From Planctomycetota bacterium (lineage in GTDB: Bacteria; Planctomycetota; UBA8108; SXIK01), in the NCBI GenBank assembly GCA_965223845.1, contig CBDCXR010000004.1, positions 4,384,001 to 4,448,000 on the forward strand: a DNA stretch of 64,000 nucleotides, given 5' to 3'. The translations under genes were made by a program, and so were the position numbers. Under the pieces are notes generated by a model. The model was not told the DNA's origin, ran no database searches, and saw only the letters and a list, made by a program, of their open reading frames with translations. This document shows, piece after piece, positions 1 through 64,000 of this stretch (its first letter is position 1; every line of letters begins with the position of its first letter).

Positions 1-1707
1 CTCGCGACTCAAGTCGTCAAACAGGGTCGCCGCCGGCGCGGACTCGAGATGAGCTCGCCACTCTTCGTCGCACGCTTCCAAGATCTCGCCGTAAACGTTC
101 GCGACGTCCGCCATGTTCGCGGGCGGGGACGATTCGATCGCGCGCCGCAAAATCGGGTTGAGGTGCCCGGCGGAATCGAGTGCCGCGATGACGTTCAATG
201 CCTGCGCCTCGAACTCGTTCCGGTCGAGCGCCATCAACCGATTCCAAGCTCCGAAGACGCGATCGTTCTCCCCGCGTTCCGCGATAAAGCGGCGCCAACG
301 CCCCACTGCGCCCGGCCCGTAAGCACTGAACTCGCGAAGGAGGCCGCGGTCGGTCCGGAGCTCGGGTTGATCCTGCGTGCGGTGCGCCGGAGTCGTCTCG
401 ACGATGTACCGAAGGTAGTCGCCGATCCAGGCCCGGAGCTCGTGCTGGATTTGCCGGTGGAGCTTCGCGCGAGTTTCCCCGTAGTCCTTTTTCGCTTTTG
501 CCAGCGCCGCGCGGAGCTCATCCGATTCGGCACGAGTCGTATCGCCCGATCGAAGCACGGGATACTCGCTCGCCGGCGGTTCGCGCGAACTCGCAAACAC
601 GCCGTAGAGCGCATAGTAGTCCTCCGTCGAGACCGGGTCGTACTTATGGTCGTGACAGCGCGCGCAGCTCACCGTCAGCCCCATCAATCCGCGCGTGACG
701 ACGTCGATGCGGTCGTCGATCACCTCGTGGGGAAAGAAATTGAAGCGAGAGCCGACCGTGAGAAACCCGAGCGCCGCAAGCGACCGGTTGTCGCTCCTCG
801 CGCCGCCGCGGTCGAGTTGGTCGGCCGCGAGCTGCTCGAGAACGAAGCGGTCGAACGGAAGGTCTTCGTTGAACGCGCGAACGACGTAGTCGCGATACGC
901 GTACGCGAAGGGAAACCGCGGCTCGCCGGCGTCGACGTAGCCCTTGGCGTCGGAGTAGCGCGCGACGTCGAGCCAATGCCGGGCCCAGCGCTCGCCGTAG
1001 CGCGGAGAGCCGAGGAGTCGGTCGACCAGTCGCGCGTAGGCCTCCGGCGATTCGTCGCGAACGAACGCCTCGATCTCGTCGTACGTCGGCGGGAGGCCGA
1101 CGAGGCTGGAGTACACCCGTCGGACTAGCTCGCGTGGATCCGCCTCGGGCGACGGCGCGATGCCTCCGTTTTCCAAGCGAGCGAGAATGAACCGATCGAT
1201 CTCGTTGATCGGCCAATCGATGCGACGGACGACCGGTGTCCGCGGGCGGCGTAGCGGCTCGAACGCCCAGTGCGGCGCGCTCCGTCCGTCGGAATCACGT
1301 CCGGCGCCCCGCTCTGCTCTCGTACTCAGAGCTGACGGAAACACCGCACCCGCCGCGATCCACGTCTCGAAGTCTCGGATGACGCTCTCCGGCAATCTGC
1401 CCGAAGGCGGCATCTTGAGCTCGCTCGCTGAATCGTGACGGAGCGCGCGGAGGAGGCGGCTCGCCCCTGGATTCCCCGGGACGACGACCGGCCCGGACCG
1501 GCCGCCGCGACGGAACGCGTCGCGGGAATCGAGACGCAGCTCGCCGCGAATTTGCTTCGCGGTCCCCGAATGGCAACCGTGGCAACGCTCGACGAAGACG
1601 GGCCGAACGTTCTTCTCGAAGAACTCGATCCGCTCGTCTCGCACTGCGCCGTGATCGATCTCTTCGGCGACTCCGAGCAGGCTGACGACAACAACGAGCT
1701 GGATCAC
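1..1707 (-). CDS. Planctomycete cytochrome c (PSCyt1) + DUF1549/PSCyt2 domain protein, partial (runs off the left edge)
   Basis: Absent from the ORF track, consistent with its stop lying beyond the left edge. Manual translation from GTG at 1707 (RBS GGAGAGG) gives IEFFEKNVRPVFVERCHGCH (CxxCH), LKMPPSGRL, HWAFEP, IDRFILARL, LVGLPPT and SPRYGERWARHWLDVARYSD. Confidence 0.9.
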   Translation of the reverse strand, partial: MIQLVVVVSLLGVAEEIDHGAVRDERIEFFEKNVRPVFVERCHGCHSGTAKQIRGELRLDSRDAFRRGGRSGPVVVPGNPGASRLLRALRHDSASELKMPPSGRLPESVIRDFETWIAAGAVFPSALSTRAERGAGRDSDGRSAPHWAFEPLRRPRTPVVRRIDWPINEIDRFILARLENGGIAPSPEADPRELVRRVYSSLVGLPPTYDEIEAFVRDESPEAYARLVDRLLGSPRYGERWARHWLDVARYSDAKGYVDAGEPRFPFAYAYRDYVVRAFNEDLPFDRFVLEQLAADQLDRGGARSDNRSLAALGFLTVGSRFNFFPHEVIDDRIDVVTRGLMGLTVSCARCHDHKYDPVSTEDYYALYGVFASSREPPASEYPVLRSGDTTRAESDELRAALAKAKKDYGETRAKLHRQIQHELRAWIGDYLRYIVETTPAHRTQDQPELRTDRGLLREFSAYGPGAVGRWRRFIAERGENDRVFGAWNRLMALDRNEFEAQALNVIAALDSAGHLNPILRRAIESSPPANMADVANVYGEILEACDEEWRAHLESAPAATLFDDLSRE

Positions 1708-1920
1708 GAAAACCTCTCCGTTCCGACCGCTATTCTCAGCGATCAGAAGAGAACGATCAACGGCAACGAGATGCGACCTCGGAATCTCCGCCCGAACAAT
1801 CGGCGGTCTTCGCGCGCTCTCCGATCTTCAAGCCGCCTCGATCGAGAGGGCGGCGACGATCGCCGGAACGGTGTCCGGTTCGTGGATGGGATCGAGAAAC
1901 CGCCGGCGATCCGCGGTGCC

Positions 1921-1957
1921 GAATGAAACGGGCCTGGTGCTCGGAACCAGGCCCGTT
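1921..1957 (-). terminator. Probable intrinsic terminator closing the ECF/kinase/beta-helix unit
   Basis: Perfect 12-bp inverted repeat AACGGGCCTGGT (1927-1938) / ACCAGGCCCGTT (1946-1957) with a 7-nt loop. It runs into TTTCATTC on the minus strand and begins about 27 nt after the TAG at 1984. Confidence 0.6.
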
Positions 1958-1983
1958 CTGGCAACCCCGTCGCTGCGGTCCGC

Positions 1984-3771
1984 CTACTGCGGGCAGCTCT
2001 TCGGTGCGATCTCGCACGCCCCTTCGTCGGATGGCAAAGCTCCCGGGCCACAGTCGGGGAACGGCGCTGCCGGCGGCGGCCCTACCACAAAGAGCCAGTT
2101 CAGCAGGAAGGTCGGATCGGCGATGTTCGTCCCGGAGTCGCCGTTTACGTTCGTCGTCGCGACGCACTGCGGCTCCACTCTGCCGGAAAAGAGCCATTCG
2201 AGGATGAACACGGCGTCGGCGAGATTGACCGGGCCGTCGTCGTTGGTATCGCCGCGAAGGAATTCGATCGCAGTCGAGTCGCAGCCGCCCGCGACGAACT
2301 CGTACGCGCCGATATCGACTGCGTCGCCACACGGTCGGGACTCCCCATCGAAGTCAGCCGGCGGTGCCCCATCGCTGCCGCCGGCATCGATCGCCGGCGA
2401 GTCGGCGAGCAGGTGATAGTCCGGTCGCACGACCACAAAGTCTGGAAGCTCGTATTCCTGACCGGCGATTTCGACCGTCACAAAACTCGAGAAGTCGAAC
2501 TCGCCCCTCTCGACAAACATGGGATCCCCGTCTTCCAGGCTTTCGAACACCGAGCCGCATACCGCCCCGGGGAGCACGATCGAGTTCCTGACGACAGGGC
2601 TCGCTTCGCTGCACAGCATGGCCGAAGGCACGTTGTCGACTACGGTGCAGTTCTGAAGTACGGGCCGGGACCGAAAGCTGTGGACGCCGCCCTTGTTGGT
2701 CCCGCCATCGCGCGCCACATTGGCGGCAATGATGCAGTTCGAGAACAACGGGAACGAGTCCGACCCGCAGTACACGCCACCGCCCTGACTGCCGAATTCT
2801 CCGCCGAAGTTGTAGTTCCCGATGACGACGCACGAATCGAAGGTCGGGGACACCGCGTTGTACTGGCAAATCCCGCCTCCTTGGCCGTCCGAGGCGACGT
2901 TGCCCTCGATCAAGCAGTTCGCTACCAGTCCTCCCCGACGGCCGACCACGAGGAATCCGCCTCCGCGAGACGCCCAGTTGCGCACAACGTCGCACTCGCG
3001 AATCGTCGGCTCCGAATCAACAACGAACACTCCGCCGCCTTGGCCGGCCTCGGTCGTCGCGTTGTTCTCGATCCTGCACCGAAGCAGCTGCGCCGGCGAC
3101 GCGTTCAGATAGACGCCGGCCCCGAGTCCCGCGTGGTTGCGTTCGATGACGCAGTCCGAAATGCGAGGGGCGGCTCCGAGGCCACAGCCGACACCACCGC
3201 CGATTCCTCGTGGAGCAGTGTTCTCCGAAATCTCGCAGTCCCTGATCGTCGGCGCGGCGCCAAACGTGCAACTGATTCCACCCCCGCCGCGAGCCGAGTT
3301 ACCCCGAATATGACACTCGAGAACGGTCGGAGACGACTCGTTCCGAAAGTAGATGCCGCCGCCGAGCGTTCCGGACACGTCGCCGCGAGTCGAGAAGAAC
3401 CCCTGTCCGCCGCTGATCGTAAAGCCTTGGAGGACAGAAGCGCCGGTCTCGCCGGCCTCGAAGATGAAGACACCGGCACGATCCGGATCGGCGGGCAGCT
3501 CCGCCATCCGGATCACCGTCTCCGCTGCGCCGGAAGCGGACCGGACGGTGATGTTCTTCACCGACCCGATCCCCGCGTTGTGTTCCCGGTTGAAATCGAT
3601 CGGTTCCGTGATCACGTACTCGCCGGGCGCGACCTCGACGATATCCTCGGCCTCCGCCTCGTCGATCGCCTCCTGGATCGTCGCGTACTCGTCTGGAACA
3701 TGAAGCACGGCGGCGGCCAACGGATTCGCTGCGCTAGCAAGCAGCAGCAAGATGCACTGGGGTTTCATCAT
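1984..3771 (-). CDS. Secreted right-handed parallel beta-helix repeat protein with C-terminal dockerin-like domain
   Basis: Signal peptide, VPDEYATIQEAID motif and repeated N-x-A-xx-GGG(I/V) beta-helix units. DYHLLADSPAIDAG...VDIGAYE cap, then an FLRGDTNDDG...NVNGDSG...PFPDCG tail. Start moved to ATG 3771 (RBS GAGGA). Confidence 0.85.
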   Translation of the reverse strand: MMKPQCILLLLASAANPLAAAVLHVPDEYATIQEAIDEAEAEDIVEVAPGEYVITEPIDFNREHNAGIGSVKNITVRSASGAAETVIRMAELPADPDRAGVFIFEAGETGASVLQGFTISGGQGFFSTRGDVSGTLGGGIYFRNESSPTVLECHIRGNSARGGGGISCTFGAAPTIRDCEISENTAPRGIGGGVGCGLGAAPRISDCVIERNHAGLGAGVYLNASPAQLLRCRIENNATTEAGQGGGVFVVDSEPTIRECDVVRNWASRGGGFLVVGRRGGLVANCLIEGNVASDGQGGGICQYNAVSPTFDSCVVIGNYNFGGEFGSQGGGVYCGSDSFPLFSNCIIAANVARDGGTNKGGVHSFRSRPVLQNCTVVDNVPSAMLCSEASPVVRNSIVLPGAVCGSVFESLEDGDPMFVERGEFDFSSFVTVEIAGQEYELPDFVVVRPDYHLLADSPAIDAGGSDGAPPADFDGESRPCGDAVDIGAYEFVAGGCDSTAIEFLRGDTNDDGPVNLADAVFILEWLFSGRVEPQCVATTNVNGDSGTNIADPTFLLNWLFVVGPPPAAPFPDCGPGALPSDEGACEIAPKSCPQ

Positions 3772-3818
3772 AGTGTCCTCAATGGTTTCTGTTCGGGACA
3801 TCGATCCTCTTCGAGGAT

Positions 3819-6800
3819 TCAGTCCCGCGGAGAGTTGGAAGTGGTCGCGACGATTTCGATCGCCGAGATCTTCGGCGCGCCGATGACCGGCACGAACTCG
3901 ACGTCGAGAGTTCCGTCGTCGACGACCGCGGTCCAGGGGTGAGCGTTGGCCACCGCAAACCCCTCCGAGGCAGGTTCGAAATTCGTCAGAGCCGGCCGCC
4001 GCTCGACACGTACGTCGAATCGGCGTGCACCCGGCTCGCGCAGATCGAGCTCGGCGAAATGAAAGGTGATCCGGTAGGTTCCCGCCGGCAGCGGAATCCG
4101 GTATGCCGGCCGGGAGTCCTCGTCGTCAAAGTCGCGAAACGTACGATAGAGAAGGTGATCGCCAGTGTTCCGGACCGGCCCTTGGAGCGTGTATTTGAGC
4201 GTGCTCCGGGAGCCTCCCTCAAAGAATCGGTCCCGCTCCCAGATCCGATCGCCGCTGTCCGTGTACCGCTCGCCGCCGCAGTTGATGCGAACGGTCCCAC
4301 GCTCGAGCTCTTCGAGTAGGGAACGCATGTCCGCTGCGTAGCCGTCGGTCGAGCTCGAAGGAAAACTCTCGAGCAGATCTCGCGGTCCTCGATGCAGATC
4401 GGAGATCGCCGTCTCGAGCCAAAGTGTCCAGAGCCTTCTGTCGTCGTGTCGGTTCAGAACCTCTTGCAAATACGCATCGGCCCGAACGAAATCTCCCTGA
4501 ATGCGCAGGCTTTCGATCCGTCGGAGATGGACCAGCACATCGGCGTCGGGTACGCCGGCCAAGCCTTCGAGAGTCTCGAGCGCGAGCTCGGGTCGGTCTC
4601 CGCGCTGCAGGAGGCGAGCGTCGAGGTAGGAGAGGACCGCCGGTGCATTCGCCGCCGTGCGCATTGCTGCTGCCAGCTCCTTCTCGGCGCGCGAGCCGGG
4701 CTGAACGTTCTCGAGCGCAGCATCGACGGAAGCGGCGGAGGCGACCTCGGGAAGGAGCTGCTCACGGAGCTCGGCGAGCGCCCGGAGACTCTTTCGGGTA
4801 ACGTCCGGAAGCAGGACGGCCTTTTCCAAGAGACGCACCGCGCCTCGAGCATCGCCACGCGCCGACGTGATCTCCGCGAGCGTGCAAAGTGCTGCGTCCC
4901 CCTGCCACTCCGAGTTCTCGACGGCGCGGACCGCGAGCGCGTAAGCCTGATCGCGATCTCCGTACGGAGCGTGAAAGAGAATCGAGGCTACTGCGGCTTG
5001 GAGATCATCTCGAATCTCCCGACTGGACTCCGCGATGCGGGTCAACTTCGCGACGACCTCGGCCGGAGGAAAGCGGCCGGAGTCCTCGATTCTCCGAAGC
5101 GATCTTGCCAGAAGGCGCTGCGTCCAGTGGGCTCCGCGCACCCGCGAGAGGTGATTCATCAGCGGATCGAGCGCCTTCAGAAACTCTCCTGCGTGAAACA
5201 GGGCGTGCCCGAACTCGCGTCGGGCCGACGCGTTCCGAGGCGCCAGTTCGACGGCTCGTTCGGCGGCTTCGATCGCCTCCGCGTGCTTTCCCAGCTTCAA
5301 TCGGGCGTTGCAGAGACCGGTATAGGCGCCCGATCGAGCCGGGACGAGCTCCGCGAGCTCGCCAAACGTCTCTTCCGCCTCGCGGTAGCGTCGCTCCTTG
5401 ACGAGCGTCCAGCCCAGCTGCGAGCGAACCGAGAACACGGACCCGAGCTCCTCGGCCTTCCGGATCGAAGCGGCGGACTCCTCGTCTCGATTCAGGTGTC
5501 TCAGGATCCGCGCGCGAGCAAGCCACCGTTCCACCCTCCGCTCGTCCAGCGAGATCGCGCGATCGATTACGGCGAGCGCCTCCTCCACCTTGCCCTGCAG
5601 AAAGCGAACCCGCGCGAGCCCGGTGAGACCCTTGCCGTTCTCCGGCGGCAGGGTCGACGCCGAGAAGAAGTGCTCGCCGGCCTCGTCGTACTTGCCCTCG
5701 TCCAGGCGACACAGCCCCAGGAGGACGCGCGGCAGTGCCCAGTTCGGATCGAGCTCGGTTGCGCGCATCGCGGCCTCGATGGCAGCCGTCGGATCCCGTC
5801 GCTCGTAGCAAACCATTGCGAGCGAGGTTTGGAGATAGCTGTCGTCCGGGGCCATGGAGACTCCGCGGCGTACGAGCTTCTCGGCCTCGTCGAGGCGGCC
5901 TCGGGAGTACGCCAGGATGCCTCCGGCGACGTGCGCGATCGGATGGGATGGATCGAGTGCGAGTGCACGATCCACGGCGTGCTGGGCTCCGGCGCGGTCG
6001 TTCTCTCTGAGGAGCGTCAACGCCAGAATCGCGAACGGAAACGGGTTCGCAGAGTCCAGCTCACAGGCGCGGCGGAGAGAACGGAGCCCTTCGGCTTGCA
6101 AGGATTCGTCGCGCCCATCCGACGAGAAAAGCCTTTCGAAGTAGACGGACCATCCCAAGACGGCGTGGGCTACGGGGTCGGCTTCGTTGAGCGCGATCGC
6201 CGAACGAGCTGCCTCGATCGCCTCGGCGGACCTCCACAGCCGGCACAGGAACACGGCGCGAAGCCGACGCGAGAGCTGCTCGCGCGAAATCCTGCGGCTC
6301 CAGCGAAGGGCGTGCTCGTACTGCCGCAGGGATTCGTACGTGATGGCGATCCACGCGGCGGCGATGTCCTTGTGCTCGACCATGTCGTGAAGGCCCGCGA
6401 AGGTCGCTTCCGCGCGAGACGGGCGTCCCCCGCGGAAGTACGTCTTCCCGAGAAGCAACCACGGTTCGAGCAGGGTCGGCCACAGGGCGCGGAGCTCGAC
6501 GAACGCGACCTCGGCTTCGTCGAGGGCTCCGGCGGCGAGCAGCGCGGCGCCCTTCGCGAGCCGCGTCTCGATCGACGAGCCGAGGAAGAGCTCGTTACCG
6601 GGCCCCTCCATTCGCGCGAGGTGGTCGAAGGCGCGTGCGACCTCGAGCCACCGCTTCTTCGTCTGTTCGAGGTCCCGGTTCGCCACGCGTTCCTCGGCTC
6701 TCCGTGCGGCGCGATAAGCGTCGAGCCAGGACGACGCCCACGAAACACCTTGCGACGCTCGCGACCAATCTTCGATGCGCTTCTCGTTGACGGTCTCCCC

Positions 6801-8372
6801 GGAGAGCCTCGCGCGAAGGATTCGAGCGGGAACGAAGCTCGGCTCGCTGCGGAGCACGCGGTCCAGCGCCTGGATCGCCTCATCATCCTTCCGCAAGAGC
6901 GCCAAGGCCTGGGCCCGGTGGTAACCGGCCTCCGGTCTCGCGGGAACTCGCTCGGCAGCCGCGGCGAGGTCCTGCACGGCCTTCGCGATCCCATCGGATT
7001 CGCTCGCGATCGCGACGAGTTGAAGATCGCCGGGCGTGAACCAGAATCGAGAGGTCACCGGATTGCCGATTCGGCCTTCCGCTCTGAGAGTCAGGTAGCC
7101 TGGCATCAGCCGAGTCAACGCGGAGCGCACCCGCGGTTCGTACTCGACCAACGCCACCCGCGCTCGCTCCTGGTGCGCGCTGATGGCAAACCAAGCAGCA
7201 GCGGGAACGAGCACGAGCAAGGCGGAGATCACCGCTGAGTTCAACGCGTTGCGCCGGACGAAACGGAGCGCCTTCTCCCATTTCGGCTGCGGGCGCGCCT
7301 CGATCGGATCGCCGCGCACGAACCGCTGCAGGTCCTGCGCCAAAGCCTCCGCGGTTCCGTATCGGTCGGCGGCGTTCTTCCGAGCGCACTTCAGAACGAT
7401 CGTCTCGAAGTCCTTCGGCACGCGAGGGTTGGTCTTTCGCGGCTCCGTCGGATTTCGGTCGATGATCTGAGACAGCGTGTCGGCGTGGTCCTTGCCCCGG
7501 AAGGGCGGACGACCGCAGATCGCCTCGTACATCGTCGCACCCAGCGAGTACACGTCGGTACGGTGATCGACGGGGACTTTCTTCCGACGCGCCTGCTCGG
7601 GCGACATGTAGAGCGGGGTGCCGACGAAATCTCCCGAAAGCGTCAGCGACTCTTGCCCTTCGAGGAGTGCCAAACCGAAGTCGAGGATCCGGAGTCGGCC
7701 GTCCTGGTCGAGAATGAGATTCGATGGCTTGATGTCGCGATGGGTGATGCCCTTCGAGTGCGCGTGTTGGAGGCCGTCGGCGACGTGGGCGAACGCCTTC
7801 GCCATGTTGTGGAAGTACGCGACCTCGTTCTTGGAGCCAAACGGCGTCTCCGTCTCAGACTCGGCGTCCTTTGTCCTGGCGAGAATCTGCGCCAGCGTCT
7901 CGCCCTCGACGAAATCCATCGAGTAGTACGGCGTGTTCTCCTCCTGCCCCATGCCGTGAACGCCAACGATATTCGGGTGGTTGAGCTTCGCCGCCGCTCT
8001 CGCCTCTCGCATGAAGCGGTGAAAGCGCTTGTCGTCGACCGCGACGGCACCGGGCAGAACCTTCAGCGCCACCTGTCGCTCGACGGAGTTCTGCCACGCC
8101 TCGTACACCACACCCATGCCGCCGCGCCCGATTTGGCGACGCAGGGTGTAATCGCCGAGGGTTCCGAGATCTCTCGAAGCCGCGGAATCTCGGTATACGT
8201 CTCGCAGGAGTCGCAGTTGATCAATGAGCTCTTGGGCCACTTCCGGGTGGTCCGCCCGGATAGTTTCGATGTCGATCGCCTCTCCGGCATTCAAACGCTC
8301 GACGTACTGAGCGAACAACGCTTCGACGCCGGAAGGCAAGCCGCCGTGAGAGCCGTTCGTTTTCTCACTCAT
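3819..8372 (-). CDS. Membrane Hanks-type Ser/Thr kinase with TPR array and C-terminal malectin-like domain
   Basis: Kinase motifs IGRGGMGVVY, VALKVL, HRDIKPSN, DFGLA and GTPLYMSPEQ. One hydrophobic segment (SAVISALLVLVPAAAWFAI), then many TPR-like repeats. The C-terminus RINCGG...WERDRFF...LYRTFR...GTYRITFHFAE...RRFDVRVE...PKISAIEI follows the malectin pattern. Confidence 0.9.
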   Translation of the reverse strand: MSEKTNGSHGGLPSGVEALFAQYVERLNAGEAIDIETIRADHPEVAQELIDQLRLLRDVYRDSAASRDLGTLGDYTLRRQIGRGGMGVVYEAWQNSVERQVALKVLPGAVAVDDKRFHRFMREARAAAKLNHPNIVGVHGMGQEENTPYYSMDFVEGETLAQILARTKDAESETETPFGSKNEVAYFHNMAKAFAHVADGLQHAHSKGITHRDIKPSNLILDQDGRLRILDFGLALLEGQESLTLSGDFVGTPLYMSPEQARRKKVPVDHRTDVYSLGATMYEAICGRPPFRGKDHADTLSQIIDRNPTEPRKTNPRVPKDFETIVLKCARKNAADRYGTAEALAQDLQRFVRGDPIEARPQPKWEKALRFVRRNALNSAVISALLVLVPAAAWFAISAHQERARVALVEYEPRVRSALTRLMPGYLTLRAEGRIGNPVTSRFWFTPGDLQLVAIASESDGIAKAVQDLAAAAERVPARPEAGYHRAQALALLRKDDEAIQALDRVLRSEPSFVPARILRARLSGETVNEKRIEDWSRASQGVSWASSWLDAYRAARRAEERVANRDLEQTKKRWLEVARAFDHLARMEGPGNELFLGSSIETRLAKGAALLAAGALDEAEVAFVELRALWPTLLEPWLLLGKTYFRGGRPSRAEATFAGLHDMVEHKDIAAAWIAITYESLRQYEHALRWSRRISREQLSRRLRAVFLCRLWRSAEAIEAARSAIALNEADPVAHAVLGWSVYFERLFSSDGRDESLQAEGLRSLRRACELDSANPFPFAILALTLLRENDRAGAQHAVDRALALDPSHPIAHVAGGILAYSRGRLDEAEKLVRRGVSMAPDDSYLQTSLAMVCYERRDPTAAIEAAMRATELDPNWALPRVLLGLCRLDEGKYDEAGEHFFSASTLPPENGKGLTGLARVRFLQGKVEEALAVIDRAISLDERRVERWLARARILRHLNRDEESAASIRKAEELGSVFSVRSQLGWTLVKERRYREAEETFGELAELVPARSGAYTGLCNARLKLGKHAEAIEAAERAVELAPRNASARREFGHALFHAGEFLKALDPLMNHLSRVRGAHWTQRLLARSLRRIEDSGRFPPAEVVAKLTRIAESSREIRDDLQAAVASILFHAPYGDRDQAYALAVRAVENSEWQGDAALCTLAEITSARGDARGAVRLLEKAVLLPDVTRKSLRALAELREQLLPEVASAASVDAALENVQPGSRAEKELAAAMRTAANAPAVLSYLDARLLQRGDRPELALETLEGLAGVPDADVLVHLRRIESLRIQGDFVRADAYLQEVLNRHDDRRLWTLWLETAISDLHRGPRDLLESFPSSSTDGYAADMRSLLEELERGTVRINCGGERYTDSGDRIWERDRFFEGGSRSTLKYTLQGPVRNTGDHLLYRTFRDFDDEDSRPAYRIPLPAGTYRITFHFAELDLREPGARRFDVRVERRPALTNFEPASEGFAVANAHPWTAVVDDGTLDVEFVPVIGAPKISAIEIVATTSNSPRD

Positions 8373-8988
8373 GCTCGCCCTCCGACGCCCGGATGGAGCG
8401 GTCGGGAAGGTGCAAGCTCTCGGTGTCTCCGAAAGCCGACTTCAAGTTCTCCAGTGCACGATAGAGAAGTCGTTTCACCGCCTCTGGAGACCGCCCCATC
8501 TCCTCCGCCGCTTGCTGAAACGTCAGCCCGTCCACCCGAACTCGCAGGATCACTTCGCGGTGTTCGGCGCTGAGCTCATCGAGCGAATCTTCCAGTCGCT
8601 TGAACCTCTCTTCGCGGCGCATCGCTCGACTGGGGGAAACTAGCTCGACGGGCATGTGCTCGTCCAAAGGAGCTCTCCGTTCACGAGCTCGCTTCCGTGC
8701 CAATTGCAGAGTGACGTTTTCCGCGATACCGCCTAACCAATGAAGGAGAGAGTCCCTTCCCCGCCATTCGAAATTCGCGATGGAACGATATGCCCGAAGC
8801 AGAGTCTCCTGGTAGACGTCATCCACCTCGACACCAAACACGATGCGGGCGCTCAGTCGGGACGCAACGAGCGCTCGTATTCGATTCCGGTCTTGCGAGA
8901 CGAGAGTCTCGAATGCCTCGCGGTCGCCGGACTTTGCGGCTTCGATCAGTCCCTGGTTGTCGTTCGCTTTGGTCATGAGGTTGTTCAT
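8365..8988 (-). CDS. ECF RNA polymerase sigma factor (planctomycete kinase-associated type)
   Basis: GDREAFETLV, DDVYQETLLRAY, WLGGIAEN, SPS linker and sigma4 LSAEHREVILRVRVDGLTFQQAAEEMGRS. Overlaps the kinase start by 8 bp. Confidence 0.92.
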   Translation of the reverse strand: MNNLMTKANDNQGLIEAAKSGDREAFETLVSQDRNRIRALVASRLSARIVFGVEVDDVYQETLLRAYRSIANFEWRGRDSLLHWLGGIAENVTLQLARKRARERRAPLDEHMPVELVSPSRAMRREERFKRLEDSLDELSAEHREVILRVRVDGLTFQQAAEEMGRSPEAVKRLLYRALENLKSAFGDTESLHLPDRSIRASEGEHE

Positions 8989-8999
8989 TCCATCTGCGT

Positions 9000-9027
9000 T
9001 ATTCCCACTGAGCGCCCAAAGGGTCGC
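9000..9027 (-). promoter_or_regulatory. Putative ECF-type promoter GCGACC-N16-GGAATA upstream of the ECF gene
   Basis: Bipartite motif with a 16-nt spacer just upstream of the ECF start. Its -35 hexamer nearly matches the one upstream of the second ECF gene (41718-41723). Inference only. Confidence 0.3.
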
Positions 9028-9512
9028 GGAATCTCAGAAGATTCTCTGGCCCATTGTATTCCCGTGCTCCACGAGGCCGGAGCGACCAGTTGGGTGCACC
9101 CGATCAGTACGAGACTGGTGACGTTCGCAGGCTCGTTTCGCCTCCTCGGGGCGCCTCTCCACTCTGCCAAACGCGAGTTACGGCCACTCGAAACCGCTGC
9201 GCACGGCTCGAGATCGACAGGGAACGGAGGGTCTCGCTCAAAGCGCGAAGTCGCGGCATGCGCACTTTTCTTTCGAGTGAGCGAAATCTTTCGGCGTAGC
9301 TCGGAAGTCTAGCGATCGCGCTCTCAAGCGAGCGACGCGCAAGGGGCGGGATGGAATTCACGCCGCGAGAAAGGGAGAACTCGAACGACCGGTCGCGGGG
9401 GTACGAAAGATTCCTCACTCCGCGCCATTTTCCCCACCGCACCAATCCTCGAGCTGAAGAGCGTTCTCAGCCGATTCTCTATGGTAGGCTGACGTCGAAA
9501 AGGTGTTCGGTG

Positions 9513-12455
9513 ATGGTGTACGAAAACCCGCGCGAGCTGACTCGATCTGTTCCGGTGTGCCGCCACGAATGTTGCGGCACGGTAGGTACGCTCTGCCGCT
9601 GGTCCCGACGCATCGCCGCGCTCGCGCTCACGTTCGCCTTCCTCGTCTTCCTAGCGAGCTGCTCGCGATCTTCGAGCGGTCCGGGCGCGGGACTCGATCC
9701 TCTTCCGATCGCCGGCGGCGTGACCGAGATGGAACGCGTTGAAGAGCTCAGTGAGACGGTTGCCAACCGATTCATCGAGTTCTCGGACAAGGTTCGGAGG
9801 CGCGACTTCGACGCCGCGGCCGTCTACCTGGGCGAGGATTTTCTCGGCACTGCATTCGGCGCGTGCGCGGCTCAGCCCGCCGAGACGCTTCCGGTCGGCG
9901 TGACGAGAACGCGTTTCGATCCCGCGCCGGCACGCGCCGAGCCGGCGAACCGAGCGACTTTTCTCCGCTCGCTTCGCGAGTTTCTCTCTCCGCTCGAGTC
10001 GATCGAGTACGTCTTCTTCAAGACGCGCGGCGCCGAGTTCACCCCGGATGCGAACCGAGGAGTCCTCCGGATGACCGTGCAGATCATCGGCCGCGAGCCG
10101 GGCGACCGTCCGTTTTCACTGAACGGCGCCGCGGCCGCGGAGGCGCTCAAGGTCGGCGAAGCCTGGGTGCTCCGGCGATTCGTACTCAAGAGCTTGAATG
10201 TCACGCGGCGAGATTCACCCGTGTTCACGGACGTGGCGACTTCGGCCGGAGTCGCGTCGTTCGGCCCGCGACTGGGAACGGGCGACAACACTAACTTCTA
10301 TTGGCGGGGCGCGGCCACCGCCGATGTCGACGGCGACGGGTACTACGACATCTTTACGACGACCAGTCGGCGCGCGTGGCTCTACCGCAACCGAGGCGAT
10401 GGCACCTTCGAAGATGCGACCGGCGGATTCGGCATCGACGCGCCGGCGAACTCGACTGGACCGCTCTTCTTCGACTACGACCGGGACGGCGATCCCGATC
10501 TCTTCCTGGGCTACGTCGGCTGGAGGGTCGACGGCGTGCCCCAAGGACAGTCGCTTCGCCTCCTTCGAAACGAGGGCGGAAAGCGATTCGTCGACGTGAC
10601 CGACGCGGTCGGTCTCGGAAACCAATACCTTGAAGCGTTCAGCGCCTGCGCGTCGGACGTCGACGGAGACGGTTGGCTCGACCTCTACATCTCCGCCTAC
10701 AACCGACTCGACGCCGAGTACCCGAACTCCTGGTACCGGGCGACGAACGGCAGCCCCAACGCGCTCTTTCACAATCGCGAGGGACGATTCGTCGACATCG
10801 CCGCGGAGGCCGGAGTCGCGGGAACGGGATGGAGCTACGCGGCATCCTTCGCCGATTTCGACGAAGACGGTGACGAGGACCTCTACGTCGCGAACGACTA
10901 CGGTGACAACTCACTCTACCGAAACGAAGGCAGTCTTCGTTTCCGCGACGTCGCCGCCGAGCTCGGCGTCCTCGATACGGGAAACGGGATGGGAGTGACT
11001 TGGGGCGACCTCGACAACGACGGGCGCCTCGATCTCTACGTCTCGAACATGTCATCGTCCGCCGGCAACCGCATCCTCTCGCGGCTTCCGCGCTCCGGCG
11101 GGCCGGGCTCCGAGCGGTCGGAGGGCTCCAGCTCGCGGCACTCGAGCCGCGGCGTACAGAGCACACTCGCGAAGCTCGCTGCCGGAAACACGATCTTCCG
11201 GCAGTCGGGTGCGCGCTTCGAAGCGCTGCCGGCCGAGAAGGGCGGGATCGGCGCGTCGTGGGCCTGGTCTGCGGCCCTGCTCGATATCGACCTCGACGGT
11301 CGATTGGACATCTACGTCGCCAACGGATTCATCTCCGGCGACTCGCTCAAGGACACATGAAGCGTCTACTGGCGCCACGTGGTGGCGTCGAGTCTCGCGG
11401 ATGACGCATCGGCGAATCCCGCGATCACGACCGCGAAGATCGAGGCCGAACGCCCGGGAAGCGATCGCTACAAGCAGGACCATATGTCTCTCATCTTCCA
11501 GCGCGGGCTTTCGTTCAGCGGTTTCGAACGGAACAAAGTGTTCTTCGGCGGATCGGACGGCGGGTACGTCGACCTCTCGGACGTGTCCGGCGCCGACACG
11601 GATGCCGACGCGCGAGCGGTTCTGGTCGCGGATTTCGATGACGACGGCGATGCGGACCTCTTCGTGAACGCGATCCAGCGCGAGCAGCACCTGCTTTATC
11701 GAAACAATCTCGACGGAGTCGCACCGAACCGCTTCGCGAAGTTTCGGCTGCGCGCCGCGCGAGGTCATCCGGACGCGATCGGGGCGATCGTGCGCGTCCA
11801 TCGAGGGAGCGTCGTCCAGGCGCAAGTGCTCACCTGCGGCTCCGGCTTCGAGTCGCAAAACGCGCTCGAGCTCATCTTCGGGCTCGGGGGCGTCAACAAG
11901 GCCCGCGTCACGGTTCGCTGGCCCGGACGCGAAGAAGAGGATTTCGGCGAGATCGAGGCCGGTGGTCGCTACGTCCTCACCGAAGGCGCGGGAAAGCCGT
12001 CTCCCTTCGCGGCGAAGACGTTTCGGTTCGTCGACCCGGCTCCGAGAGGCGTCAAGGTACGACTCGGAGACCGTCTCGGTTCGCTCGCCCTCAAGACCGT
12101 GACGGGCGAAGACAAGACGCTCGATCTCACGCAGGAGAAGCGAAAGACCCTGCTCAATTTCTGGGCCACGACCTGCGCCTCCTGCGTGGCGGAACTCCCC
12201 GAACTGGCGAAACTTCACACCGGCGAGACCTACCGAGTCATCGCGGTGAACCTGGATCCACCGAGTCAAAGAGATGCGATTCTCGAACTTTGGTCGAAGC
12301 TCTCCCTCCCGTTCGACACGTTTCTCATCGGCGACAAAGATGCGGATCGCCTCTTCGACGTCGCTCGGATGGGCATTCCGCTCTCGATCGTCGTCGGGGC
12401 CGACGGACGCATCGAGCGCATCCTTCAAGGGCGCATTCGCGAGGGCCAGCTGTAA
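9513..12455 (+). CDS. Candidate selenoprotein: lipoprotein with NTF2/SnoaL-like region, FG-GAP/VCBS propeller, ASPIC/UnbV domain and C-terminal TlpA-like thioredoxin; in-frame TGA at 11358-11360
   Basis: ORFs 9351-11360 and 11379-12455 are in the same frame and are separated only by TGA plus 6 sense codons (DSLKDT-U-SVYWRHVVAS). Lipobox LASC. DxDxDG repeats occur on both sides of the TGA, followed by SFSGFERN, DAIGAIVRV...GSGFESQN...FGLG...VRWP (UnbV) and NFWATTCASC. A SECIS-like hairpin follows the TGA. Start codon uncertain (9351-9555). Confidence 0.75.
11361..11393 (+). promoter_or_regulatory. SECIS-like hairpin downstream of in-frame UGA
   Basis: GGCGCCAC (11371-11378), GTG loop, GTGGCGTC (11382-11389): an 8-bp stem with one G-U pair, extendable by ACT/AGT. 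The GU-initiated loop lies 18 nt after the UGA. Confidence 0.65.
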
Positions 12456-12492
12456 GCGTCCCCGCGGGTTCGCCGCGGCTTCGCGCGGACTC

Positions 12493-15400
12493 GTGATGTT
12501 CGCGGCGTCGATGGCCTTTTCGGCCTGCGAGCCGGCGAAGACGCCGACGGAGCTCGAAGCCGCCGCGATCTCCGATCCGTACCGTCTGCGCAACCTCGGA
12601 AAGCTCCACGCCGATCGAGACTCGGGCGAGGGGTACTTCGACGCCGTCGCGTACTTTCGCCGCCTGGTGGAGCTCCAGCCCGACGACCCCGCCGACCGAC
12701 TGCGTCTCGCGAAAGCGATGCTCTTCGCGGAAGAACCCCAGCGATCCGGCGCCGACGCCGAAGGCGAAGAGAGCGCGCGAGCGCGCGCCGCCGCGAGAAC
12801 GGACGAGGCGAAGCGCCAGCTCGAGGCGGCCCGGCGACTCTTCGGCGACGAGGTCCCGCCGGACGTGGACTACGTCGAGGGACTCATCGAGCGGCGCCGA
12901 CAGCGCTACGTCGAAGCCGCGGCGGCATTTCGCCGAGTGACCGAGCAACGGCCGCGACACGGTTTCGCTTGGTTTCAGCGGGGGCGGATGAACGAAGAAG
13001 CGGGGAATCTCGAAGAAGCCTTGAATTGCTACTCGCGGCTCGTCGAGATCGACGCGACGCACCGAAGCGGCGTCTACCGTCTCGCCACGCTTCTCACGCG
13101 GCTCGAGCGAAAGGACGAAGCGAAGCGTGCGTTCGATCTCTTCGCAAAGATCCCGAAGAGTGAGCACACCGAGAACGAGAAATGCGACCTGACCGCGATC
13201 ACGCTCCGGCCGTCGGGAGGCGAACGGGACGAACTACCGGGAGCCGAGCTCCGCTGGGCAGACGTCACCGCAAAGCACTTTCCCCACGGAGCACCCGAGG
13301 GAGTGAGCCGCGCGTTTCCCCTCTGGCTCGGATCGCCGAAGGACGTCGCATCTCTCGAGGCGGCCCTTCTTCTCATCGGCCCGAGCGTCGCGGACCGCGA
13401 ATCGGGTGCACGGATTCTCACGCACGACGGAGATCGACTCGCTGTCGCCCCCACGACCGACCAGCTCGCCGGGGCGATCGCCGGCATCAACGACGCGGCG
13501 GTGTGCGATCTCGACGGCGACCGGCGCCATGACGTCGTCCTCGTCTCTGAGGCGGGAATCCAAGTCTTTCGCGGCGCGGAGCCGCGAGGATTCGAGCTCG
13601 TCGAGGCGCTCGCGATCGAACGAACGCCCGGGACCATCGAACACGTCCGCCCCTACGATGCCGACCACGACGGAGACCTCGACCTCGTCGTCATCGTGCG
13701 CCGAGACGGACGCGCGCACGCTTCGATTCTACGGAACAACGGAGTCGACGACGGCGTCTCGTTCACCGAGCTGACCCCGTTCGAAGGTCTCTCGATCGTT
13801 TCGGACCCGGAAGTGCGGCGCTTCTCGGTCGACGCGCACGACGTCGATCAGGCGAACGATATCGACTTCGTCTTCGCGGGCGGAGATCCCGGCGTCCAGG
13901 CGTTCCTCAACAAGCGAGGTGAGGGCTTCGAGCGCGTAGCTCTCCCCGAGCTCGGCCGCCATGATCGCGTGCTCGTCGAGGACTTCGACGGCGATGGCGC
14001 GCCCGACTTCTTCGCGACCGGAGCCGATCCCGGCTGGACGATCGCGATGAACTCGGACCAGTACGGAAATCCTTACCGGCTCAGACTGGACGCTCCCATT
14101 TCCGAACGAGCCCCGCGCTCGGGCGCCATTCACGATGCCGTTCTCGGCGATGTCGACAACGACATGGATACGGACGTCGTGCTCGCCACCGATTCGGGAA
14201 TCGTGATTCTGCGAAATCGCTCGGGAGGAAAGCTCGTCGAGGAGAACGCGGTTCCGATCGCGAGCGCAAACGAATCGATGGCCGCTCGTACCTGCGAAGT
14301 CGTCGATCTCGATCTCGATGGTCGACTCGAGATCGTCGCGACCGACTCGGCGAGCCGCCTCGTCGTGCTCGAAAACGAAACGCCCGGACTGTCCGCCGGT
14401 TGGACGATCAGCCCCGTCGGCGGACGAGACAACACGGACGCGGTGGGAACGGTGGTCGAGCAGTTTCGCGGCAACCGCTACCAGAGCCGAATGATTCGCC
14501 GCGCGGGCGGGCTCCACCTCGGACTCGCTGGCGAGCGGCTCGACGGCGTTGACGGCCTTCGGCTCCGCTGGCCGCAGGGAATCGTGCAGGCGGAGCCCGC
14601 GCAGTCCATTCGCCGCGGCACGAAGGGCGAGAAGCAGCCGCTGTTTCGCTTCGACCAGAAAGCCGGGCTCGTCTCGAGCTGCCCGTTCCTCTACGCGCGC
14701 GGGCCGAGTGGTTTTCGCTTCCTCACCGACGTGCTCGGCATCGCGCCGCTCGACGAATGGCTCCCGGAGGGCGGCACACCGCACTACGACCCGGAGGAGT
14801 TCGTGCGAGTGCCCGGCGACGCCCTTGCCGCGTTCGACGGACACTACGAGTTCGCGCTCACGGAGGAGCTACGCGAGACGGCTTACCTCGATCGATTCGA
14901 GCTCATCGTCTGCGACCATCCGGCCGATCGGGAGCTCTATCTCGACGAAAGCACTCGCCAGGGTGTCTACGAACCGCTGCGCCTGATTGTCGTGCGGCAA
15001 GAGCACTTGACGCCGCCGACCAGCATCGAGCTCGAGTACGGAAAGGCGACGACAGACGACGTCGCGCGAATCGACGGGCGCTACGCGCACGGATACCCCC
15101 GCGCACCGAGTCAGCTCGCGGGTTGGGTCGAGCCGTTCGATGTCGAGCTCGAGACCGATTCGCCGGCTCGGGCTCTTCTTCTCACGGGACGCATCGCGTG
15201 GTACGACTCGACCGTCGTGTACGCCCTCTCCCAAAACGGTCGCGAATGGGGCCCCTATCGGCTCGAGCGCATCGAGGAAGACGGCCGGACGACGACGCTG
15301 GTCGAGAACCTGGGATTCCCGGCGGGCATGAATCGCACGATCGTAGCGGAGCTTCCCGCGGGATCGGTGGCCGCCGGTACGCGGCTCCGGCTTCGCGGTC

Positions 15401-15984
15401 ACCACCGGTTTTTGTGGGACCGCATCCTCTTCGCGCGAGACATCGAGCGCGTCGAGATCGAGAAGCGAGAGGGGGAGATCGATCTCGCGCGCGCAGGACC
15501 CGCGGGGCCATCGAGCATCCGGTTCCAGACCGTCGCGGTTTCCGATGCCCGGCTGTCGTTTCACGGCTTTTCAAGAACGAGCGGAAGCCGAGCGCGCCAC
15601 GAGCAAACGTACCACTACGCCGACGCGGCTCCGGACGACTCGTTCGCACCCGCGGTGGGCCGCGCCACTCGCTACGGCGACGTCACGCCGCTTCTTCACG
15701 AACACGATGACCGGCTCGTCGTCGTTCCGGCGGGCGACAAAGTCGAGATCCGCGTGCCGGCGGTCGACGAGCCGCCGGCGACGATGCGCCGCACGTTTTT
15801 CGTTCGAATCACCGGCTGGGCGAAGGAAGGAAGCTTCCACAACCCATCGGGAGGACGAATCCTCCCGCTCCCGCGAAAGGACATGACGCGCTATCCGCCC
15901 GGCGCGGAGGTTGCTGACGATCCCGAATACGTCGAGTACCTGAACGCCTACCAGACTCGCTGGATTCGACGCCGCTCACCATGA
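12493..15984 (+). CDS. TPR + FG-GAP repeat + ASPIC/UnbV-like protein with large C-terminal domain (probable lipoprotein)
   Basis: AFSAC lipobox-like motif, TPR repeats, and many DxDxDxDxD repeats. Also DNTDAVGTVVE...LHLGL...LRWPQGIVQ, then SSCPFLY, EELRETAYLD and GWAKE. Start uncertain. Confidence 0.8.
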   Translation: MMFAASMAFSACEPAKTPTELEAAAISDPYRLRNLGKLHADRDSGEGYFDAVAYFRRLVELQPDDPADRLRLAKAMLFAEEPQRSGADAEGEESARARAAARTDEAKRQLEAARRLFGDEVPPDVDYVEGLIERRRQRYVEAAAAFRRVTEQRPRHGFAWFQRGRMNEEAGNLEEALNCYSRLVEIDATHRSGVYRLATLLTRLERKDEAKRAFDLFAKIPKSEHTENEKCDLTAITLRPSGGERDELPGAELRWADVTAKHFPHGAPEGVSRAFPLWLGSPKDVASLEAALLLIGPSVADRESGARILTHDGDRLAVAPTTDQLAGAIAGINDAAVCDLDGDRRHDVVLVSEAGIQVFRGAEPRGFELVEALAIERTPGTIEHVRPYDADHDGDLDLVVIVRRDGRAHASILRNNGVDDGVSFTELTPFEGLSIVSDPEVRRFSVDAHDVDQANDIDFVFAGGDPGVQAFLNKRGEGFERVALPELGRHDRVLVEDFDGDGAPDFFATGADPGWTIAMNSDQYGNPYRLRLDAPISERAPRSGAIHDAVLGDVDNDMDTDVVLATDSGIVILRNRSGGKLVEENAVPIASANESMAARTCEVVDLDLDGRLEIVATDSASRLVVLENETPGLSAGWTISPVGGRDNTDAVGTVVEQFRGNRYQSRMIRRAGGLHLGLAGERLDGVDGLRLRWPQGIVQAEPAQSIRRGTKGEKQPLFRFDQKAGLVSSCPFLYARGPSGFRFLTDVLGIAPLDEWLPEGGTPHYDPEEFVRVPGDALAAFDGHYEFALTEELRETAYLDRFELIVCDHPADRELYLDESTRQGVYEPLRLIVVRQEHLTPPTSIELEYGKATTDDVARIDGRYAHGYPRAPSQLAGWVEPFDVELETDSPARALLLTGRIAWYDSTVVYALSQNGREWGPYRLERIEEDGRTTTLVENLGFPAGMNRTIVAELPAGSVAAGTRLRLRGHHRFLWDRILFARDIERVEIEKREGEIDLARAGPAGPSSIRFQTVAVSDARLSFHGFSRTSGSRARHEQTYHYADAAPDDSFAPAVGRATRYGDVTPLLHEHDDRLVVVPAGDKVEIRVPAVDEPPATMRRTFFVRITGWAKEGSFHNPSGGRILPLPRKDMTRYPPGAEVADDPEYVEYLNAYQTRWIRRRSP

Positions 15985-16075
15985 CTCCGGACTGATCGAG
16001 CGAGCGCTCTACCGCGGAGCAACGGGGCAACCGAAATCGAGGGGGGAAACTCTTTTTCTCGGAGTGTCGATCGTT

Positions 16076-17386
16076 ATGCGCCGAGCCGTGATCCCTCTAC
16101 TCATTCTCTTTCCCCTCCAGGACTTCTCCGCCGGCGAGACGCAGTCGACGTCGCGGGACGAGTCCCTCCAGCGAATCGAAGACGCCCTCGCCGAGGACGA
16201 GGGCCTCGATCCTAAGACGAAGAAAGCTCTCGAAGATCTAGTGGACGTACTCCGGGCCGACGGCGAGCGAGCAACGGGCCGAGTCTCGGGGGACGAGCCA
16301 CCCGAGGAGGCTTCGCTCTGGGAGAAGTTCATCGACGCGTTCACGCTCTACGGCGATGCTCGTTTTCGCTACGAGTCGAGTTTCGAGCTCGACGACAAGG
16401 CGGACCGCCACCGCGCAAGGCTTCGTTTGCGTCTCGGGGCCACCTATCGGCTTCTCGACGAAGTCGCCATCGGCGCGAGACTCGTCACCGGAGATCGAGA
16501 GGATCCCAATTCTCCGCATGTCACTCTCGGAGACGGCCTCAAGAACCTCGAAATCAGCCTCGACCGGGCGTTCATCAACTACCGGCCGTCTCGACTCGAA
16601 GGTGCATACCTAACCGGGGGCAAGTTCGGACACCCGTTCTACGCGAACCCCGTCTACGGCGAGCTGGTGTGGGATGCCGACGTTCAGCCCGAGGGAATCG
16701 TCGCGGGATACTCACTCCCGGAGCTCGGTCCGATGGCAAGCCTCCGCTTCACCGCCGGCGGGTACATCCTCGAGGAACGATCCTCGGTGTCCGATTCGTT
16801 CCTGCCGGTCGTCCAAGCGGCCGGGCGGTTCGAGGTCTCAGGCGACGTCAGCGCCACTGCGGCCGTCGGATACTACTGGTACACAAACGTCGACACTTCG
16901 CTCCTCGTCGAGGACAACGCCGGCAACGGAGTGGTGGATACGGACGGCGACGGATCTCCGGACGAGTACGATTCGGAGTTCGGGATCCTGAATCCCATCC
17001 TCGCCTTCACCTACAGCGGCTGGGACTTGCCCGTGACGCTCTCCGCGGAGTACGTCCTCAACACGGAAACCGGGGCCGAGGACAACGAAGGTTGGGCGGC
17101 CGGCATGGCCGTGGGAAGCACGAGAGCGAAAGGGGACTGGCGGTTCTACTACCAGTTTCAGGTGATCGAACAGGATGCCGTCTTCTCCGCGTTCGCGCAG
17201 GACGACTTCTTGTTTGCGACCAACCACCGGAGTCACCTCTTCGGCATCAACTACCAATTCGTGGACGAAATCGGGATCCACGTGTGGGGCCTGGTCTCGC
17301 AGCGCGACGAGACGTTCTCGAGCGCGACCGCCGACAGCGACAAGGGGCAGTGGCGAGTGCGCGCGGACTTGAACATCCGCCTGTAA
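16076..17386 (+). CDS. Putative outer-membrane porin
   Basis: Signal peptide, helical N-terminal region, and motifs YGDARFRYE, RHRARLRLRLG, LDRAFINY and LVWDADVQPEG. Alternating beta-strand pattern ending RVRADLNIRL. Confidence 0.8.
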   Translation: MRRAVIPLLILFPLQDFSAGETQSTSRDESLQRIEDALAEDEGLDPKTKKALEDLVDVLRADGERATGRVSGDEPPEEASLWEKFIDAFTLYGDARFRYESSFELDDKADRHRARLRLRLGATYRLLDEVAIGARLVTGDREDPNSPHVTLGDGLKNLEISLDRAFINYRPSRLEGAYLTGGKFGHPFYANPVYGELVWDADVQPEGIVAGYSLPELGPMASLRFTAGGYILEERSSVSDSFLPVVQAAGRFEVSGDVSATAAVGYYWYTNVDTSLLVEDNAGNGVVDTDGDGSPDEYDSEFGILNPILAFTYSGWDLPVTLSAEYVLNTETGAEDNEGWAAGMAVGSTRAKGDWRFYYQFQVIEQDAVFSAFAQDDFLFATNHRSHLFGINYQFVDEIGIHVWGLVSQRDETFSSATADSDKGQWRVRADLNIRL

Positions 17387-17744
17387 CGCGGCGAGCGGCT
17401 GCCGGTGGGTGTGCGCGCGAATCGAGCGGATCGACGCGACGCGCCATGGCGTCGCTCATCGTCAATCGACGCACGCTACCCAAAGCTCGATCCGTGTAGC
17501 TCGAGACGATCTACGAGCGGACAGGTACGGCTGCAGATCCTCGCCGCGCCGACGGCGGCTCACCTGTTCTTCGACGTCGGGCCTAGCCCGGACTTCTCAC
17601 CGGATTCTACTGCGCCACCACAAGACGCGAATCGAGCATCGGATGCGTCGCCACCCCGATCCTCACTGTGCCGGAAGCACACCTCCGGTCGGTGCGGCGC
17701 CACCGCCTTGTCAATTCAAGCCTTGTGGCGACTCGCCGCTTCGC

Positions 17745-19445
17745 TCACCGAATCCGGTGAGAAGAGCGGACTAGAGACTGCGCCCAGGCAACGAATTTCG
17801 GCTCGAACTTCTCGAGCGGCTCCACATGCTTCTCGAACTCGGCAACCCCTCCCTTCCCGGTCGAAACGAGCTCTTCGAGGTACGCATGGAACGGCCGACG
17901 ATAGCGCTCATTTTGCTCGTCCTCGAGAAACCGAAAGAGCGCCCAACTCTGCGATCGCCGCGCGACCGAGTCTTCCGCGCGGCCCGGTTCGACGAGCCGG
18001 TCGAGCGGGATCAACTTGTCGCGACGCGCCTGAAGTCGCACGAAGCTCGCGAGTCGCGAGAGCTTCGTCTCGTGGCACTCCCCGAGAGTGATCTCCTTCG
18101 TTCGCGAATGGACGGAGTTCCCGACGTAGTACGCAATCGCCTCCTGGACCCACCGACCGCTGCGTGCGGAGTAGAGGCTCGCCGCGAGCCCGTGAGTCAC
18201 TTCATGCGCGACAGTCTGGTAGAGGTAGTCCTTCGTGAGGCCCTTCCGATACGTGCACGCCGCGCCGGCGTAGGGATTGTAGTGAGGAAGGAGGTGCTTT
18301 CCGTACTCGAGCTTCATGCCGAGTGTGCCGAGAAAAGCCGCGTATTCCTCCTTCGTGTCGAAGAAGTAGATCTTCATCCGCCCGGGCATCACGAGACCAG
18401 CATCCCAAAAGCGACCGGCGAACTTGTCGTACACTTTCTCCGCCAGATCGAGGAGCTCGCGCGAGAGTTTTTCGTTGCTCGTCGTGAAGAGGACAAAGTG
18501 CGGCGACTCGATCCTCTCGTCGTAATCGAAACGAGCCTCGAGCTTTCGCTTGGCCTGTTTTTCCTGAAGCGCCGACTCGCGAGCGCGGTGCCGGATCCAC
18601 TTGTAGAGGTCTCGATCGAGGTCGGCGAGATCCGAGTATCCGTAGACGCTCGCAAGCGATTCGCGTACGGGCCGCTCGACTTCCTTCTCTGTGGACACGA
18701 CGACCTTCCGGCCGCGCCCGACGGACTTTTTTAGTCGCGCGAGTCGGTTCTCGAATCTCCGGCGGACTTCCCCGCCGAATTCGTAAAAGCGCGCGAGGCC
18801 GCCGCGAGCCCGAATCAGAAACTCGAGCGCCATGCGGGATTGAAGGTAGAACTGGTCGGTCGGCATGCCGGTCTCGGCGAGAGAATGGATCGCGACGAGC
18901 CGATCCATCGGCAGGAAGGATTGCTTCCGAACCGAGCGCCGGGCAGCGGCATAGGAACGCGCCTTCGCGCGGAGATAGCCTCCGCTCGCGAGACCCTCCT
19001 GAATCCAGATCGGCATCGACGGCAGGTAGGCGTGCACGACGAGATGGACGATTTCGTGCTCGAGCGCGCCGAGAATCGCGACTTCGTACGAGCATATCTC
19101 AGTGGTCGAGGTGCACTGAGCGACGGCGAAACGCGAGCTCGCATCACCGTTGGCGAGAAACTCCTCACGATCGCGATAGACGCGCACGTGAAACTTTTTG
19201 AGCCGCGGCCGCTTCCAATCACGAGGCGCGATCCGCTCGGTGATGCGAGCCAGATGCTCTTCGGCGGACTCAGCAACGCGAGCGGCGAGCTCGTCGTTTC
19301 GGTGATGAACTCGAAAGTGTTTCGACCGGTGGATGCGCAGTGCCGGCGATTCCTCGGCACGCTCGTCCGTCCGAGCGGGTGCTCGAGCGACGAACACGAT
19401 CGCGACGGCGATGCTCGTGAGAACTGCGCGGCGGACGAGATTCAT
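17745..19445 (-). CDS. Secreted protein with two tandem zincin (peptidase MA/DUF1570-like) domains
   Basis: Two copies of SxHF...HExxH...WxQE: HEIVH...WIQEG and HEVTH...WVQEA. Signal peptide. Start at ATG 19445 with RBS GGAGG. Confidence 0.7.
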   Translation of the reverse strand: MNLVRRAVLTSIAVAIVFVARAPARTDERAEESPALRIHRSKHFRVHHRNDELAARVAESAEEHLARITERIAPRDWKRPRLKKFHVRVYRDREEFLANGDASSRFAVAQCTSTTEICSYEVAILGALEHEIVHLVVHAYLPSMPIWIQEGLASGGYLRAKARSYAAARRSVRKQSFLPMDRLVAIHSLAETGMPTDQFYLQSRMALEFLIRARGGLARFYEFGGEVRRRFENRLARLKKSVGRGRKVVVSTEKEVERPVRESLASVYGYSDLADLDRDLYKWIRHRARESALQEKQAKRKLEARFDYDERIESPHFVLFTTSNEKLSRELLDLAEKVYDKFAGRFWDAGLVMPGRMKIYFFDTKEEYAAFLGTLGMKLEYGKHLLPHYNPYAGAACTYRKGLTKDYLYQTVAHEVTHGLAASLYSARSGRWVQEAIAYYVGNSVHSRTKEITLGECHETKLSRLASFVRLQARRDKLIPLDRLVEPGRAEDSVARRSQSWALFRFLEDEQNERYRRPFHAYLEELVSTGKGGVAEFEKHVEPLEKFEPKFVAWAQSLVRSSHRIR

Positions 19446-20054
19446 GCCTCCAGCATCGAGGGCACGTGTCACTGTCCGGTCATCGACTCTCGCCACGCGT
19501 CGAGAAAGAACCGCACCACCATGACGTACCAGGACGCCACTCAACGAGTGCTCGATAGCGATTTAGACTCTGCCCCCGAGTCCGATCGAAACCCTCTTCG
19601 ACTAGGTCGATGCGAACTCGGCCGCCGCGGTATCTAGCGGCGAGATCGTCGCGATCGATCGTGCGCGCAGCACCGCAACCGCTGCCGGCGCGTATCCGCT
19701 ACGAGTCGCGTCGGCCTCACGAGTCGAGGCGCGCGTCGCCAACAAGCAGCGCCTCGTCGTAAAACATGAGTTCCCTCCGCAAGGCGATCTTGCGGGACCG
19801 CCTTAGTGGCATACTCGCACTCTAACGAGACCTGGATCGAGAAAACCCGCTCCACCCCGCAGTTGGACTCGTGGTAGTTTGGGACATTCTACGGAATGGA
19901 CGCGTCGATCGTAGCCGTACGGCGAGTGAGGGATCGATAGACGCTGGCCCTAACCTAGAGCTTTCGACCAGGCCTCCCGCATCGACGGGGTCGGACGAGA
20001 GGTCTGGGCGATCACCGACGCCTAGTGTCTCCACCCCGCATCGGTTATCGGAGC

Positions 20055-22529
20055 ATGCGTTACGTGTCTCACCATCGGCGGGCGTCTCTCGCCGCCGGAA
20101 CGATCCTCTTCATCTCGCTCGGTGCCTGTTCGCGGACGGACTACCGCACCGACGCAGATCGCGAGGCGTACGAAGTCATCGCCGAACGGAACGATGACCC
20201 GCGCTGGGCCATCCGCGATTACAGCATCGAGATCGACCCGCGGAGTCGTTTCTTCGATCCGTACGACCTCGACCATCCGCCGATGCCCCCCGACGATCCG
20301 GCGTCGGGGCGGTACATGCAAATCGCGCACGGAATCGACGGTTGGCCGCACTGGGAGAAGAACGGGATCCGCGACGCGATCGAGAACCCGAGCTGGCGAG
20401 ACTCGATCGCCGATTACGCTGAGGTCGGCGAAGACGGCGCGATCACACTCGACGTCGAGACGGCGCTCAAGCTCGCCTACCTCCACTCGCCGTTCCATCA
20501 ACGTCAACTCGAGACGCTCTACGTCTCCGCGCTCGACGTCACGCGCGAGCGTTACCGTCTCGATACTCAGTTCTTCGGCGGTTACGACGCCGAGTACACG
20601 AACACGAAAGACGACGACATTCTCGCTACCGGAGAGAAGGGCCCGACGGTCGAAGCGGCAAAGCTGTTCGCGGCGGGCGGAGAGCTGCTCGTCGGAATCG
20701 CGAACTCGTTCGTGTTCGATCTCAGCGGTGGCGCGGCGGATTTCTCCGCGACGATCGCGAATTTCACGTTCATTCAGCCCCTTCTCCGCGGCGCGGGCAA
20801 GGATATCGCGCTCGAGCAACTGACCCGGACCGAACGACAACTCCTCGGAAACCTGCGCTCGTATAGTCAGTTCCGCCAGGGGTTTTACACGCAGGTCGTC
20901 ATCGGCGAGCTAGGCGTCGCCGGCCCGCAGCGATTCGGGCCCGGCGTCGGCGTCGAATTCTCTCGGGGCGACGAGGGGGTCGGCGGCTACTTGGGCCTCG
21001 TTCAGCAACTCCAGCGTGTTCGCAACACCGAAGACAATCTCGACCTTCAACTGCGCACGCTCGAGCAGCTCGAAGCGAATCTCGAAGCCGGACTGATCGA
21101 CCTCGTTCAAGTCGATCAGTTCAGGCAGAACATCGAGCGCGAGCGAGTGAGTCTCCTCGCCGATCGCAATCGACTTGAACAGTCGCTCGATGGGTACAAG
21201 ACGGGGACGCTCGGACTGCCGCCCGATCTGCCGATCCACCTCGACGACGAACCGGTGCGGTCGTTTCAGTTTGTCGCCCGCGAGGCGTCGGCGATTCAGG
21301 ACTCGATCGCAAAACTGCAGGCTCGAATCGGCGGATTGCCCGGCGATCCGGCGCTCGAAGCCATCACCCCGATACTCGATGACTTGACGGCACTCCTCGA
21401 TCCAGCACGGGCCCACGTCGATCGAGTCCGCGCGGACATGGACGCGATGGATGAAGCCGTTCCCTCGCGCGAGCACGCGATGGACGAGGAAGCGCGTGAA
21501 GCCTTCGAGATCGAGCGAACCGAGCTCCGTGAACGACTCGAAGGCGTCGTGGCAAAGCTCGAAGAAACCGCGAGCGCGATCACAAACTTCGCGCCGCAGC
21601 TCTCAGTCGGCACGAGGGAACTCACGATTCGCAGCGTTGTCGTTCGACTCGGCGAGCTTCTTCGCGTGGTTCAGGCGTCGGTTCTCGTCCAGGCCCGCGC
21701 GCGCCTCGAAGCGATTTCGGTCGATCCCGTCGAGCTCGAGTCGCAGGAAGCGTTTGAGATCGCGCTCGAACACCGTCTCGACTTCATGAACGCGCGCTCG
21801 GCGCTCGTCGACAGTTGGCGCGGAATTCAGCTGAGCGCCGACGCGCTGCAGTCTCGCCTCAATATGATCGCGAGCGGCGAGCTCAGGACCTCGGACGACA
21901 GCGCCGTCGATTTTCGCTCCCCGGACCATACCGTACGCCTCGGCGTCGAGTTCGACACTCCGTTCCGCCGTTTGCTCGAGCGAAACGCGTACCGCGAATC
22001 ACTGATCAGCTACCAACAGAGCCGCCGCGCGTTCATCCAATCGCGCGACGCGCTGCATCTCCGTCTCCGGGCGCTGCTCCGCGACATCGAGGAACTGCGC
22101 TCCAGTCTCGAGATTCAGCGCCGCGCCGTTGCGATAGCGATTCGCCGCGTCGATCTGACGCGCGCCGAGCTCTACGCGCCAGTGCGACCGCCACAGCCGG
22201 GACAACGACCGGCGCAGTTCGGGCCTACTGCGGCGATCAATCTGCTGTCCGCGCTCTCGTCGCTCCGCGACACGCAGAACAACTTTCTCTCCGTCTGGTT
22301 GAGCTACTATGCAGCTCGCGTCCGCCTCTACCGCGAGCTCGGAATCATGCAGCTCGACGGCGAAGGCCGTTGGATCGAGACGGAGATCCCGCCCGCCCGA
22401 CCCACCGGCGGGGCCGGCGCCCGAGTGAGATTAGCCGCCGAGTTGCCCCCACCGATTCCCTCCGCGTGGCTGGACGAGACGGACGGACGCTCGACGAACA
22501 CCGGACCGACGCGGCGAGCGAGAGAATGA
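20055..22529 (+). CDS. TolC-family outer membrane efflux lipoprotein (planctomycete type)
   Basis: Lipobox LGAC, motifs ETLYVSALDV..ERY, FIQPLLRGAG, RLDFMNAR and LYRELG, and coiled coils. First gene of the efflux operon. Confidence 0.8.
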   Translation: MRYVSHHRRASLAAGTILFISLGACSRTDYRTDADREAYEVIAERNDDPRWAIRDYSIEIDPRSRFFDPYDLDHPPMPPDDPASGRYMQIAHGIDGWPHWEKNGIRDAIENPSWRDSIADYAEVGEDGAITLDVETALKLAYLHSPFHQRQLETLYVSALDVTRERYRLDTQFFGGYDAEYTNTKDDDILATGEKGPTVEAAKLFAAGGELLVGIANSFVFDLSGGAADFSATIANFTFIQPLLRGAGKDIALEQLTRTERQLLGNLRSYSQFRQGFYTQVVIGELGVAGPQRFGPGVGVEFSRGDEGVGGYLGLVQQLQRVRNTEDNLDLQLRTLEQLEANLEAGLIDLVQVDQFRQNIERERVSLLADRNRLEQSLDGYKTGTLGLPPDLPIHLDDEPVRSFQFVAREASAIQDSIAKLQARIGGLPGDPALEAITPILDDLTALLDPARAHVDRVRADMDAMDEAVPSREHAMDEEAREAFEIERTELRERLEGVVAKLEETASAITNFAPQLSVGTRELTIRSVVVRLGELLRVVQASVLVQARARLEAISVDPVELESQEAFEIALEHRLDFMNARSALVDSWRGIQLSADALQSRLNMIASGELRTSDDSAVDFRSPDHTVRLGVEFDTPFRRLLERNAYRESLISYQQSRRAFIQSRDALHLRLRALLRDIEELRSSLEIQRRAVAIAIRRVDLTRAELYAPVRPPQPGQRPAQFGPTAAINLLSALSSLRDTQNNFLSVWLSYYAARVRLYRELGIMQLDGEGRWIETEIPPARPTGGAGARVRLAAELPPPIPSAWLDETDGRSTNTGPTRRARE

Positions 22530-24058
22530 GCAATCCCGAGAGTTCGAAAGCGTCTCGCAATTCCGCGGATTTCAAGACTCCGTCGCGAATCCACGCGGAC
22601 GGAAACAACCGCGGGAGCGGAAACGCGACGCCCGGAAGCCGCTGGGTGGTTAGAGCCGCCATCGCAGTAGTGCTCGTTAGCGTGGCCGCGGGAGCCGTCG
22701 TACTCGTCGAGCGTGCGTTCAGGTCCGACGAGACCGCCGCGGCGATGACCCACACGATCGCACGCGGAAATCTCATCGTCTCCGTCACGGAACGCGGCAC
22801 GCTCGAGAGCTCGAACAACACCGAGATCAAGTGCAAAGTCCGTGGGTTCAGCACCGTGACATGGGTCGTCGACAGCGGCTCGATCGTCGCCCCTGGCGAC
22901 GAACTCGTCCGCCTCGACACGCGTGTCATCGAAGAGACGGTCAGCTTAACGAAGACGAACGTCGATCTCGCGCGGGCGAAGCTCGAGCGTTCAAAGGCGA
23001 ACTACGCGCGAGCGAAGATCGCGATCGACGCCTACCTGAAGGGGCAGTTTCGCTCGGAGTTGAAAACGCTCGAAAAGGACCGGGTGATCGCCGAGTCGAA
23101 CCTGCTCACTGCGGGCAAAATGCTCCGGCAATCCCAGTCCCTCTTTCGGCGCGGCTACGTCACCGATCTCGAGGTCAAAGGGCACACGTTCACGGTCAAG
23201 CAGGCGGAACTCGAGCTCAAGGTCAAGGAGACGCAGATCGACGTCCTCGAGCGGTTCACGAAAAAGATGCAACTCGAAGGACTCGAGGGAACTCTGCGTG
23301 CCGCCAAGTCGAAAATGGCCGCGGACACCGCCGAATTGGCGATGACGACCAAGCAGCGAAGCCGAGCGCTCGAAGAGCTCGATGCCTGTGTCGTGAAAGC
23401 TGAGCGCGGTGGGCTCGTCATCTATCCGTCGGCCGCGGAATGGAAAGATACGCCGGACGTCACCGAGGGCGCGACGGTTCGGAAGGACCAAGTGCTACTC
23501 CTCATGCCGGACCTCTCGAAGATGCAGGTCAAGATCGGAGTTCACGAGTCCATCGTCGACCGCGTCAAAGAAGGACTGCCGGTTCGGATCACGCTGCCAG
23601 ACCGGACTCTCGACGCGAAAGTAACGACGGTGTCCACGGTCGCGAGTGCAGCGGGATGGTGGACGGGTAATGTCGTCAAGTACGACGTCATCATCGAGCT
23701 CCCTGCAGTCGCCGGCTTGAAGCCGGGAATGAGCGCCGAAGTGGAAGTCGTGATCGCGCGCTACGACGACGTGATCGCGGTTCCGGTCGCCGCCGTCGTC
23801 GCAACGGAAGACGGCGACTTCGTCTGGGTGAAGACGACAACCGGGCCGGAGCGGCGCCGACTGCAGCTCGGGGATACGAACGACCGGTTCATCGTCGTCG
23901 AGGGAGGACTCGCGCTCGGGGACGATGTGTTCCTCAATCCGCTCGCCTTCATCGCCGAAGCGCAGCACGACGCGTTGAGATCGAAGCGCGAGCGTTCCCG
24001 CGGTACCGAGAACAAACTCGGCGCCGCGAATGTATCGGAGCCCCCGCCCGGTGACTGA
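22526..24058 (+). CDS. Efflux periplasmic adaptor (membrane fusion protein) 1
   Basis: N-terminal TM segment, ERGTLESSNNTEIKC, GDELVRLD, MPDLSKMQV and LKPGMSAEVE. ATGA overlap with the upstream stop. Confidence 0.88.
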   Translation: MSNPESSKASRNSADFKTPSRIHADGNNRGSGNATPGSRWVVRAAIAVVLVSVAAGAVVLVERAFRSDETAAAMTHTIARGNLIVSVTERGTLESSNNTEIKCKVRGFSTVTWVVDSGSIVAPGDELVRLDTRVIEETVSLTKTNVDLARAKLERSKANYARAKIAIDAYLKGQFRSELKTLEKDRVIAESNLLTAGKMLRQSQSLFRRGYVTDLEVKGHTFTVKQAELELKVKETQIDVLERFTKKMQLEGLEGTLRAAKSKMAADTAELAMTTKQRSRALEELDACVVKAERGGLVIYPSAAEWKDTPDVTEGATVRKDQVLLLMPDLSKMQVKIGVHESIVDRVKEGLPVRITLPDRTLDAKVTTVSTVASAAGWWTGNVVKYDVIIELPAVAGLKPGMSAEVEVVIARYDDVIAVPVAAVVATEDGDFVWVKTTTGPERRRLQLGDTNDRFIVVEGGLALGDDVFLNPLAFIAEAQHDALRSKRERSRGTENKLGAANVSEPPPGD

Positions 24059-25568
24059 GGTGACGAACGAGCGAGCAGACGCCCGAAAGCCGTCCCGCGA
24101 GGAGCGATCGACGGGTCGCCGTTGGTGGATTGTCGCCGTTCTCGCTCTCGGCGGCGTCGCTGGGGTCATCGTCGCGCTTTCGGGCCGCTCGGACGCGCCG
24201 CCGACCATCGATCCCCGCACGGCTCTCACTCACCCGATCACTCGCGGCGACCTTCTCGTCACGATCACGGAACAGGGCACTCTCGAGAGCTCCGACAATA
24301 CGGAGATCAAGTGCAAGGTGCGCGGACAGAACACGGTCACCTGGGTGATCGAAAGCGGATCGATCGTCGAGCCGGGCGACGAGCTCGTTCGACTCGATAC
24401 GCTCTTTATCGAAGAGCAGATCAACGAACGTTCGAAATACGCGCACTGGTCGAGATCGGGCGCCGAGCACTGGAAAGCGAATGTCGCCCGCGCCGAGCTC
24501 GCGATTCCGGAGTACCTCGAAGGTCGCTACGTCACACAGATGATGACGCTCGAAAAAGACCTGGCGATCGCGAAGTCCAATCTGACGACCGCGCGCAACA
24601 TGCTCGATCACGCCCGGATGATGCACGAGCGCGGCTACCGGAGCGCGATCGATGTCGAGGAGAGAGAGTTCGCCGTCAAGCAAGCGGAGCTCGACGTTTC
24701 GGTTAAGGAGACCGAGATTTCCGTCCTTCGGGACTACACGAAAGCTATGGAGCTCGAAACGCTGCGCGGCAACTTGAACTCCGCGCGGGCAGAGTTCTCC
24801 GCGAGCGACGAGCGAGCCGAAGCGGACGCCGCACGCCGGGACCGCGCGCTCGAGGAACTCAAGCACTGCGTCGTCCGGGCGAAGCGGGGAGGGATGGTGA
24901 TCTATCCCTCCGCTGCCGCCTGGGAGCGGACGCCCGACATCGAGGAAGGAGCGACCGTGCACAAAGATCAGGTGCTCCTTCTCATGCCCGATCTGTCGAA
25001 GATGCAGGTTCGACTCGGCGTCCACGAGTCGATCGTCGATCGCGTGAGACCGGGTTTGCGCGCGAGGGTGGCTCTCCCGGATCGAATTCTCGATGCGGAG
25101 GTCTCCACCGTGTCGTCGATCGCACGCCCGGCGGGTTGGTGGACCGGAAACGCGGTCAAGTACGACACGATCGTGCAGCTCCCTTCGATCGACGGACTGA
25201 AGCCGGGAATGAGCGCCGAAGTCGAGATCGTCCTCGCGACTTACGACGACGTGCTCACGATTCCGGTCGCCGCGGTGCTCGAAACTGCGGACGGCGAATT
25301 CTGTTGGGTTCGGTCCGACGAGATCACGGAGAAACGGCCGCTCCGGCTCGGCGACACCAACGACATGTTCGTCGTCGTCGAGGGCGGCCTCGCGGAAGGC
25401 GAAGAAGTCGTGCTCAACCCGCTCGCATTCGTTCCGGAAGCGCAGGCGGCCGCGCTCGAGCCGCTTGGGGATGAGTCTCCCGACGACTCGTCCGAGCTCG
25501 CGCCCACCGATGCGAAGTCCGGCCGTGCTGCTTCCGCCCGCTCGGACCGACCGGACCGCGCGCCGTGA
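24051..25568 (+). CDS. Efflux periplasmic adaptor (membrane fusion protein) 2, paralog of the upstream gene
   Basis: Carries the same motifs as MFP1 (EQGTLESSDNTEIKC, GDELVRLDT, KDQVLLLMPDLSKMQV, GWWTGN, LKPGMSAEVE). Start approximate. Confidence 0.88.
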   Translation: MTEVTNERADARKPSREERSTGRRWWIVAVLALGGVAGVIVALSGRSDAPPTIDPRTALTHPITRGDLLVTITEQGTLESSDNTEIKCKVRGQNTVTWVIESGSIVEPGDELVRLDTLFIEEQINERSKYAHWSRSGAEHWKANVARAELAIPEYLEGRYVTQMMTLEKDLAIAKSNLTTARNMLDHARMMHERGYRSAIDVEEREFAVKQAELDVSVKETEISVLRDYTKAMELETLRGNLNSARAEFSASDERAEADAARRDRALEELKHCVVRAKRGGMVIYPSAAAWERTPDIEEGATVHKDQVLLLMPDLSKMQVRLGVHESIVDRVRPGLRARVALPDRILDAEVSTVSSIARPAGWWTGNAVKYDTIVQLPSIDGLKPGMSAEVEIVLATYDDVLTIPVAAVLETADGEFCWVRSDEITEKRPLRLGDTNDMFVVVEGGLAEGEEVVLNPLAFVPEAQAAALEPLGDESPDDSSELAPTDAKSGRAASARSDRPDRAP

Positions 25569-26884
25569 GAATCGCGTTTCTGAAGATCGTCCGCACGGGA
25601 CTGAAGAGCCTGATGCTTCAGAAGCTGCGCGCCGGTCTCGCGGCGCTCGGCATCTTCGTGGGAACGACGACGGTGATCTGGCTCGTCGCGATGGGCGAAG
25701 GTGTGAGCTACCAGGCCGAGCAACAGATCCTCGAGCTCGGAGCCACGAGCGTGATCGTGCGCACCAAGGAGCCGACGGAGCCGGGAGACGCACAGAACGC
25801 GACGACGAGGATCAAGAGATACGGACTCTTGCGTGCCGATTACGATCGCCTCGTTTCGAATATTCCGAGCATCGAACGCGCCGTGCCGATGCGCGAGGTG
25901 AGATTCGAGCTCCGCTTCAGCAATCGAACCGTCGACGCCAAGCTCGTCGGATGCCTCGAGGAGTACCTTCAACTCAATCGCCTCGAGATCGCACGCGGCC
26001 GGTGGCTCACTCCACGCGACCGAGGCGAAAAGGTCGTCGTGCTGGGACACGACACGGCGAAGCGTCTCTTTCCGTACGAGAACCCGGTCGGACGTGCCAT
26101 CTGGGTCGGAAGCGAGTTTTATGTCGTCGTCGGTCAGACGAAGGCGCGCATGGCGTCTGCGGCGATCGGCGGAAGCCTCGACTCGCGCGACTACAATCTC
26201 GACGCCTACATTCCCCTCAAGACACTCGAGCGCTGGATTGGCGACCGAGTCATCCGCCGCGTTCCGGGCGGCGGTGTGCAGGGCGAGATCGTAGAGCTGA
26301 GTCAGATCACCGTGAGCGTCGATCAGTTCGATCGAGTCGACGAAACCGCCGCGATCATCGAGAATCTGCTCGAGCGCTACCACGACCAGGAAGACTGGGC
26401 GGTGGTCGTTCCGAAGGAACTCCTCAGCCAGGCGAAGCGAACGCGGGCGATGTTCAACGTACTCCTCGTCGTCATCGCATCCATATCGCTCCTCGTCGGT
26501 GGAATCGGAATCATGAACATCATGCTCGCTACGGTCACCGAACGGACGCGAGAGATTGGCGTTCGCCGCGCACTCGGCGCGCGAAAGCGCGACATCGTCG
26601 AGCAGTTCCTCACGGAAACGCTCGTGCTCACGGCGAGCGGCGGAGTCCTGGGCGTTCTCTTCGGTCTCCTCTGCGGACCGCTGTTCCGCGCGCTCCGCGC
26701 GGGAGTCACGGCGATCTGGGGTGATCTCCTGCCGCCGATCGTGTACACCCTCGAGCCGCGCATCGCACCGTGGTCGGTCGTCCTCTCCGTGTTGATCTCA
26801 CTCGGCGTCGGCCTAATCTTCGGCGTGTACCCGGCGCGGAAAGCCGCGGATCTGAATCCGATCGAGGCGCTTCGTCACGAGTGA
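25565..26884 (+). CDS. MacB/FtsX-family ABC transporter permease (no ATPase domain)
   Basis: RAGLAALGIFVG, large periplasmic domain, ISLLVGGIGIMNIMLATVTERTREIGVRRALGA and GVYPARKAADLNPIEALRHE. GTGA overlap with the upstream gene. Confidence 0.92.
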   Translation: MRIAFLKIVRTGLKSLMLQKLRAGLAALGIFVGTTTVIWLVAMGEGVSYQAEQQILELGATSVIVRTKEPTEPGDAQNATTRIKRYGLLRADYDRLVSNIPSIERAVPMREVRFELRFSNRTVDAKLVGCLEEYLQLNRLEIARGRWLTPRDRGEKVVVLGHDTAKRLFPYENPVGRAIWVGSEFYVVVGQTKARMASAAIGGSLDSRDYNLDAYIPLKTLERWIGDRVIRRVPGGGVQGEIVELSQITVSVDQFDRVDETAAIIENLLERYHDQEDWAVVVPKELLSQAKRTRAMFNVLLVVIASISLLVGGIGIMNIMLATVTERTREIGVRRALGARKRDIVEQFLTETLVLTASGGVLGVLFGLLCGPLFRALRAGVTAIWGDLLPPIVYTLEPRIAPWSVVLSVLISLGVGLIFGVYPARKAADLNPIEALRHE

Positions 26885-27005
26885 TCCATTTCTCATTTCG
26901 GCGATCAACGCCCGCGACTCAATGCGAATGCAGATCGTGTCACTTTCCGTGGACTCGACTGCGCGGGCATGGCAGGCTGGAATGAACCTGGATTGAGAAT
27001 CGGCG

Positions 27006-28007
27006 ATGACCAAACGGAAGGACCGCTCTCGCTCGAGAATCCGTCGCCTACCGAGTGGCGACGTTCTTCTCGCGACATGCGCTAGTGCGGCCTGGTGCCT
27101 TTCGCTTTCGGGTCTCGCGCTCGCACAAGAGGACCCCTGTCCCGACGCGAGAGCCCTCGCTTATTTTTCTCTCGACGCAGCCCCCTCCGCTTCAAGCTTG
27201 CGCGAAGGGATCCCGCCCCTAGCCGGGGACGATGTGCCGACGCGAGTCATCTCGACGTCGGAATCGATCGATCTATACGGAAAGCTCTCGCTCGATCTGT
27301 CGGGAGTCGTCGGGTGGAACACGTCCTTCGACGTTCGCGGCGCCGAAATCCTCGGCCTAACCCACGACGGCACGCTCGCCGCTGAGGCCTCCGCGGATCC
27401 GCCAGGACTTCGGCACGAAGGCTTCGCCCAGATCCGGGAGTTCGGCGAGCGGGACGGCTTCGAGCAAGGGATCACTAGCGTCGTCGTTCTGTCGTTTTCG
27501 CACCCCGTCACCCTCCCGCCGGAAGGTACGTTTTCCGTTCTCCACATGACGCTCTTCGGAAAGCTAGGCTCTTCCGCGCGGATTCTGTTCATCGAGGACG
27601 TGTTCGAGAGACGATTCCGTGCCCCTGACGGTCGCGCTGGCGCCGCCCCTTGGGGCGGCACAACGGTATCACGCGCAGACGGATCGATCGTTTCGGTTTG
27701 TCCCCTCTCCCTCGCGGTCGAGTTTGAGAATCGCCCCGTGTTCCTTCGTTGTGATCCGAATCTAGACGGCCGACTTCATGTCGCCGACGCCGTGTTCGTC
27801 TTGAACGACCTGTTCGGACAGCTCGACGCGCCGTGCGACGCCGCAACAGATTGCAATGGAGACGGGAGGCGCGACATCTCGGATGCGGTCTTCGCTCTCG
27901 TCCACTTGTTCGCCGAGGGACCTCCACCGCCGACCCCCTATCCCGAATGCGCCGCCAGTCGCTCTCCCTTCGCTTGCCCTAGGCGGTCTACGGCGTGCCC
28001 GGAGTAG
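27006..28007 (+). CDS. Secreted protein with beta-sandwich domain and C-terminal dockerin-like domain
   Basis: Signal peptide ending ALAQ. Tail FLRCDPNLDGRLHVADAVFVLNDLF...C...DCNGDGRRDISDAVFALVHLF...PYPEC. Confidence 0.75.
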   Translation: MTKRKDRSRSRIRRLPSGDVLLATCASAAWCLSLSGLALAQEDPCPDARALAYFSLDAAPSASSLREGIPPLAGDDVPTRVISTSESIDLYGKLSLDLSGVVGWNTSFDVRGAEILGLTHDGTLAAEASADPPGLRHEGFAQIREFGERDGFEQGITSVVVLSFSHPVTLPPEGTFSVLHMTLFGKLGSSARILFIEDVFERRFRAPDGRAGAAPWGGTTVSRADGSIVSVCPLSLAVEFENRPVFLRCDPNLDGRLHVADAVFVLNDLFGQLDAPCDAATDCNGDGRRDISDAVFALVHLFAEGPPPPTPYPECAASRSPFACPRRSTACPE

Positions 28008-28111
28008 CGCCGGTCTCGGCCGCAGTTTTCGAACTCCGAGCTCCTCTAGATTGAGCGGCCTCTGCGGCGGAAGAGCGTTCTCGAGAGCATGTTCGCCGGG
28101 CGCAACTCGAT

Positions 28112-28930
28112 CTAAACCTCGGCGACGATCATGTTCGAAACCATACGCCCGATCGTGGTTCCGTCTTCGCTCAGCTCTCTCGTTGCAGTGACGAGCGCCG
28201 ACCGAAAGCGCGCCTGCTGATCGTCTGAAAGCGCGTGGATCTGGGGGCCGATCGGTGTTGCGCAGGCCACTTCGATCGTATGCTCCGGTCCGCCGGGAAC
28301 GACGAGATCCTGAGTCTGCGACCGAGCCTCGACGCGTGCGAATCCAGCCGACTCGAAATGAGAACGGAGCTCAGGCGCGGGCATGTGGTCGAAAGGAATG
28401 CGCATCGCCTCAGCGATCTCTGGTTCGTCGATCGATTCGAGCGCCCGACAAATCGCGCCAAAGAATTCGCATTCCTCCACCGGCCTCCATGTCGTCACGA
28501 TCGCCTCCCCCCCCTCACTCAGGACTCGCCGGATCTCCCGCGCCGCCGCCCCGCGATCGGGAAAGAACTGAAAGCCCTGCTGGCACACGACGGCATCGAC
28601 CGCATCGTCCGGAAGATCGAGCGGATGCGCCGGAGACTCGACGAAGTGCACCGGGGCGGTCGCGGTAGCACAGCGCTGCTTCGCGATCGACAGCATTTCG
28701 GCGTTGATGTCCGCTGCGATCACCCTCCCCTCCGCGCCAACTCGATCGGCGAGAAGGCGGGCGACCACACCCGTTCCGGTCGCGAGATCGAGAACGACTC
28801 GACCGTTCCACTCCCCGTGTTCTTCGATCAGTCGCTCGGCCCACGGGCGAAAGAGGACCGGCACGAGAACGTCGTCGTAGGCGGAAGCCACCGTTGCACG
28901 GCCAAAATCGAACTCTGGTGAATCGATCAT
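28112..28930 (-). CDS. Class I SAM-dependent methyltransferase (UbiE-like)
   Basis: VLDLATGTG motif I, ADINAEML and DAVVCQQGFQFFPDR. Confidence 0.88.
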   Translation of the reverse strand: MIDSPEFDFGRATVASAYDDVLVPVLFRPWAERLIEEHGEWNGRVVLDLATGTGVVARLLADRVGAEGRVIAADINAEMLSIAKQRCATATAPVHFVESPAHPLDLPDDAVDAVVCQQGFQFFPDRGAAAREIRRVLSEGGEAIVTTWRPVEECEFFGAICRALESIDEPEIAEAMRIPFDHMPAPELRSHFESAGFARVEARSQTQDLVVPGGPEHTIEVACATPIGPQIHALSDDQQARFRSALVTATRELSEDGTTIGRMVSNMIVAEV

Positions 28931-29164
28931 CTCTCCCTCGCTCATCCGTCCGTGCGCCGTCGAGCCGTCCCGTGCCCGAATCCGCATGCTACTCGTCTAA
29001 CTGCGAAATCCGGCGAAACGGGACGGATATTCTCTCAGAATCGATCATTCTCGGATCCGCATCGTCGACGGTTTGGAGAGCTGACTCGAGCTCTATCCTC
29101 CGGCATCATGGATCTCCGCCCTGATCGGGGCCGACCTCTTCATCGAAACAGCGGGAGAAAGCCG

Positions 29165-30493
29165 ATGCGAATCCATAGTCTTACGCTCGCCCTCGCGGTG
29201 ATGCTCACGAACGCACCTCGAGCGCAGGACGGGGACGCGCTCCGCAACGCTATCGCGAGCGATTACGAGAGCCACCTCTCCGCGCTCTTCGATCACTTTC
29301 ACCGCAACCCCGAGCTCTCGCTCGTCGAGCACAAGACCGCGGCCCGCCTCGCCAAGGAGCTGAGAGCGGCAGGATACGAAGTCACCGAGGGCGTCGGCGG
29401 AACGGGGGTCGTCGCTCTCCTGAAGAACGGCGCCGGTCCCCTCGTCATGATGCGCGCGGACATGGACGGACTTCCCGTGGAAGAGAAGTCGGGACTCCCG
29501 AATGCGTCGAAGGCGGCGCAGAAGAGTCCCATCACCGGCAACGTGGTTCCCGTCATGCACGCCTGCGGCCACGACGTTCACATGACGGCGCTCGTCGGAA
29601 CGGCTCGGCGAATGGCCGCACTCCGCGGCGAGTGGTCTGGAACCCTGATGCTCATCGGCCAACCGGCCGAGGAGCGCGTCCTCGGGGCGAAGGCGATGAA
29701 AGAGGACGGCCTCTGGCGGCGATTCGGGACGCCGAACTACGCCCTCGCGTTTCACGTTTCGGCGCGGCGCGAAGCGGGAAAGCTCTTCGTCTCCGAGAGC
29801 GCGGCGTACGCCGGGTCAGACAGCGTCGACATTACGATTCACGGCGTCGGCGCGCACGGCGCGTCACCCCACCGAGGTAAGGATCCAATCGTACTCGGCG
29901 CTCAAATCGTACTCGCCCTCCAGACGCTCGTCGCTCGCGAGCTGCCGCCGCGAGATCCCGGGGTCGTTACCGTCGGATCGTTCCACGCCGGCACGAAGCA
30001 CAATATCATCTCCGATCGAGCCAAGCTTCAGCTCACGGTGCGAAACACGAGCAAAGAGACGCGCACGCTCCTCCTCAACGGAATCCGCCGCATCGCAGAG
30101 AACATGGGCCGCGTCGCCGGCCTCCCCGACGACAAGCTCCCCGAGGTCAAGCTGAAGGAGTCGACTCCTCCGACGGTGAACGACACTGAGCTTGCGCGAC
30201 GCCTGAAGCGCGTGTGGATCGACAAGATGGGACCGGACGCCCTGCTCGATCAGAGCGGGAAAGGAATGGGCGCGGAGGATTTCTCCTACTTCACGACGGA
30301 ACCGCCCGTTCCGAGCGTCTACTTTCAGGTCGGGGGAACGCCGAAGGCGGACATGGAACGCGAGAAGAACGGCGGTCCGCCCGTCGCATCGCACCACTCG
30401 CCGCTCTTCAAGGTCGCGCCGGAGCCGTCGGTGACGCGTGGAGTCGAAGCGACGGTGTGGGCGCTCCTCGAGCTGCTCGGGCGGCACGAGTAA
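29165..30493 (+). CDS. M20D-family amidohydrolase (hippurate hydrolase-like), secreted
   Basis: HRNPELS, RADMDGLPV, MHACGHDVH, GQPAEE, GAHGASPH, MGAEDF and HHSP. Signal peptide from ATG 29165. Confidence 0.92.
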   Translation: MRIHSLTLALAVMLTNAPRAQDGDALRNAIASDYESHLSALFDHFHRNPELSLVEHKTAARLAKELRAAGYEVTEGVGGTGVVALLKNGAGPLVMMRADMDGLPVEEKSGLPNASKAAQKSPITGNVVPVMHACGHDVHMTALVGTARRMAALRGEWSGTLMLIGQPAEERVLGAKAMKEDGLWRRFGTPNYALAFHVSARREAGKLFVSESAAYAGSDSVDITIHGVGAHGASPHRGKDPIVLGAQIVLALQTLVARELPPRDPGVVTVGSFHAGTKHNIISDRAKLQLTVRNTSKETRTLLLNGIRRIAENMGRVAGLPDDKLPEVKLKESTPPTVNDTELARRLKRVWIDKMGPDALLDQSGKGMGAEDFSYFTTEPPVPSVYFQVGGTPKADMEREKNGGPPVASHHSPLFKVAPEPSVTRGVEATVWALLELLGRHE

Positions 30494-30506
30494 CCCGGAT
30501 CGCACG

Positions 30507-31517
30507 ATGCTGACGATCGATGGCTCGTACGGCGAAGGCGGGGGGCAGATTCTCCGCTCCTCGCTCGCGCTCTCCATGCTGACTCGGACGCCGATCCGGA
30601 TCGAGAACATCCGGGCCAATCGCCGGAAGCCCGGGCTCAAGCGACAGCACCTCGCGGCCGTGCGAGCGGCGGCGGCCGTCTCGGCGGCGGAAGTCGTCGG
30701 CGACGAGATCGAGTCGCGCGAGCTCACGTTTTCGCCGGCTGAGATTCGCGGCGGAGACTACACGTTCCGCATCGGGACCGCCGGCAGCACGACGCTCGTT
30801 CTCCAGACCGTTCTCCCGGCACTCGTCCTCGCCGATCGGCCGAGCCGCATCGTTCTCGAAGGCGGGACGCACAATCCGATGGCGCCGCCGTTCGACTTTC
30901 TCGCGAAGGCGTTCCTTCCTCTACTTCGCCGGATGGGACCGAGAGTCGACGTCGAGCTCGAACGCCCCGGCTTCTTTCCGGCGGGGGGCGGACGGTTCAC
31001 CGCGCGTATCGAGCCCGTCGACAAGCTCGAAGCGATCGACCTCCACACTCGCGGCAAAACGATCCGCCGGGCGGCTCGGGCCGTCGTCGCGAACCTCCCG
31101 CGGCAGATCGCCGAGCGCGAGCTTCGCGCCATTCAGAAGAAGCTGAGCTGGCGTTCGCAAGAACTCCACGTCGAAGAGACGACGGCGGATTCTCCCGGAA
31201 ACATCGTCCTCCTCGAAGTCGAAAGCGAAGAGGTGTGCGAAGTATTCACGAGTATCGGCGAGGTGCGCCGGTCCGCGGAGAGCGTCGCGAACGCCGCCGC
31301 TCGGGACTGCCGGCGGTATCTCGAGCGCGAAGAACCCGTCGGCGAATACCTCACCGATCAGCTCATTCTTCCCCTCGCGCTCGCTCGCACCGGCTCGTTC
31401 CTCTCGACGGGGCTCTCGTCCCATGCGACGACGCACATCGATCTCGTGCGGCGGTTTCTCGATGTTCGCGTGGAGACGGAGCGACGCGGCGACGGCGTTC
31501 TCGTCGAAATGTCCTGA
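30507..31517 (+). CDS. rtcA: RNA 3'-terminal phosphate cyclase
   Basis: IDGSYGEGGGQILRSSL, IRANRRKPGLKRQHL, GTAGSTTLVLQT, GGTHNPMAPP and VGEYLTDQL. Confidence 0.95.
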   Translation: MLTIDGSYGEGGGQILRSSLALSMLTRTPIRIENIRANRRKPGLKRQHLAAVRAAAAVSAAEVVGDEIESRELTFSPAEIRGGDYTFRIGTAGSTTLVLQTVLPALVLADRPSRIVLEGGTHNPMAPPFDFLAKAFLPLLRRMGPRVDVELERPGFFPAGGGRFTARIEPVDKLEAIDLHTRGKTIRRAARAVVANLPRQIAERELRAIQKKLSWRSQELHVEETTADSPGNIVLLEVESEEVCEVFTSIGEVRRSAESVANAAARDCRRYLEREEPVGEYLTDQLILPLALARTGSFLSTGLSSHATTHIDLVRRFLDVRVETERRGDGVLVEMS

Positions 31518-31554
31518 CGAGCACGCCGTCGTCACCTCGACGCCCGGGAGACAA

Positions 31555-34398
31555 TCAGTTCGCAGTGCCCGTGTCGGCGTTCGTATCCGCACCGCGCTGG
31601 AGTGAGACGCGCGCGCGAACGCCTTGCTCTTCGAACGTGATGCCGAAATCGCCCGAGCGATACGCGCGAAGCGGCCAGGGCACGTCACCGGCACTCTTCG
31701 GTTCACCCGGATGTCCGTACGCGGTCGACTCCATCGTTCCGTACTTCGCGTTCCACTGATACCGCCCACCGCCGGGGCAGACCAGTCGAACGCCCCAGAG
31801 TCGTTCGTGGAGAGCGACAGGATCTTCGTTCGGATAGAGCCGCTTCCACTCGTTCAAAATCGGCAGACTGGACCACGAGCGCATGCGGAGAACGTTTTGA
31901 TACTCGTTTCGCGACAAGGCCTCGACCATGCGTGCGGCTCCCTGCGAAGCGCGGAGCGCGAGGCTCTCGCCGAGCCACGGCTCGGCGGGAGTCGTCGGTT
32001 CACGGTCACTCGCCTTCGGTGCGTCTCTTCCGTCCGGGCTCGATTCGGGCTTCGCGTCTCGACGGATCGCGCGATGAAGTAGGCTTTCATTCAGCGTCAA
32101 GGTGATCGCTCGCGGCGAAACCGCGTAGAAGATCGCGAAGTCCTCTCCGAGGAATCCCGGCTCCTCGGTGGGACTCACCTTGACGTATTTCACGCCATCG
32201 AGCTCGAGATTCTCCCACCGAGTCATCCCCGGGGCCGACTGCTCCACGAACGCGCGCAGCGATGACAAGAACACGGCCGCGGTGAGGGAGTTCGAAACCT
32301 CCACGCGGAGCGCGAGAGGGAGTCGGGCGAGATTTCCTTCGAGGAAGCGCTCCGGATTCTCGGCTGCGGATACCTCCGCCCAAAACGGGTCGACGTCGGC
32401 GTAGAACGCGACTGACTTTCCGAGCCAGCCGAGAGGATTCGCGCGGTCGAGTCCGGGTGCCATGTTCGCGGCGAAACTTCCAAATTGTCGCACGGGCGCG
32501 GAGTTCCGGTCGACCGCCAGAACCGCGTGGAACAGAGTCCCCGGGTGCGGGTCGCCGGCGTCAGGGGCGAATCGCATCCCGCGCGCGATCTCGACGAGCT
32601 GACGGTAGTCGCTTCCCGCGATCAGCGGGAGGACGGTGAGGTCCGCCGCCAAGCGATCCCGCTGCATGGTGAGTCGAATCGCGATCGGGTCGAAGTACCG
32701 CCGCCAATTGCGCTGGTACCCATCGCGCCACCGTCCGTAAGCGTCGGCCTCGGCGCGCGTCACCTCGTGAAACTCGAGCTCCGCGATCGGCGTCAGAAAC
32801 TCGACGCTTCCGTACTCTTCCGATCGAACGCCGCTGGGCGTCAACTCGTACGCCGTCGCCCCGGGAACGTGATACGACGCGAGGATCGGCCCGGTCTCGA
32901 CGCTGCGCCGCGCAATCGGATTGATTTGGCTAGCCTGGAGCTCGCCGAGCATCGCCGCCGCACGCGTTCGGCGCGAGTCGGCGATTCGCCAACGAGGGCC
33001 GCACCAGCGACGGATCGTCGCGTCGCTCAGCATGAGAAACGCCGATTCGTCAGCAGCGCCGAGCTGGTAGCGATCGCGGAAATACTTGTACTCGTCGAGC
33101 CTCGCGAGCGCCGGCGTCTTATCGTTCGTCGCGGCGACGATGCGTCCCATTTGGAAAAGCGAGTTTGTGACGACGACGACGTCTCCGATCGAAAACACGT
33201 ACGATGAGAGCCTGCGATCGTCGGTCACCACCGCGCGGTAGTGGACGCCGGCGACGTCGCCGGTCAGCGCTTTCGCGCCGGGGGTCGACTGCACGGCCGC
33301 GGCGTGCTTGGCACCGAGAAACGTCTGCATCAGCTCGATCTGCTTCGCCTCGAAGAGAATCGCCACATCCGTTCCGAGGCGAAGATAGGGATCCGATCCC
33401 GTCATCGCGACGCTCGCGACAACGTGCGGGCCGAAGGTTCGCGCCAGCGCGCTCACCGAGAGACAGAGCTGAGTCTCGTAGCGTTCTTTCGTGTTCGCGT
33501 CCTCCGCGCGGGGTTCGAGGAGGCCGATGATCGGCGTACCGGACGTCTTCGCTTCGTCGAGAACGGAGACCATCGCACGGAAGTCGGGGAAGAAGAGAGC
33601 GTGCTGATCGGCCGGAATGTTCGACGCGAGCGCGTCGAGCTTCGGCTCTAGTCCCTCGACGAGCGGCTTCCAATCGATCTCAGCGACCGTTATGCCGGGA
33701 ATCGAGTCGAGCGGTACGAGCTCCGCGTTCGCATCGTGCGGCGGGAGCGCGCGGTCGAGCTGAAGGTTCTCGCTCACCGCCCGGCCGCCCGTGAACAGAA
33801 GGAAGGTATCTTCGAGCCGACTCGGTCGCTCGAGGCGTCCGGGCCGCGTGCGCTCGCTCGGATGCGCCGTCTTGACTCCGCGAGCCTCGCGCACCTTACG
33901 CGACTGGTGACGGAACCAAGCCGCGCCGGGCACGTCACGAGAAAGCTGATCGCGATAGGCGTCTTCTTTCGCGCGAAGAAACTCCACGCGGGCCGCGGGT
34001 GACGCGCGATCGGCGGGCAGCCGAAAGCGAAGAACGTCCATCCCGTCGAGCTCCGGTCGCGGAATGTAGACAGATCCGGTCACGTCGCCACCGCCCGGCG
34101 AGCGCACGGAGAGACTCGCATCGCCGTAAGCGTTTCCCTGCGTCCACCGCGTCCAGTCGATCTCGACGTACGCTTCTCCCTCGCCGTCCACTCGCGCGTA
34201 GGGACGCATCGCGGGCCGAATTCGCCAGCGCCGCCAACTGTTTCCGGACGTCCCCGCCGGAAGCTCACCCTCTGTCCACTGAACGTCTGTGAGCCGGATC
34301 GAGAAGTACGCATCGGCCGCGGCGAGTTCGTTCGTCGCCATCGACGCACCCACCAAAGTGAGCAGAGCCGCCAGTCGCATCGTTCGCCCTCGGATCAT
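31555..34398 (-). CDS. Large secreted hypothetical protein (~950 aa)
   Basis: Long ORF with RBS GGAGG and a signal peptide. Contains GSDPYLRLGTDV, LSDATIRRWCGP, WRRYFDPIA and C-terminal CPGGGRY...YGHP. No family recognised. Confidence 0.75.
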   Translation of the reverse strand: MIRGRTMRLAALLTLVGASMATNELAAADAYFSIRLTDVQWTEGELPAGTSGNSWRRWRIRPAMRPYARVDGEGEAYVEIDWTRWTQGNAYGDASLSVRSPGGGDVTGSVYIPRPELDGMDVLRFRLPADRASPAARVEFLRAKEDAYRDQLSRDVPGAAWFRHQSRKVREARGVKTAHPSERTRPGRLERPSRLEDTFLLFTGGRAVSENLQLDRALPPHDANAELVPLDSIPGITVAEIDWKPLVEGLEPKLDALASNIPADQHALFFPDFRAMVSVLDEAKTSGTPIIGLLEPRAEDANTKERYETQLCLSVSALARTFGPHVVASVAMTGSDPYLRLGTDVAILFEAKQIELMQTFLGAKHAAAVQSTPGAKALTGDVAGVHYRAVVTDDRRLSSYVFSIGDVVVVTNSLFQMGRIVAATNDKTPALARLDEYKYFRDRYQLGAADESAFLMLSDATIRRWCGPRWRIADSRRTRAAAMLGELQASQINPIARRSVETGPILASYHVPGATAYELTPSGVRSEEYGSVEFLTPIAELEFHEVTRAEADAYGRWRDGYQRNWRRYFDPIAIRLTMQRDRLAADLTVLPLIAGSDYRQLVEIARGMRFAPDAGDPHPGTLFHAVLAVDRNSAPVRQFGSFAANMAPGLDRANPLGWLGKSVAFYADVDPFWAEVSAAENPERFLEGNLARLPLALRVEVSNSLTAAVFLSSLRAFVEQSAPGMTRWENLELDGVKYVKVSPTEEPGFLGEDFAIFYAVSPRAITLTLNESLLHRAIRRDAKPESSPDGRDAPKASDREPTTPAEPWLGESLALRASQGAARMVEALSRNEYQNVLRMRSWSSLPILNEWKRLYPNEDPVALHERLWGVRLVCPGGGRYQWNAKYGTMESTAYGHPGEPKSAGDVPWPLRAYRSGDFGITFEEQGVRARVSLQRGADTNADTGTAN

Positions 34399-34653
34399 GA
34401 TTGCTGCCTCCAGATAAAGTCGTCGGAACACGCTTAAAGCAACACACGTGCCGCGAACTCGAACCGAATCGAACGCGTTGCACCGCCAAGACTTGCGGTA
34501 TTTCAAACGAACGAGAGCGAGACGTTCCTCGATCCCACGGGACATTTTGCGCACGTTCGCGAGCACGGGATGCCCACCCGGTTCGCGTCCGGGAATCCGT
34601 CGTCCGCTGACCTTCTCGCCGCGATAGCTCGTGCTTCTCGAATCCCTCTTCGC

Positions 34654-35742
34654 TCAAACGGATTCGGCGCGACCCGACCGCCCGAGTATCCGATCCAGCG
34701 CATCGCCCGCCTGATGTACGAGAGCTTCGGGATAGTGCGTGAAGGGATGAAAGTACTCGAACGTGAGGTAGCCGTCGTATCCGACCGCATCGAGCGTCTC
34801 CATCACCGCCGGCCAGTTCGTCGTCCCGTCGAGGAGGGGCCGAAAGCTCTCGAGGCTGAAGTCCGTGCCCTTCTTCGTATACTCCTTGAAATGGATGTTT
34901 CGGATGCGCTCGCCGAGAAGCGGAATCCAGTGTTCCGGAAACTGAAACGGCATGATGTTCCCCGTATCGAAGTGGACGTGCACGTTCGGACTCTCGAAGC
35001 TGTCGACGAACTCGATCATGTCCGGCGGACTCATGAGGAACGCGTTGAAGAAAATGTTCTCGACGTTGAGATGGACGCCGAGCTTCTCCGCCGTCGGAAT
35101 GAGCTGGCGCATCCCCGCGCGCGCGCGTTCGTCGCAGATCTTGTACGGGACTTCCTCGGAGTCCTTGAGCCAGGGGATGTACACCGCTCCGGGCACGACG
35201 AGGAGATTGTCCGTGCCGAGGTGATGCGCGGCGTGCGCCATCTTCGTCGCGAGCTCGACGGCGCGCTCGCGCGTCGCGGCGCTGTTTGCCGTAAGCGGGT
35301 AAGGCCAGAAGAGGAACGAGCAGACACCGCTGATCGCGATGCCGATGCGCTCGGCTTCCTTCCGGATCGCGACGAAATCTTTTTCGGTCGCCGATGGTGA
35401 AAGATCGCCTTCGAGATTGTAGTTCACCTCCACCGCATCGAATCCGGCTCGCTTCGCGAGCTCGAAGCACTCGACGAGCGTCATGCGATCGGGATAAGGA
35501 AAAGCCCAGAGGTTGATGGACGACTTCATGCTGTAGCGCTTCGCCGAGCGGCGGAGCGACTCGTCGTTCGCTCCTTCGGGCGTCGAGTCCGCCGCCGCCG
35601 AGCGCGCCGCGAGAAACTCGGTCCCCGCGCAGCCCGCCGCGGACATTCCTGCGGCCGAGGCGCCGAGGAGCCCGGCGTACTTCATGAGGTCGCGGCGGGT
35701 GAAGACGGAATCGCCGAGAAGTCGTTTGGTGCCAGCTTTCAC
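34654..35742 (-). CDS. Tat-exported sugar phosphate isomerase/epimerase (TIM barrel, xylose isomerase-like)
   Basis: Twin-arginine signal TRRDLMK. Motifs AGFDAVE, LNVENIF, HFDTGN, IHFKE, GTTNW and GYLTFE. Confidence 0.88.
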   Translation of the reverse strand: MKAGTKRLLGDSVFTRRDLMKYAGLLGASAAGMSAAGCAGTEFLAARSAAADSTPEGANDESLRRSAKRYSMKSSINLWAFPYPDRMTLVECFELAKRAGFDAVEVNYNLEGDLSPSATEKDFVAIRKEAERIGIAISGVCSFLFWPYPLTANSAATRERAVELATKMAHAAHHLGTDNLLVVPGAVYIPWLKDSEEVPYKICDERARAGMRQLIPTAEKLGVHLNVENIFFNAFLMSPPDMIEFVDSFESPNVHVHFDTGNIMPFQFPEHWIPLLGERIRNIHFKEYTKKGTDFSLESFRPLLDGTTNWPAVMETLDAVGYDGYLTFEYFHPFTHYPEALVHQAGDALDRILGRSGRAESV

Positions 35743-35973
35743 GTGAGTCTCCCATCGGACGAGTCGTTGAAGCGAGCACGGTGCCGAAGTCGGACCGCGA
35801 GCCAAAGAGTCCACACCGTAGGCCAGTCTCGAAGCACTCGCAACGGTCCTCCTCGCCCTTCCCTACCGCGTAGAGCGCGGCGGAAAGCGGAAACAAATTT
35901 GTTTCCCGCCGTCCGTGCGTCGACGACGATGCGCGTTCGCCGAATCCGAATCGCTCGAAACGGAAGGGACGCC

Positions 35974-37062
35974 ATGCGCCTCACCGAACAAACTCTCCGA
36001 ATCGCCCTCGCCGCAGTCGTTTCGGCACCCACCGCGGCCCTCACCGCCGCCGAGCTCCAGCTCGAGACGCCCCAGAACCACGGCGGATTCTTCTCCTTCG
36101 CATTCTTTCCGAACGGGAAACTCGTCGTCGGGGGAACGGGGAAAGTCACGGCGAGCGCGGGCGGCCGGTCGATCGCGCGCGGGGGCGACGTCGTCGTCTG
36201 GAACGCGAAGACCGGTCGCATCGAAAAGTCTCTGAACGTCGGCGAAACGATCGATTGGGTCCAAATCTCAGGCGACGGGAAGACGATCGCCGCCGCGACG
36301 AACGAGACCCCGCGCGTTCTCTTCTGGCCCGCCGCGAAACGAGTGCGCGGCCCGAAAACGATTCGGCTCCGCGGCCCGTTCTCACTCGATACGCCACCCG
36401 TCTTTTCGCGAGACGGAAAGCTCCTCGTCAGCGTCGCCGAACGCGAACGGAAGCTCGGCGATCAGACGATCCGGACGAGCGGTGAGTTGACGGTGTGGAA
36501 CGTCGCTAAGCGGAGGATCGTGTGGCGCGTGAAGGAATCTCACGTGAAGGCGCTCGCACTCTCCCCCGACGGGAAAACCCTGGCCGGGTACGTGAAGGAG
36601 GTTCACTGGAAGGTGGATCGGAAGCTCGGCGGGCTCTCCGGTGAAACGGGAAAGACCGCAATCACTCTCTGGGACACGAAGAAGGGAAAACCCCGCGGGG
36701 AAATCGGGGATGTGCGCCGCGTGACTCGACTGGCGTTCTTCCCCGATGGCGGTTCGCTCGCGGGAGTCGACGGACGCCGTCTCGTTGTTTGGGACGTCGA
36801 ATCTCTCGAAGAGAAGAACGAGACGAAGATCGAAAGCGATCAGATCCCGGTGTCCCTCGCGTTCTCGAGCGACGGCGGCCGACTCGCGATCCCGCGATTC
36901 ATGGGGAAAACAATCGACGTTTGGGACATGGAAAAAAACGCGGCGGCGCTCCAGCTCACAGAGGAGTTTCCTACGACGTTCGCGAAAGCCGCCTTCTCCG
37001 CGAAAGTCGATCGGATGGCGTGTGTTCGCGGCCACGATCCGGTCGTGATCGATCTCGAGTGA
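35974..37062 (+). CDS. Secreted WD40-repeat protein
   Basis: Repeated (L/F)(A/S)xSxDGKxLA...WD/WN units and a signal peptide. Confidence 0.8.
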   Translation: MRLTEQTLRIALAAVVSAPTAALTAAELQLETPQNHGGFFSFAFFPNGKLVVGGTGKVTASAGGRSIARGGDVVVWNAKTGRIEKSLNVGETIDWVQISGDGKTIAAATNETPRVLFWPAAKRVRGPKTIRLRGPFSLDTPPVFSRDGKLLVSVAERERKLGDQTIRTSGELTVWNVAKRRIVWRVKESHVKALALSPDGKTLAGYVKEVHWKVDRKLGGLSGETGKTAITLWDTKKGKPRGEIGDVRRVTRLAFFPDGGSLAGVDGRRLVVWDVESLEEKNETKIESDQIPVSLAFSSDGGRLAIPRFMGKTIDVWDMEKNAAALQLTEEFPTTFAKAAFSAKVDRMACVRGHDPVVIDLE

Positions 37063-37069
37063 GGGCGCC

Positions 37070-38314
37070 ATGAAAGAGACAAGGATCCGTCCGAAACTCG
37101 AGTCCGGCGATCGCCGCGGGCGCCGCGGCACGCGCCGATATCGGACGCTCGCGCTCCGGCTCGCGCTCGTCGCCCTTCTCTCGTCGCTGACCGGACCCGC
37201 CGGGAGAGCGGAAGACAGCTCACGGTCACCCGTACTTCTCGGCGCCTACTACTACCCGTGGTACAGCGGCGAGCCCGACGAGAAGAAACGCGGCTGGATG
37301 AAGCAGGCTCTTCGCGGGCGACTCGAGCCGCGACAGCTCCCGCGGCTCGGCGTGTACGACAGCCGCGATCCGAAGGTGATCGAGGATCACATCGCGCAGA
37401 GCCGGCGCGCCGAAATCGATTTTTGGACGGTGAGCTGGTGGGGACCGGGCCGGAGAGAGGATCGGGCACTCCGCGAGAGCATTCTCCCGCACCGCGACGC
37501 GGCGAAGCTCAAGTACGCCGTCCTCTACGAGTCGACCGGACGGTTCGGATCGTTCGACGACCCGGACTTCTCCCATCTCGTTCCCGACTTCGAGTATCTC
37601 GCGAAGACGTACTTCGAGCACCCCCAGTACTTGAAAATCGACGACCGGCCGGTGGTCTTCATCTACCTCACGCGCGCGTACTTTCGCGGCCGCGGCCTCG
37701 AGTCGCTCGCCGAGCTCCGGCGGCGCTTTCCGAAGCTCTACCTCGTCGGCGACGAAGTGTTCGGCCCGCGCTGCCGCGAGCGCGACGTCAAGCAGTGGGA
37801 CGCCGTGACGGCGTACGACGTCTACGGTCAGTCGCTCCAGCGCCTCGGAGCGACGCAGTCCGCTCTCGACCACCTGAAAGCGAACTACGAGCGCGCGAAA
37901 CGGATCGCGAACGGCGCCGGGAAGGCATTCGTTCCCGCGATCGGTCCAGGATTCAACGATCGCGCGGTGCGAGAGGGGCACGTCGGCCGCGCCCGAGCGT
38001 TCACCGATCGGCCGGACTCGAAGGAGGGGGACGTGTTCCGCGAGATGATTCGCCAGATCGCGACGCCGCTCGCCGACGAGCGCGCCCAACGGATGGTGAT
38101 GGTGACGTCGTTCAACGAGTGGTACGAGGACACGCAGATCGAAGCGACGAGCGGCCGCGGAGGGATCACGCGCCGCGACGATTCCGAGTCGGGGCGCTTC
38201 TACACCGAAGGCGAAGCCTACGCTGACTACGGAACGCTCTACCTCGACATCCTCCGCGAGGAGCTCGGGAATCGATCAAAAGAGCCCGCGAAGGATTCGG
38301 CGTCCGCTCGCTGA
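37070..38314 (+). CDS. GH99/GH71-like glycoside hydrolase
   Basis: GAYYYPWY, LGVYDSRD, VSWWG, YLKIDDRPVVFIY, PGFNDR and TSFNEWYEDTQIE (GH99-type EWxE catalytic motif). Confidence 0.82.
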   Translation: MKETRIRPKLESGDRRGRRGTRRYRTLALRLALVALLSSLTGPAGRAEDSSRSPVLLGAYYYPWYSGEPDEKKRGWMKQALRGRLEPRQLPRLGVYDSRDPKVIEDHIAQSRRAEIDFWTVSWWGPGRREDRALRESILPHRDAAKLKYAVLYESTGRFGSFDDPDFSHLVPDFEYLAKTYFEHPQYLKIDDRPVVFIYLTRAYFRGRGLESLAELRRRFPKLYLVGDEVFGPRCRERDVKQWDAVTAYDVYGQSLQRLGATQSALDHLKANYERAKRIANGAGKAFVPAIGPGFNDRAVREGHVGRARAFTDRPDSKEGDVFREMIRQIATPLADERAQRMVMVTSFNEWYEDTQIEATSGRGGITRRDDSESGRFYTEGEAYADYGTLYLDILREELGNRSKEPAKDSASAR

Positions 38315-38315
38315 C

Positions 38316-41300
38316 TCAGCGCGCCAGGACGTCTCCGAGTCCGTCGATCCCGCTCTGGACGTGCGCGATCGTGCCGTCGGCCTCGATCACGAAGACGAGC
38401 GGCGTTCGACCTCGCCCGTAGAGGTTCATCGTCGCGTTGATCCCCGTCCGGTCGGTCGGCGGTTCGTACTCGTCGAATCCTATCGGCAGCGTCCCGAGCC
38501 CGTGCCTTTCGAGGGCGGGACGCACCGTGCTCTCGTGGCCGCTCGAGCTGAGGATCACGGCGGGGGCGGCTCCACCGTTCCGTGAGATTCGCTCGAGCTC
38601 GCGAAGCTGCGGGCCGAGCTCGTCCCACCGGGCATTCGCCCACGCGAATGCGAGGACCGTACGCCGACCGTCGTCTCGCTTCGGTCCCGGAACGTCGGGA
38701 GCCTGAAGCCACGGATCGACCCGCCATTCGGGCGCGGGCTGGCCGAGCATCGTCTCGGCTTTCTCCCAGCGGCGCTCGCTGGCGTCGGAGGAATCTCTTT
38801 CCGGGTGTAGCACAAACGTCAGCTTCGACGATCCCGGAGCGATTCCGTTCCAGCCCCGATAGACGTAGCCCGTCTTCCGAACGAGGAGGTCGACCGGCTC
38901 GTCGCTGAGAAGGTGTTCAATGCGAAACCGACCCTCGCCGTCCGTGAGCGTTTCGTTCATGCCCCGGGAGCTCTTGTTCTCCGAGCTCGCGACGATCGCC
39001 GCCGCGCCGAGCGGCTTTCCGTCCGGGTCGAGCACGCGACCCGCGATCGAGCTCGTCCCGCGCTTCAAGTAGAGGTCCTCGACGACGTACGCATCGTCCT
39101 TCGCGACGCGGAAACGCGCGCTCTGCGCGGTGCTGAACTCTCCTCCGCCGGCGGCAACGTGGTAATTCTTCTTCGCCACGGCGGCGAGCTCGTACTGGCC
39201 GTCCGCATCCGTTATCGCACGCGTGGTCGGGTTCCAGGCCCACGGCCGGATCCCGTCGGTTTCCCCGTCTTCCCATTCTCGCCACGCCATCACCGGGACG
39301 TCCTCGAGGGGAGCCCCGTCGGGCCCGAGGATCCTCCCCCGTGCCGTTCCGTAGGGCACGTCCGCGGGGGAAATTGCCGGCGAAGTCCTGCGCTCGAGCC
39401 GAAAGTCCACGCCTTCCCGGCGACGCTCGTCGGCCGCGATCTCGAGCGGAACGGAATCCCGCGGTCGATCGTATTCTTCGGGCCAAGACATCAAGTAGAG
39501 CCGGAGCGACCCTCCCGGCACTCGCAGCTCGTAACGCCCGTCGTCGCCGGTCGACGCTCTCCCGACAAGATGCTCACAGCGGTTCGCGACGCTGAGTACC
39601 GCAACGAGCACGTCGGGGATCGGTTCGCCCGTACTCGCGTCCGCAACGCTGCCGCTCACGAGCGCGCCGCTCTCGAGCTCGACGTTGAGCTCCGTCGTTT
39701 CTCCGGCACTCACCTGAACGAGGCCGTAGACCGGCATCGTCCACTCCTCCCGAGCGAACGCATTGGGCAGCGTCACGCTGTACGAGGTCGGGGGTAACCC
39801 GGTGATGCGATACGTTCCGTCGTCCGCGATCTCGGCGAAGAACTCTTCGCGGACGGAAACCGAATCCTGCGGTGTTGCCGCGAGACCGATCCCGCGCACA
39901 GGGTCGCCTGTTTCCTTATGTGTGAACCTCCCCGTAATGACGGCTTCCGCATCGAGTCGAAGCACGATATCGCGGAGTCGTCTCGGCTCTTCGCCCATGA
40001 ACTGAGCCTGCCCGAGTCCATCCCCCTCCGCCGCGAGATAGATCGTGGACATCGACGGCAGACCCCGAAAGACGAATCGCCCGTTGCCGTCCGGCTGGAC
40101 ATCAAACTGCTCCGAAAGGACGCTTCGCGTCTCGCCGTATCGCGAAAACGACGCGCCTTCGAACGACGGCTGGCGGGGATCGGTCTTTCGCGAAAGGCTG
40201 AGGAGACGGACGGTGACGTCGCGCGGATCAAAGCCCGCGGGGACTTCGACGGTTCCTTCGACGCGCGCGACCTCGACGAGCAGGATCTCGATGGAATCCA
40301 TTCGATTCTCGCCTTCGGAGCTCGCGTCTCCGACGCCCGCGAGTCGATCCTCGAATCGGGCGTACGCCGCAAGGAAGACGCTCCTCCCGGCGGGCGCGCG
40401 CGGGAGAACATCCTCCGCGTACGCCCGTCCGTGCTCGTCCGTCGTGAACGGTCCGAAGACCGCGGATCGCAGCTCGCTTCGGTCCGTCTCTCTCGAGACC
40501 TCGACGACGTGAACGGTCGCGTCAGGGACCGGTGACCCAGCCTCGTCGACGCAGCGAACAGCGAAGGATCGCTCGAGGTGGATCTCTTCGCTCGCGTCGG
40601 CACCGGCGGCGAGTTCGAGCTCGGTCTCGGTCGTCCGAAAGCCAGACTTGGAAGCTGAGAGCAGGTATCTTCCGGGCGCGATCTCGAGCGCGAAGGAACC
40701 GTTTTCGTCGGTAGCGACTTGCCGATCGCCGGCGGCGACGTTCACGCCGACAAGCGCTGTTCCCGTATCGGCATCGCGGGCAACCCCGACGATCGAAGCG
40801 GTCGCGACCGCGCTCGATACCGACTCGCGCGATCGTTCCGCCACCGGAGCGGAAGCGGGGGCGACCTCACTCGCGAGACGGGTGTCGACGGGCGGAGAAG
40901 GAGCGTCGCTCGTCCAGAGGTCTCCGAACCAAAGGAGAGCCGCGAGAACGAGAAGAGCCGCGGCGACGATCGATACCTTCGTCTTCAATTTCATCGCGAG
41001 CACTCCTGCTCCTCCGATCCTGGTGATGGCCCCGGCGACGACGCCCTCGGCCGTGCTCGCCGAGCCCGCAAGAGAGAGCTTTCCGAGCGTCGCATTGAGG
41101 CTCGACGGTGCCGCTTCGACGGCCTGAGTGCCGAGCCACGTCGCGAGCGCGGCGGTCCCGACGCGCACGCCGCGCCGACGGAGCCGGTCGCGGATACGGT
41201 CGACGCCGCGGTGAACTCGGTACCGAACCGTCGCTGGGCTCACGTCGAGAGTCGCGGCGATCTCGTCGTGCGATCTCCCCTCGAGAAAGCGGAGCACAAC

Positions 41301-41690
41301 CGCGAGCTTCAGCTTCTCCGGCAGTCGTTCGATGGCGCGGTCCACCTCCTCGAGAAGCCCGTCTACGGGGACGTCGTCCCGCGTCTCACGCCCCGCCGTG
41401 GAGAGCTCTTCTCGCTTCCGGCGACGACGATTCGACCGCACGCGATCGATCGAGCGCCGGACGGCGAGCGTGTGGAGCCAAGGGGCGAGCGAGGCTCGCA
41501 CCGTGGCCCTCGAGCCCATGAGCTCGATGAAGCACTCCTGGGCGACGTCCTCCGCGTCAGCGGCGTTCCCGAGGACGCGCTTGCTCGCCGCGTAGACCAT
41601 CCCCGAGTGCCGCGCCACCAATTCGGCGAACGCGTCGGCGTCGCGCCGTGATCGCCAGCGGTCCCAGAGTGCTGTATCCTGTACGTTCAT
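38316..41690 (-). CDS. ECF sigma factor fused to TM helix, carboxypeptidase-regulatory-like repeats and a Cys-less thioredoxin-like domain
   Basis: N-terminal DADAFAELVARHSGMV, DAEDVAQECF and LRFLEGRSHDEIA. TM segment, then several G-x-V-x-D...G-x-P...TDxxGxF/Y repeats. C-terminal GQPAPEW...TVLAFAWANA...PLVFVIEADGTI. Confidence 0.88.
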   Translation of the reverse strand: MNVQDTALWDRWRSRRDADAFAELVARHSGMVYAASKRVLGNAADAEDVAQECFIELMGSRATVRASLAPWLHTLAVRRSIDRVRSNRRRRKREELSTAGRETRDDVPVDGLLEEVDRAIERLPEKLKLAVVLRFLEGRSHDEIAATLDVSPATVRYRVHRGVDRIRDRLRRRGVRVGTAALATWLGTQAVEAAPSSLNATLGKLSLAGSASTAEGVVAGAITRIGGAGVLAMKLKTKVSIVAAALLVLAALLWFGDLWTSDAPSPPVDTRLASEVAPASAPVAERSRESVSSAVATASIVGVARDADTGTALVGVNVAAGDRQVATDENGSFALEIAPGRYLLSASKSGFRTTETELELAAGADASEEIHLERSFAVRCVDEAGSPVPDATVHVVEVSRETDRSELRSAVFGPFTTDEHGRAYAEDVLPRAPAGRSVFLAAYARFEDRLAGVGDASSEGENRMDSIEILLVEVARVEGTVEVPAGFDPRDVTVRLLSLSRKTDPRQPSFEGASFSRYGETRSVLSEQFDVQPDGNGRFVFRGLPSMSTIYLAAEGDGLGQAQFMGEEPRRLRDIVLRLDAEAVITGRFTHKETGDPVRGIGLAATPQDSVSVREEFFAEIADDGTYRITGLPPTSYSVTLPNAFAREEWTMPVYGLVQVSAGETTELNVELESGALVSGSVADASTGEPIPDVLVAVLSVANRCEHLVGRASTGDDGRYELRVPGGSLRLYLMSWPEEYDRPRDSVPLEIAADERRREGVDFRLERRTSPAISPADVPYGTARGRILGPDGAPLEDVPVMAWREWEDGETDGIRPWAWNPTTRAITDADGQYELAAVAKKNYHVAAGGGEFSTAQSARFRVAKDDAYVVEDLYLKRGTSSIAGRVLDPDGKPLGAAAIVASSENKSSRGMNETLTDGEGRFRIEHLLSDEPVDLLVRKTGYVYRGWNGIAPGSSKLTFVLHPERDSSDASERRWEKAETMLGQPAPEWRVDPWLQAPDVPGPKRDDGRRTVLAFAWANARWDELGPQLRELERISRNGGAAPAVILSSSGHESTVRPALERHGLGTLPIGFDEYEPPTDRTGINATMNLYGRGRTPLVFVIEADGTIAHVQSGIDGLGDVLAR

Positions 41691-41695
41691 CGCAC

Positions 41696-41723
41696 TTCAG
41701 CCGATCCAAACGAACGTGGTCCC
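41696..41723 (-). promoter_or_regulatory. Putative ECF-type promoter GGGACC-N16-GCTGAA (possibly leaderless transcript)
   Basis: The motif ends 5 nt before the ATG at 41690 and no Shine-Dalgarno sequence is visible. It resembles GGAACC-N16-GTCnAA type ECF promoters. Confidence 0.4.
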
Positions 41724-41910
41724 GCGGCTCCTCCCTGGAGCACCCGCGTCCGGTGTTCGCTCAGAGATCGTCACCGAAACGCGAAACCGCAAAGAAATCT
41801 CAGCCGTTTCGTCGACGCCCGATCGAGACGGAGGAGTGAGCACCGGGCGCGCGAGCGAACGAAGGTGCTCTAAGCTATCGAGTCGAAATTCGAGGAAGGA
41901 AATCGAGCTC

Positions 41911-43251
41911 ATGCCGCTCAGCAAAATCAGGATTCGTCGTTTTACCGCCACGCTGGTTCTCTTGCTCGTCAGCGGAAGCGCACTCCATGCGGACGACTGG
42001 CCGCAGTGGATGGGACCGCGACGGGACAATACTTGGCGGGAGGACGGGATCATCGAGCGCTTTCCCGAGGGCGGGCCGAAGGTCGTGTGGCGTGCTCCCA
42101 TCAAGGGCGGCTACGCCGGCCCCGCGGTCGAGGGCGGGCGGGTTTGGATCCTCGACTACGCGACTCAGTCCGAGAAGGATCCGAACTTCAAGCGGCAGGA
42201 AAAGCCCGGCACGGAGCGCATCGTATGCCTCGACGCGGCCACCGGCGACGAGATTTGGAATCACGAATACCCGGTGACGTATTCCATTTCCTATCCGGCC
42301 GGACCGCGCTGCACTCCGACGGTTCACGAAGGCAAGGTCTACGCGCTCGGAGCGCACGGCCGCCTCACGTGCATCGACGCGAAGACGCGAAAGATCCTCT
42401 GGTGGAAAGAGCTCACGCGCGAGTACAAGACGAAGCCGGCGCTCTGGGGGTATACGAATCACCCACTCGTCGACGGAAAGAAGCTCATCTGCATCGTGGG
42501 TGGCGAGGGTAGTCACGCGGTCGCGTTCGACAAGGACACGGGCAAGGAAATCTGGCGGACGATCACGGCGAAGGAGCAGGGGTACTGTCCGCCCGTCATC
42601 TACAAGGCCGGCGGCGTACGCCAGCTCGTCCTCCTTCGTTCGGACGGCGTCTCCGGAGTGAACCCGGAGACGGGAGACGTCTACTGGACGATTCCCTACG
42701 AAGCGACGAGCGGCTCGATCATCATGACGCCGATCCTTTCGGGCGAGTACCTCTACATGGGCGGTTACTCGAACAAGAACCTGCTCGTCGGGCTCGCAAA
42801 GGACAAGCCGGCGGCGACGGAAGTCTGGCGCGACCTCAAGAAGAAGGCGCTCTCGGCGGTCAATGTCCAGCCGTTCCTCGAGGGCAACGTTTTCTACGGT
42901 TTCGATCAGCGTGGATCGATGCACGCGGTCGAGATCCCGAGCGGGGAGCGACTCTGGGACAGCACGGGACCGATCGACGGCGGGCGCCCCCAACAGGTCG
43001 CGACGGCCTTCATCGTGAAGGAGAAGACGGCGACGCGCGACCGCTTCTGGCTCTTCAACGAGCGGGGTGAGCTCATCATCGCGAACCTCTCACGCGACGG
43101 CTACGAAGAGCTCGACCGAACCAAGGTGATCGAGCCGACGGGCGCGGCTTCCGGTCGAAGCGTCGTGTGGAGCGCCCCGGCGTTCGCGAATCGCCGGGCT
43201 TATATTCGAAACGACGAGGAGTGCGTGTGTGTGGAGTTGGCGGCGCGATGA
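41911..43251 (+). CDS. PQQ-like beta-propeller repeat protein (BamB-like, planctomycete type)
   Basis: ADDWPQWMGPRRD, GPRCTPTV, CLDAATGDEIW, AFDKDTGKEIW and WSAPAFANRRAYIRN. Confidence 0.88.
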   Translation: MPLSKIRIRRFTATLVLLLVSGSALHADDWPQWMGPRRDNTWREDGIIERFPEGGPKVVWRAPIKGGYAGPAVEGGRVWILDYATQSEKDPNFKRQEKPGTERIVCLDAATGDEIWNHEYPVTYSISYPAGPRCTPTVHEGKVYALGAHGRLTCIDAKTRKILWWKELTREYKTKPALWGYTNHPLVDGKKLICIVGGEGSHAVAFDKDTGKEIWRTITAKEQGYCPPVIYKAGGVRQLVLLRSDGVSGVNPETGDVYWTIPYEATSGSIIMTPILSGEYLYMGGYSNKNLLVGLAKDKPAATEVWRDLKKKALSAVNVQPFLEGNVFYGFDQRGSMHAVEIPSGERLWDSTGPIDGGRPQQVATAFIVKEKTATRDRFWLFNERGELIIANLSRDGYEELDRTKVIEPTGAASGRSVVWSAPAFANRRAYIRNDEECVCVELAAR

Positions 43252-44684
43252 GCAGAGCGGCACGACAGATGAATCGTCGACTTTGCGGACTCGCTGTCTC
43301 ACTCCTCTGGGTCGCGCCGACGATCGCGGACGACCGCCCGAACATCCTCTTCGTGATGGTCGACGACCTCGGGAAGGACTGGATCTCGTCCTACGGGGCC
43401 GACGAAATCGAGACTCCCCACGTCGACCGCCTCGCCGCGACGGGGATGAAATTCCAGAACGCCTGGTCGATGCCCCAGTGCACGCCGACTCGCGTCGCCC
43501 TCCTCACCGGACAGTATCCGTTCCGTACCGGCTGGGTGAACCACTGGGACGTGCCTCGCTGGGGAGTCGGCTACTTCGATTGGGAGCGCTACACAACGTT
43601 CGCGAGCGTCCTCAAGTCGGCCGGCTACTCCACCGCGATCTCCGGCAAGTGGCAGATCAACGACTTTCGCCTCGAGCCGAAGGCGCTCGAGAAGCACGGA
43701 TTCGATGATTGGTGCGTGTGGACCGGCTATGAAGCCGGCAACCCGCCGAGCGGCGAGCGCTACTGGAATCCGTACATTCACACGCGCGACGGGAGTCGCA
43801 CGCACGCGGACAAGTTCGGTCCCGACGTCTACTGCGATTTTCTCATCGACGCGATGGAGCGGCACCGCGAGAAACCGATGCTCCTCTACTACGCGATGAC
43901 CCTCACGCACGGGCCGCTCGTCGATCCACCCGGCGCACAGGCGAGTCCCGACGCGCCGAGGAAGGGGCGCAGCCGCGCCAGGTTCGCGAGCATGGTTCGC
44001 TACACCGATCGCCTCGTCGGCCGCTTGATCGACGCCCTCGAGCGACTCGAGCTCCGCGAGCGAACGATCGTCTTCTTTACAACCGACAACGGCTCACCGA
44101 AGGGAGTCGTCGGTTCGATCGGCGGCAAGAAGCCGCGCGGGGGGAAGGGAACGAAGTGGGAAGCGGGCGTTTGCGCGCCGTTCATCGTGAGCTGCCCCGG
44201 TCGCGTACCGAGTGGCGCAAGAGTCGACGCGATCACCGATTTTACGGATCTCCTCCCCACGTTCGCCGAGCTCGCCGGCGCGAAGATCCCCAACGGGCTC
44301 GTCCTCGACGGAAAGTCGATCGCGCCGCTCCTCACCGGGAAAGCGAAGACGTCCCCCCGCGAATGGATCCTCGCGATGGGTCACGGGCCGGCGCGGCTCG
44401 ACCAAGACGGAGTTCGCGGTCAGGCCGACTTCACCGCGCGCGTGCTGCGCGACGAGCGCTACAAGGTCTGGGTCGACGAGAAGCGGGCGATCCAGGCGCT
44501 TTACGATCTCGAGAAAGATCCGGGCGAGGAACGAAATCTCGTTGATTCCGGCCAGGGCTCTCTTCGAGCAGTCGTGAAGAAATTCGAGAGCATCGTGAGC
44601 GAGTTCCCTCCGGTCGACGCACGCCCGAAGTACCGGAAGCGCGCACCAAACGACTGGGATCGAAAGCCGCGGGCGGCGCGCTGA
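43248..44684 (+). CDS. Cys-type (formylglycine-dependent) sulfatase
   Basis: RPNILFVMVDDLG, CTPTR (CxPxR), GYSTAISGKW and FTTDNG. ATGA overlap with the upstream gene. Confidence 0.93.
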   Translation: MSRAARQMNRRLCGLAVSLLWVAPTIADDRPNILFVMVDDLGKDWISSYGADEIETPHVDRLAATGMKFQNAWSMPQCTPTRVALLTGQYPFRTGWVNHWDVPRWGVGYFDWERYTTFASVLKSAGYSTAISGKWQINDFRLEPKALEKHGFDDWCVWTGYEAGNPPSGERYWNPYIHTRDGSRTHADKFGPDVYCDFLIDAMERHREKPMLLYYAMTLTHGPLVDPPGAQASPDAPRKGRSRARFASMVRYTDRLVGRLIDALERLELRERTIVFFTTDNGSPKGVVGSIGGKKPRGGKGTKWEAGVCAPFIVSCPGRVPSGARVDAITDFTDLLPTFAELAGAKIPNGLVLDGKSIAPLLTGKAKTSPREWILAMGHGPARLDQDGVRGQADFTARVLRDERYKVWVDEKRAIQALYDLEKDPGEERNLVDSGQGSLRAVVKKFESIVSEFPPVDARPKYRKRAPNDWDRKPRAAR

Positions 44685-44727
44685 GACGAGCGATCAGCGC
44701 GCGTCCGACCCGGCTTTCGCTCGTCCC

Positions 44728-46716
44728 TTAGCCGTTACAACTCGGCGGACACGCCCCACCCGCGCGGAAACACTCCTCACCGAGAATGTGCGCGGCGCCG
44801 TCGCCGAAGAGATGATTGAGCGCTCCGATCGCGTCCGCGATGTTCATATTTCCGTCACCGTTGAAATCGAGCACGGAGAGGCCCTCCGGACGATACTCGA
44901 CGGGTTCCGCACCCGCGACGACGTAGCAATCCGGAAGCCCGCCGTCGCCGAAGAGAAAGTTGAGCTGCGCGATGGCGTCGGCGATGTTGAATGCACCGTC
45001 CGCGTTCGCGTCGCCGGGCGTGAGCTCGGTCGCAACGGGGAAGCAGCCCTCGCCGAGCCCCCCGTCGCCGCCGAGGACACGCAGATTGTCGAACGTCGCA
45101 TCGGCGCGATCGAATTCCCCGAGCGCGTAGACGCCGATTCCGAAGCGGACCGTGTCAACTTCGAACGACGCCTCTCCGCCCTTCACGCCGTCCATGATGA
45201 CGGACACCGTCTCTCCGTTCGCGACGAGCTCGACGCGACGCGCGACGTCGAGCGCATCGAACGTGCAGCAGTTGTAGGCGGCGAGGTCAGTGCCTTCGCC
45301 GAGCGGCGGCCAGTCTTCGTCGGTCGAGCTGTTGACGACCCAGTCGCCGTTTCCGCCGCGGAGGAAGGAGAAGAAGATCCAATCCGAGCGTTCGCAGTCG
45401 AGGACCCACACTCCGGCGCGAAAGCCTCCGACGCTCGCGGAGGTCAGGGTCTGATCGACCTGAAACGTCACGGGTTGCTCGAGCGAAGGATGGAACGTCT
45501 CATCGGAAATCAGCGCCCCACCACCCCAGAACGACGCGAAGCCGTCGGCGACTAGACGGACGGCCCCGTCGACCGCCTCGGCGGCAAAGTCCGCCTCACC
45601 GTCCTCGAACGGCTCGTCGTCCTCGCTCCACGGAATCGCCCCGTCGTCGAAATCGGCTTCGACGAGGACGCTCGCAACAAACACGTCGATCGGCTCGTCC
45701 GCACAAGCCTCGAGGTCTCCCCCGAGCGTAAGCTCGACAAAACCCGGTCCGCCGATCGCGAGCTCGAGCGTGCGGAACGCGGGATCGCCGGCAGCGAATT
45801 CGATCGTCGCCACGCCGTCGGCCGAGCCGGCGATCGCCGCGACCCCCGGATCACTCGAGGTGATGGTCACCGTCGTCGGGCGCGGCGCTTCGGGCGGGAT
45901 CTGAAGCGTGAGCTCCGGAGTTTCCCCTTCGAGCGTTTGGGTGAACGGTGGAGTGAGCGCGACGCACTGCTCGGTCGCGCCGGTCACAATCACGTTGTCG
46001 AAGACTCCACGGACCATGTCCGTCGGCTGCGCCCCTTGCCCTCGCCTCGCGTACACGCCGATCTCGATCACGATCCCCTCGGAGAACGGAAATCGCACGA
46101 GCGGCCCCTCGATTCCATCAAGCAAGAGGAGAACGTTCTCTCCGTCGGCGACCATGCCCATTGTGTGCTCGCCGAAGTCGCCGTCGAGGCCGTCGAACTC
46201 AGCGATGCTGATACCGGTGTTCGTCGCGTTGTCGTCGGGGTCACCCACTCGCTTGTTGTACGTCCAACCGCCTTCGTTCGAATTGTGCGAGAAGAAGACG
46301 TAGTTCTCCCGACTGGCGTCGGTGATCCAGAGCGACGTGCGCGTCGACGAGTTCTCTCCCGCGCCGGTCGCGGTATTGTCGCGGCGCTCGTGGAGCACCC
46401 GGTCCACTTCGAGAACGAGAGGGTCATCGACCGATGCGGTAAACGTCGGAACCGTCGCGAGCGCGAAACCGCCCCACCAATTCCGTGTGCCTTCACCTTC
46501 GATGACGAGCTGGCCATCGACGACCATCGCCTCGTACTCGCCGTCTCCGGTCTCGAACGGCCGCCGGTCGACGCGCCACTTTGCTTCGTCGATCTCGCCC
46601 GACTCGAAATCATCCTCGAAGAGGACTTGACCGCGAACGAGTGCCGGCTGAGCGAAGAGGAGTAGAGCGACCGTCCAGAGGGTCGCGCCTCGGTGGTGCG
46701 AGTCGGAAGTACGCAT
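44728..46716 (-). CDS. Secreted acidic protein: duplicated lectin-like beta-sandwich domains, Ig-like linker, C-terminal dockerin-like domain
   Basis: Two homologous units (LFEDDFE...PFETG...WWGGFAL and LVEADFD...PFEDG...FWGGGAL) around TSSDPGVA. Tail GDANADG...DFNGDG. Start at ATG 46716 with RBS GGAGG. Confidence 0.78.
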   Translation of the reverse strand: MRTSDSHHRGATLWTVALLLFAQPALVRGQVLFEDDFESGEIDEAKWRVDRRPFETGDGEYEAMVVDGQLVIEGEGTRNWWGGFALATVPTFTASVDDPLVLEVDRVLHERRDNTATGAGENSSTRTSLWITDASRENYVFFSHNSNEGGWTYNKRVGDPDDNATNTGISIAEFDGLDGDFGEHTMGMVADGENVLLLLDGIEGPLVRFPFSEGIVIEIGVYARRGQGAQPTDMVRGVFDNVIVTGATEQCVALTPPFTQTLEGETPELTLQIPPEAPRPTTVTITSSDPGVAAIAGSADGVATIEFAAGDPAFRTLELAIGGPGFVELTLGGDLEACADEPIDVFVASVLVEADFDDGAIPWSEDDEPFEDGEADFAAEAVDGAVRLVADGFASFWGGGALISDETFHPSLEQPVTFQVDQTLTSASVGGFRAGVWVLDCERSDWIFFSFLRGGNGDWVVNSSTDEDWPPLGEGTDLAAYNCCTFDALDVARRVELVANGETVSVIMDGVKGGEASFEVDTVRFGIGVYALGEFDRADATFDNLRVLGGDGGLGEGCFPVATELTPGDANADGAFNIADAIAQLNFLFGDGGLPDCYVVAGAEPVEYRPEGLSVLDFNGDGNMNIADAIGALNHLFGDGAAHILGEECFRAGGACPPSCNG

Positions 46717-46836
46717 GACGATCCTCCGCGAGTACGATGAGCTGCAGCGTCCCTCCATTGTAGCTCGCGGCGGCCTGACGCCGAGTCGCGGTTTTCGTCC
46801 TCGAGAGCCATTTCCGAGGCGCGCAGAGTATTTCAG

Positions 46837-49224
46837 TTGAGTCCTCATTCATCGAACGCACCCGTCTCCATCGCATCGCGCAGCGCGCTGCTGTGGTTCG
46901 TCTTCGTTTTCAATACACCGTCGATCGCGGAACCGCCGACGCGCGCCGATGCTCTCGTCGCGCTCGAGAAAGCCGTCGCGTTCTTTCGAGAGCGCGTCGC
47001 CGTCGAGGGCGGCTACGTCTGGCGCTACAGCGCTGACCTGTCGAGGCGAGAAGGCGAAGGCAAGGTCGGATCGACAACGGTGTGGGTGCAACCACCGGGC
47101 ACACCGTTCGTCGGCGACGGCTTCCTCACGGCGTTCGAGCTGACGGGGAACGAGAGTTGTCTCGCCGCGGCACGAGACGCGGCACAGGCGCTCGTCCGCG
47201 GTCAGCTTCACTCGGGCGGATGGACGGCCCGCATCGAATTCGGCGACGAAGCCCGGCGGCGCTTCGCTTATCGCGTCGACGGCGAGCCTTCGCGGAAAGC
47301 GCGCGACGTGAGCTCGCTCGATGACGACATGACGCAGTCGGCGCTGAGATTCCTCGCTCGCTTCGATCGCGCGACGGGCTTCGGCGATCCCGCGATCCAC
47401 GAAGCGGCTCGGTTCGGACTCGCGAGCCTCATCGCGGCGCAGTTCCCGAACGGCGCCTGGCCGCAGGGATACCGCGGAGCGCCGGAACGAGATCGACATC
47501 CCGTCAAGCCCGCTTCGTACCGTGAGAGTGGCGAGTACCAGAGGATCAAGGCGTACTGGGAACTCTATACTCTGAACGACCATCTCGTGAGCGACTGCAT
47601 CGAGACACTGCTACTCGCCGCCGATGTATACGGCGAGTCGCGCTACCGAGACGCCGCGCTCAGAGCCGGCGATTTTCTCATCCTCGCGCAGATGCCGAAA
47701 CCTCAGCCGGGCTGGGCGCAGCAGTACGACTTCGAGATGCGCCCGGCCTGGGCGCGCAAGTTCGAGCCGCCGGCGATCACGGGTGGTGAATCGCAAAGCG
47801 TCATGGCGGCACTTCTCGATCTCTACGAGGAGACGGGCGAGCGCCGCTACTTGGAGCCCCTCCCGAGCGCCCTCCGGTATTTCGAGCGGTCCCTGCTCCC
47901 CGATGGGCAGCTCGCGCGCTTCTACGAGCTCCGGACGAATCGCCCGCTCTACTTCACACGAAAGTATGAGCTCACGTACAGCGACGCCGACATGCCGACC
48001 CACTACGGGTTCAAGGTCGCTTCGCGGCTGCCCGCGATTCGAAAGCGCTACGAGGAGCTCGCGGGAGCGCCTTGGAAGGCGAAGATCCCACAACGAGCCG
48101 CGGCAGAAGCTCCCCCCGCGGAATCGATTCGCGAGATCATCTCCGCGCAGGATAACCGCGGAGCTTGGATCGAAGACGGTCGGCTCCGCTTCTGGGGGAA
48201 AGGCGATCCTACGCGACAGATCATCGATCCGCGGACGTTCGTTCGAAACATCACCCTCCTCGCTCGATTCGCCGGTCGAGGCGATGCGCGCCCCGATTCG
48301 GAAACGCACGGATGGCCGAGCGCGGTCGAGGAGGTGCGGTACTTGAGCTCCGCCGACGACTCTCTTCAGCCCGCGATGGTCTACGTCCCCGAATCGACCG
48401 AGCCGATGCCGCTCCTCGTCGGGCTTCATACTTGGAGCGCGGACTACCGACAGACCGGGCCGACCGTAGGCGGTGTCTACGCGGAGTGGTGCATCGAGAA
48501 GGCGTGGGCGTTCATCCATCCGAACTTTCGCGGCCCGAATCGCCGGCCGGAGGCGGGAGGATCCGAGCTCGTCGTGGACGATATCGCAAGCGCGGTGAGC
48601 TACATGCACGAACGGACAGCGATCGACGTCGCCCGCGTTTATCTCGTCGGCGCTTCGGGCGGAGGGCACGCGGCGCTCCTCATGGCGGGCCGGCGGCCGG
48701 ATCTCTGGTCGGGAGTTTCGGCATGGGTCCCGATCGCCGACCTCGCCGCCTGGCACCGAGAGTGCACCACGTCCGGACTCAAGTACGCGCGCGAGCTCGA
48801 GCTCATCTGCGGTGGGCCCCCGGGCGCGAGCGACGCGGTCGATCTCGAGTACCGCCGGCGATCCCCCCTAACATGGCTCGCGGCCGCGAAAAGTGTCGCA
48901 CTCGACATCAATGCGGGAATCCGCGATGGCCACGAGGGGAGCGTTCCGGTCGGACACTCGCTCCGCGCGTTCAACGCGATCGCTGCGCCCGAGGATCGCA
49001 TCGATGCCGGAGCGATTCGTGAGATCGAGAAGACGGCGAGCATCCCCGCGCGCCTCGGTCCTGCGCCGGTGGACGCGAGCTACCGCGACAAACCGCCCCT
49101 CTTTCGCGCAGAGTCGGGGAACGCACGCGTCACGATTTTTCGCGGAGGACACGAGATCCTTCCCGCGGCGGCGCTTTCGTGGCTCGAGTCTCAGATTCGT
49201 ACGAGGTCGCCGGCAGCTCAGTGA
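46837..49224 (+). CDS. PL10-like pectate lyase fused to alpha/beta-hydrolase (esterase/peptidase S9-like)
   Basis: N-terminal part: SLDDDMTQ, QFPNGAWPQ, TLNDH and GWAQQYDFEMRPAWARKFEPPAI. C-terminal part: PLLVGLHTWS, PNFRGPN, YLVGASGGGH (GxSxG), DGH and GGHE. Confidence 0.8.
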   Translation: MSPHSSNAPVSIASRSALLWFVFVFNTPSIAEPPTRADALVALEKAVAFFRERVAVEGGYVWRYSADLSRREGEGKVGSTTVWVQPPGTPFVGDGFLTAFELTGNESCLAAARDAAQALVRGQLHSGGWTARIEFGDEARRRFAYRVDGEPSRKARDVSSLDDDMTQSALRFLARFDRATGFGDPAIHEAARFGLASLIAAQFPNGAWPQGYRGAPERDRHPVKPASYRESGEYQRIKAYWELYTLNDHLVSDCIETLLLAADVYGESRYRDAALRAGDFLILAQMPKPQPGWAQQYDFEMRPAWARKFEPPAITGGESQSVMAALLDLYEETGERRYLEPLPSALRYFERSLLPDGQLARFYELRTNRPLYFTRKYELTYSDADMPTHYGFKVASRLPAIRKRYEELAGAPWKAKIPQRAAAEAPPAESIREIISAQDNRGAWIEDGRLRFWGKGDPTRQIIDPRTFVRNITLLARFAGRGDARPDSETHGWPSAVEEVRYLSSADDSLQPAMVYVPESTEPMPLLVGLHTWSADYRQTGPTVGGVYAEWCIEKAWAFIHPNFRGPNRRPEAGGSELVVDDIASAVSYMHERTAIDVARVYLVGASGGGHAALLMAGRRPDLWSGVSAWVPIADLAAWHRECTTSGLKYARELELICGGPPGASDAVDLEYRRRSPLTWLAAAKSVALDINAGIRDGHEGSVPVGHSLRAFNAIAAPEDRIDAGAIREIEKTASIPARLGPAPVDASYRDKPPLFRAESGNARVTIFRGGHEILPAAALSWLESQIRTRSPAAQ

Positions 49225-49259
49225 TCTCGGGTGGAGGGAGACGCCGAGGACTAGCCCCA

Positions 49260-50339
49260 TCACCGCGGAGCATCGGTCGTCGGCTCGAGCGCCTCGGGCT
49301 CCGTCTTCCGCTGGGTGTCGCCTTCGTCGATCCGATCGATCTCACTCAAAAACGCGCCCCACGACGGGCGGACGTGGATCACCATCGGGAAGATCTGGCG
49401 GATGGTACCGCTCTTGTCGACGAGGTAAGCGGTGGTTCGGTCGTAGAGCGGCGTACCTTTCCGCTCGATATCTGCGGCGATCTTGAACGCGCGGTCGGGA
49501 AACTGGCGCGCCATCTTTCCGGCAGCCTCGATCGAGCGATCTTCCTGCGACACCGCGACGACGAGCGTATCGCGCTTCTCGAATTCACTGTAGGTCTCAT
49601 GCAGCTGGCCCAGCTGCGTCTTACAAAACGGTCACCACGACGCGCGGTAGGTCGTGATGATGATCTTCTTCTTCCCGACGTAATCAGAGAGCGCGAGCGT
49701 TCCGCTCCCGTCCGCTAGAGGAAGGTCGAAGAGCGGAGCCTTGTCCCCGATCTTCAGCTGCTTCGCGTCGACACCCCAGAACGAATTCTTCGCGTCCGCA
49801 GCCACCGCGGTGGCGCCGGCTTTCAGCGGTAGGCTGAGCCGGCGGCGATAGAAGAACTCCGCGCCGCTCGCCTTCGACTTGAAGAACGCCGTGACGATGA
49901 GCCCGATTGCATCCTCCGGCTTCGGCGACTCCTTGAGCGTGAGCTTCACCGTCGTCGCCCCTCGCTCGACGAGACGCTCGAACGGAGCTTCGAGGAACTC
50001 GTTCCGAGCGAGCTCGCGGTAGTTCGAAAGGTGTTTTCCCTCGAGCTCAACCGACGGAGGAACGTCGAGCTGGAGGATCGGCGAGTGCTTCATGCGCCGG
50101 CCGACGGGGACGCTGAGGTCATCGGGGACGTCGAGCTCGAGGACAAACTCGTACGCCTCACCGACGGTGGTCGGATCGGAGGCCCAGCGCGCCGACACAC
50201 CGACCGTGCTCTCCGCCGGCGACGCAACGGAGATGCAGCTCACCAAGATTGCACTCAGCACGAGACGACTCCTTCCGTCGACGAACGAATGCGTCGACCT
50301 CGATCCAGGGCGCTCAGTGTAACGTGCACTTGGGTCCAC
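49260..50339 (-). CDS. Selenocysteine-containing AhpC/TSA (peroxiredoxin-like) protein with signal peptide and N-terminal Ig-like domain; in-frame TGA at 49632-49634
   Basis: ORFs 49632-50339 and 49260-49553 join in frame: LKIGDKAPLFDLP...TTYRASW-U-PFCKTQLGQLHETYSEFEKRDTLVVAVSQE...TAYLVDKSGTIR. This gives a UxxC motif at the thioredoxin active-site position, and a hairpin follows the TGA. Confidence 0.9.
49601..49631 (-). promoter_or_regulatory. SECIS-like hairpin downstream of in-frame UGA
   Basis: Minus strand reads TGA-CCGTTTTGTAAGAC-GCAGCTG-GGC-CAGCTGC: a perfect 7-bp stem with a G-initiated loop 21 nt after the UGA. Confidence 0.75.
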
Positions 50340-50516
50340 TCACCCGGAATTCCGTCCCCACGTGGAAACGGTCTTCTTCTTCGCCCGAACTCGGCGCCGG
50401 GTTCGATGGGCGGAGCGGCGAGCTGCCGAAGGTCGAAGCTCGAGCTTGCGAGAATTCGAACCCCCGCGGCGGCACCTCGATCTCATCTCACCGTGAGATC
50501 GTCCGAACCCGGGCAC

Positions 50517-51512
50517 TCACGAACGATCGCGATACTCGTCGTGACATCGACCGCAGCTTCGTCGGAGGCGCTCGAGTTCGGTCGTCGCTGCCGCTCCATC
50601 GCCCTTCTCGATCGACTCAACAAGACGGCGAGATGCGTCTTCCGCCTCGACGAGCCACTCGCGGAGCTGCGCGGCGTCGCCCCGCCCGGTAAGCGCGCGA
50701 ACCGCTTCGTGAAACCCCTCACGGAGAAGCAGTGCTTCGTGAGCCGGCGCGATGTCGGGATGTTCGGAGGGACGCTCCCATCCCGCCCGGCGGGAGAGCT
50801 TCAGGTGTTCGAACGCGCGGTCCACCTGGGCCATCGCGGCGGCGACGGAGTCGACCGGAGCGACCTCGACGAGATCGGGAAGCTCTTCGCTGGCATCGAG
50901 TGGACGAAACCCTTCGACGTCGCGCCACAGTCCGAGGTACTCCCGGCTCGTACCCGCGAGCTCGAGAACGTCGAGAGTATCGTGCGTTTCGAGATCGCCC
51001 GAGGCGACGCCCGCCACCGCCGCGGCGGCCGGCGCGCGATTCGTGCCGTGGTGACAGTGAATGTAGAACGGCGCCTCCGCATCCCGAACGAGACGGGTGA
51101 GCGCCCGCGCCGCTCGGCGATCGATTCCGTCGTAGCCGATCGGAATGTGCACGTAGCGTAATCCGCGCGCGCGGGCCGACTCGACGTCCGGCCGCGCTCC
51201 GTCGACGCTCACGATGGTCTTCACACCGAGCCGCTCGAGCTCGGAGTAGTCCGCATCTCCGCGCGGCTCGCCGCCCGAGTAAATTCCGCCGGAGACCTGC
51301 AGCAGATTCTGGATGCTCGAGCCGCTCAGCGCCCGGGGCGTCGGCGCCGGCAACTCGCCCTCCGGCACGGTCGGACATTCGTACGGATCGGACGGACGCG
51401 GGGGGCGCACAGCGCAGCTAGGAACGAACCCTGCCGCCCCGATGATCGCGATCACCAACCACGTCAAAGCGGATTCAGTGCCGCCGCGCCTTTGCCGGCT
51501 GTTCCCGTTCAT
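50517..51512 (-). CDS. Lipoprotein: CX5R phosphatase/sulfurtransferase-fold domain fused to C-terminal cytochrome c'-like domain
   Basis: Lipobox-like VPSC, IYSGGEP, LGVKTIVSVD, YVHIPIGY and P-loop HCHHGTNRA. Helical C-terminal domain ending SCGRCHDEYRD (CxxCH). Confidence 0.8.
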   Translation of the reverse strand: MNGNSRQRRGGTESALTWLVIAIIGAAGFVPSCAVRPPRPSDPYECPTVPEGELPAPTPRALSGSSIQNLLQVSGGIYSGGEPRGDADYSELERLGVKTIVSVDGARPDVESARARGLRYVHIPIGYDGIDRRAARALTRLVRDAEAPFYIHCHHGTNRAPAAAAVAGVASGDLETHDTLDVLELAGTSREYLGLWRDVEGFRPLDASEELPDLVEVAPVDSVAAAMAQVDRAFEHLKLSRRAGWERPSEHPDIAPAHEALLLREGFHEAVRALTGRGDAAQLREWLVEAEDASRRLVESIEKGDGAAATTELERLRRSCGRCHDEYRDRS

Positions 51513-51692
51513 TCACTTTCGGCCAGTCATCCCTGCTCTCCCCCACGGCTGCCGTCCACAGTGGACTCGATTAGATTGGGGTGAAATCGCGGCATTTCAA
51601 GCCGGTCGGGCGCACAACGAGCAAGAGATCTCGAATTTGCGAGCGATGTTCGCGGTCCCGCTCCAGCAGGATCGAGAGGGCTCGGCGCGAAC

Positions 51693-53354
51693 TCACTCGA
51701 TCGCCGCGGCGTGCCGGCGCGCGCGGGGATCTCCGGCCGCCTGGATCACTCCCGTTTCGTGATCGATGAAGATCATCACGGGATGCGCGATCGGGCCGCG
51801 CGTCCGGCTGACGATGTGTCCGCGCCCCGAGAGCTGCGTTTCGATTTCGCCATCGATCGAATCCTGAAGCCGCAGCTCACCCGCTCCGACGAAGGCCGCC
51901 TCCCGGTCGGGATTCGGGTCGAACGAATCCTGGTGGTGCGACGTGCTGAACCGCGCCGCCGTCACCGCCTCGCTCGGCGCCATGCCGAACTCGATGTGAT
52001 TGAGGAGGACGTTGAGCGTCGTTTGGTCTTGGAGGTCACCTCCCGCGACGCTGATGGCGATGACCGGCTTTCCATGTTTCGTCACGAGGGTCGGAGTCAG
52101 TGTGATCCTCGGACGTTTTCCGGCCTCGACGCGGTTGGGATGCCCCCGCGTCGTGTTCAGGCTGCGCACGCGGTTCCCCTGAACGACTCCGGACGGTCCG
52201 GGCTGATTGCCCGCGAGGTTGCAGCTCGGCGTCGCGGCAACGACGTTTCCCCAGCGATCTGCGACCACACAGGTTGTCGTGTCGACGACCGGGATCCCCT
52301 TCGCCGCCTTCTCCTTCGTCTCGCGGACGAGGAGTGCCCTCATGCGCCGCGGGTCGCCCGGCCGGCGCTCGAGCGACGCTCGCTTCGGGTCGATCAGGCC
52401 GCGCCGGAGCTTCGTGTACTCATCGGAAAAGAGCTCGGCGAGCGGAACGTCGACGAACTTCGGGTCGCCGTAGTATTCGTCGCGATCCGCGAATCCCAGC
52501 TTGAGCGATTCGGTAAGGAGGTGAATGTAGTCAGCGGATAGATGCCCCGCCCGGCGAAGATCGAATCCCTCGAGGAGCCTGAGCGTCTGGCAGAGGACGG
52601 GGCCTTGCGTCCAGGTGCTGCACTTGTAGACCGTGTAGCCGCGGTAGTCGATCGAGACCGGATCCTCGACGACCGTCTCGTGCGCTGCGAGGTCCTTCTT
52701 CCGAAGAAGCGCACCCTCGCGGATGTACCAAGCCTCGAGCTCGTCCGCGACATCGCCCTTGTAGAATCGATCACGCGCGGCGATGAGCTTTTCTTCCCGG
52801 GATCCCGTCGCCTTCGCTTCGGCTTCGACGAGCTTGCGCAGAGTCACCGCGAGATTCGGGTACCAGCCTTTTCCGCCCCGATCGAGGAGCTCGAGAGTCG
52901 GCGCGACGGCTTCGGCGAAGCTCTTCGTCCCGTAGAGACGGAGCGCGGTCACGCAGAGGTCGATCGCGCCGGGGACCGGAGCCGCCTTCATGCTGCCGCG
53001 CGCCGGGATCGTATTCTCGTAGAACCACGCGATCGCCTGCGGGTCGAGCGGCGCGCGTCCCGCTCCGGACAGCACTTTCACCTCCCGTTTCTTCGCGTCG
53101 TAGATCATGAACGGGATTTCGCCGCCGATGGCGAACCAGCCGTAGTCCGTGACGGCGAGAGCGAGCAAGGTCGCGGCGGCCGCGTCGGCGGCGTTGCCAT
53201 CCGACTCGAGCAATCTCAGCCCGGCGAGGGCCGCGTCGTGTCCGCCGGTGGCGACCGCACCTCCCTTCCCGGCTGCGTTCCAGGTGAGGTCGCGAGAAGA
53301 GACGGTCACTCCGGGACAGAGACATACGATCAGTAGAACGAGCGAACGTCGCAT
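51693..53354 (-). CDS. ggt: Gamma-glutamyltransferase family protein (secreted)
   Basis: GNAADAAAA, RDRFYKGDVA, FADRDEYYGDP, DTTT (Thr nucleophile), PRITLTP, GGDLQDQ and AGDPR. Start at ATG 53354 with RBS GGAGG. Confidence 0.88.
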   Translation of the reverse strand: MRRSLVLLIVCLCPGVTVSSRDLTWNAAGKGGAVATGGHDAALAGLRLLESDGNAADAAAATLLALAVTDYGWFAIGGEIPFMIYDAKKREVKVLSGAGRAPLDPQAIAWFYENTIPARGSMKAAPVPGAIDLCVTALRLYGTKSFAEAVAPTLELLDRGGKGWYPNLAVTLRKLVEAEAKATGSREEKLIAARDRFYKGDVADELEAWYIREGALLRKKDLAAHETVVEDPVSIDYRGYTVYKCSTWTQGPVLCQTLRLLEGFDLRRAGHLSADYIHLLTESLKLGFADRDEYYGDPKFVDVPLAELFSDEYTKLRRGLIDPKRASLERRPGDPRRMRALLVRETKEKAAKGIPVVDTTTCVVADRWGNVVAATPSCNLAGNQPGPSGVVQGNRVRSLNTTRGHPNRVEAGKRPRITLTPTLVTKHGKPVIAISVAGGDLQDQTTLNVLLNHIEFGMAPSEAVTAARFSTSHHQDSFDPNPDREAAFVGAGELRLQDSIDGEIETQLSGRGHIVSRTRGPIAHPVMIFIDHETGVIQAAGDPRARRHAAAIE

Positions 53355-53556
53355 TGCGGCACCTCCACGATCGAGTCGACGATTCCAACGCTTCCACCGT
53401 ACCCGACCTACGATACCGAAGCCGAGACGCGGGCGAAACTCGACGGTCCCCTCCGAAGCGCCAAAGAAACTCGGGCGAAAACGCGTCGGTCGGGCGTGCC
53501 CGTTTAGCGTCTTCGCTCGAGCTTTTTGAGCGTCGCCGGCGAACGTCCAGCCGCGC

Positions 53557-56103
53557 TCACGCGCACGGAGTCGACTGCGCACAGTCGATCGAATCGGGCG
53601 TCGGGTCCTTTCCGCATCGCTCGAACGGATCTGCCGGCGCAGGACCGTCGGCGAAGAGAAAATTGAGAAGCACGATCGGGTCGGTGATTCCGATCCCGCC
53701 GCTGTCGTCGACGTCTGCGCTCTTCGCGCAGATCGGGCGTTCTCCCCCCGCGAAGAGATACTGGAGCGTCGCGAGCGCATCGGCGAGATCGATGGCGGCA
53801 TCTGCGTTCGCATCGCCTCGTCGAAACGAATTCGCTTCACAGGATCCGAACCCGGCGGCGAACGTGTCCGCATCGATCTCGAACGTCGACGCGTTCGATC
53901 CGGTGACCGCCCAGATTTCGTCTCGGCCGTCGCCGTCGAAATCGGCCACCGCGAGGGCGGAGCTCCTCGTCCGCGCGCCGCCGAGACGCGCAGAAGCGGT
54001 GAAGCAGCCCGTACCATCTCCCAAGTACGCACGAAACGAGGCGGAGTACCGAGGCGGATCGCCACTGACGACCAAATCGAGCGATCCGTCCCCATCGAGA
54101 TCACCGGTCGCGAGCGTCGGCTGCGATTCCGGGCCGGTTCCTCCGACGGCGAATCGCACGGAAAACTCGCCGCCGCCGTCGTTCGACAGGATCGCAACGA
54201 ATCCGCTCGACGCGGCCGTCGGATGCGGACCGGGTCCCGCGTATCCGAGATCGACGGTACCGTTTCCGTCGACATCGACGGCGACCAAGCGGGCGCCTAC
54301 CGCGGTGTTCTGACCGAGTACCGAAAGCCCATCGACGTCCGGACACCGGGGAAGCGAAAACGTCCCGTCGCCTTGTCCGAAGAGGAGACTCACCGAACAC
54401 GGAGCGATCGTGCCGCCGAGTGCGAGGTCGACTAGCCCATCGCCATCGAAATCCGCCGCGACGAGGTCCCGGGGACGGGGATAGTGTCGGGCGTCCGTCG
54501 CTACCGGAGCCGGAATCGCCGCGAAGCGTCCCGCGTTTCTCAGCGCGCGGCGCTCCACGTCGACGATGACGACGCCGTCACCGCTCAAGAGCGCGAGGCC
54601 GAGAGACGCTCGGCCGGCGAATCGCGCCGAAGCGATCGCGTCTACCAGGCCGACGTCGGAAAACGGAGTAAACGTAGTCAACGGAGGTTCGTCGCCGCCC
54701 CAGAGAACGCCGTCCTCGAGCACGATCTCCACTCGACCGTCTCCGTCGAGGTCGGCCACGGCGAGCGCGTCGCTTCGCTGATCGCGAAGGAGAATCGGTG
54801 CGAGAACGCCGTCGCCGAGGTTTCGAAAGAGCACGATTCGATCACCGGAGGATACGACGTCGACGAGGCCGTCGGCATCGAAGTCGAGCGACTCCGCGCG
54901 ATCGAGTGGACCGGGAACGGCGACGTCGGTGAAACTCCCGTCGCCCGGATTTTCGAGCACGAGGATGCTCTCTACGGTCCCTGCGGCGAGCAACACGTCG
55001 GTGTCACCGTCTCGATCGATGTCGCTCGCGTGAACGTCCATCGCGCCCGGGGCGAATCGGCGAAGCGGATCCCCCGCTTCCGCCTCGGCGCCCCAGGAGA
55101 CCCACGTCACGTCGGTGGCCGCGACGATGATCTCCGCTCGATCGTCGCCGTCCAAGTCGGCTGCTGTCACTGCTCGAGGGAAGGCGTCGATCGGATTTCT
55201 CGACGTGACGACGAACTCCCCTCGGACGTTGGTGAAGCGAATGACGTCTCGTCCTCCTCCGATTCGATCGCCGATGACCACGACGTCCGGGGCGAGATCG
55301 CGATCGAGGTCGCCTGCGAAGAGAGCGCCTCCCACGAGACTCCTGCTCTCCGGCACGGCGACTCGCCGAAACCTCGAGAGAACGCCTCGATCGTTTTCCA
55401 CGACGAAGAACTCTGCGCCTCCGCCCACGACGATCAAATCGTCGTCGCCATCGCGATCCACGTCGGCCGCACGAACCGAGCGCGGGCAGCAGTCCGGCGA
55501 TCGAACGGATCCGGTTCGATCGAACGACCGCTCGGCGGACCCGAAGAAGATCACCCCATCGCGATTCCGGCGCGAGAGCACGACGTCGGCGATTCCGTCC
55601 GAATCGACGTCCGTCGTGGTGAGCGTGAGGGCGCTCGCAACCGATTCGCCCCTGATCACGGAACGCGGCTCTTCAGGAAACGTTCCGTTTCGATTCTCGA
55701 GAACCATGAGGCGGTTCTCGGAGGTTCCGTCCTCAAGGCGGAATCGACTGACGAAGACGATGTCGCCGTCCCCATCACCGTCGACGTCGGCGCTCGCGAC
55801 CGCGGGAGGCGCGGTCAACTCTGCGCTGTGCTCGGAGAGGAGACAGTACTCGCCGAGCTCGTACGAAACGGCGGCGATTCGCCCGGCGAAGACGTCGACC
55901 GCCACGAGATCCGTGGCTGCGTCGCCGTCGAAGTCTGCCGTCACGAATCCAGACTCGATCGAACCTGCGAAGGCGTACGGTGATCGAGGAGAGAACGGTC
56001 GCGGAACACGCTGGCGTTCGTCCCCAAGCGTTGTGTGCCCCGAAAGGGCGACGATCAAACCCACCACGAACCCGAATCCACCGACCTGCATCGAAGTCGC
56101 CAT
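53557..56103 (-). CDS. Secreted FG-GAP/VCBS repeat protein with C-terminal dockerin-like domain
   Basis: More than 10 (A/G)DxDxDGxxD repeats. Tail FRRGDANADAAIDLADA...C..SADVDDSG...DPFERCG. Confidence 0.85.
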   Translation of the reverse strand: MATSMQVGGFGFVVGLIVALSGHTTLGDERQRVPRPFSPRSPYAFAGSIESGFVTADFDGDAATDLVAVDVFAGRIAAVSYELGEYCLLSEHSAELTAPPAVASADVDGDGDGDIVFVSRFRLEDGTSENRLMVLENRNGTFPEEPRSVIRGESVASALTLTTTDVDSDGIADVVLSRRNRDGVIFFGSAERSFDRTGSVRSPDCCPRSVRAADVDRDGDDDLIVVGGGAEFFVVENDRGVLSRFRRVAVPESRSLVGGALFAGDLDRDLAPDVVVIGDRIGGGRDVIRFTNVRGEFVVTSRNPIDAFPRAVTAADLDGDDRAEIIVAATDVTWVSWGAEAEAGDPLRRFAPGAMDVHASDIDRDGDTDVLLAAGTVESILVLENPGDGSFTDVAVPGPLDRAESLDFDADGLVDVVSSGDRIVLFRNLGDGVLAPILLRDQRSDALAVADLDGDGRVEIVLEDGVLWGGDEPPLTTFTPFSDVGLVDAIASARFAGRASLGLALLSGDGVVIVDVERRALRNAGRFAAIPAPVATDARHYPRPRDLVAADFDGDGLVDLALGGTIAPCSVSLLFGQGDGTFSLPRCPDVDGLSVLGQNTAVGARLVAVDVDGNGTVDLGYAGPGPHPTAASSGFVAILSNDGGGEFSVRFAVGGTGPESQPTLATGDLDGDGSLDLVVSGDPPRYSASFRAYLGDGTGCFTASARLGGARTRSSALAVADFDGDGRDEIWAVTGSNASTFEIDADTFAAGFGSCEANSFRRGDANADAAIDLADALATLQYLFAGGERPICAKSADVDDSGGIGITDPIVLLNFLFADGPAPADPFERCGKDPTPDSIDCAQSTPCA

Positions 56104-56339
56104 AGCTCGATTGGACCTCTACCCAATCTCGGCGGAAGGGAGCAGGGGGAGTCGGAAGGTCGAAGGCTGCGAATCTGTCGAGGCTCCGGAAAGCGGCGAA
56201 GTGTCGAATCGCGGTTCTCGGACAGATTCGTCGCGGTAAACGTGCGAACCACCGCGAAAGTTCCGCCGAGTACGAGAAAACTGGATCGCACCCACTGGGG
56301 CCCCGGCTGGAACGTCTTCGGAGCCGTGCGGTGTCGGGG

Positions 56340-57785
56340 CTACTGCGGGGTCGGAGCGCTCGGCGAAGCCGGCTGCGGCCGGAGCTCGAGCCTTGCGTAA
56401 CGGAGAGAGCCCCCGTGACTCGTTCGTCCGAAGAGATCCACGGTCGTGGACGGCGAAGAGCCTCCGCGCGGCGCGGCCGTGAAGAAGCGCACGAACGGAT
56501 CTTTGAGCGGAATGCGATCGAACTCGACGCCCGTCTCCGCGTCGGCTGCAGCCTCCCCGAGTGCGGCATGATAGTTCGCAAGGGAACCATCGCCCTCACG
56601 GGTCCCCGCCACGATGAGATGGAGCCGCTCTCCCGGACTCACGTGAAAGCGCGCCCATGTCGGCCGAATTCCGCCGACCCCGCGCTCTCCACCGGCTAGC
56701 GTCGCCCGGCGCTCAACTGCGCCGTCGCGGATCAACGCGTAACGAAGCGAGATCACCGACCGCTTCGCCGGAAAATGCGCGGCGCGGATATGCGCGTCGG
56801 CGTAGGGGTCTTCGAGGTAGAGCGCGTGCGCCGCGCCCGTCGCGTCGACGTGGAGATCGAGGTTTGCAATATGACCTCCCGTGGCATCGACGTTCGCGAT
56901 CTCGATCGGCTTTGCGAATCGAGTCTTCTCGACATCCGTCGCCGAGGTGTAGAACAGCCGGCGAAACACGTAGTCCCACTTTCGCCCCGTGTTCTCAGCC
57001 TTGAGCTTTCGCCACGCTTCGACCGGCTCCACGATATCGCCGATCGCGAGCACGTGTGCCGCGCGGTTCCGCAGCACGACTTGCGGGTACGCCGCGCGAA
57101 TCGGAAACACGATCGCCGGACGTGAGATCCACTTCCCGCTCGGCTGCCGCCACGAGACGTGCTGCGCGCTCGTCTGGGCGTCGATGTGAAGGAGAAGGAC
57201 CTCACCCCGCGGAGCGTCGACGGCGAGGCCTCGGTACGAATGATCCGTGAACGTCGGCGCCGGGGAGCTCGGCCACGCGGGTCGCTCCGTCGCGAACGCC
57301 CCGAGCGAGCCGTTCGGCGGAAACCGTACGATCTCTGGTCGACAGCGCCCGTACCACTTTCCCGGCGGCTCGAGGGAGGGATTCACCGAGAGGACGAGCG
57401 TGCCGTCGCCGAGAAGACCGATCGGACAAGGCTCGCGCTCGCGGTAAGCGTTCGCTTGCGCGACGCGCTTCCACTCGCCGGCGCTGCCCCGCCAGACTTG
57501 CCAGCGCGTGTTACAGAGCGGCGGAACGTCGACTCCGGTCTCGATCGCGCTCACGAACACATCGCCGTCACGGCGGACGACGAGGGGCGAACCGTAACAC
57601 CACAGCGGACCGGCGCCGTTGCCCGCCGCGGTGTAGATCGTAACGACGTTCTCGACTAGGACCTCGGGACGGAGATCCGACGCTCGAGGCTCGGACTCAG
57701 CGCAGACGAGCGCCGCGGCGATGCAGCAGGCGATCATCATTCGGATGGGATACCGGCTCTTCACGCGTGTTCCTCCGATCCGCAT
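56340..57785 (-). CDS. Secreted hypothetical protein (possible BNR/sialidase-like propeller)
   Basis: Signal peptide. Contains NGAGPLWCYGS, CNTRW, REPCP and WDYVFRRLFYT. Start uncertain (57785 or ~57746). Confidence 0.65.
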   Translation of the reverse strand: MRIGGTRVKSRYPIRMMIACCIAAALVCAESEPRASDLRPEVLVENVVTIYTAAGNGAGPLWCYGSPLVVRRDGDVFVSAIETGVDVPPLCNTRWQVWRGSAGEWKRVAQANAYREREPCPIGLLGDGTLVLSVNPSLEPPGKWYGRCRPEIVRFPPNGSLGAFATERPAWPSSPAPTFTDHSYRGLAVDAPRGEVLLLHIDAQTSAQHVSWRQPSGKWISRPAIVFPIRAAYPQVVLRNRAAHVLAIGDIVEPVEAWRKLKAENTGRKWDYVFRRLFYTSATDVEKTRFAKPIEIANVDATGGHIANLDLHVDATGAAHALYLEDPYADAHIRAAHFPAKRSVISLRYALIRDGAVERRATLAGGERGVGGIRPTWARFHVSPGERLHLIVAGTREGDGSLANYHAALGEAAADAETGVEFDRIPLKDPFVRFFTAAPRGGSSPSTTVDLFGRTSHGGSLRYARLELRPQPASPSAPTPQ

Positions 57786-57847
57786 TGTAGCGCCTAGCTC
57801 GCGGACACAAGTCCTGCGAAGCTCGATTCGAGAAGCGTCGCGACCGA

Positions 57848-59275
57848 TCACCCCGCGATGCCGTCCCGGAATCGATCGATCGCTCGCGCGCGGGACGCCT
57901 TGAGATCGACGATCGGCCGCGGATACCCACACGCGTCGCAGAGCGCTGGGGCGCGCTCCCCCGGGAGATGGATCGCGCGATCTTCGATGTCCGCGAGCTC
58001 GGGAAGATGCCGTCGAATGAACTCGCCGTCCGGATCGAACCGCTCGCTCTGCGTGACCGGATTGAACACCCGAAAGTACGGCGCCGCATCGGTTCCCACG
58101 GACGCCGACCACTGCCAGCCGCCGTTGTTGTTCGCGAAGTCTCCGTCGACGAGGTGTCGCATGAAGTGGCGCTCGCCGCGGCGCCAATCGACGAAGAGGT
58201 TTTTCGTGAGAAAGGATGCGGTGATCATACGGAGACGGTTGTGCATCCAGCCGGTGTCCCTTAGTGCGCGCATCGCCGCATCGACGATCGGTACGCCTGT
58301 CGTCCCGCTCCTCCAGCGCTCGAATCCTTCTTGGTCATCGCGCCACGAGATCGATCGAGTCCGAAGATCAAACGGCTCGCCGCGACAGACGCGCGGGAAC
58401 CCGACGAGGACGTGCCGGTAGAACTCACGCCAAATCAGCTCGGAGATCCATTTCGCGACTCCGACCGCGCCGTCCAGCTCACCTCCGTTCGCTCGGCGAG
58501 CAACGTCGAGGCACTCCCGAGGCGAGATGACCCCGAGCGCGAGATACGGCGAGAGTGCGCTCGTTCCTCCTACCGCGGGGCGATCGCGGTCATCTGCGTA
58601 CTGATCGGCGCGCTGCTCGAGGAATTCGCGGAGCCTCGCGCGCGCGCTCGACTCGCCGGTCGGCCAGAGGTCCGCCTTGCTGACGCGTGCGAATCCTTCG
58701 ACTCGAGTCGAGATCGGCGTCGACTTGACGTCAGCTCGCTTCTGTCGCCGCGGCAACTCGCGCCCGGGAGTCGAACCCCTCTCCTCGACCGCCGCGATCC
58801 ACTTCTTCCGGTAGGGAGTGAAAACGGTGTAGAAGCGGCCGTCATTCGTCCTGAGCTCGTGCGGTGCGACGATCGTTTGATCGTCGAACGCGTGCACCGA
58901 ACGACCCGAAGCTTCGAAGCGCTCCCGTACGGTTTCGTCGCGCGACTTTTCGTTTACTTCGTACTCGAGATTGAACCAGACGCTGTCGCAGTCGTGGCGC
59001 TCCGCCACGTCGAGCAATCGGCGCGGGACTCCCCCGAATCGAGGTTCTTCGATGACGATGAGAGGGATCCCGAGTCTCCCGAGCGACGCCGAAAGATCGC
59101 GCAGGTTTCGAAGAAGGAAGTCGACCTTGATCGACGCCCAGTCGTGCTCTTTCCACTGCTGCGGACAGACCGTGAACACGGCGAGCACGCCGCGCGTGGC
59201 GGCGCGGCAGGCTTCGAAGAGAGCGGTGTTGTCTCGGACGCGAAGATCCGAGCGGAACCAGATGAGAGGACGCAC
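57848..59275 (-). CDS. phrB: Deoxyribodipyrimidine photolyase (class I CPD)
   Basis: WFRSDLRVRDNTAL, TSALSPYL, ELIWREFY, TGVPIVDAAMR, GWMHNRLRMITASFL and NNGGWQWSASVGTDAAPYFRVFNP. Confidence 0.96.
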   Translation of the reverse strand: MRPLIWFRSDLRVRDNTALFEACRAATRGVLAVFTVCPQQWKEHDWASIKVDFLLRNLRDLSASLGRLGIPLIVIEEPRFGGVPRRLLDVAERHDCDSVWFNLEYEVNEKSRDETVRERFEASGRSVHAFDDQTIVAPHELRTNDGRFYTVFTPYRKKWIAAVEERGSTPGRELPRRQKRADVKSTPISTRVEGFARVSKADLWPTGESSARARLREFLEQRADQYADDRDRPAVGGTSALSPYLALGVISPRECLDVARRANGGELDGAVGVAKWISELIWREFYRHVLVGFPRVCRGEPFDLRTRSISWRDDQEGFERWRSGTTGVPIVDAAMRALRDTGWMHNRLRMITASFLTKNLFVDWRRGERHFMRHLVDGDFANNNGGWQWSASVGTDAAPYFRVFNPVTQSERFDPDGEFIRRHLPELADIEDRAIHLPGERAPALCDACGYPRPIVDLKASRARAIDRFRDGIAG

Positions 59276-59277
59276 GA

Positions 59278-59838
59278 TCAGAGCTCGGCAATAGCCGCTT
59301 CGAGCCGCGAAAGCGCCGCGGTCGAGTATCCGCGATCGTAGAAAAACGCGACGCGTCCCGTCTCATCGAGAAGGACGACGCGCGCCGGGAGCGGATTTTC
59401 ATTTCCGAGAAACTCCGCCACGCGATCGCCGTCGCCGTAGATCGTGACGACGATGGCCCAGTCCTCGGACGGAATTCCCGCGCGCATTCCGTCGTTGATC
59501 GCGCGGGCAAAGAGACCGGGAACGAGACCCGGAATCGTCGGCAGCTCGTAGACGGGGATCTCAATCGAGGTTTCTCGGAGACCGAGCAGCCAGCGGTCGA
59601 TGTCGAACTGCGATTCCCTCTCGTACCCGACGAAGAGCAGCACTCGATCCCCCGCGAAGTCGCTCGGAATCGAAATGGTCTTCTCGGTCAGCGTGACGCC
59701 GGTGACTGCCGGGAAACGATCACCGACGGGATCGCGCCGCGGGTGCGTGGTTGAGCAGCCGGCGAGAATCAGCATACAGACGAAAGCCGGCGAGGAGGCG
59801 CGCCTCCTCGTTCGTCTAGTTCGTTCGGTCCTAGTCAT
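59278..59838 (-). CDS. Lipoprotein with Cys-less thioredoxin-like (ATP10-like) fold
   Basis: Lipobox LAGC, VGDRFPAVTG, SQFDIDRW, YELPTI, MRAGIP and RVVLLDETGRV. ATGA overlap with the upstream regulator. Confidence 0.7.
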   Translation of the reverse strand: MTRTERTRRTRRRASSPAFVCMLILAGCSTTHPRRDPVGDRFPAVTGVTLTEKTISIPSDFAGDRVLLFVGYERESQFDIDRWLLGLRETSIEIPVYELPTIPGLVPGLFARAINDGMRAGIPSEDWAIVVTIYGDGDRVAEFLGNENPLPARVVLLDETGRVAFFYDRGYSTAALSRLEAAIAEL

Positions 59839-60764
59839 CGTTCTAGTTTCTGGTCTTTCTGCCGGTCTTCTCCGCCGCGAGCGGCGAGCGATCCAGCTCT
59901 GAGCCAAGCATCGAACTCGGCGAGATCGGGAAAGTACTCGACACCACGCACGCCCCGCCGGAGGCGCTTAGCCCCTTGCCCGCCGGCGATCACAATGACG
60001 TCGGGCGGGAGACCCGCCCGCAGTTCCGCGAGTTGCCGTTCGGTTTCGACTCCGCACGTCGCGAGCGACACGCTCAGTGCGAGAGCGGTGGCGTCCAACT
60101 CGCGCGCGGCGGCAAGTACTTCGTCGTTCGGGACCTCGATTCCGAGGTTCACGCACCTCAATCGGGCGGAGGTTAGAATCGACGCGGCAGCGAGCAGCCC
60201 AAAGCGGTGGCGTTCGCCAGAGATCGTCGCGAGAAGCACCGTGGGCGCCCGCGTCTCAAGCGGCTCGTCCCGGAGCCGCGCCCGGAGCACGTCTTCGATG
60301 ACCTCGGAAAGAAGGTGCTCGTGCCGGACTTGAAACGTCCCCGCGCGCCACTCTTCGCCGACGGCACGGAGGAGCGGAACGACACGGTCGAGGACGAACG
60401 CGCGCAGCCCGCGCTCTCGTGCGTCCGATTCGAGCGCCGCGAAGAGCTCTCGATCCGCGAAGTCGCGAGCGAGTGAGAGGAGCGGCTGCAGCTCTGCGCT
60501 CGCGGCCGAAATCGCAACCGCGTTCTCGCGGAGGAGCGCGTCGAGCTCGGCCGCGCTCTTCGTGAGAACGCTCGCCGGACGGTGACCGAGAGCGACGGCA
60601 TCCGCAACTCGGTGCAACCACTCGACCTGTTCGGGCGTGAACCGCCGGTGCCCCGACGGCAGGCGGACAGGCTGTGGACGGCCGTACCGGCGCTCCCACG
60701 CGCGCAGCGTTTCCACGCCGATCCCGGTCGATTCGGCTACCGCGGCGATCGAGACGGCATCCAT
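59835..60764 (-). CDS. carH: MerR-family adenosylcobalamin-dependent photoreceptor/repressor (CarH/LitR type)
   Basis: MerR HTH (TLRAWERRYG...GHRRF), W-x9-EH motif (WRAGTFQVRHEH), B12-binding ExH (GERHRFG) and GGQG. Adjacent to photolyase. Confidence 0.88.
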   Translation of the reverse strand: MDAVSIAAVAESTGIGVETLRAWERRYGRPQPVRLPSGHRRFTPEQVEWLHRVADAVALGHRPASVLTKSAAELDALLRENAVAISAASAELQPLLSLARDFADRELFAALESDARERGLRAFVLDRVVPLLRAVGEEWRAGTFQVRHEHLLSEVIEDVLRARLRDEPLETRAPTVLLATISGERHRFGLLAAASILTSARLRCVNLGIEVPNDEVLAAARELDATALALSVSLATCGVETERQLAELRAGLPPDVIVIAGGQGAKRLRRGVRGVEYFPDLAEFDAWLRAGSLAARGGEDRQKDQKLER

Positions 60765-60850
60765 GGGGAACTCACCGGCAAATCTCGTAATCCGTTCCTA
60801 GTTCTCTACTTGAAGATTCCAAGCACGATCCAGTCTACCTCAGCCTGCTC

Positions 60851-60878
60851 ATTTGTACAATAATTTATCTGTACAAAA
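60851..60878. promoter_or_regulatory. Putative CarH/LitR operator (TGTACA-N10-TGTACA) in the divergent promoter region
   Basis: ATTTGTACAATAATTTATCTGTACAAAA is an AT-rich island with TGTACA at 60854-60859 and 60870-60875. It lies between carH and the DUF523/1722 gene. Confidence 0.6.
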
Positions 60879-60967
60879 TCCTTCTGGCGACGTACTCTTA
60901 GATTGACGGACGGGGACCGCACTCGCCGTCAGACCCGCGGGCGCCGCCCGCCGACCGAACCCAAAGG

Positions 60968-61930
60968 ATGAACATGAGCGAGACCGCGCCGATCCGCATC
61001 GGGACCTCCGCCTGCCTCCTCGGCCAGAACGTTCGCTTCGACGGCGGACACAAGCGCGACGCGTACCTCGTCGACGCACTCGGCCCCATCGCGACGTTCG
61101 TCCCGATTTGTCCCGAAGCGGAACTCGGCTTGGGAGTGCCGCGTGAGACGCTGCGCCTCGTCCGGGTGGAGCGCGACGTCGCTCTCGTGGGAACGAAATC
61201 TGGGCAGGACCACACCGAGTCGATGCGAGCCTACGCGCGCGAGAGATCGCGGCAGATCGCCGAGCTCGACCTGTCCGGATTCGTGCTCAAGAAGGACTCA
61301 CCTACGTGCGGCGTTCACCGAGTACGCGTCTACGATTCGAATGGCGTTCCCTCCCGAACAGGCACGGGCGTCTTCGCCGAAGAGCTCGCGAAAGCTTGCC
61401 CGCTCCTTCCGATCGAGGAGGAAGGGCGACTCCGGGATCCGCATCTCCGCGAAAACTTCTTCGAGCGAGTCTTCGCGTACCGGCGCCTGAAGCTCTTCTT
61501 CGCGAGCGCGTGGACTCGCGGCGGGCTCGTCGCCTTTCATTCGCGAGAGAAAACTCTCCTCCTTGCGCACGACAACGGAGCGTACCGCGAGCTCGGCCGA
61601 CTCGTAGCTCGCTCCAAACGCGAAGAGCGAGGCGAGCTCGCTCGCGAGTACGGCACGCGATTCATGGGCGCCCTCGCGCGCGTCGCAACTCCGAAACGAC
61701 ACCGAAACGTCCTCGAGCATCTCGCCGGATACTTCAAGAAGACACTCGGCCGCGATGAGAAAACAACGCTTCGCTGCCACATCGAAGATTTCGCACACGG
61801 ACTCGTTCCGCTCGTCGTCCCGATCACGCTGCTTCGACTATTCATCCGCCAGCACGGCGTGGAGTATCTCGCGCACCAGACTTACCTCGAGCCGCATCCG
61901 AAAGAGCTCGCGCTCCGCAATCACGTCTAG
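60968..61930 (+). CDS. DUF523 (TudS thiouracil desulfurase) + DUF1722 fusion, YbgA/RudS-like
   Basis: SACLLGQNVRFDGGH, ICPEAELGLGVPRE, KKDSPTCG, EEEGRL, FHSREK, GYFK and QTYLEPHPKEL. Confidence 0.92.
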   Translation: MNMSETAPIRIGTSACLLGQNVRFDGGHKRDAYLVDALGPIATFVPICPEAELGLGVPRETLRLVRVERDVALVGTKSGQDHTESMRAYARERSRQIAELDLSGFVLKKDSPTCGVHRVRVYDSNGVPSRTGTGVFAEELAKACPLLPIEEEGRLRDPHLRENFFERVFAYRRLKLFFASAWTRGGLVAFHSREKTLLLAHDNGAYRELGRLVARSKREERGELAREYGTRFMGALARVATPKRHRNVLEHLAGYFKKTLGRDEKTTLRCHIEDFAHGLVPLVVPITLLRLFIRQHGVEYLAHQTYLEPHPKELALRNHV

Positions 61931-62065
61931 CCGTCGCGCCCGATCCGGCAGGATCGTGGCGAAATTCGAAGTGCGTCGTTTTCTTGGGACGCCGGCGAGT
62001 AGAATCCCCGGTGACGTCCGGGTTACGATCGGGATCCAGATCGCGAGCACGAAGGAGATCCGATC

Positions 62066-62764
62066 ATGACGAAGACGCAAGTCATCGCCCTCCTCAAAAA
62101 GAACAAAGATGATCGCGGCATCGCCCACTGGAAGCGGCTCGGCGCGAGGGATCTGAAGAGCTTCGGGATCGGTCTCACGAAGCTGCGAAAGCTGGCCAAG
62201 GAAGTCGGCCGCGATCACAAGCTCGCGCAAGAGCTCTTAGGAAGTGACATCTACGACGCGCGCGTCGTCGGCATGCTGATCGACGAACCGAAGAAGATGA
62301 CGCGCGAGCAAGTCGAAGAGCAGGCCGACGACCTCGGTTACCCGATGTTCTCCCACATCTTCACCTCGTGTGGAGCTCCACTCCCCAAGACGCCGTTCGC
62401 GCGCGATCTCGCCGTCGAGTGGATGGACAGCAAGGACCCCGTCCGCCGGTGCTGCGGGTACGGTCTCCTCTACGAGCTCGGCAAGGACAAGCGCGACAAG
62501 GAGCTCACCGACGCGTTCTTCAAGAAGTACGTCGAGCGCATCCGAAAGACGATCCGCGACGAGGAGAACTGGGTCAGAAACGCGATGAATACGTCGCTCC
62601 TCAGCATCGGAAAACGCAATCTCGCGCTCAACAAAGCGACGCTCAAGGCCGCGAAGGCGATCGGGCCCGTCGACGTCGACTACGGGGACGACAATAGCTG
62701 CGAGGTGATGGACGTCGTGAAGCATCTCTCGTCGGACTGGTTGCAAGAGAAGCTCAAGGCCTAA
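62066..62764 (+). CDS. DNA alkylation repair protein (AlkD-like HEAT repeat)
   Basis: FGIGLTKLRKLAKEVGRDHKLAQEL, YDAR, VRNAMN and IGPVDVDYGDDNSC. Confidence 0.82.
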   Translation: MTKTQVIALLKKNKDDRGIAHWKRLGARDLKSFGIGLTKLRKLAKEVGRDHKLAQELLGSDIYDARVVGMLIDEPKKMTREQVEEQADDLGYPMFSHIFTSCGAPLPKTPFARDLAVEWMDSKDPVRRCCGYGLLYELGKDKRDKELTDAFFKKYVERIRKTIRDEENWVRNAMNTSLLSIGKRNLALNKATLKAAKAIGPVDVDYGDDNSCEVMDVVKHLSSDWLQEKLKA

Positions 62765-62982
62765 CCGCACTGTCCGGGGCTCGTCGTATCGCGCGCTACG
62801 CTCGTTCGAGGCGAGGCGGGGACTGATCTCTGCGGTCAGGCGCGCTCCCGCGCCAGCCATCCGCTTCGAAGCCGGAAATCCTCGGGCGGGATAAGCGACA
62901 AGGTCGCCGTCTTGCGAGGTCCGCCTCCGCCGAGGAGCGCCGCGGTCCGTAGACGGGCCTCTAGAACGCGTCTTCATTTTTT

Positions 62983-63008
62983 TGCGTCCTTTTGGTGGAA
63001 CGGTCGAC
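62983..63008 (+). promoter_or_regulatory. Putative ECF (SigZ) promoter TGCGTC-N16-CGAC
   Basis: Bipartite motif preceded by a T-tract, upstream of the DUF2703-sigZ pair. Inference from general ECF promoter architecture. Confidence 0.35.
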
Positions 63009-63121
63009 TGTAGAGGCAGAACCAGTCGCTCCGGGCGGGTGAGACCGCGAGAAAAGTCGAGGGATTCGACACTCTCAGCTCGCCGGGCCCGATCGCCGCC
63101 TAGATTCACAGGAGGACCGTC

Positions 63122-63661
63122 GTGCAAGAGAAGCGAACGATTGCCGTCGAGTTTCTTTACCTCGACCTGACGAATTGTGGCCGCTGTGTCGGCACGGGCA
63201 GTAACCTCACAGAGGCGATCGACCGCCTCTCGCCTACGCTGAATGAGATCGGCGTGCAATTGGACGTCCGCAGAATCCACGTGAGAACCAAGGAAGAAGC
63301 TCGTCGGCGCGGCCTCGAAATCTCGCCGACCGTTCGCGTCGAGGGCCGCGACATCCAATCCGATTGGACCGCCAGCGAATGCGGCGGTTGCGACGATCTC
63401 TGCTGTCCCGGCTCCACGAAAGTCGACTGCCGGCTGTGGGACTGGGCCGGCGAGAAACACACGGTTGCTCCAGTCCCCCTGCTCATGCGAGCCATCCTCG
63501 CGGAGTGTTTCTCGGGAGAGGTCGAGCGTCGGCGAAAGGACGGAGACGAGCTCTCTGAGAATCTGGAGCGTTTCTTTCAAGCCAAAGTTGCATCATCCCG
63601 ACGCACTTCAACCGAAAGGACGCGCGAGACAGCCTCCCGCTGCTGTCCCGAGTGCTGCTGA
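63122..63661 (+). CDS. DUF2703-family Cys-rich thioredoxin-fold protein
   Basis: FLYLDLTNCGRCVGT, SPTVRVEGRDI, ECGGC..LCC, DCRLW, NLERFF and C-terminal CCPECC. RBS AGGAGG before the GTG. Confidence 0.85.
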   Translation: MQEKRTIAVEFLYLDLTNCGRCVGTGSNLTEAIDRLSPTLNEIGVQLDVRRIHVRTKEEARRRGLEISPTVRVEGRDIQSDWTASECGGCDDLCCPGSTKVDCRLWDWAGEKHTVAPVPLLMRAILAECFSGEVERRRKDGDELSENLERFFQAKVASSRRTSTERTRETASRCCPECC

Positions 63662-63675
63662 GGTCTCTTGCCACC

Positions 63676-64000
63676 ATGAGCGAACCCGCCGCGACCGAAC
63701 ACGCCTGGGAGCAACTCAGTCGAAGTCTCTTCGCGTTCATACGACGACGAGTTGCCGACGACGAGACGGCGGCCGATCTCGTACAGGAGGTTTTCGTCCG
63801 GGTGCAGAGCGGGATCGGTACGCTCGAGAACGAGCAAAAGCTCTTCGCCTGGGTGTTCCGCATCGCCCGCAACACGGTCGCCGACCACTACCGGAGCCGC
63901 CGTAGCATCGAGTCTCTCGACCACGACCCGGCGGCGACGCCGGGCGACGAGGAATCCGATCTGAACGACCAAGTCGGAAGCTGCCTGCGAGCCATGCTTC
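63676..64000 (+). CDS. sigZ: ECF sigma factor, SigZ-like, partial (runs off the right edge)
   Basis: Absent from the ORF track. Manual translation gives MSEPAATEHAWEQLSRSLFAFIRRRVADDETAADLVQEVFVRVQ...WVFRIARNTVADHYRS...VGSCLRAML. Confidence 0.8.
   Translation, partial: MSEPAATEHAWEQLSRSLFAFIRRRVADDETAADLVQEVFVRVQSGIGTLENEQKLFAWVFRIARNTVADHYRSRRSIESLDHDPAATPGDEESDLNDQVGSCLRAML

Follow-up and report, generated by a model that had tools for sequence, protein, structure and literature searches.

An in-frame TGA almost certainly read as selenocysteine in a predicted CRTAC1-like propeller protein with a TlpA-related C-terminal domain from a Planctomycetota bacterium

CRTAC1 is regarded as a calcium-binding extracellular protein and not as an enzyme, and the vertebrate protein carries a C-terminal EGF-like calcium-binding domain. 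Selenoprotein catalogues have mostly been built from pairs of selenocysteine (Sec) and cysteine forms in thioredoxin-like folds, and in the thioredoxin-fold selenoproteins of bacteria Sec lies within the active-site motif itself (UxxC or UGC; PMC13188914). The bacterial SECIS element (bSECIS) that accompanies the UGA codon has been defined by a loop of 3-9 nt with a G within its first two positions, a stem of 4-16 bp, a spacing of 16-37 nt and an MFE of -7.5 or below (PMC13188914 Fig. 2 legend). Here we analyzed a stretch of 64,000 nucleotides from a Planctomycetota bacterium (the window; assembly GCA_965223845.1, contig CBDCXR010000004.1, positions 4,384,001 to 4,448,000), in which a gene for a protein resembling both CRTAC1 and the exported thioredoxin-fold proteins is interrupted by a single TGA.

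The window sequence, checked directly, has this in-frame TGA at 11358-11360 of the forward strand, which also carries every part of the gene described below. When the codon is translated as selenocysteine, positions 9513-12455 form one frame of 980 residues with a single recoded codon, U616, in the context ...GDSLKDT-U-SVYWRHVVASS; under translation table 11 the same region yields two open reading frames, 9351..11360 and 11379..12455. An earlier note on this DNA had taken these two frames for one broken by a single TGA, and the read-through translation agrees with it, as do the domain assignments and the orthologue matches from a sample of the phylum, which span residues 30-980 with exactly one TGA inside each. 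A candidate lipobox, L-A-S-C (residues 47-50; 9651-9662), was read from the translation behind a hydrophobic stretch and represents a putative export signal. The N-termini of orthologues likewise show a hydrophobic stretch and a cysteine (e.g. LAAGC, LTSC, LPAC), and on such sequence features the read-through protein is probably exported and lipid-anchored.

Behind this signal, the AlphaFold model contains an N-terminal alpha+beta domain (about residues 62-235; 9696-10217) that lacks a Pfam match and comprises helices 73-95, 99-105 and 147-158 together with a long antiparallel sheet at pLDDT >90. FG-GAP beta-propeller blades then occupy 10218-11357, up to the Sec codon, as judged from the model strands, Foldseek and Pfam (FG-GAP_3, 152.7 bits, 3.9e-45, six stretches; FG-GAP, 73.1 bits). 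A further FG-GAP-type DxDxDG motif (DFDDDGDAD, residues 707-715), invariant in alignment A2, stands downstream of the TGA, and the propeller thus continues across it. It is followed by a UnbV_ASPIC domain (residues 755-820; 11775-11972; Pfam 46.3 bits, cut-off 23.4) and by a TlpA/ResA-like thioredoxin-fold domain (residues 852-968; 12066-12416), which was assigned from matches to ResA and StoA and from Pfam (Redoxin 31.5, cut-off 26.6; AhpC-TSA 31.4, cut-off 26). The CxxC active-site motif of this last domain, C-A-S-C (residues 888-891; 12174-12185), is evident in both translation and alignment. The order proposed in the earlier note, with FG-GAP repeats passing the TGA and leading into UnbV and a TlpA domain with intact CASC, is therefore the one that Pfam and the DxDxDG motif support.

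The model of the read-through chain reached a pLDDT of 88.5 and a pTM of 0.89. Its best match among solved structures by Foldseek was murine CRTAC1 (9etn_A; E 1.8e-26, TM 0.71 normalised to target), which phmmer also recovered at an E-value of 1.1e-16; ResA (1st9_A, TM 0.72 normalised to target, Foldseek) and StoA (3erw, 9.4e-8) were matched as well. The earlier note had placed Sec in a propeller loop. The model instead puts U616 at a helix N-terminus, as the first residue of helix 616-634, which opens a helical insert (residues 616-663; 11358-11501; delimited by model and alignment) composed of helices 616-634, 636-640 and 651-663 and lying between blade strands. The helix N-cap is the usual site of redox-active Cys or Sec in Trx, GPx and DsbA-type proteins. 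Sequence around the codon is conserved as D-T-U-S-x-x-W-R-[HQ]-V-V, with D614 and W620 invariant and S617, R621 and V624 at >=90%.

Verification of the base calls at the TGA and a search for the codon across lineages had both been proposed in the earlier note. Two independent contigs, derived from other runs though probably from the same sample as the genome assembly, span 11100-11700 with 0 differences. The same TGA recurs in 45 aligned genes besides this one and in the 7 further paralogues that the genome encodes (8 TGA-bearing copies with the window's gene included), and conservation of the downstream frame extends through 364 residues. Apart from the stop codon as such, nothing speaks for an error of sequencing or assembly or for a pseudogene made by a private nonsense mutation, and in the face of these observations we hold either to be extremely improbable.

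The phylum sample consisted of 201 genomes, in which at most 4 candidates were scored per genome, giving a match table of 118 rows. TGA was found at the same column in 46 aligned homologues (45 besides the window's gene) from 43 of the 201 genomes, and the reading frame is kept in all 46. By hand count, an internal stop occurs in 80 of the 118 rows; every one of these rows contains TGA, and a single one has TAG as well. Four loci with no motif match (L030, L050, L053, L054) are outside alignment A1, and alignment A2 was built without L015, which has three TGAs, without L030 and L031, whose sequences diverge beyond the TGA, and without L011, whose C-terminus is short. Sequence databases reflect the same break: 97 of 120 clusters of homologues, down to 37% identity, end exactly one residue before U616, and among the listed 50%-identity representatives 29 of 150 end right before the U616 column while 7 further ones begin 2-33 residues past it (hand counts). 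Judging by the titles of database records, the family is seen in Planctomycetota, Myxococcota and Acidobacteriota.

The genome holds all four components of Sec decoding whose presence the earlier note had proposed confirming: SelA (453.3 bits), SelB (320.2 bits, or 352.7 with a C-terminal piece; cut-off 242.25), SelD (307.8 bits) and tRNA-Sec (68.1 bits; gathering score 47), the last called by ARAGORN as tRNA-SeC with anticodon tca. SelA was found in 43 of 43 genomes with the TGA form versus 148 of 201 overall, a figure that overstates the statistical weight, as the genomes are related to one another and do not count independently. An alternative genetic code that assigned TGA to a standard amino acid such as Trp or Gly would likewise leave the frame open on read-through. 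Several orthologues and the neighboring gene at 12274-15984 nevertheless terminate at an ordinary TGA, and the code is therefore not reassigned. Each match has a single TGA instead of several, the full Sec machinery is present and includes a tRNA-Sec with anticodon UCA, and homologues carry Cys at the position, not Trp or Gly, leaving a vanishingly small probability for such reassignment.

A SECIS hairpin was located at 11370-11390 from its fold, its covariation and the bSECIS constraints. Positions 11370-11378 pair with 11382-11390 in nine pairs, including one G-U and one U-G, around a GUG loop at 11379-11381; the stem starts 9 nt after the TGA and the loop 18 nt after it, where the earlier note had placed a hairpin with a GTG loop. 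Loop (GUG), stem (9 bp), spacing (18 nt) and MFE (-18.8 kcal/mol) all fall within the bSECIS limits. Taken singly, the hairpin is unexceptional for its GC-rich composition (z = -1.17; 24 of 200 shuffles fold equally well), and single-sequence stability was for that reason dropped as evidence. It is the comparative evidence that raises the hairpin above chance. Across the 46 aligned sequences the helix formed by columns 13-20 with 26-33 is 82.3% paired, and its covariation score, computed for a structure derived from the same 46 sequences, is 0.330 versus 0.153 for shuffles, none of 500 attaining the observed value, and <=0.109 for slid partners. Compensatory changes, which the earlier note had suggested looking for, are clearest at pair 18:28, where six standard pair types and 22 two-sided changes occur; column 18, the third position of an Arg codon, varies synonymously and tracks a non-synonymous site, the first base of an Ala/Ser/Thr/Pro codon. 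In the loop, G22 is invariant and U23 is >=90% conserved among the 46 sequences, and across the aligned Sec forms the loop measures 3-5 nt, starts with G and then U or G, and lies at a spacing of 17-18 nt. All six core pairs are kept in 40 of 46 Sec forms, compared with only 1-3 of the six in five Cys forms. The Asp form still has 6/6 of these pairs, so the hairpin is not perfectly TGA-specific. The same RNA encodes the conserved peptide W-R-[HQ]-V-V-[AS]; if the reading is correct, the peptide W-R-H-V-V-A-S would be partly shaped by the SECIS RNA that it encodes, a natural case of mutual constraint between RNA structure and protein motif.

These observations also bear on whether the TGA is a genuine stop, with the propeller half and the UnbV/TlpA half made as separate proteins and the hairpin serving translational coupling or mRNA stability. 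Gene callers annotate the split throughout, and a GTG at 11379 lies inside the hairpin loop. The break is, however, always TGA and never TAA or TAG alone among the rows with a stop; it preserves frame, and it falls inside a continuous, confidently packed fold that resumes with a blade motif downstream. Homologues that carry Cys, Arg or Glu in place of the stop are single chains, the TGA form accompanies SelA in every genome that has it, and the hairpin presents a SECIS loop G[U/G] at SECIS spacing. We thus consider separate polypeptides very unlikely, and the TGA at 11358-11360 is almost certainly read as selenocysteine, presumably decoded by the genome's own SelA, SelB, SelD and tRNA-Sec with the help of the SECIS hairpin.

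The residues that replace Sec in stop-free relatives were read at the phylum loci by tblastn anchored on residues 571-700. This replaced a permissive motif scan of L055-L142, which had returned mostly ordinary FG-GAP DxDxDG repeats; an M or a gap assigned by BLAST in five very long FG-GAP proteins was discarded, the motif being absent from them. Among the stop-free forms that align across the column in the phylum sample, Cys was found in 5 of 7, with Glu and Asp once each. One of the eight stop-free places, L060 (G038:C9), gave no tblastn match with the residues 571-700 segment, and the more distant loci L069-L106, which belong to Bacteroidota, Acidobacteriota and other groups, gave no alignment that spans the Sec column. 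The Cys forms include that of G005 and both copies of G142, which are two genomes where SelA was not found. In 17 motif-bearing stop-free homologues from the database the residue was Cys in 2, R in 5, E in 3, L in 2, N in 2, and I, V and S in the remaining three. The earlier note's expectation of Cys at this column is accordingly borne out in part, although R, E, L, N, I, V and S replace Sec as well. A strictly essential catalytic residue is normally replaced by Cys only, and the varied replacements weigh to that extent against the catalytic Sec of the explanation preferred below.

The state of the column is linked to that of the C-terminal domain. In alignment A2, both CxxC positions are Cys in 17 of the 19 Sec rows and in the two Cys rows, versus 2 of 13 rows with another residue; of the two Sec rows without CxxC, one runs off its contig and one ends at a further TGA. 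A W-x-x-x-C-x-x-C segment follows UnbV in all 7 other paralogues of the window's genome, 4 of which have an AhpC-TSA Pfam match, so that 8/8 paralogues carry one. In a tree rooted on Sec paralogues (a quick LG+G4 search with 38 hand-picked rows), the clade without the CxxC domain is the clade with the variable column (I, N, E, L, R). The variable residues are concentrated in this clade, and the variation looks like loss of function and not like alternative chemistry.

The varied column is the main reason to ask whether Sec, though inserted, might not be a relay nucleophile, acting instead as a ligand for a soft metal or metalloid, or whether the UGA might work mainly as a switch that responds to selenium and yields either a 615-residue propeller-only product or the full-length chain. 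Non-Sec relatives carry unrelated residues there (R, E, D, L, N, I, V, S), with Cys in the minority; Asp, Glu and Cys are all capable of metal binding; FG-GAP proteins are known to bind metal (Ca), with invariant DxDxDG motifs in this family; and no partner Cys adjoins Sec in the window's protein. Yet the CxxC domain tracks the Sec and Cys forms and is present in every paralogue here, the variable residues are concentrated in a single derived clade that also lost that domain, and a pure switch would need no Cys forms in genomes where SelA was not found. On this evidence we regard a role other than that of relay nucleophile as unlikely.

The best explanation for the whole, which we consider highly probable, is that Sec is SECIS-decoded within one exported chain of ~980 residues, where a CxxC relay may serve it. 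The product would consist of the alpha+beta domain, the CRTAC1-like FG-GAP propeller with UnbV/ASPIC, and the C-terminal TlpA/ResA-like CxxC domain. Sec may act as the redox-active nucleophile of a periplasmic oxidoreductase, in which a substrate would oxidise it to a selenenic acid or selenenylsulfide, the fused CxxC domain would reduce it again, and a membrane electron shuttle would re-reduce the CxxC domain, as in TlpA/ResA-type proteins. Recycling of Sec by the TlpA domain is suggested by its co-occurrence with CxxC, and we infer the catalytic role of Sec and the cellular location of the protein from such sequence relationships. The sequences themselves show the recoding signal, the machinery to decode it, its conservation, the pairing of Sec with Cys forms and the link to the CxxC domain. 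The ~980-aa exported selenoprotein envisaged in the earlier note draws support from conservation, hairpin and machinery, its export resting on a candidate signal.

With somewhat more reason for than against, we further propose that the gene belongs to a selenoprotein family that is large and so far unrecognised (8 paralogues here and, at 50% identity, no fewer than 29 clusters; Planctomycetota, Myxococcota and Acidobacteriota) in which the propeller is a periplasmic selenoenzyme with a built-in TlpA-type reductase, and in which Sec is ancestral and has been lost at least 4 times, once together with the reductase domain. The family is apparently undescribed as a selenoprotein, as the earlier note had supposed. 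No such description was found in the literature searched, though Table S9 of PMC4807772, with selenoprotein candidates from two Planctomycetes, might list a member. A 2026 catalogue of 119 prokaryotic selenoprotein families includes none with PF13517, PF01839 or PF07593, and none shares this family's domain identifier or Sec motif (PMC13188914 Table 1); the terms FG-GAP, propeller, Planctomycet, repeat, integrin and lipoprotein have 0 occurrences in that article. No selenoprotein model was matched in an NCBIfam scan. Both the split made by gene callers and the absence from the list of 119 may be due to the scarcity of Cys homologues and the position of Sec outside a thioredoxin fold. Database entries called 'VCBS/FG-GAP repeat protein' and ~560-620 residues long are in hundreds of cases cut short at a Sec codon, and ought to be joined to the open reading frames that follow them. 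With 8 copies in this genome and members in 43 of 201 genomes of the phylum, the family could account for a large part of the selenium demand of these organisms. Redox chemistry would provide a first functional handle on CRTAC1/ASPIC-UnbV proteins, whose bacterial members are without known function, and if the reading is true, redox catalysis would be either the starting point or one capability of a fold that has so far been seen as an adhesin-like, Ca-binding module.

Like the bSECIS consensus, for which E. coli fdhF is the prototype, the hairpin lies within the coding sequence just after the UGA and fits in loop, spacing and MFE; it differs in having the family's own primary sequence, UGG-CGN-CAS-GUN-..., which matches no Rfam model (a scan of 11300-11460 returned no SECIS family and only a chance match at E 9.1). 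Thioredoxin-fold selenoproteins of bacteria resemble the window's protein in being exported, in combining Sec with a TlpA-like domain and in placing a bSECIS downstream of the UGA, whereas here the TlpA-like domain keeps an all-Cys CxxC and Sec lies ~270 residues upstream in another domain. The C-terminal domain shares its thioredoxin fold and CxxC motif with TlpA, ResA, StoA and DsbE, which are stand-alone and membrane-anchored where this one is fused. Its scores against five thiol-disulfide oxidoreductase models of NCBIfam are all far below the equivalog cut-offs (DsbE 37.5 vs 123, ResA 34.8 vs 170, TlpA 33.3 vs 230, StoA 31.1 vs 210), and by sequence the domain is TlpA-related and not a member of a named equivalog. 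The closest likeness by fold is to CRTAC1 itself, with which the protein shares an FG-GAP propeller followed by UnbV_ASPIC in one chain, and a homologue in the database bears the name 'CRTAC1 family protein' from its source. An EGF-like domain is absent from the Pfam matches of the window's protein at E <= 0.01, its C-terminus being formed by the TlpA-like domain. Relative to murine CRTAC1 (9etn), the Sec-bearing insert (616-663) falls within a stretch of about residues 530-701 that the sequence alignment skips, and the window's protein has in addition the N-terminal alpha+beta domain and the C-terminal thioredoxin-fold domain with its CxxC motif.

The TGA at 11358-11360 of the window very probably encodes selenocysteine (Sec), and the protein that carries it apparently belongs to a large family of selenoproteins, not described before, that has a CRTAC1-like scaffold. 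Under translation table 11 the region is divided into two ORFs (9351..11360 and 11379..12455); read from 9513 to 12455 (+) with the in-frame TGA as Sec, it is one frame of 980 residues with one recoded codon, U616 (...NGFISGDSLKDT-U-SVYWRHVVASS...), as the earlier note had proposed. Pfam searches of this read-through protein matched FG-GAP_3 (152.7 bits, six stretches) and FG-GAP (73.1 bits). The UnbV and TlpA-type domains that the same note had placed beyond the TGA were recovered as UnbV_ASPIC at residues 755-820 (46.3 bits against a cut-off of 23.4) and as Redoxin and AhpC-TSA at residues 852-968 (31.5 and 31.4 bits, each exceeding its cut-off), with an intact C-A-S-C motif at 888-891 of the translation. 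The N-terminal hydrophobic stretch closes with L-A-S-C (residues 47-50), which looks like a candidate lipobox, and comparable Cys-bearing N-termini are found in orthologue translations. Residues ~62-235 (window 9696-10217) form a confidently modelled alpha+beta domain of three helices and a long curved sheet, conserved among orthologues and with no match in Pfam or NCBIfam.

An assembly slip at the TGA is ruled out by contigs from two other runs, which cover 11100-11700 with 0 differences and thus agree with the base calls at 11358-11360; these contigs probably share a sample with the genome, and so do not constitute independent biology. Two further runs yielded short contigs with other flanks that have only 11347-11391 (45 nt) in common with the window, with 2 differences, which indicates that other family members in the sample carry a nearly identical UGA-plus-hairpin core. 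This core seems to break assemblies at 11347-11392. The next gene, at 12274-15984 (+), encodes a TPR and FG-GAP protein with an ordinary TGA end, no UnbV or thioredoxin match and no open continuation after the TGA; its listed ATG lies within the selenoprotein gene, ~180 nt before that gene ends, so its true start is probably later. Also in the neighborhood are genes for a Ser/Thr protein kinase of 1517 residues that has TPR repeats plus a malectin domain at its C-terminus (3819-8372, -) and a Porin_5 family protein (16064-17386, +).

A protein-cluster search with residues 480-780 against a collection of 5.8 billion proteins listed 120 clusters, 97 of which, including the window's own product, terminate directly ahead of U616 without a tail, at identities as low as 37%; the rest of those listed comprise one fragment and 22 that span the alignment column of U616 (hereafter the column). 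A second search, independent and profile-free, of 1.84 billion representatives at 50% identity listed 150 proteins; of these (counted by hand), 29 have their last residue at query residue 615, and 7 others start 2-33 residues past the column and are therefore separately called downstream halves. At the DNA level, the read-through protein matched 58 of 201 genomes of the phylum at E <= 1e-30. Internal stops occur in 80 of the 118 rows listed for this search (also counted by hand), including every one of the first 62, and the stop is TGA in 80/80, with an additional TAG in one; the other 38 rows are stop-free, and 8 of them span column 616. Tabulating the codon at the column in homologs, as the earlier note had suggested, also gave TGA in 46 genes from fetched loci, within the motif NG[FY][IV][ST]...D[TLYC]-U-[ST]xxW[RC]x[VL]. 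Eight such genes are in the window's genome (tblastn gave seven, each interrupted by a stop at the column, and one is a divergent copy). By record titles, TGA forms are also present outside Planctomycetota, in a 'Myxococcota bacterium', an unclassified 'bacterium' and a truncated protein cluster named Pyrinomonadaceae. Genome-wide reassignment of TGA is ruled out, since several orthologues and the gene at 12274-15984 end at an ordinary terminal TGA. Two or three in-frame TGAs are present in some of the homologous matches (e.g. the '2 TGA' rows and locus L015, on contig G026:C78, where the second lies 20 codons past the first); the extra ones may be additional Sec codons, genuine stops or errors. 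In many family members Cys occurs once or twice at 13-14 residues upstream of Sec (CVNGF, CCSGF, CTNGF), and could serve there as a resolving Cys; at residue 602 in A2, our protein alignment of read-through forms and relatives, the window protein has Val versus Cys in many members.

The hairpin noticed earlier downstream of the TGA is confirmed, with a stem of 11370-11378 paired with 11382-11390 (+) and a GUG loop. Its minimum free energy (MFE) is -18.8 kcal/mol for a 48-nt stretch, by itself unexceptional for GC-rich sequence (z = -1.17), and an Rfam scan found no family matching it. Covariation was assessed in a gap-free alignment of 46 sequences, each comprising the TGA and the 45 nt after it, for a helix between columns 13-20 and 26-33 that was itself derived from these 46 sequences. 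Here 82.3% of cells are paired and the covariation score is 0.330 versus 0.153 when shuffled (0/500 shuffles reached the observed value; sliding the partners by 1-3 columns gave at most 0.109), with 34 cells showing two-sided changes versus a shuffled mean of 11.2. RNAalifold independently returned a core of 15-20/26-31 with compensatory changes in 4/5 of its pairs. Pair 18:28 occurs as all six standard types (CG 18, AU 13, GU 6, UA 2, UG 2, GC 1); column 18 falls on the synonymous third position of an Arg codon and column 28 on the first position of an Ala/Ser/Thr/Pro codon three codons later, and such tracking of a non-synonymous site by a synonymous one is hard to explain by protein-level selection alone. 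In the loop, G22 is invariant across the 46 sequences, and U23 is at least 90% conserved. The published bSECIS model calls for a loop of 3-9 nt, a stem of 4-16 bp, a UGA-to-loop distance of 16-37 nt and an MFE of at most -7.5 kcal/mol, with a G at one of the two leading loop positions that is usually followed by G or U (PMC13188914), and the window hairpin agrees with the model on all four constraints. As a control, all six core pairs are kept in 40/46 Sec forms, and five Cys forms keep 1-3 of 6, with weak folds (-1.6 to -5.2 kcal/mol) and another downstream peptide (FWRHDIY...). The Glu form L058 (G004:C83) keeps 3/6 core pairs (-14.1 kcal/mol) and the Asp form L059 (G096:C24) 6/6 (-12.7 kcal/mol); these hairpins may be relics of a lost SECIS.

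All four components of the decoding machinery, which the earlier note had recommended confirming, are encoded in the window's genome: SelA (453.3 bits), SelB (320.2 bits, or 352.7 including a C-terminal piece; cut-off 242.25), SelD (307.8 bits) and tRNA-Sec (68.1 bits; gathering score 47), which ARAGORN also calls as tRNA-SeC with anticodon tca. SelA is present in 148/201 genomes of the phylum and 94/129 high-quality ones; for a bacterial phylum this proportion is very high, and it suggests unusually broad selenocysteine use. It is found in 43/43 genomes with TGA forms (two genome lists compared by hand), a co-occurrence that is supportive rather than a formal test because related genomes are non-independent. 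For the Sec/Cys pair and other REPLACEMENTS, eight stop-free places spanning the column were fetched and seven aligned; the column holds Cys in five (G005, both copies in G142, G091 and G105), Glu in G004 and Asp in G096. No SelA was detected in G005 (91% complete) or G142 (86% complete), the only SelA-negative genomes with a column-spanning form, and both have Cys. Among the 22 column-spanning database proteins, 17 keep the flanking motif and only two of these have Cys, the others having R (5), E (3), L (2), N (2), I, V or S; the remaining five are very long, multi-repeat proteins without the motif. Cys forms therefore exist, yet do not make up the majority of close stop-free relatives, a pattern uncommon among selenoproteins and the chief argument against viewing the residue simply as an essential nucleophile.

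The presence of the C-terminal thioredoxin-fold domain is linked to the residue at the column. In A2 (34 rows), both CxxC cysteines are present in 17/19 Sec rows (one exception runs off a contig end and one is halted by a further TGA 201 residues on) and 2/2 Cys rows, versus 2/13 rows with another residue. The seven other paralogues of the window's genome have FG-GAP and UnbV_ASPIC followed by W-x-x-x-C-x-x-C in 7/7 translations, with an AhpC-TSA match at E <= 1e-4 in four and added TPR repeats in most. A rapid LG+G4 maximum-likelihood tree of 38 rows, with four Sec paralogues as the root, requires at least four changes between Sec and non-Sec: two to Cys, each sister to Sec forms, one to V/L, and one to a clade of 11 rows (SH-aLRT 97) in which the CxxC domain is missing and the column is variable (I, N, E, L, R). 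We read Sec as probably ancestral in this group, with constraint on the column lost where the reductase domain was lost, a reading that hinges on the rooting and on rows picked from top matches.

The family had been put forward as new to the selenoprotein literature, and this stands for the sources searched. Full-text searches on selenoproteins with FG-GAP, ASPIC/UnbV/CRTAC1 or Planctomycetes turned up no description of such a selenoprotein. A study of Planctomycetes from Porphyra reports selenoproteins such as FdhA and FmdB (PMC4807772). Of the 119 prokaryotic families tabulated in a 2026 review, none is listed with a domain identifier for FG-GAP, VCBS or UnbV, and the review nowhere uses the terms FG-GAP, propeller, Planctomycet, repeat, integrin or lipoprotein (PMC13188914). 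No NCBIfam selenoprotein model matches the window protein, and truncated homologs are named 'VCBS repeat-containing protein', 'FG-GAP repeat domain-containing protein' or 'hypothetical protein' at source.

An AlphaFold2 model built on A2 (mean pLDDT 88.5, pTM 0.89) contains the N-terminal alpha+beta domain (~62-235), propeller blades, a helical insert at 616-663, and then more blades, the UnbV beta-sandwich and a thioredoxin fold. The propeller accordingly continues beyond the TGA as anticipated; Sec was expected in a propeller loop and is instead modelled as the first residue of the helical insert. In thioredoxin-fold and GPx-type enzymes, redox-active Cys/Sec typically occupies such a position at the N-terminus of a helix. 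The most likely mechanism would be that of an exported selenol-based oxidoreductase, and we somewhat favor a cycle in which its oxidized Sec would be recycled by the fused CxxC domain, because of the domain co-occurrence, the loss pattern in the tree and the predicted helix N-cap position of Sec. The C-terminal domain has Foldseek matches to ResA/StoA-type proteins, and the top Foldseek PDB match is murine CRTAC1 (9etn_A; E 1.8e-26, TM 0.71 normalized to target). The phmmer alignment with murine CRTAC1 omits ~530-701 of the window protein, so the Sec-bearing insert is not sequence-alignable to CRTAC1.
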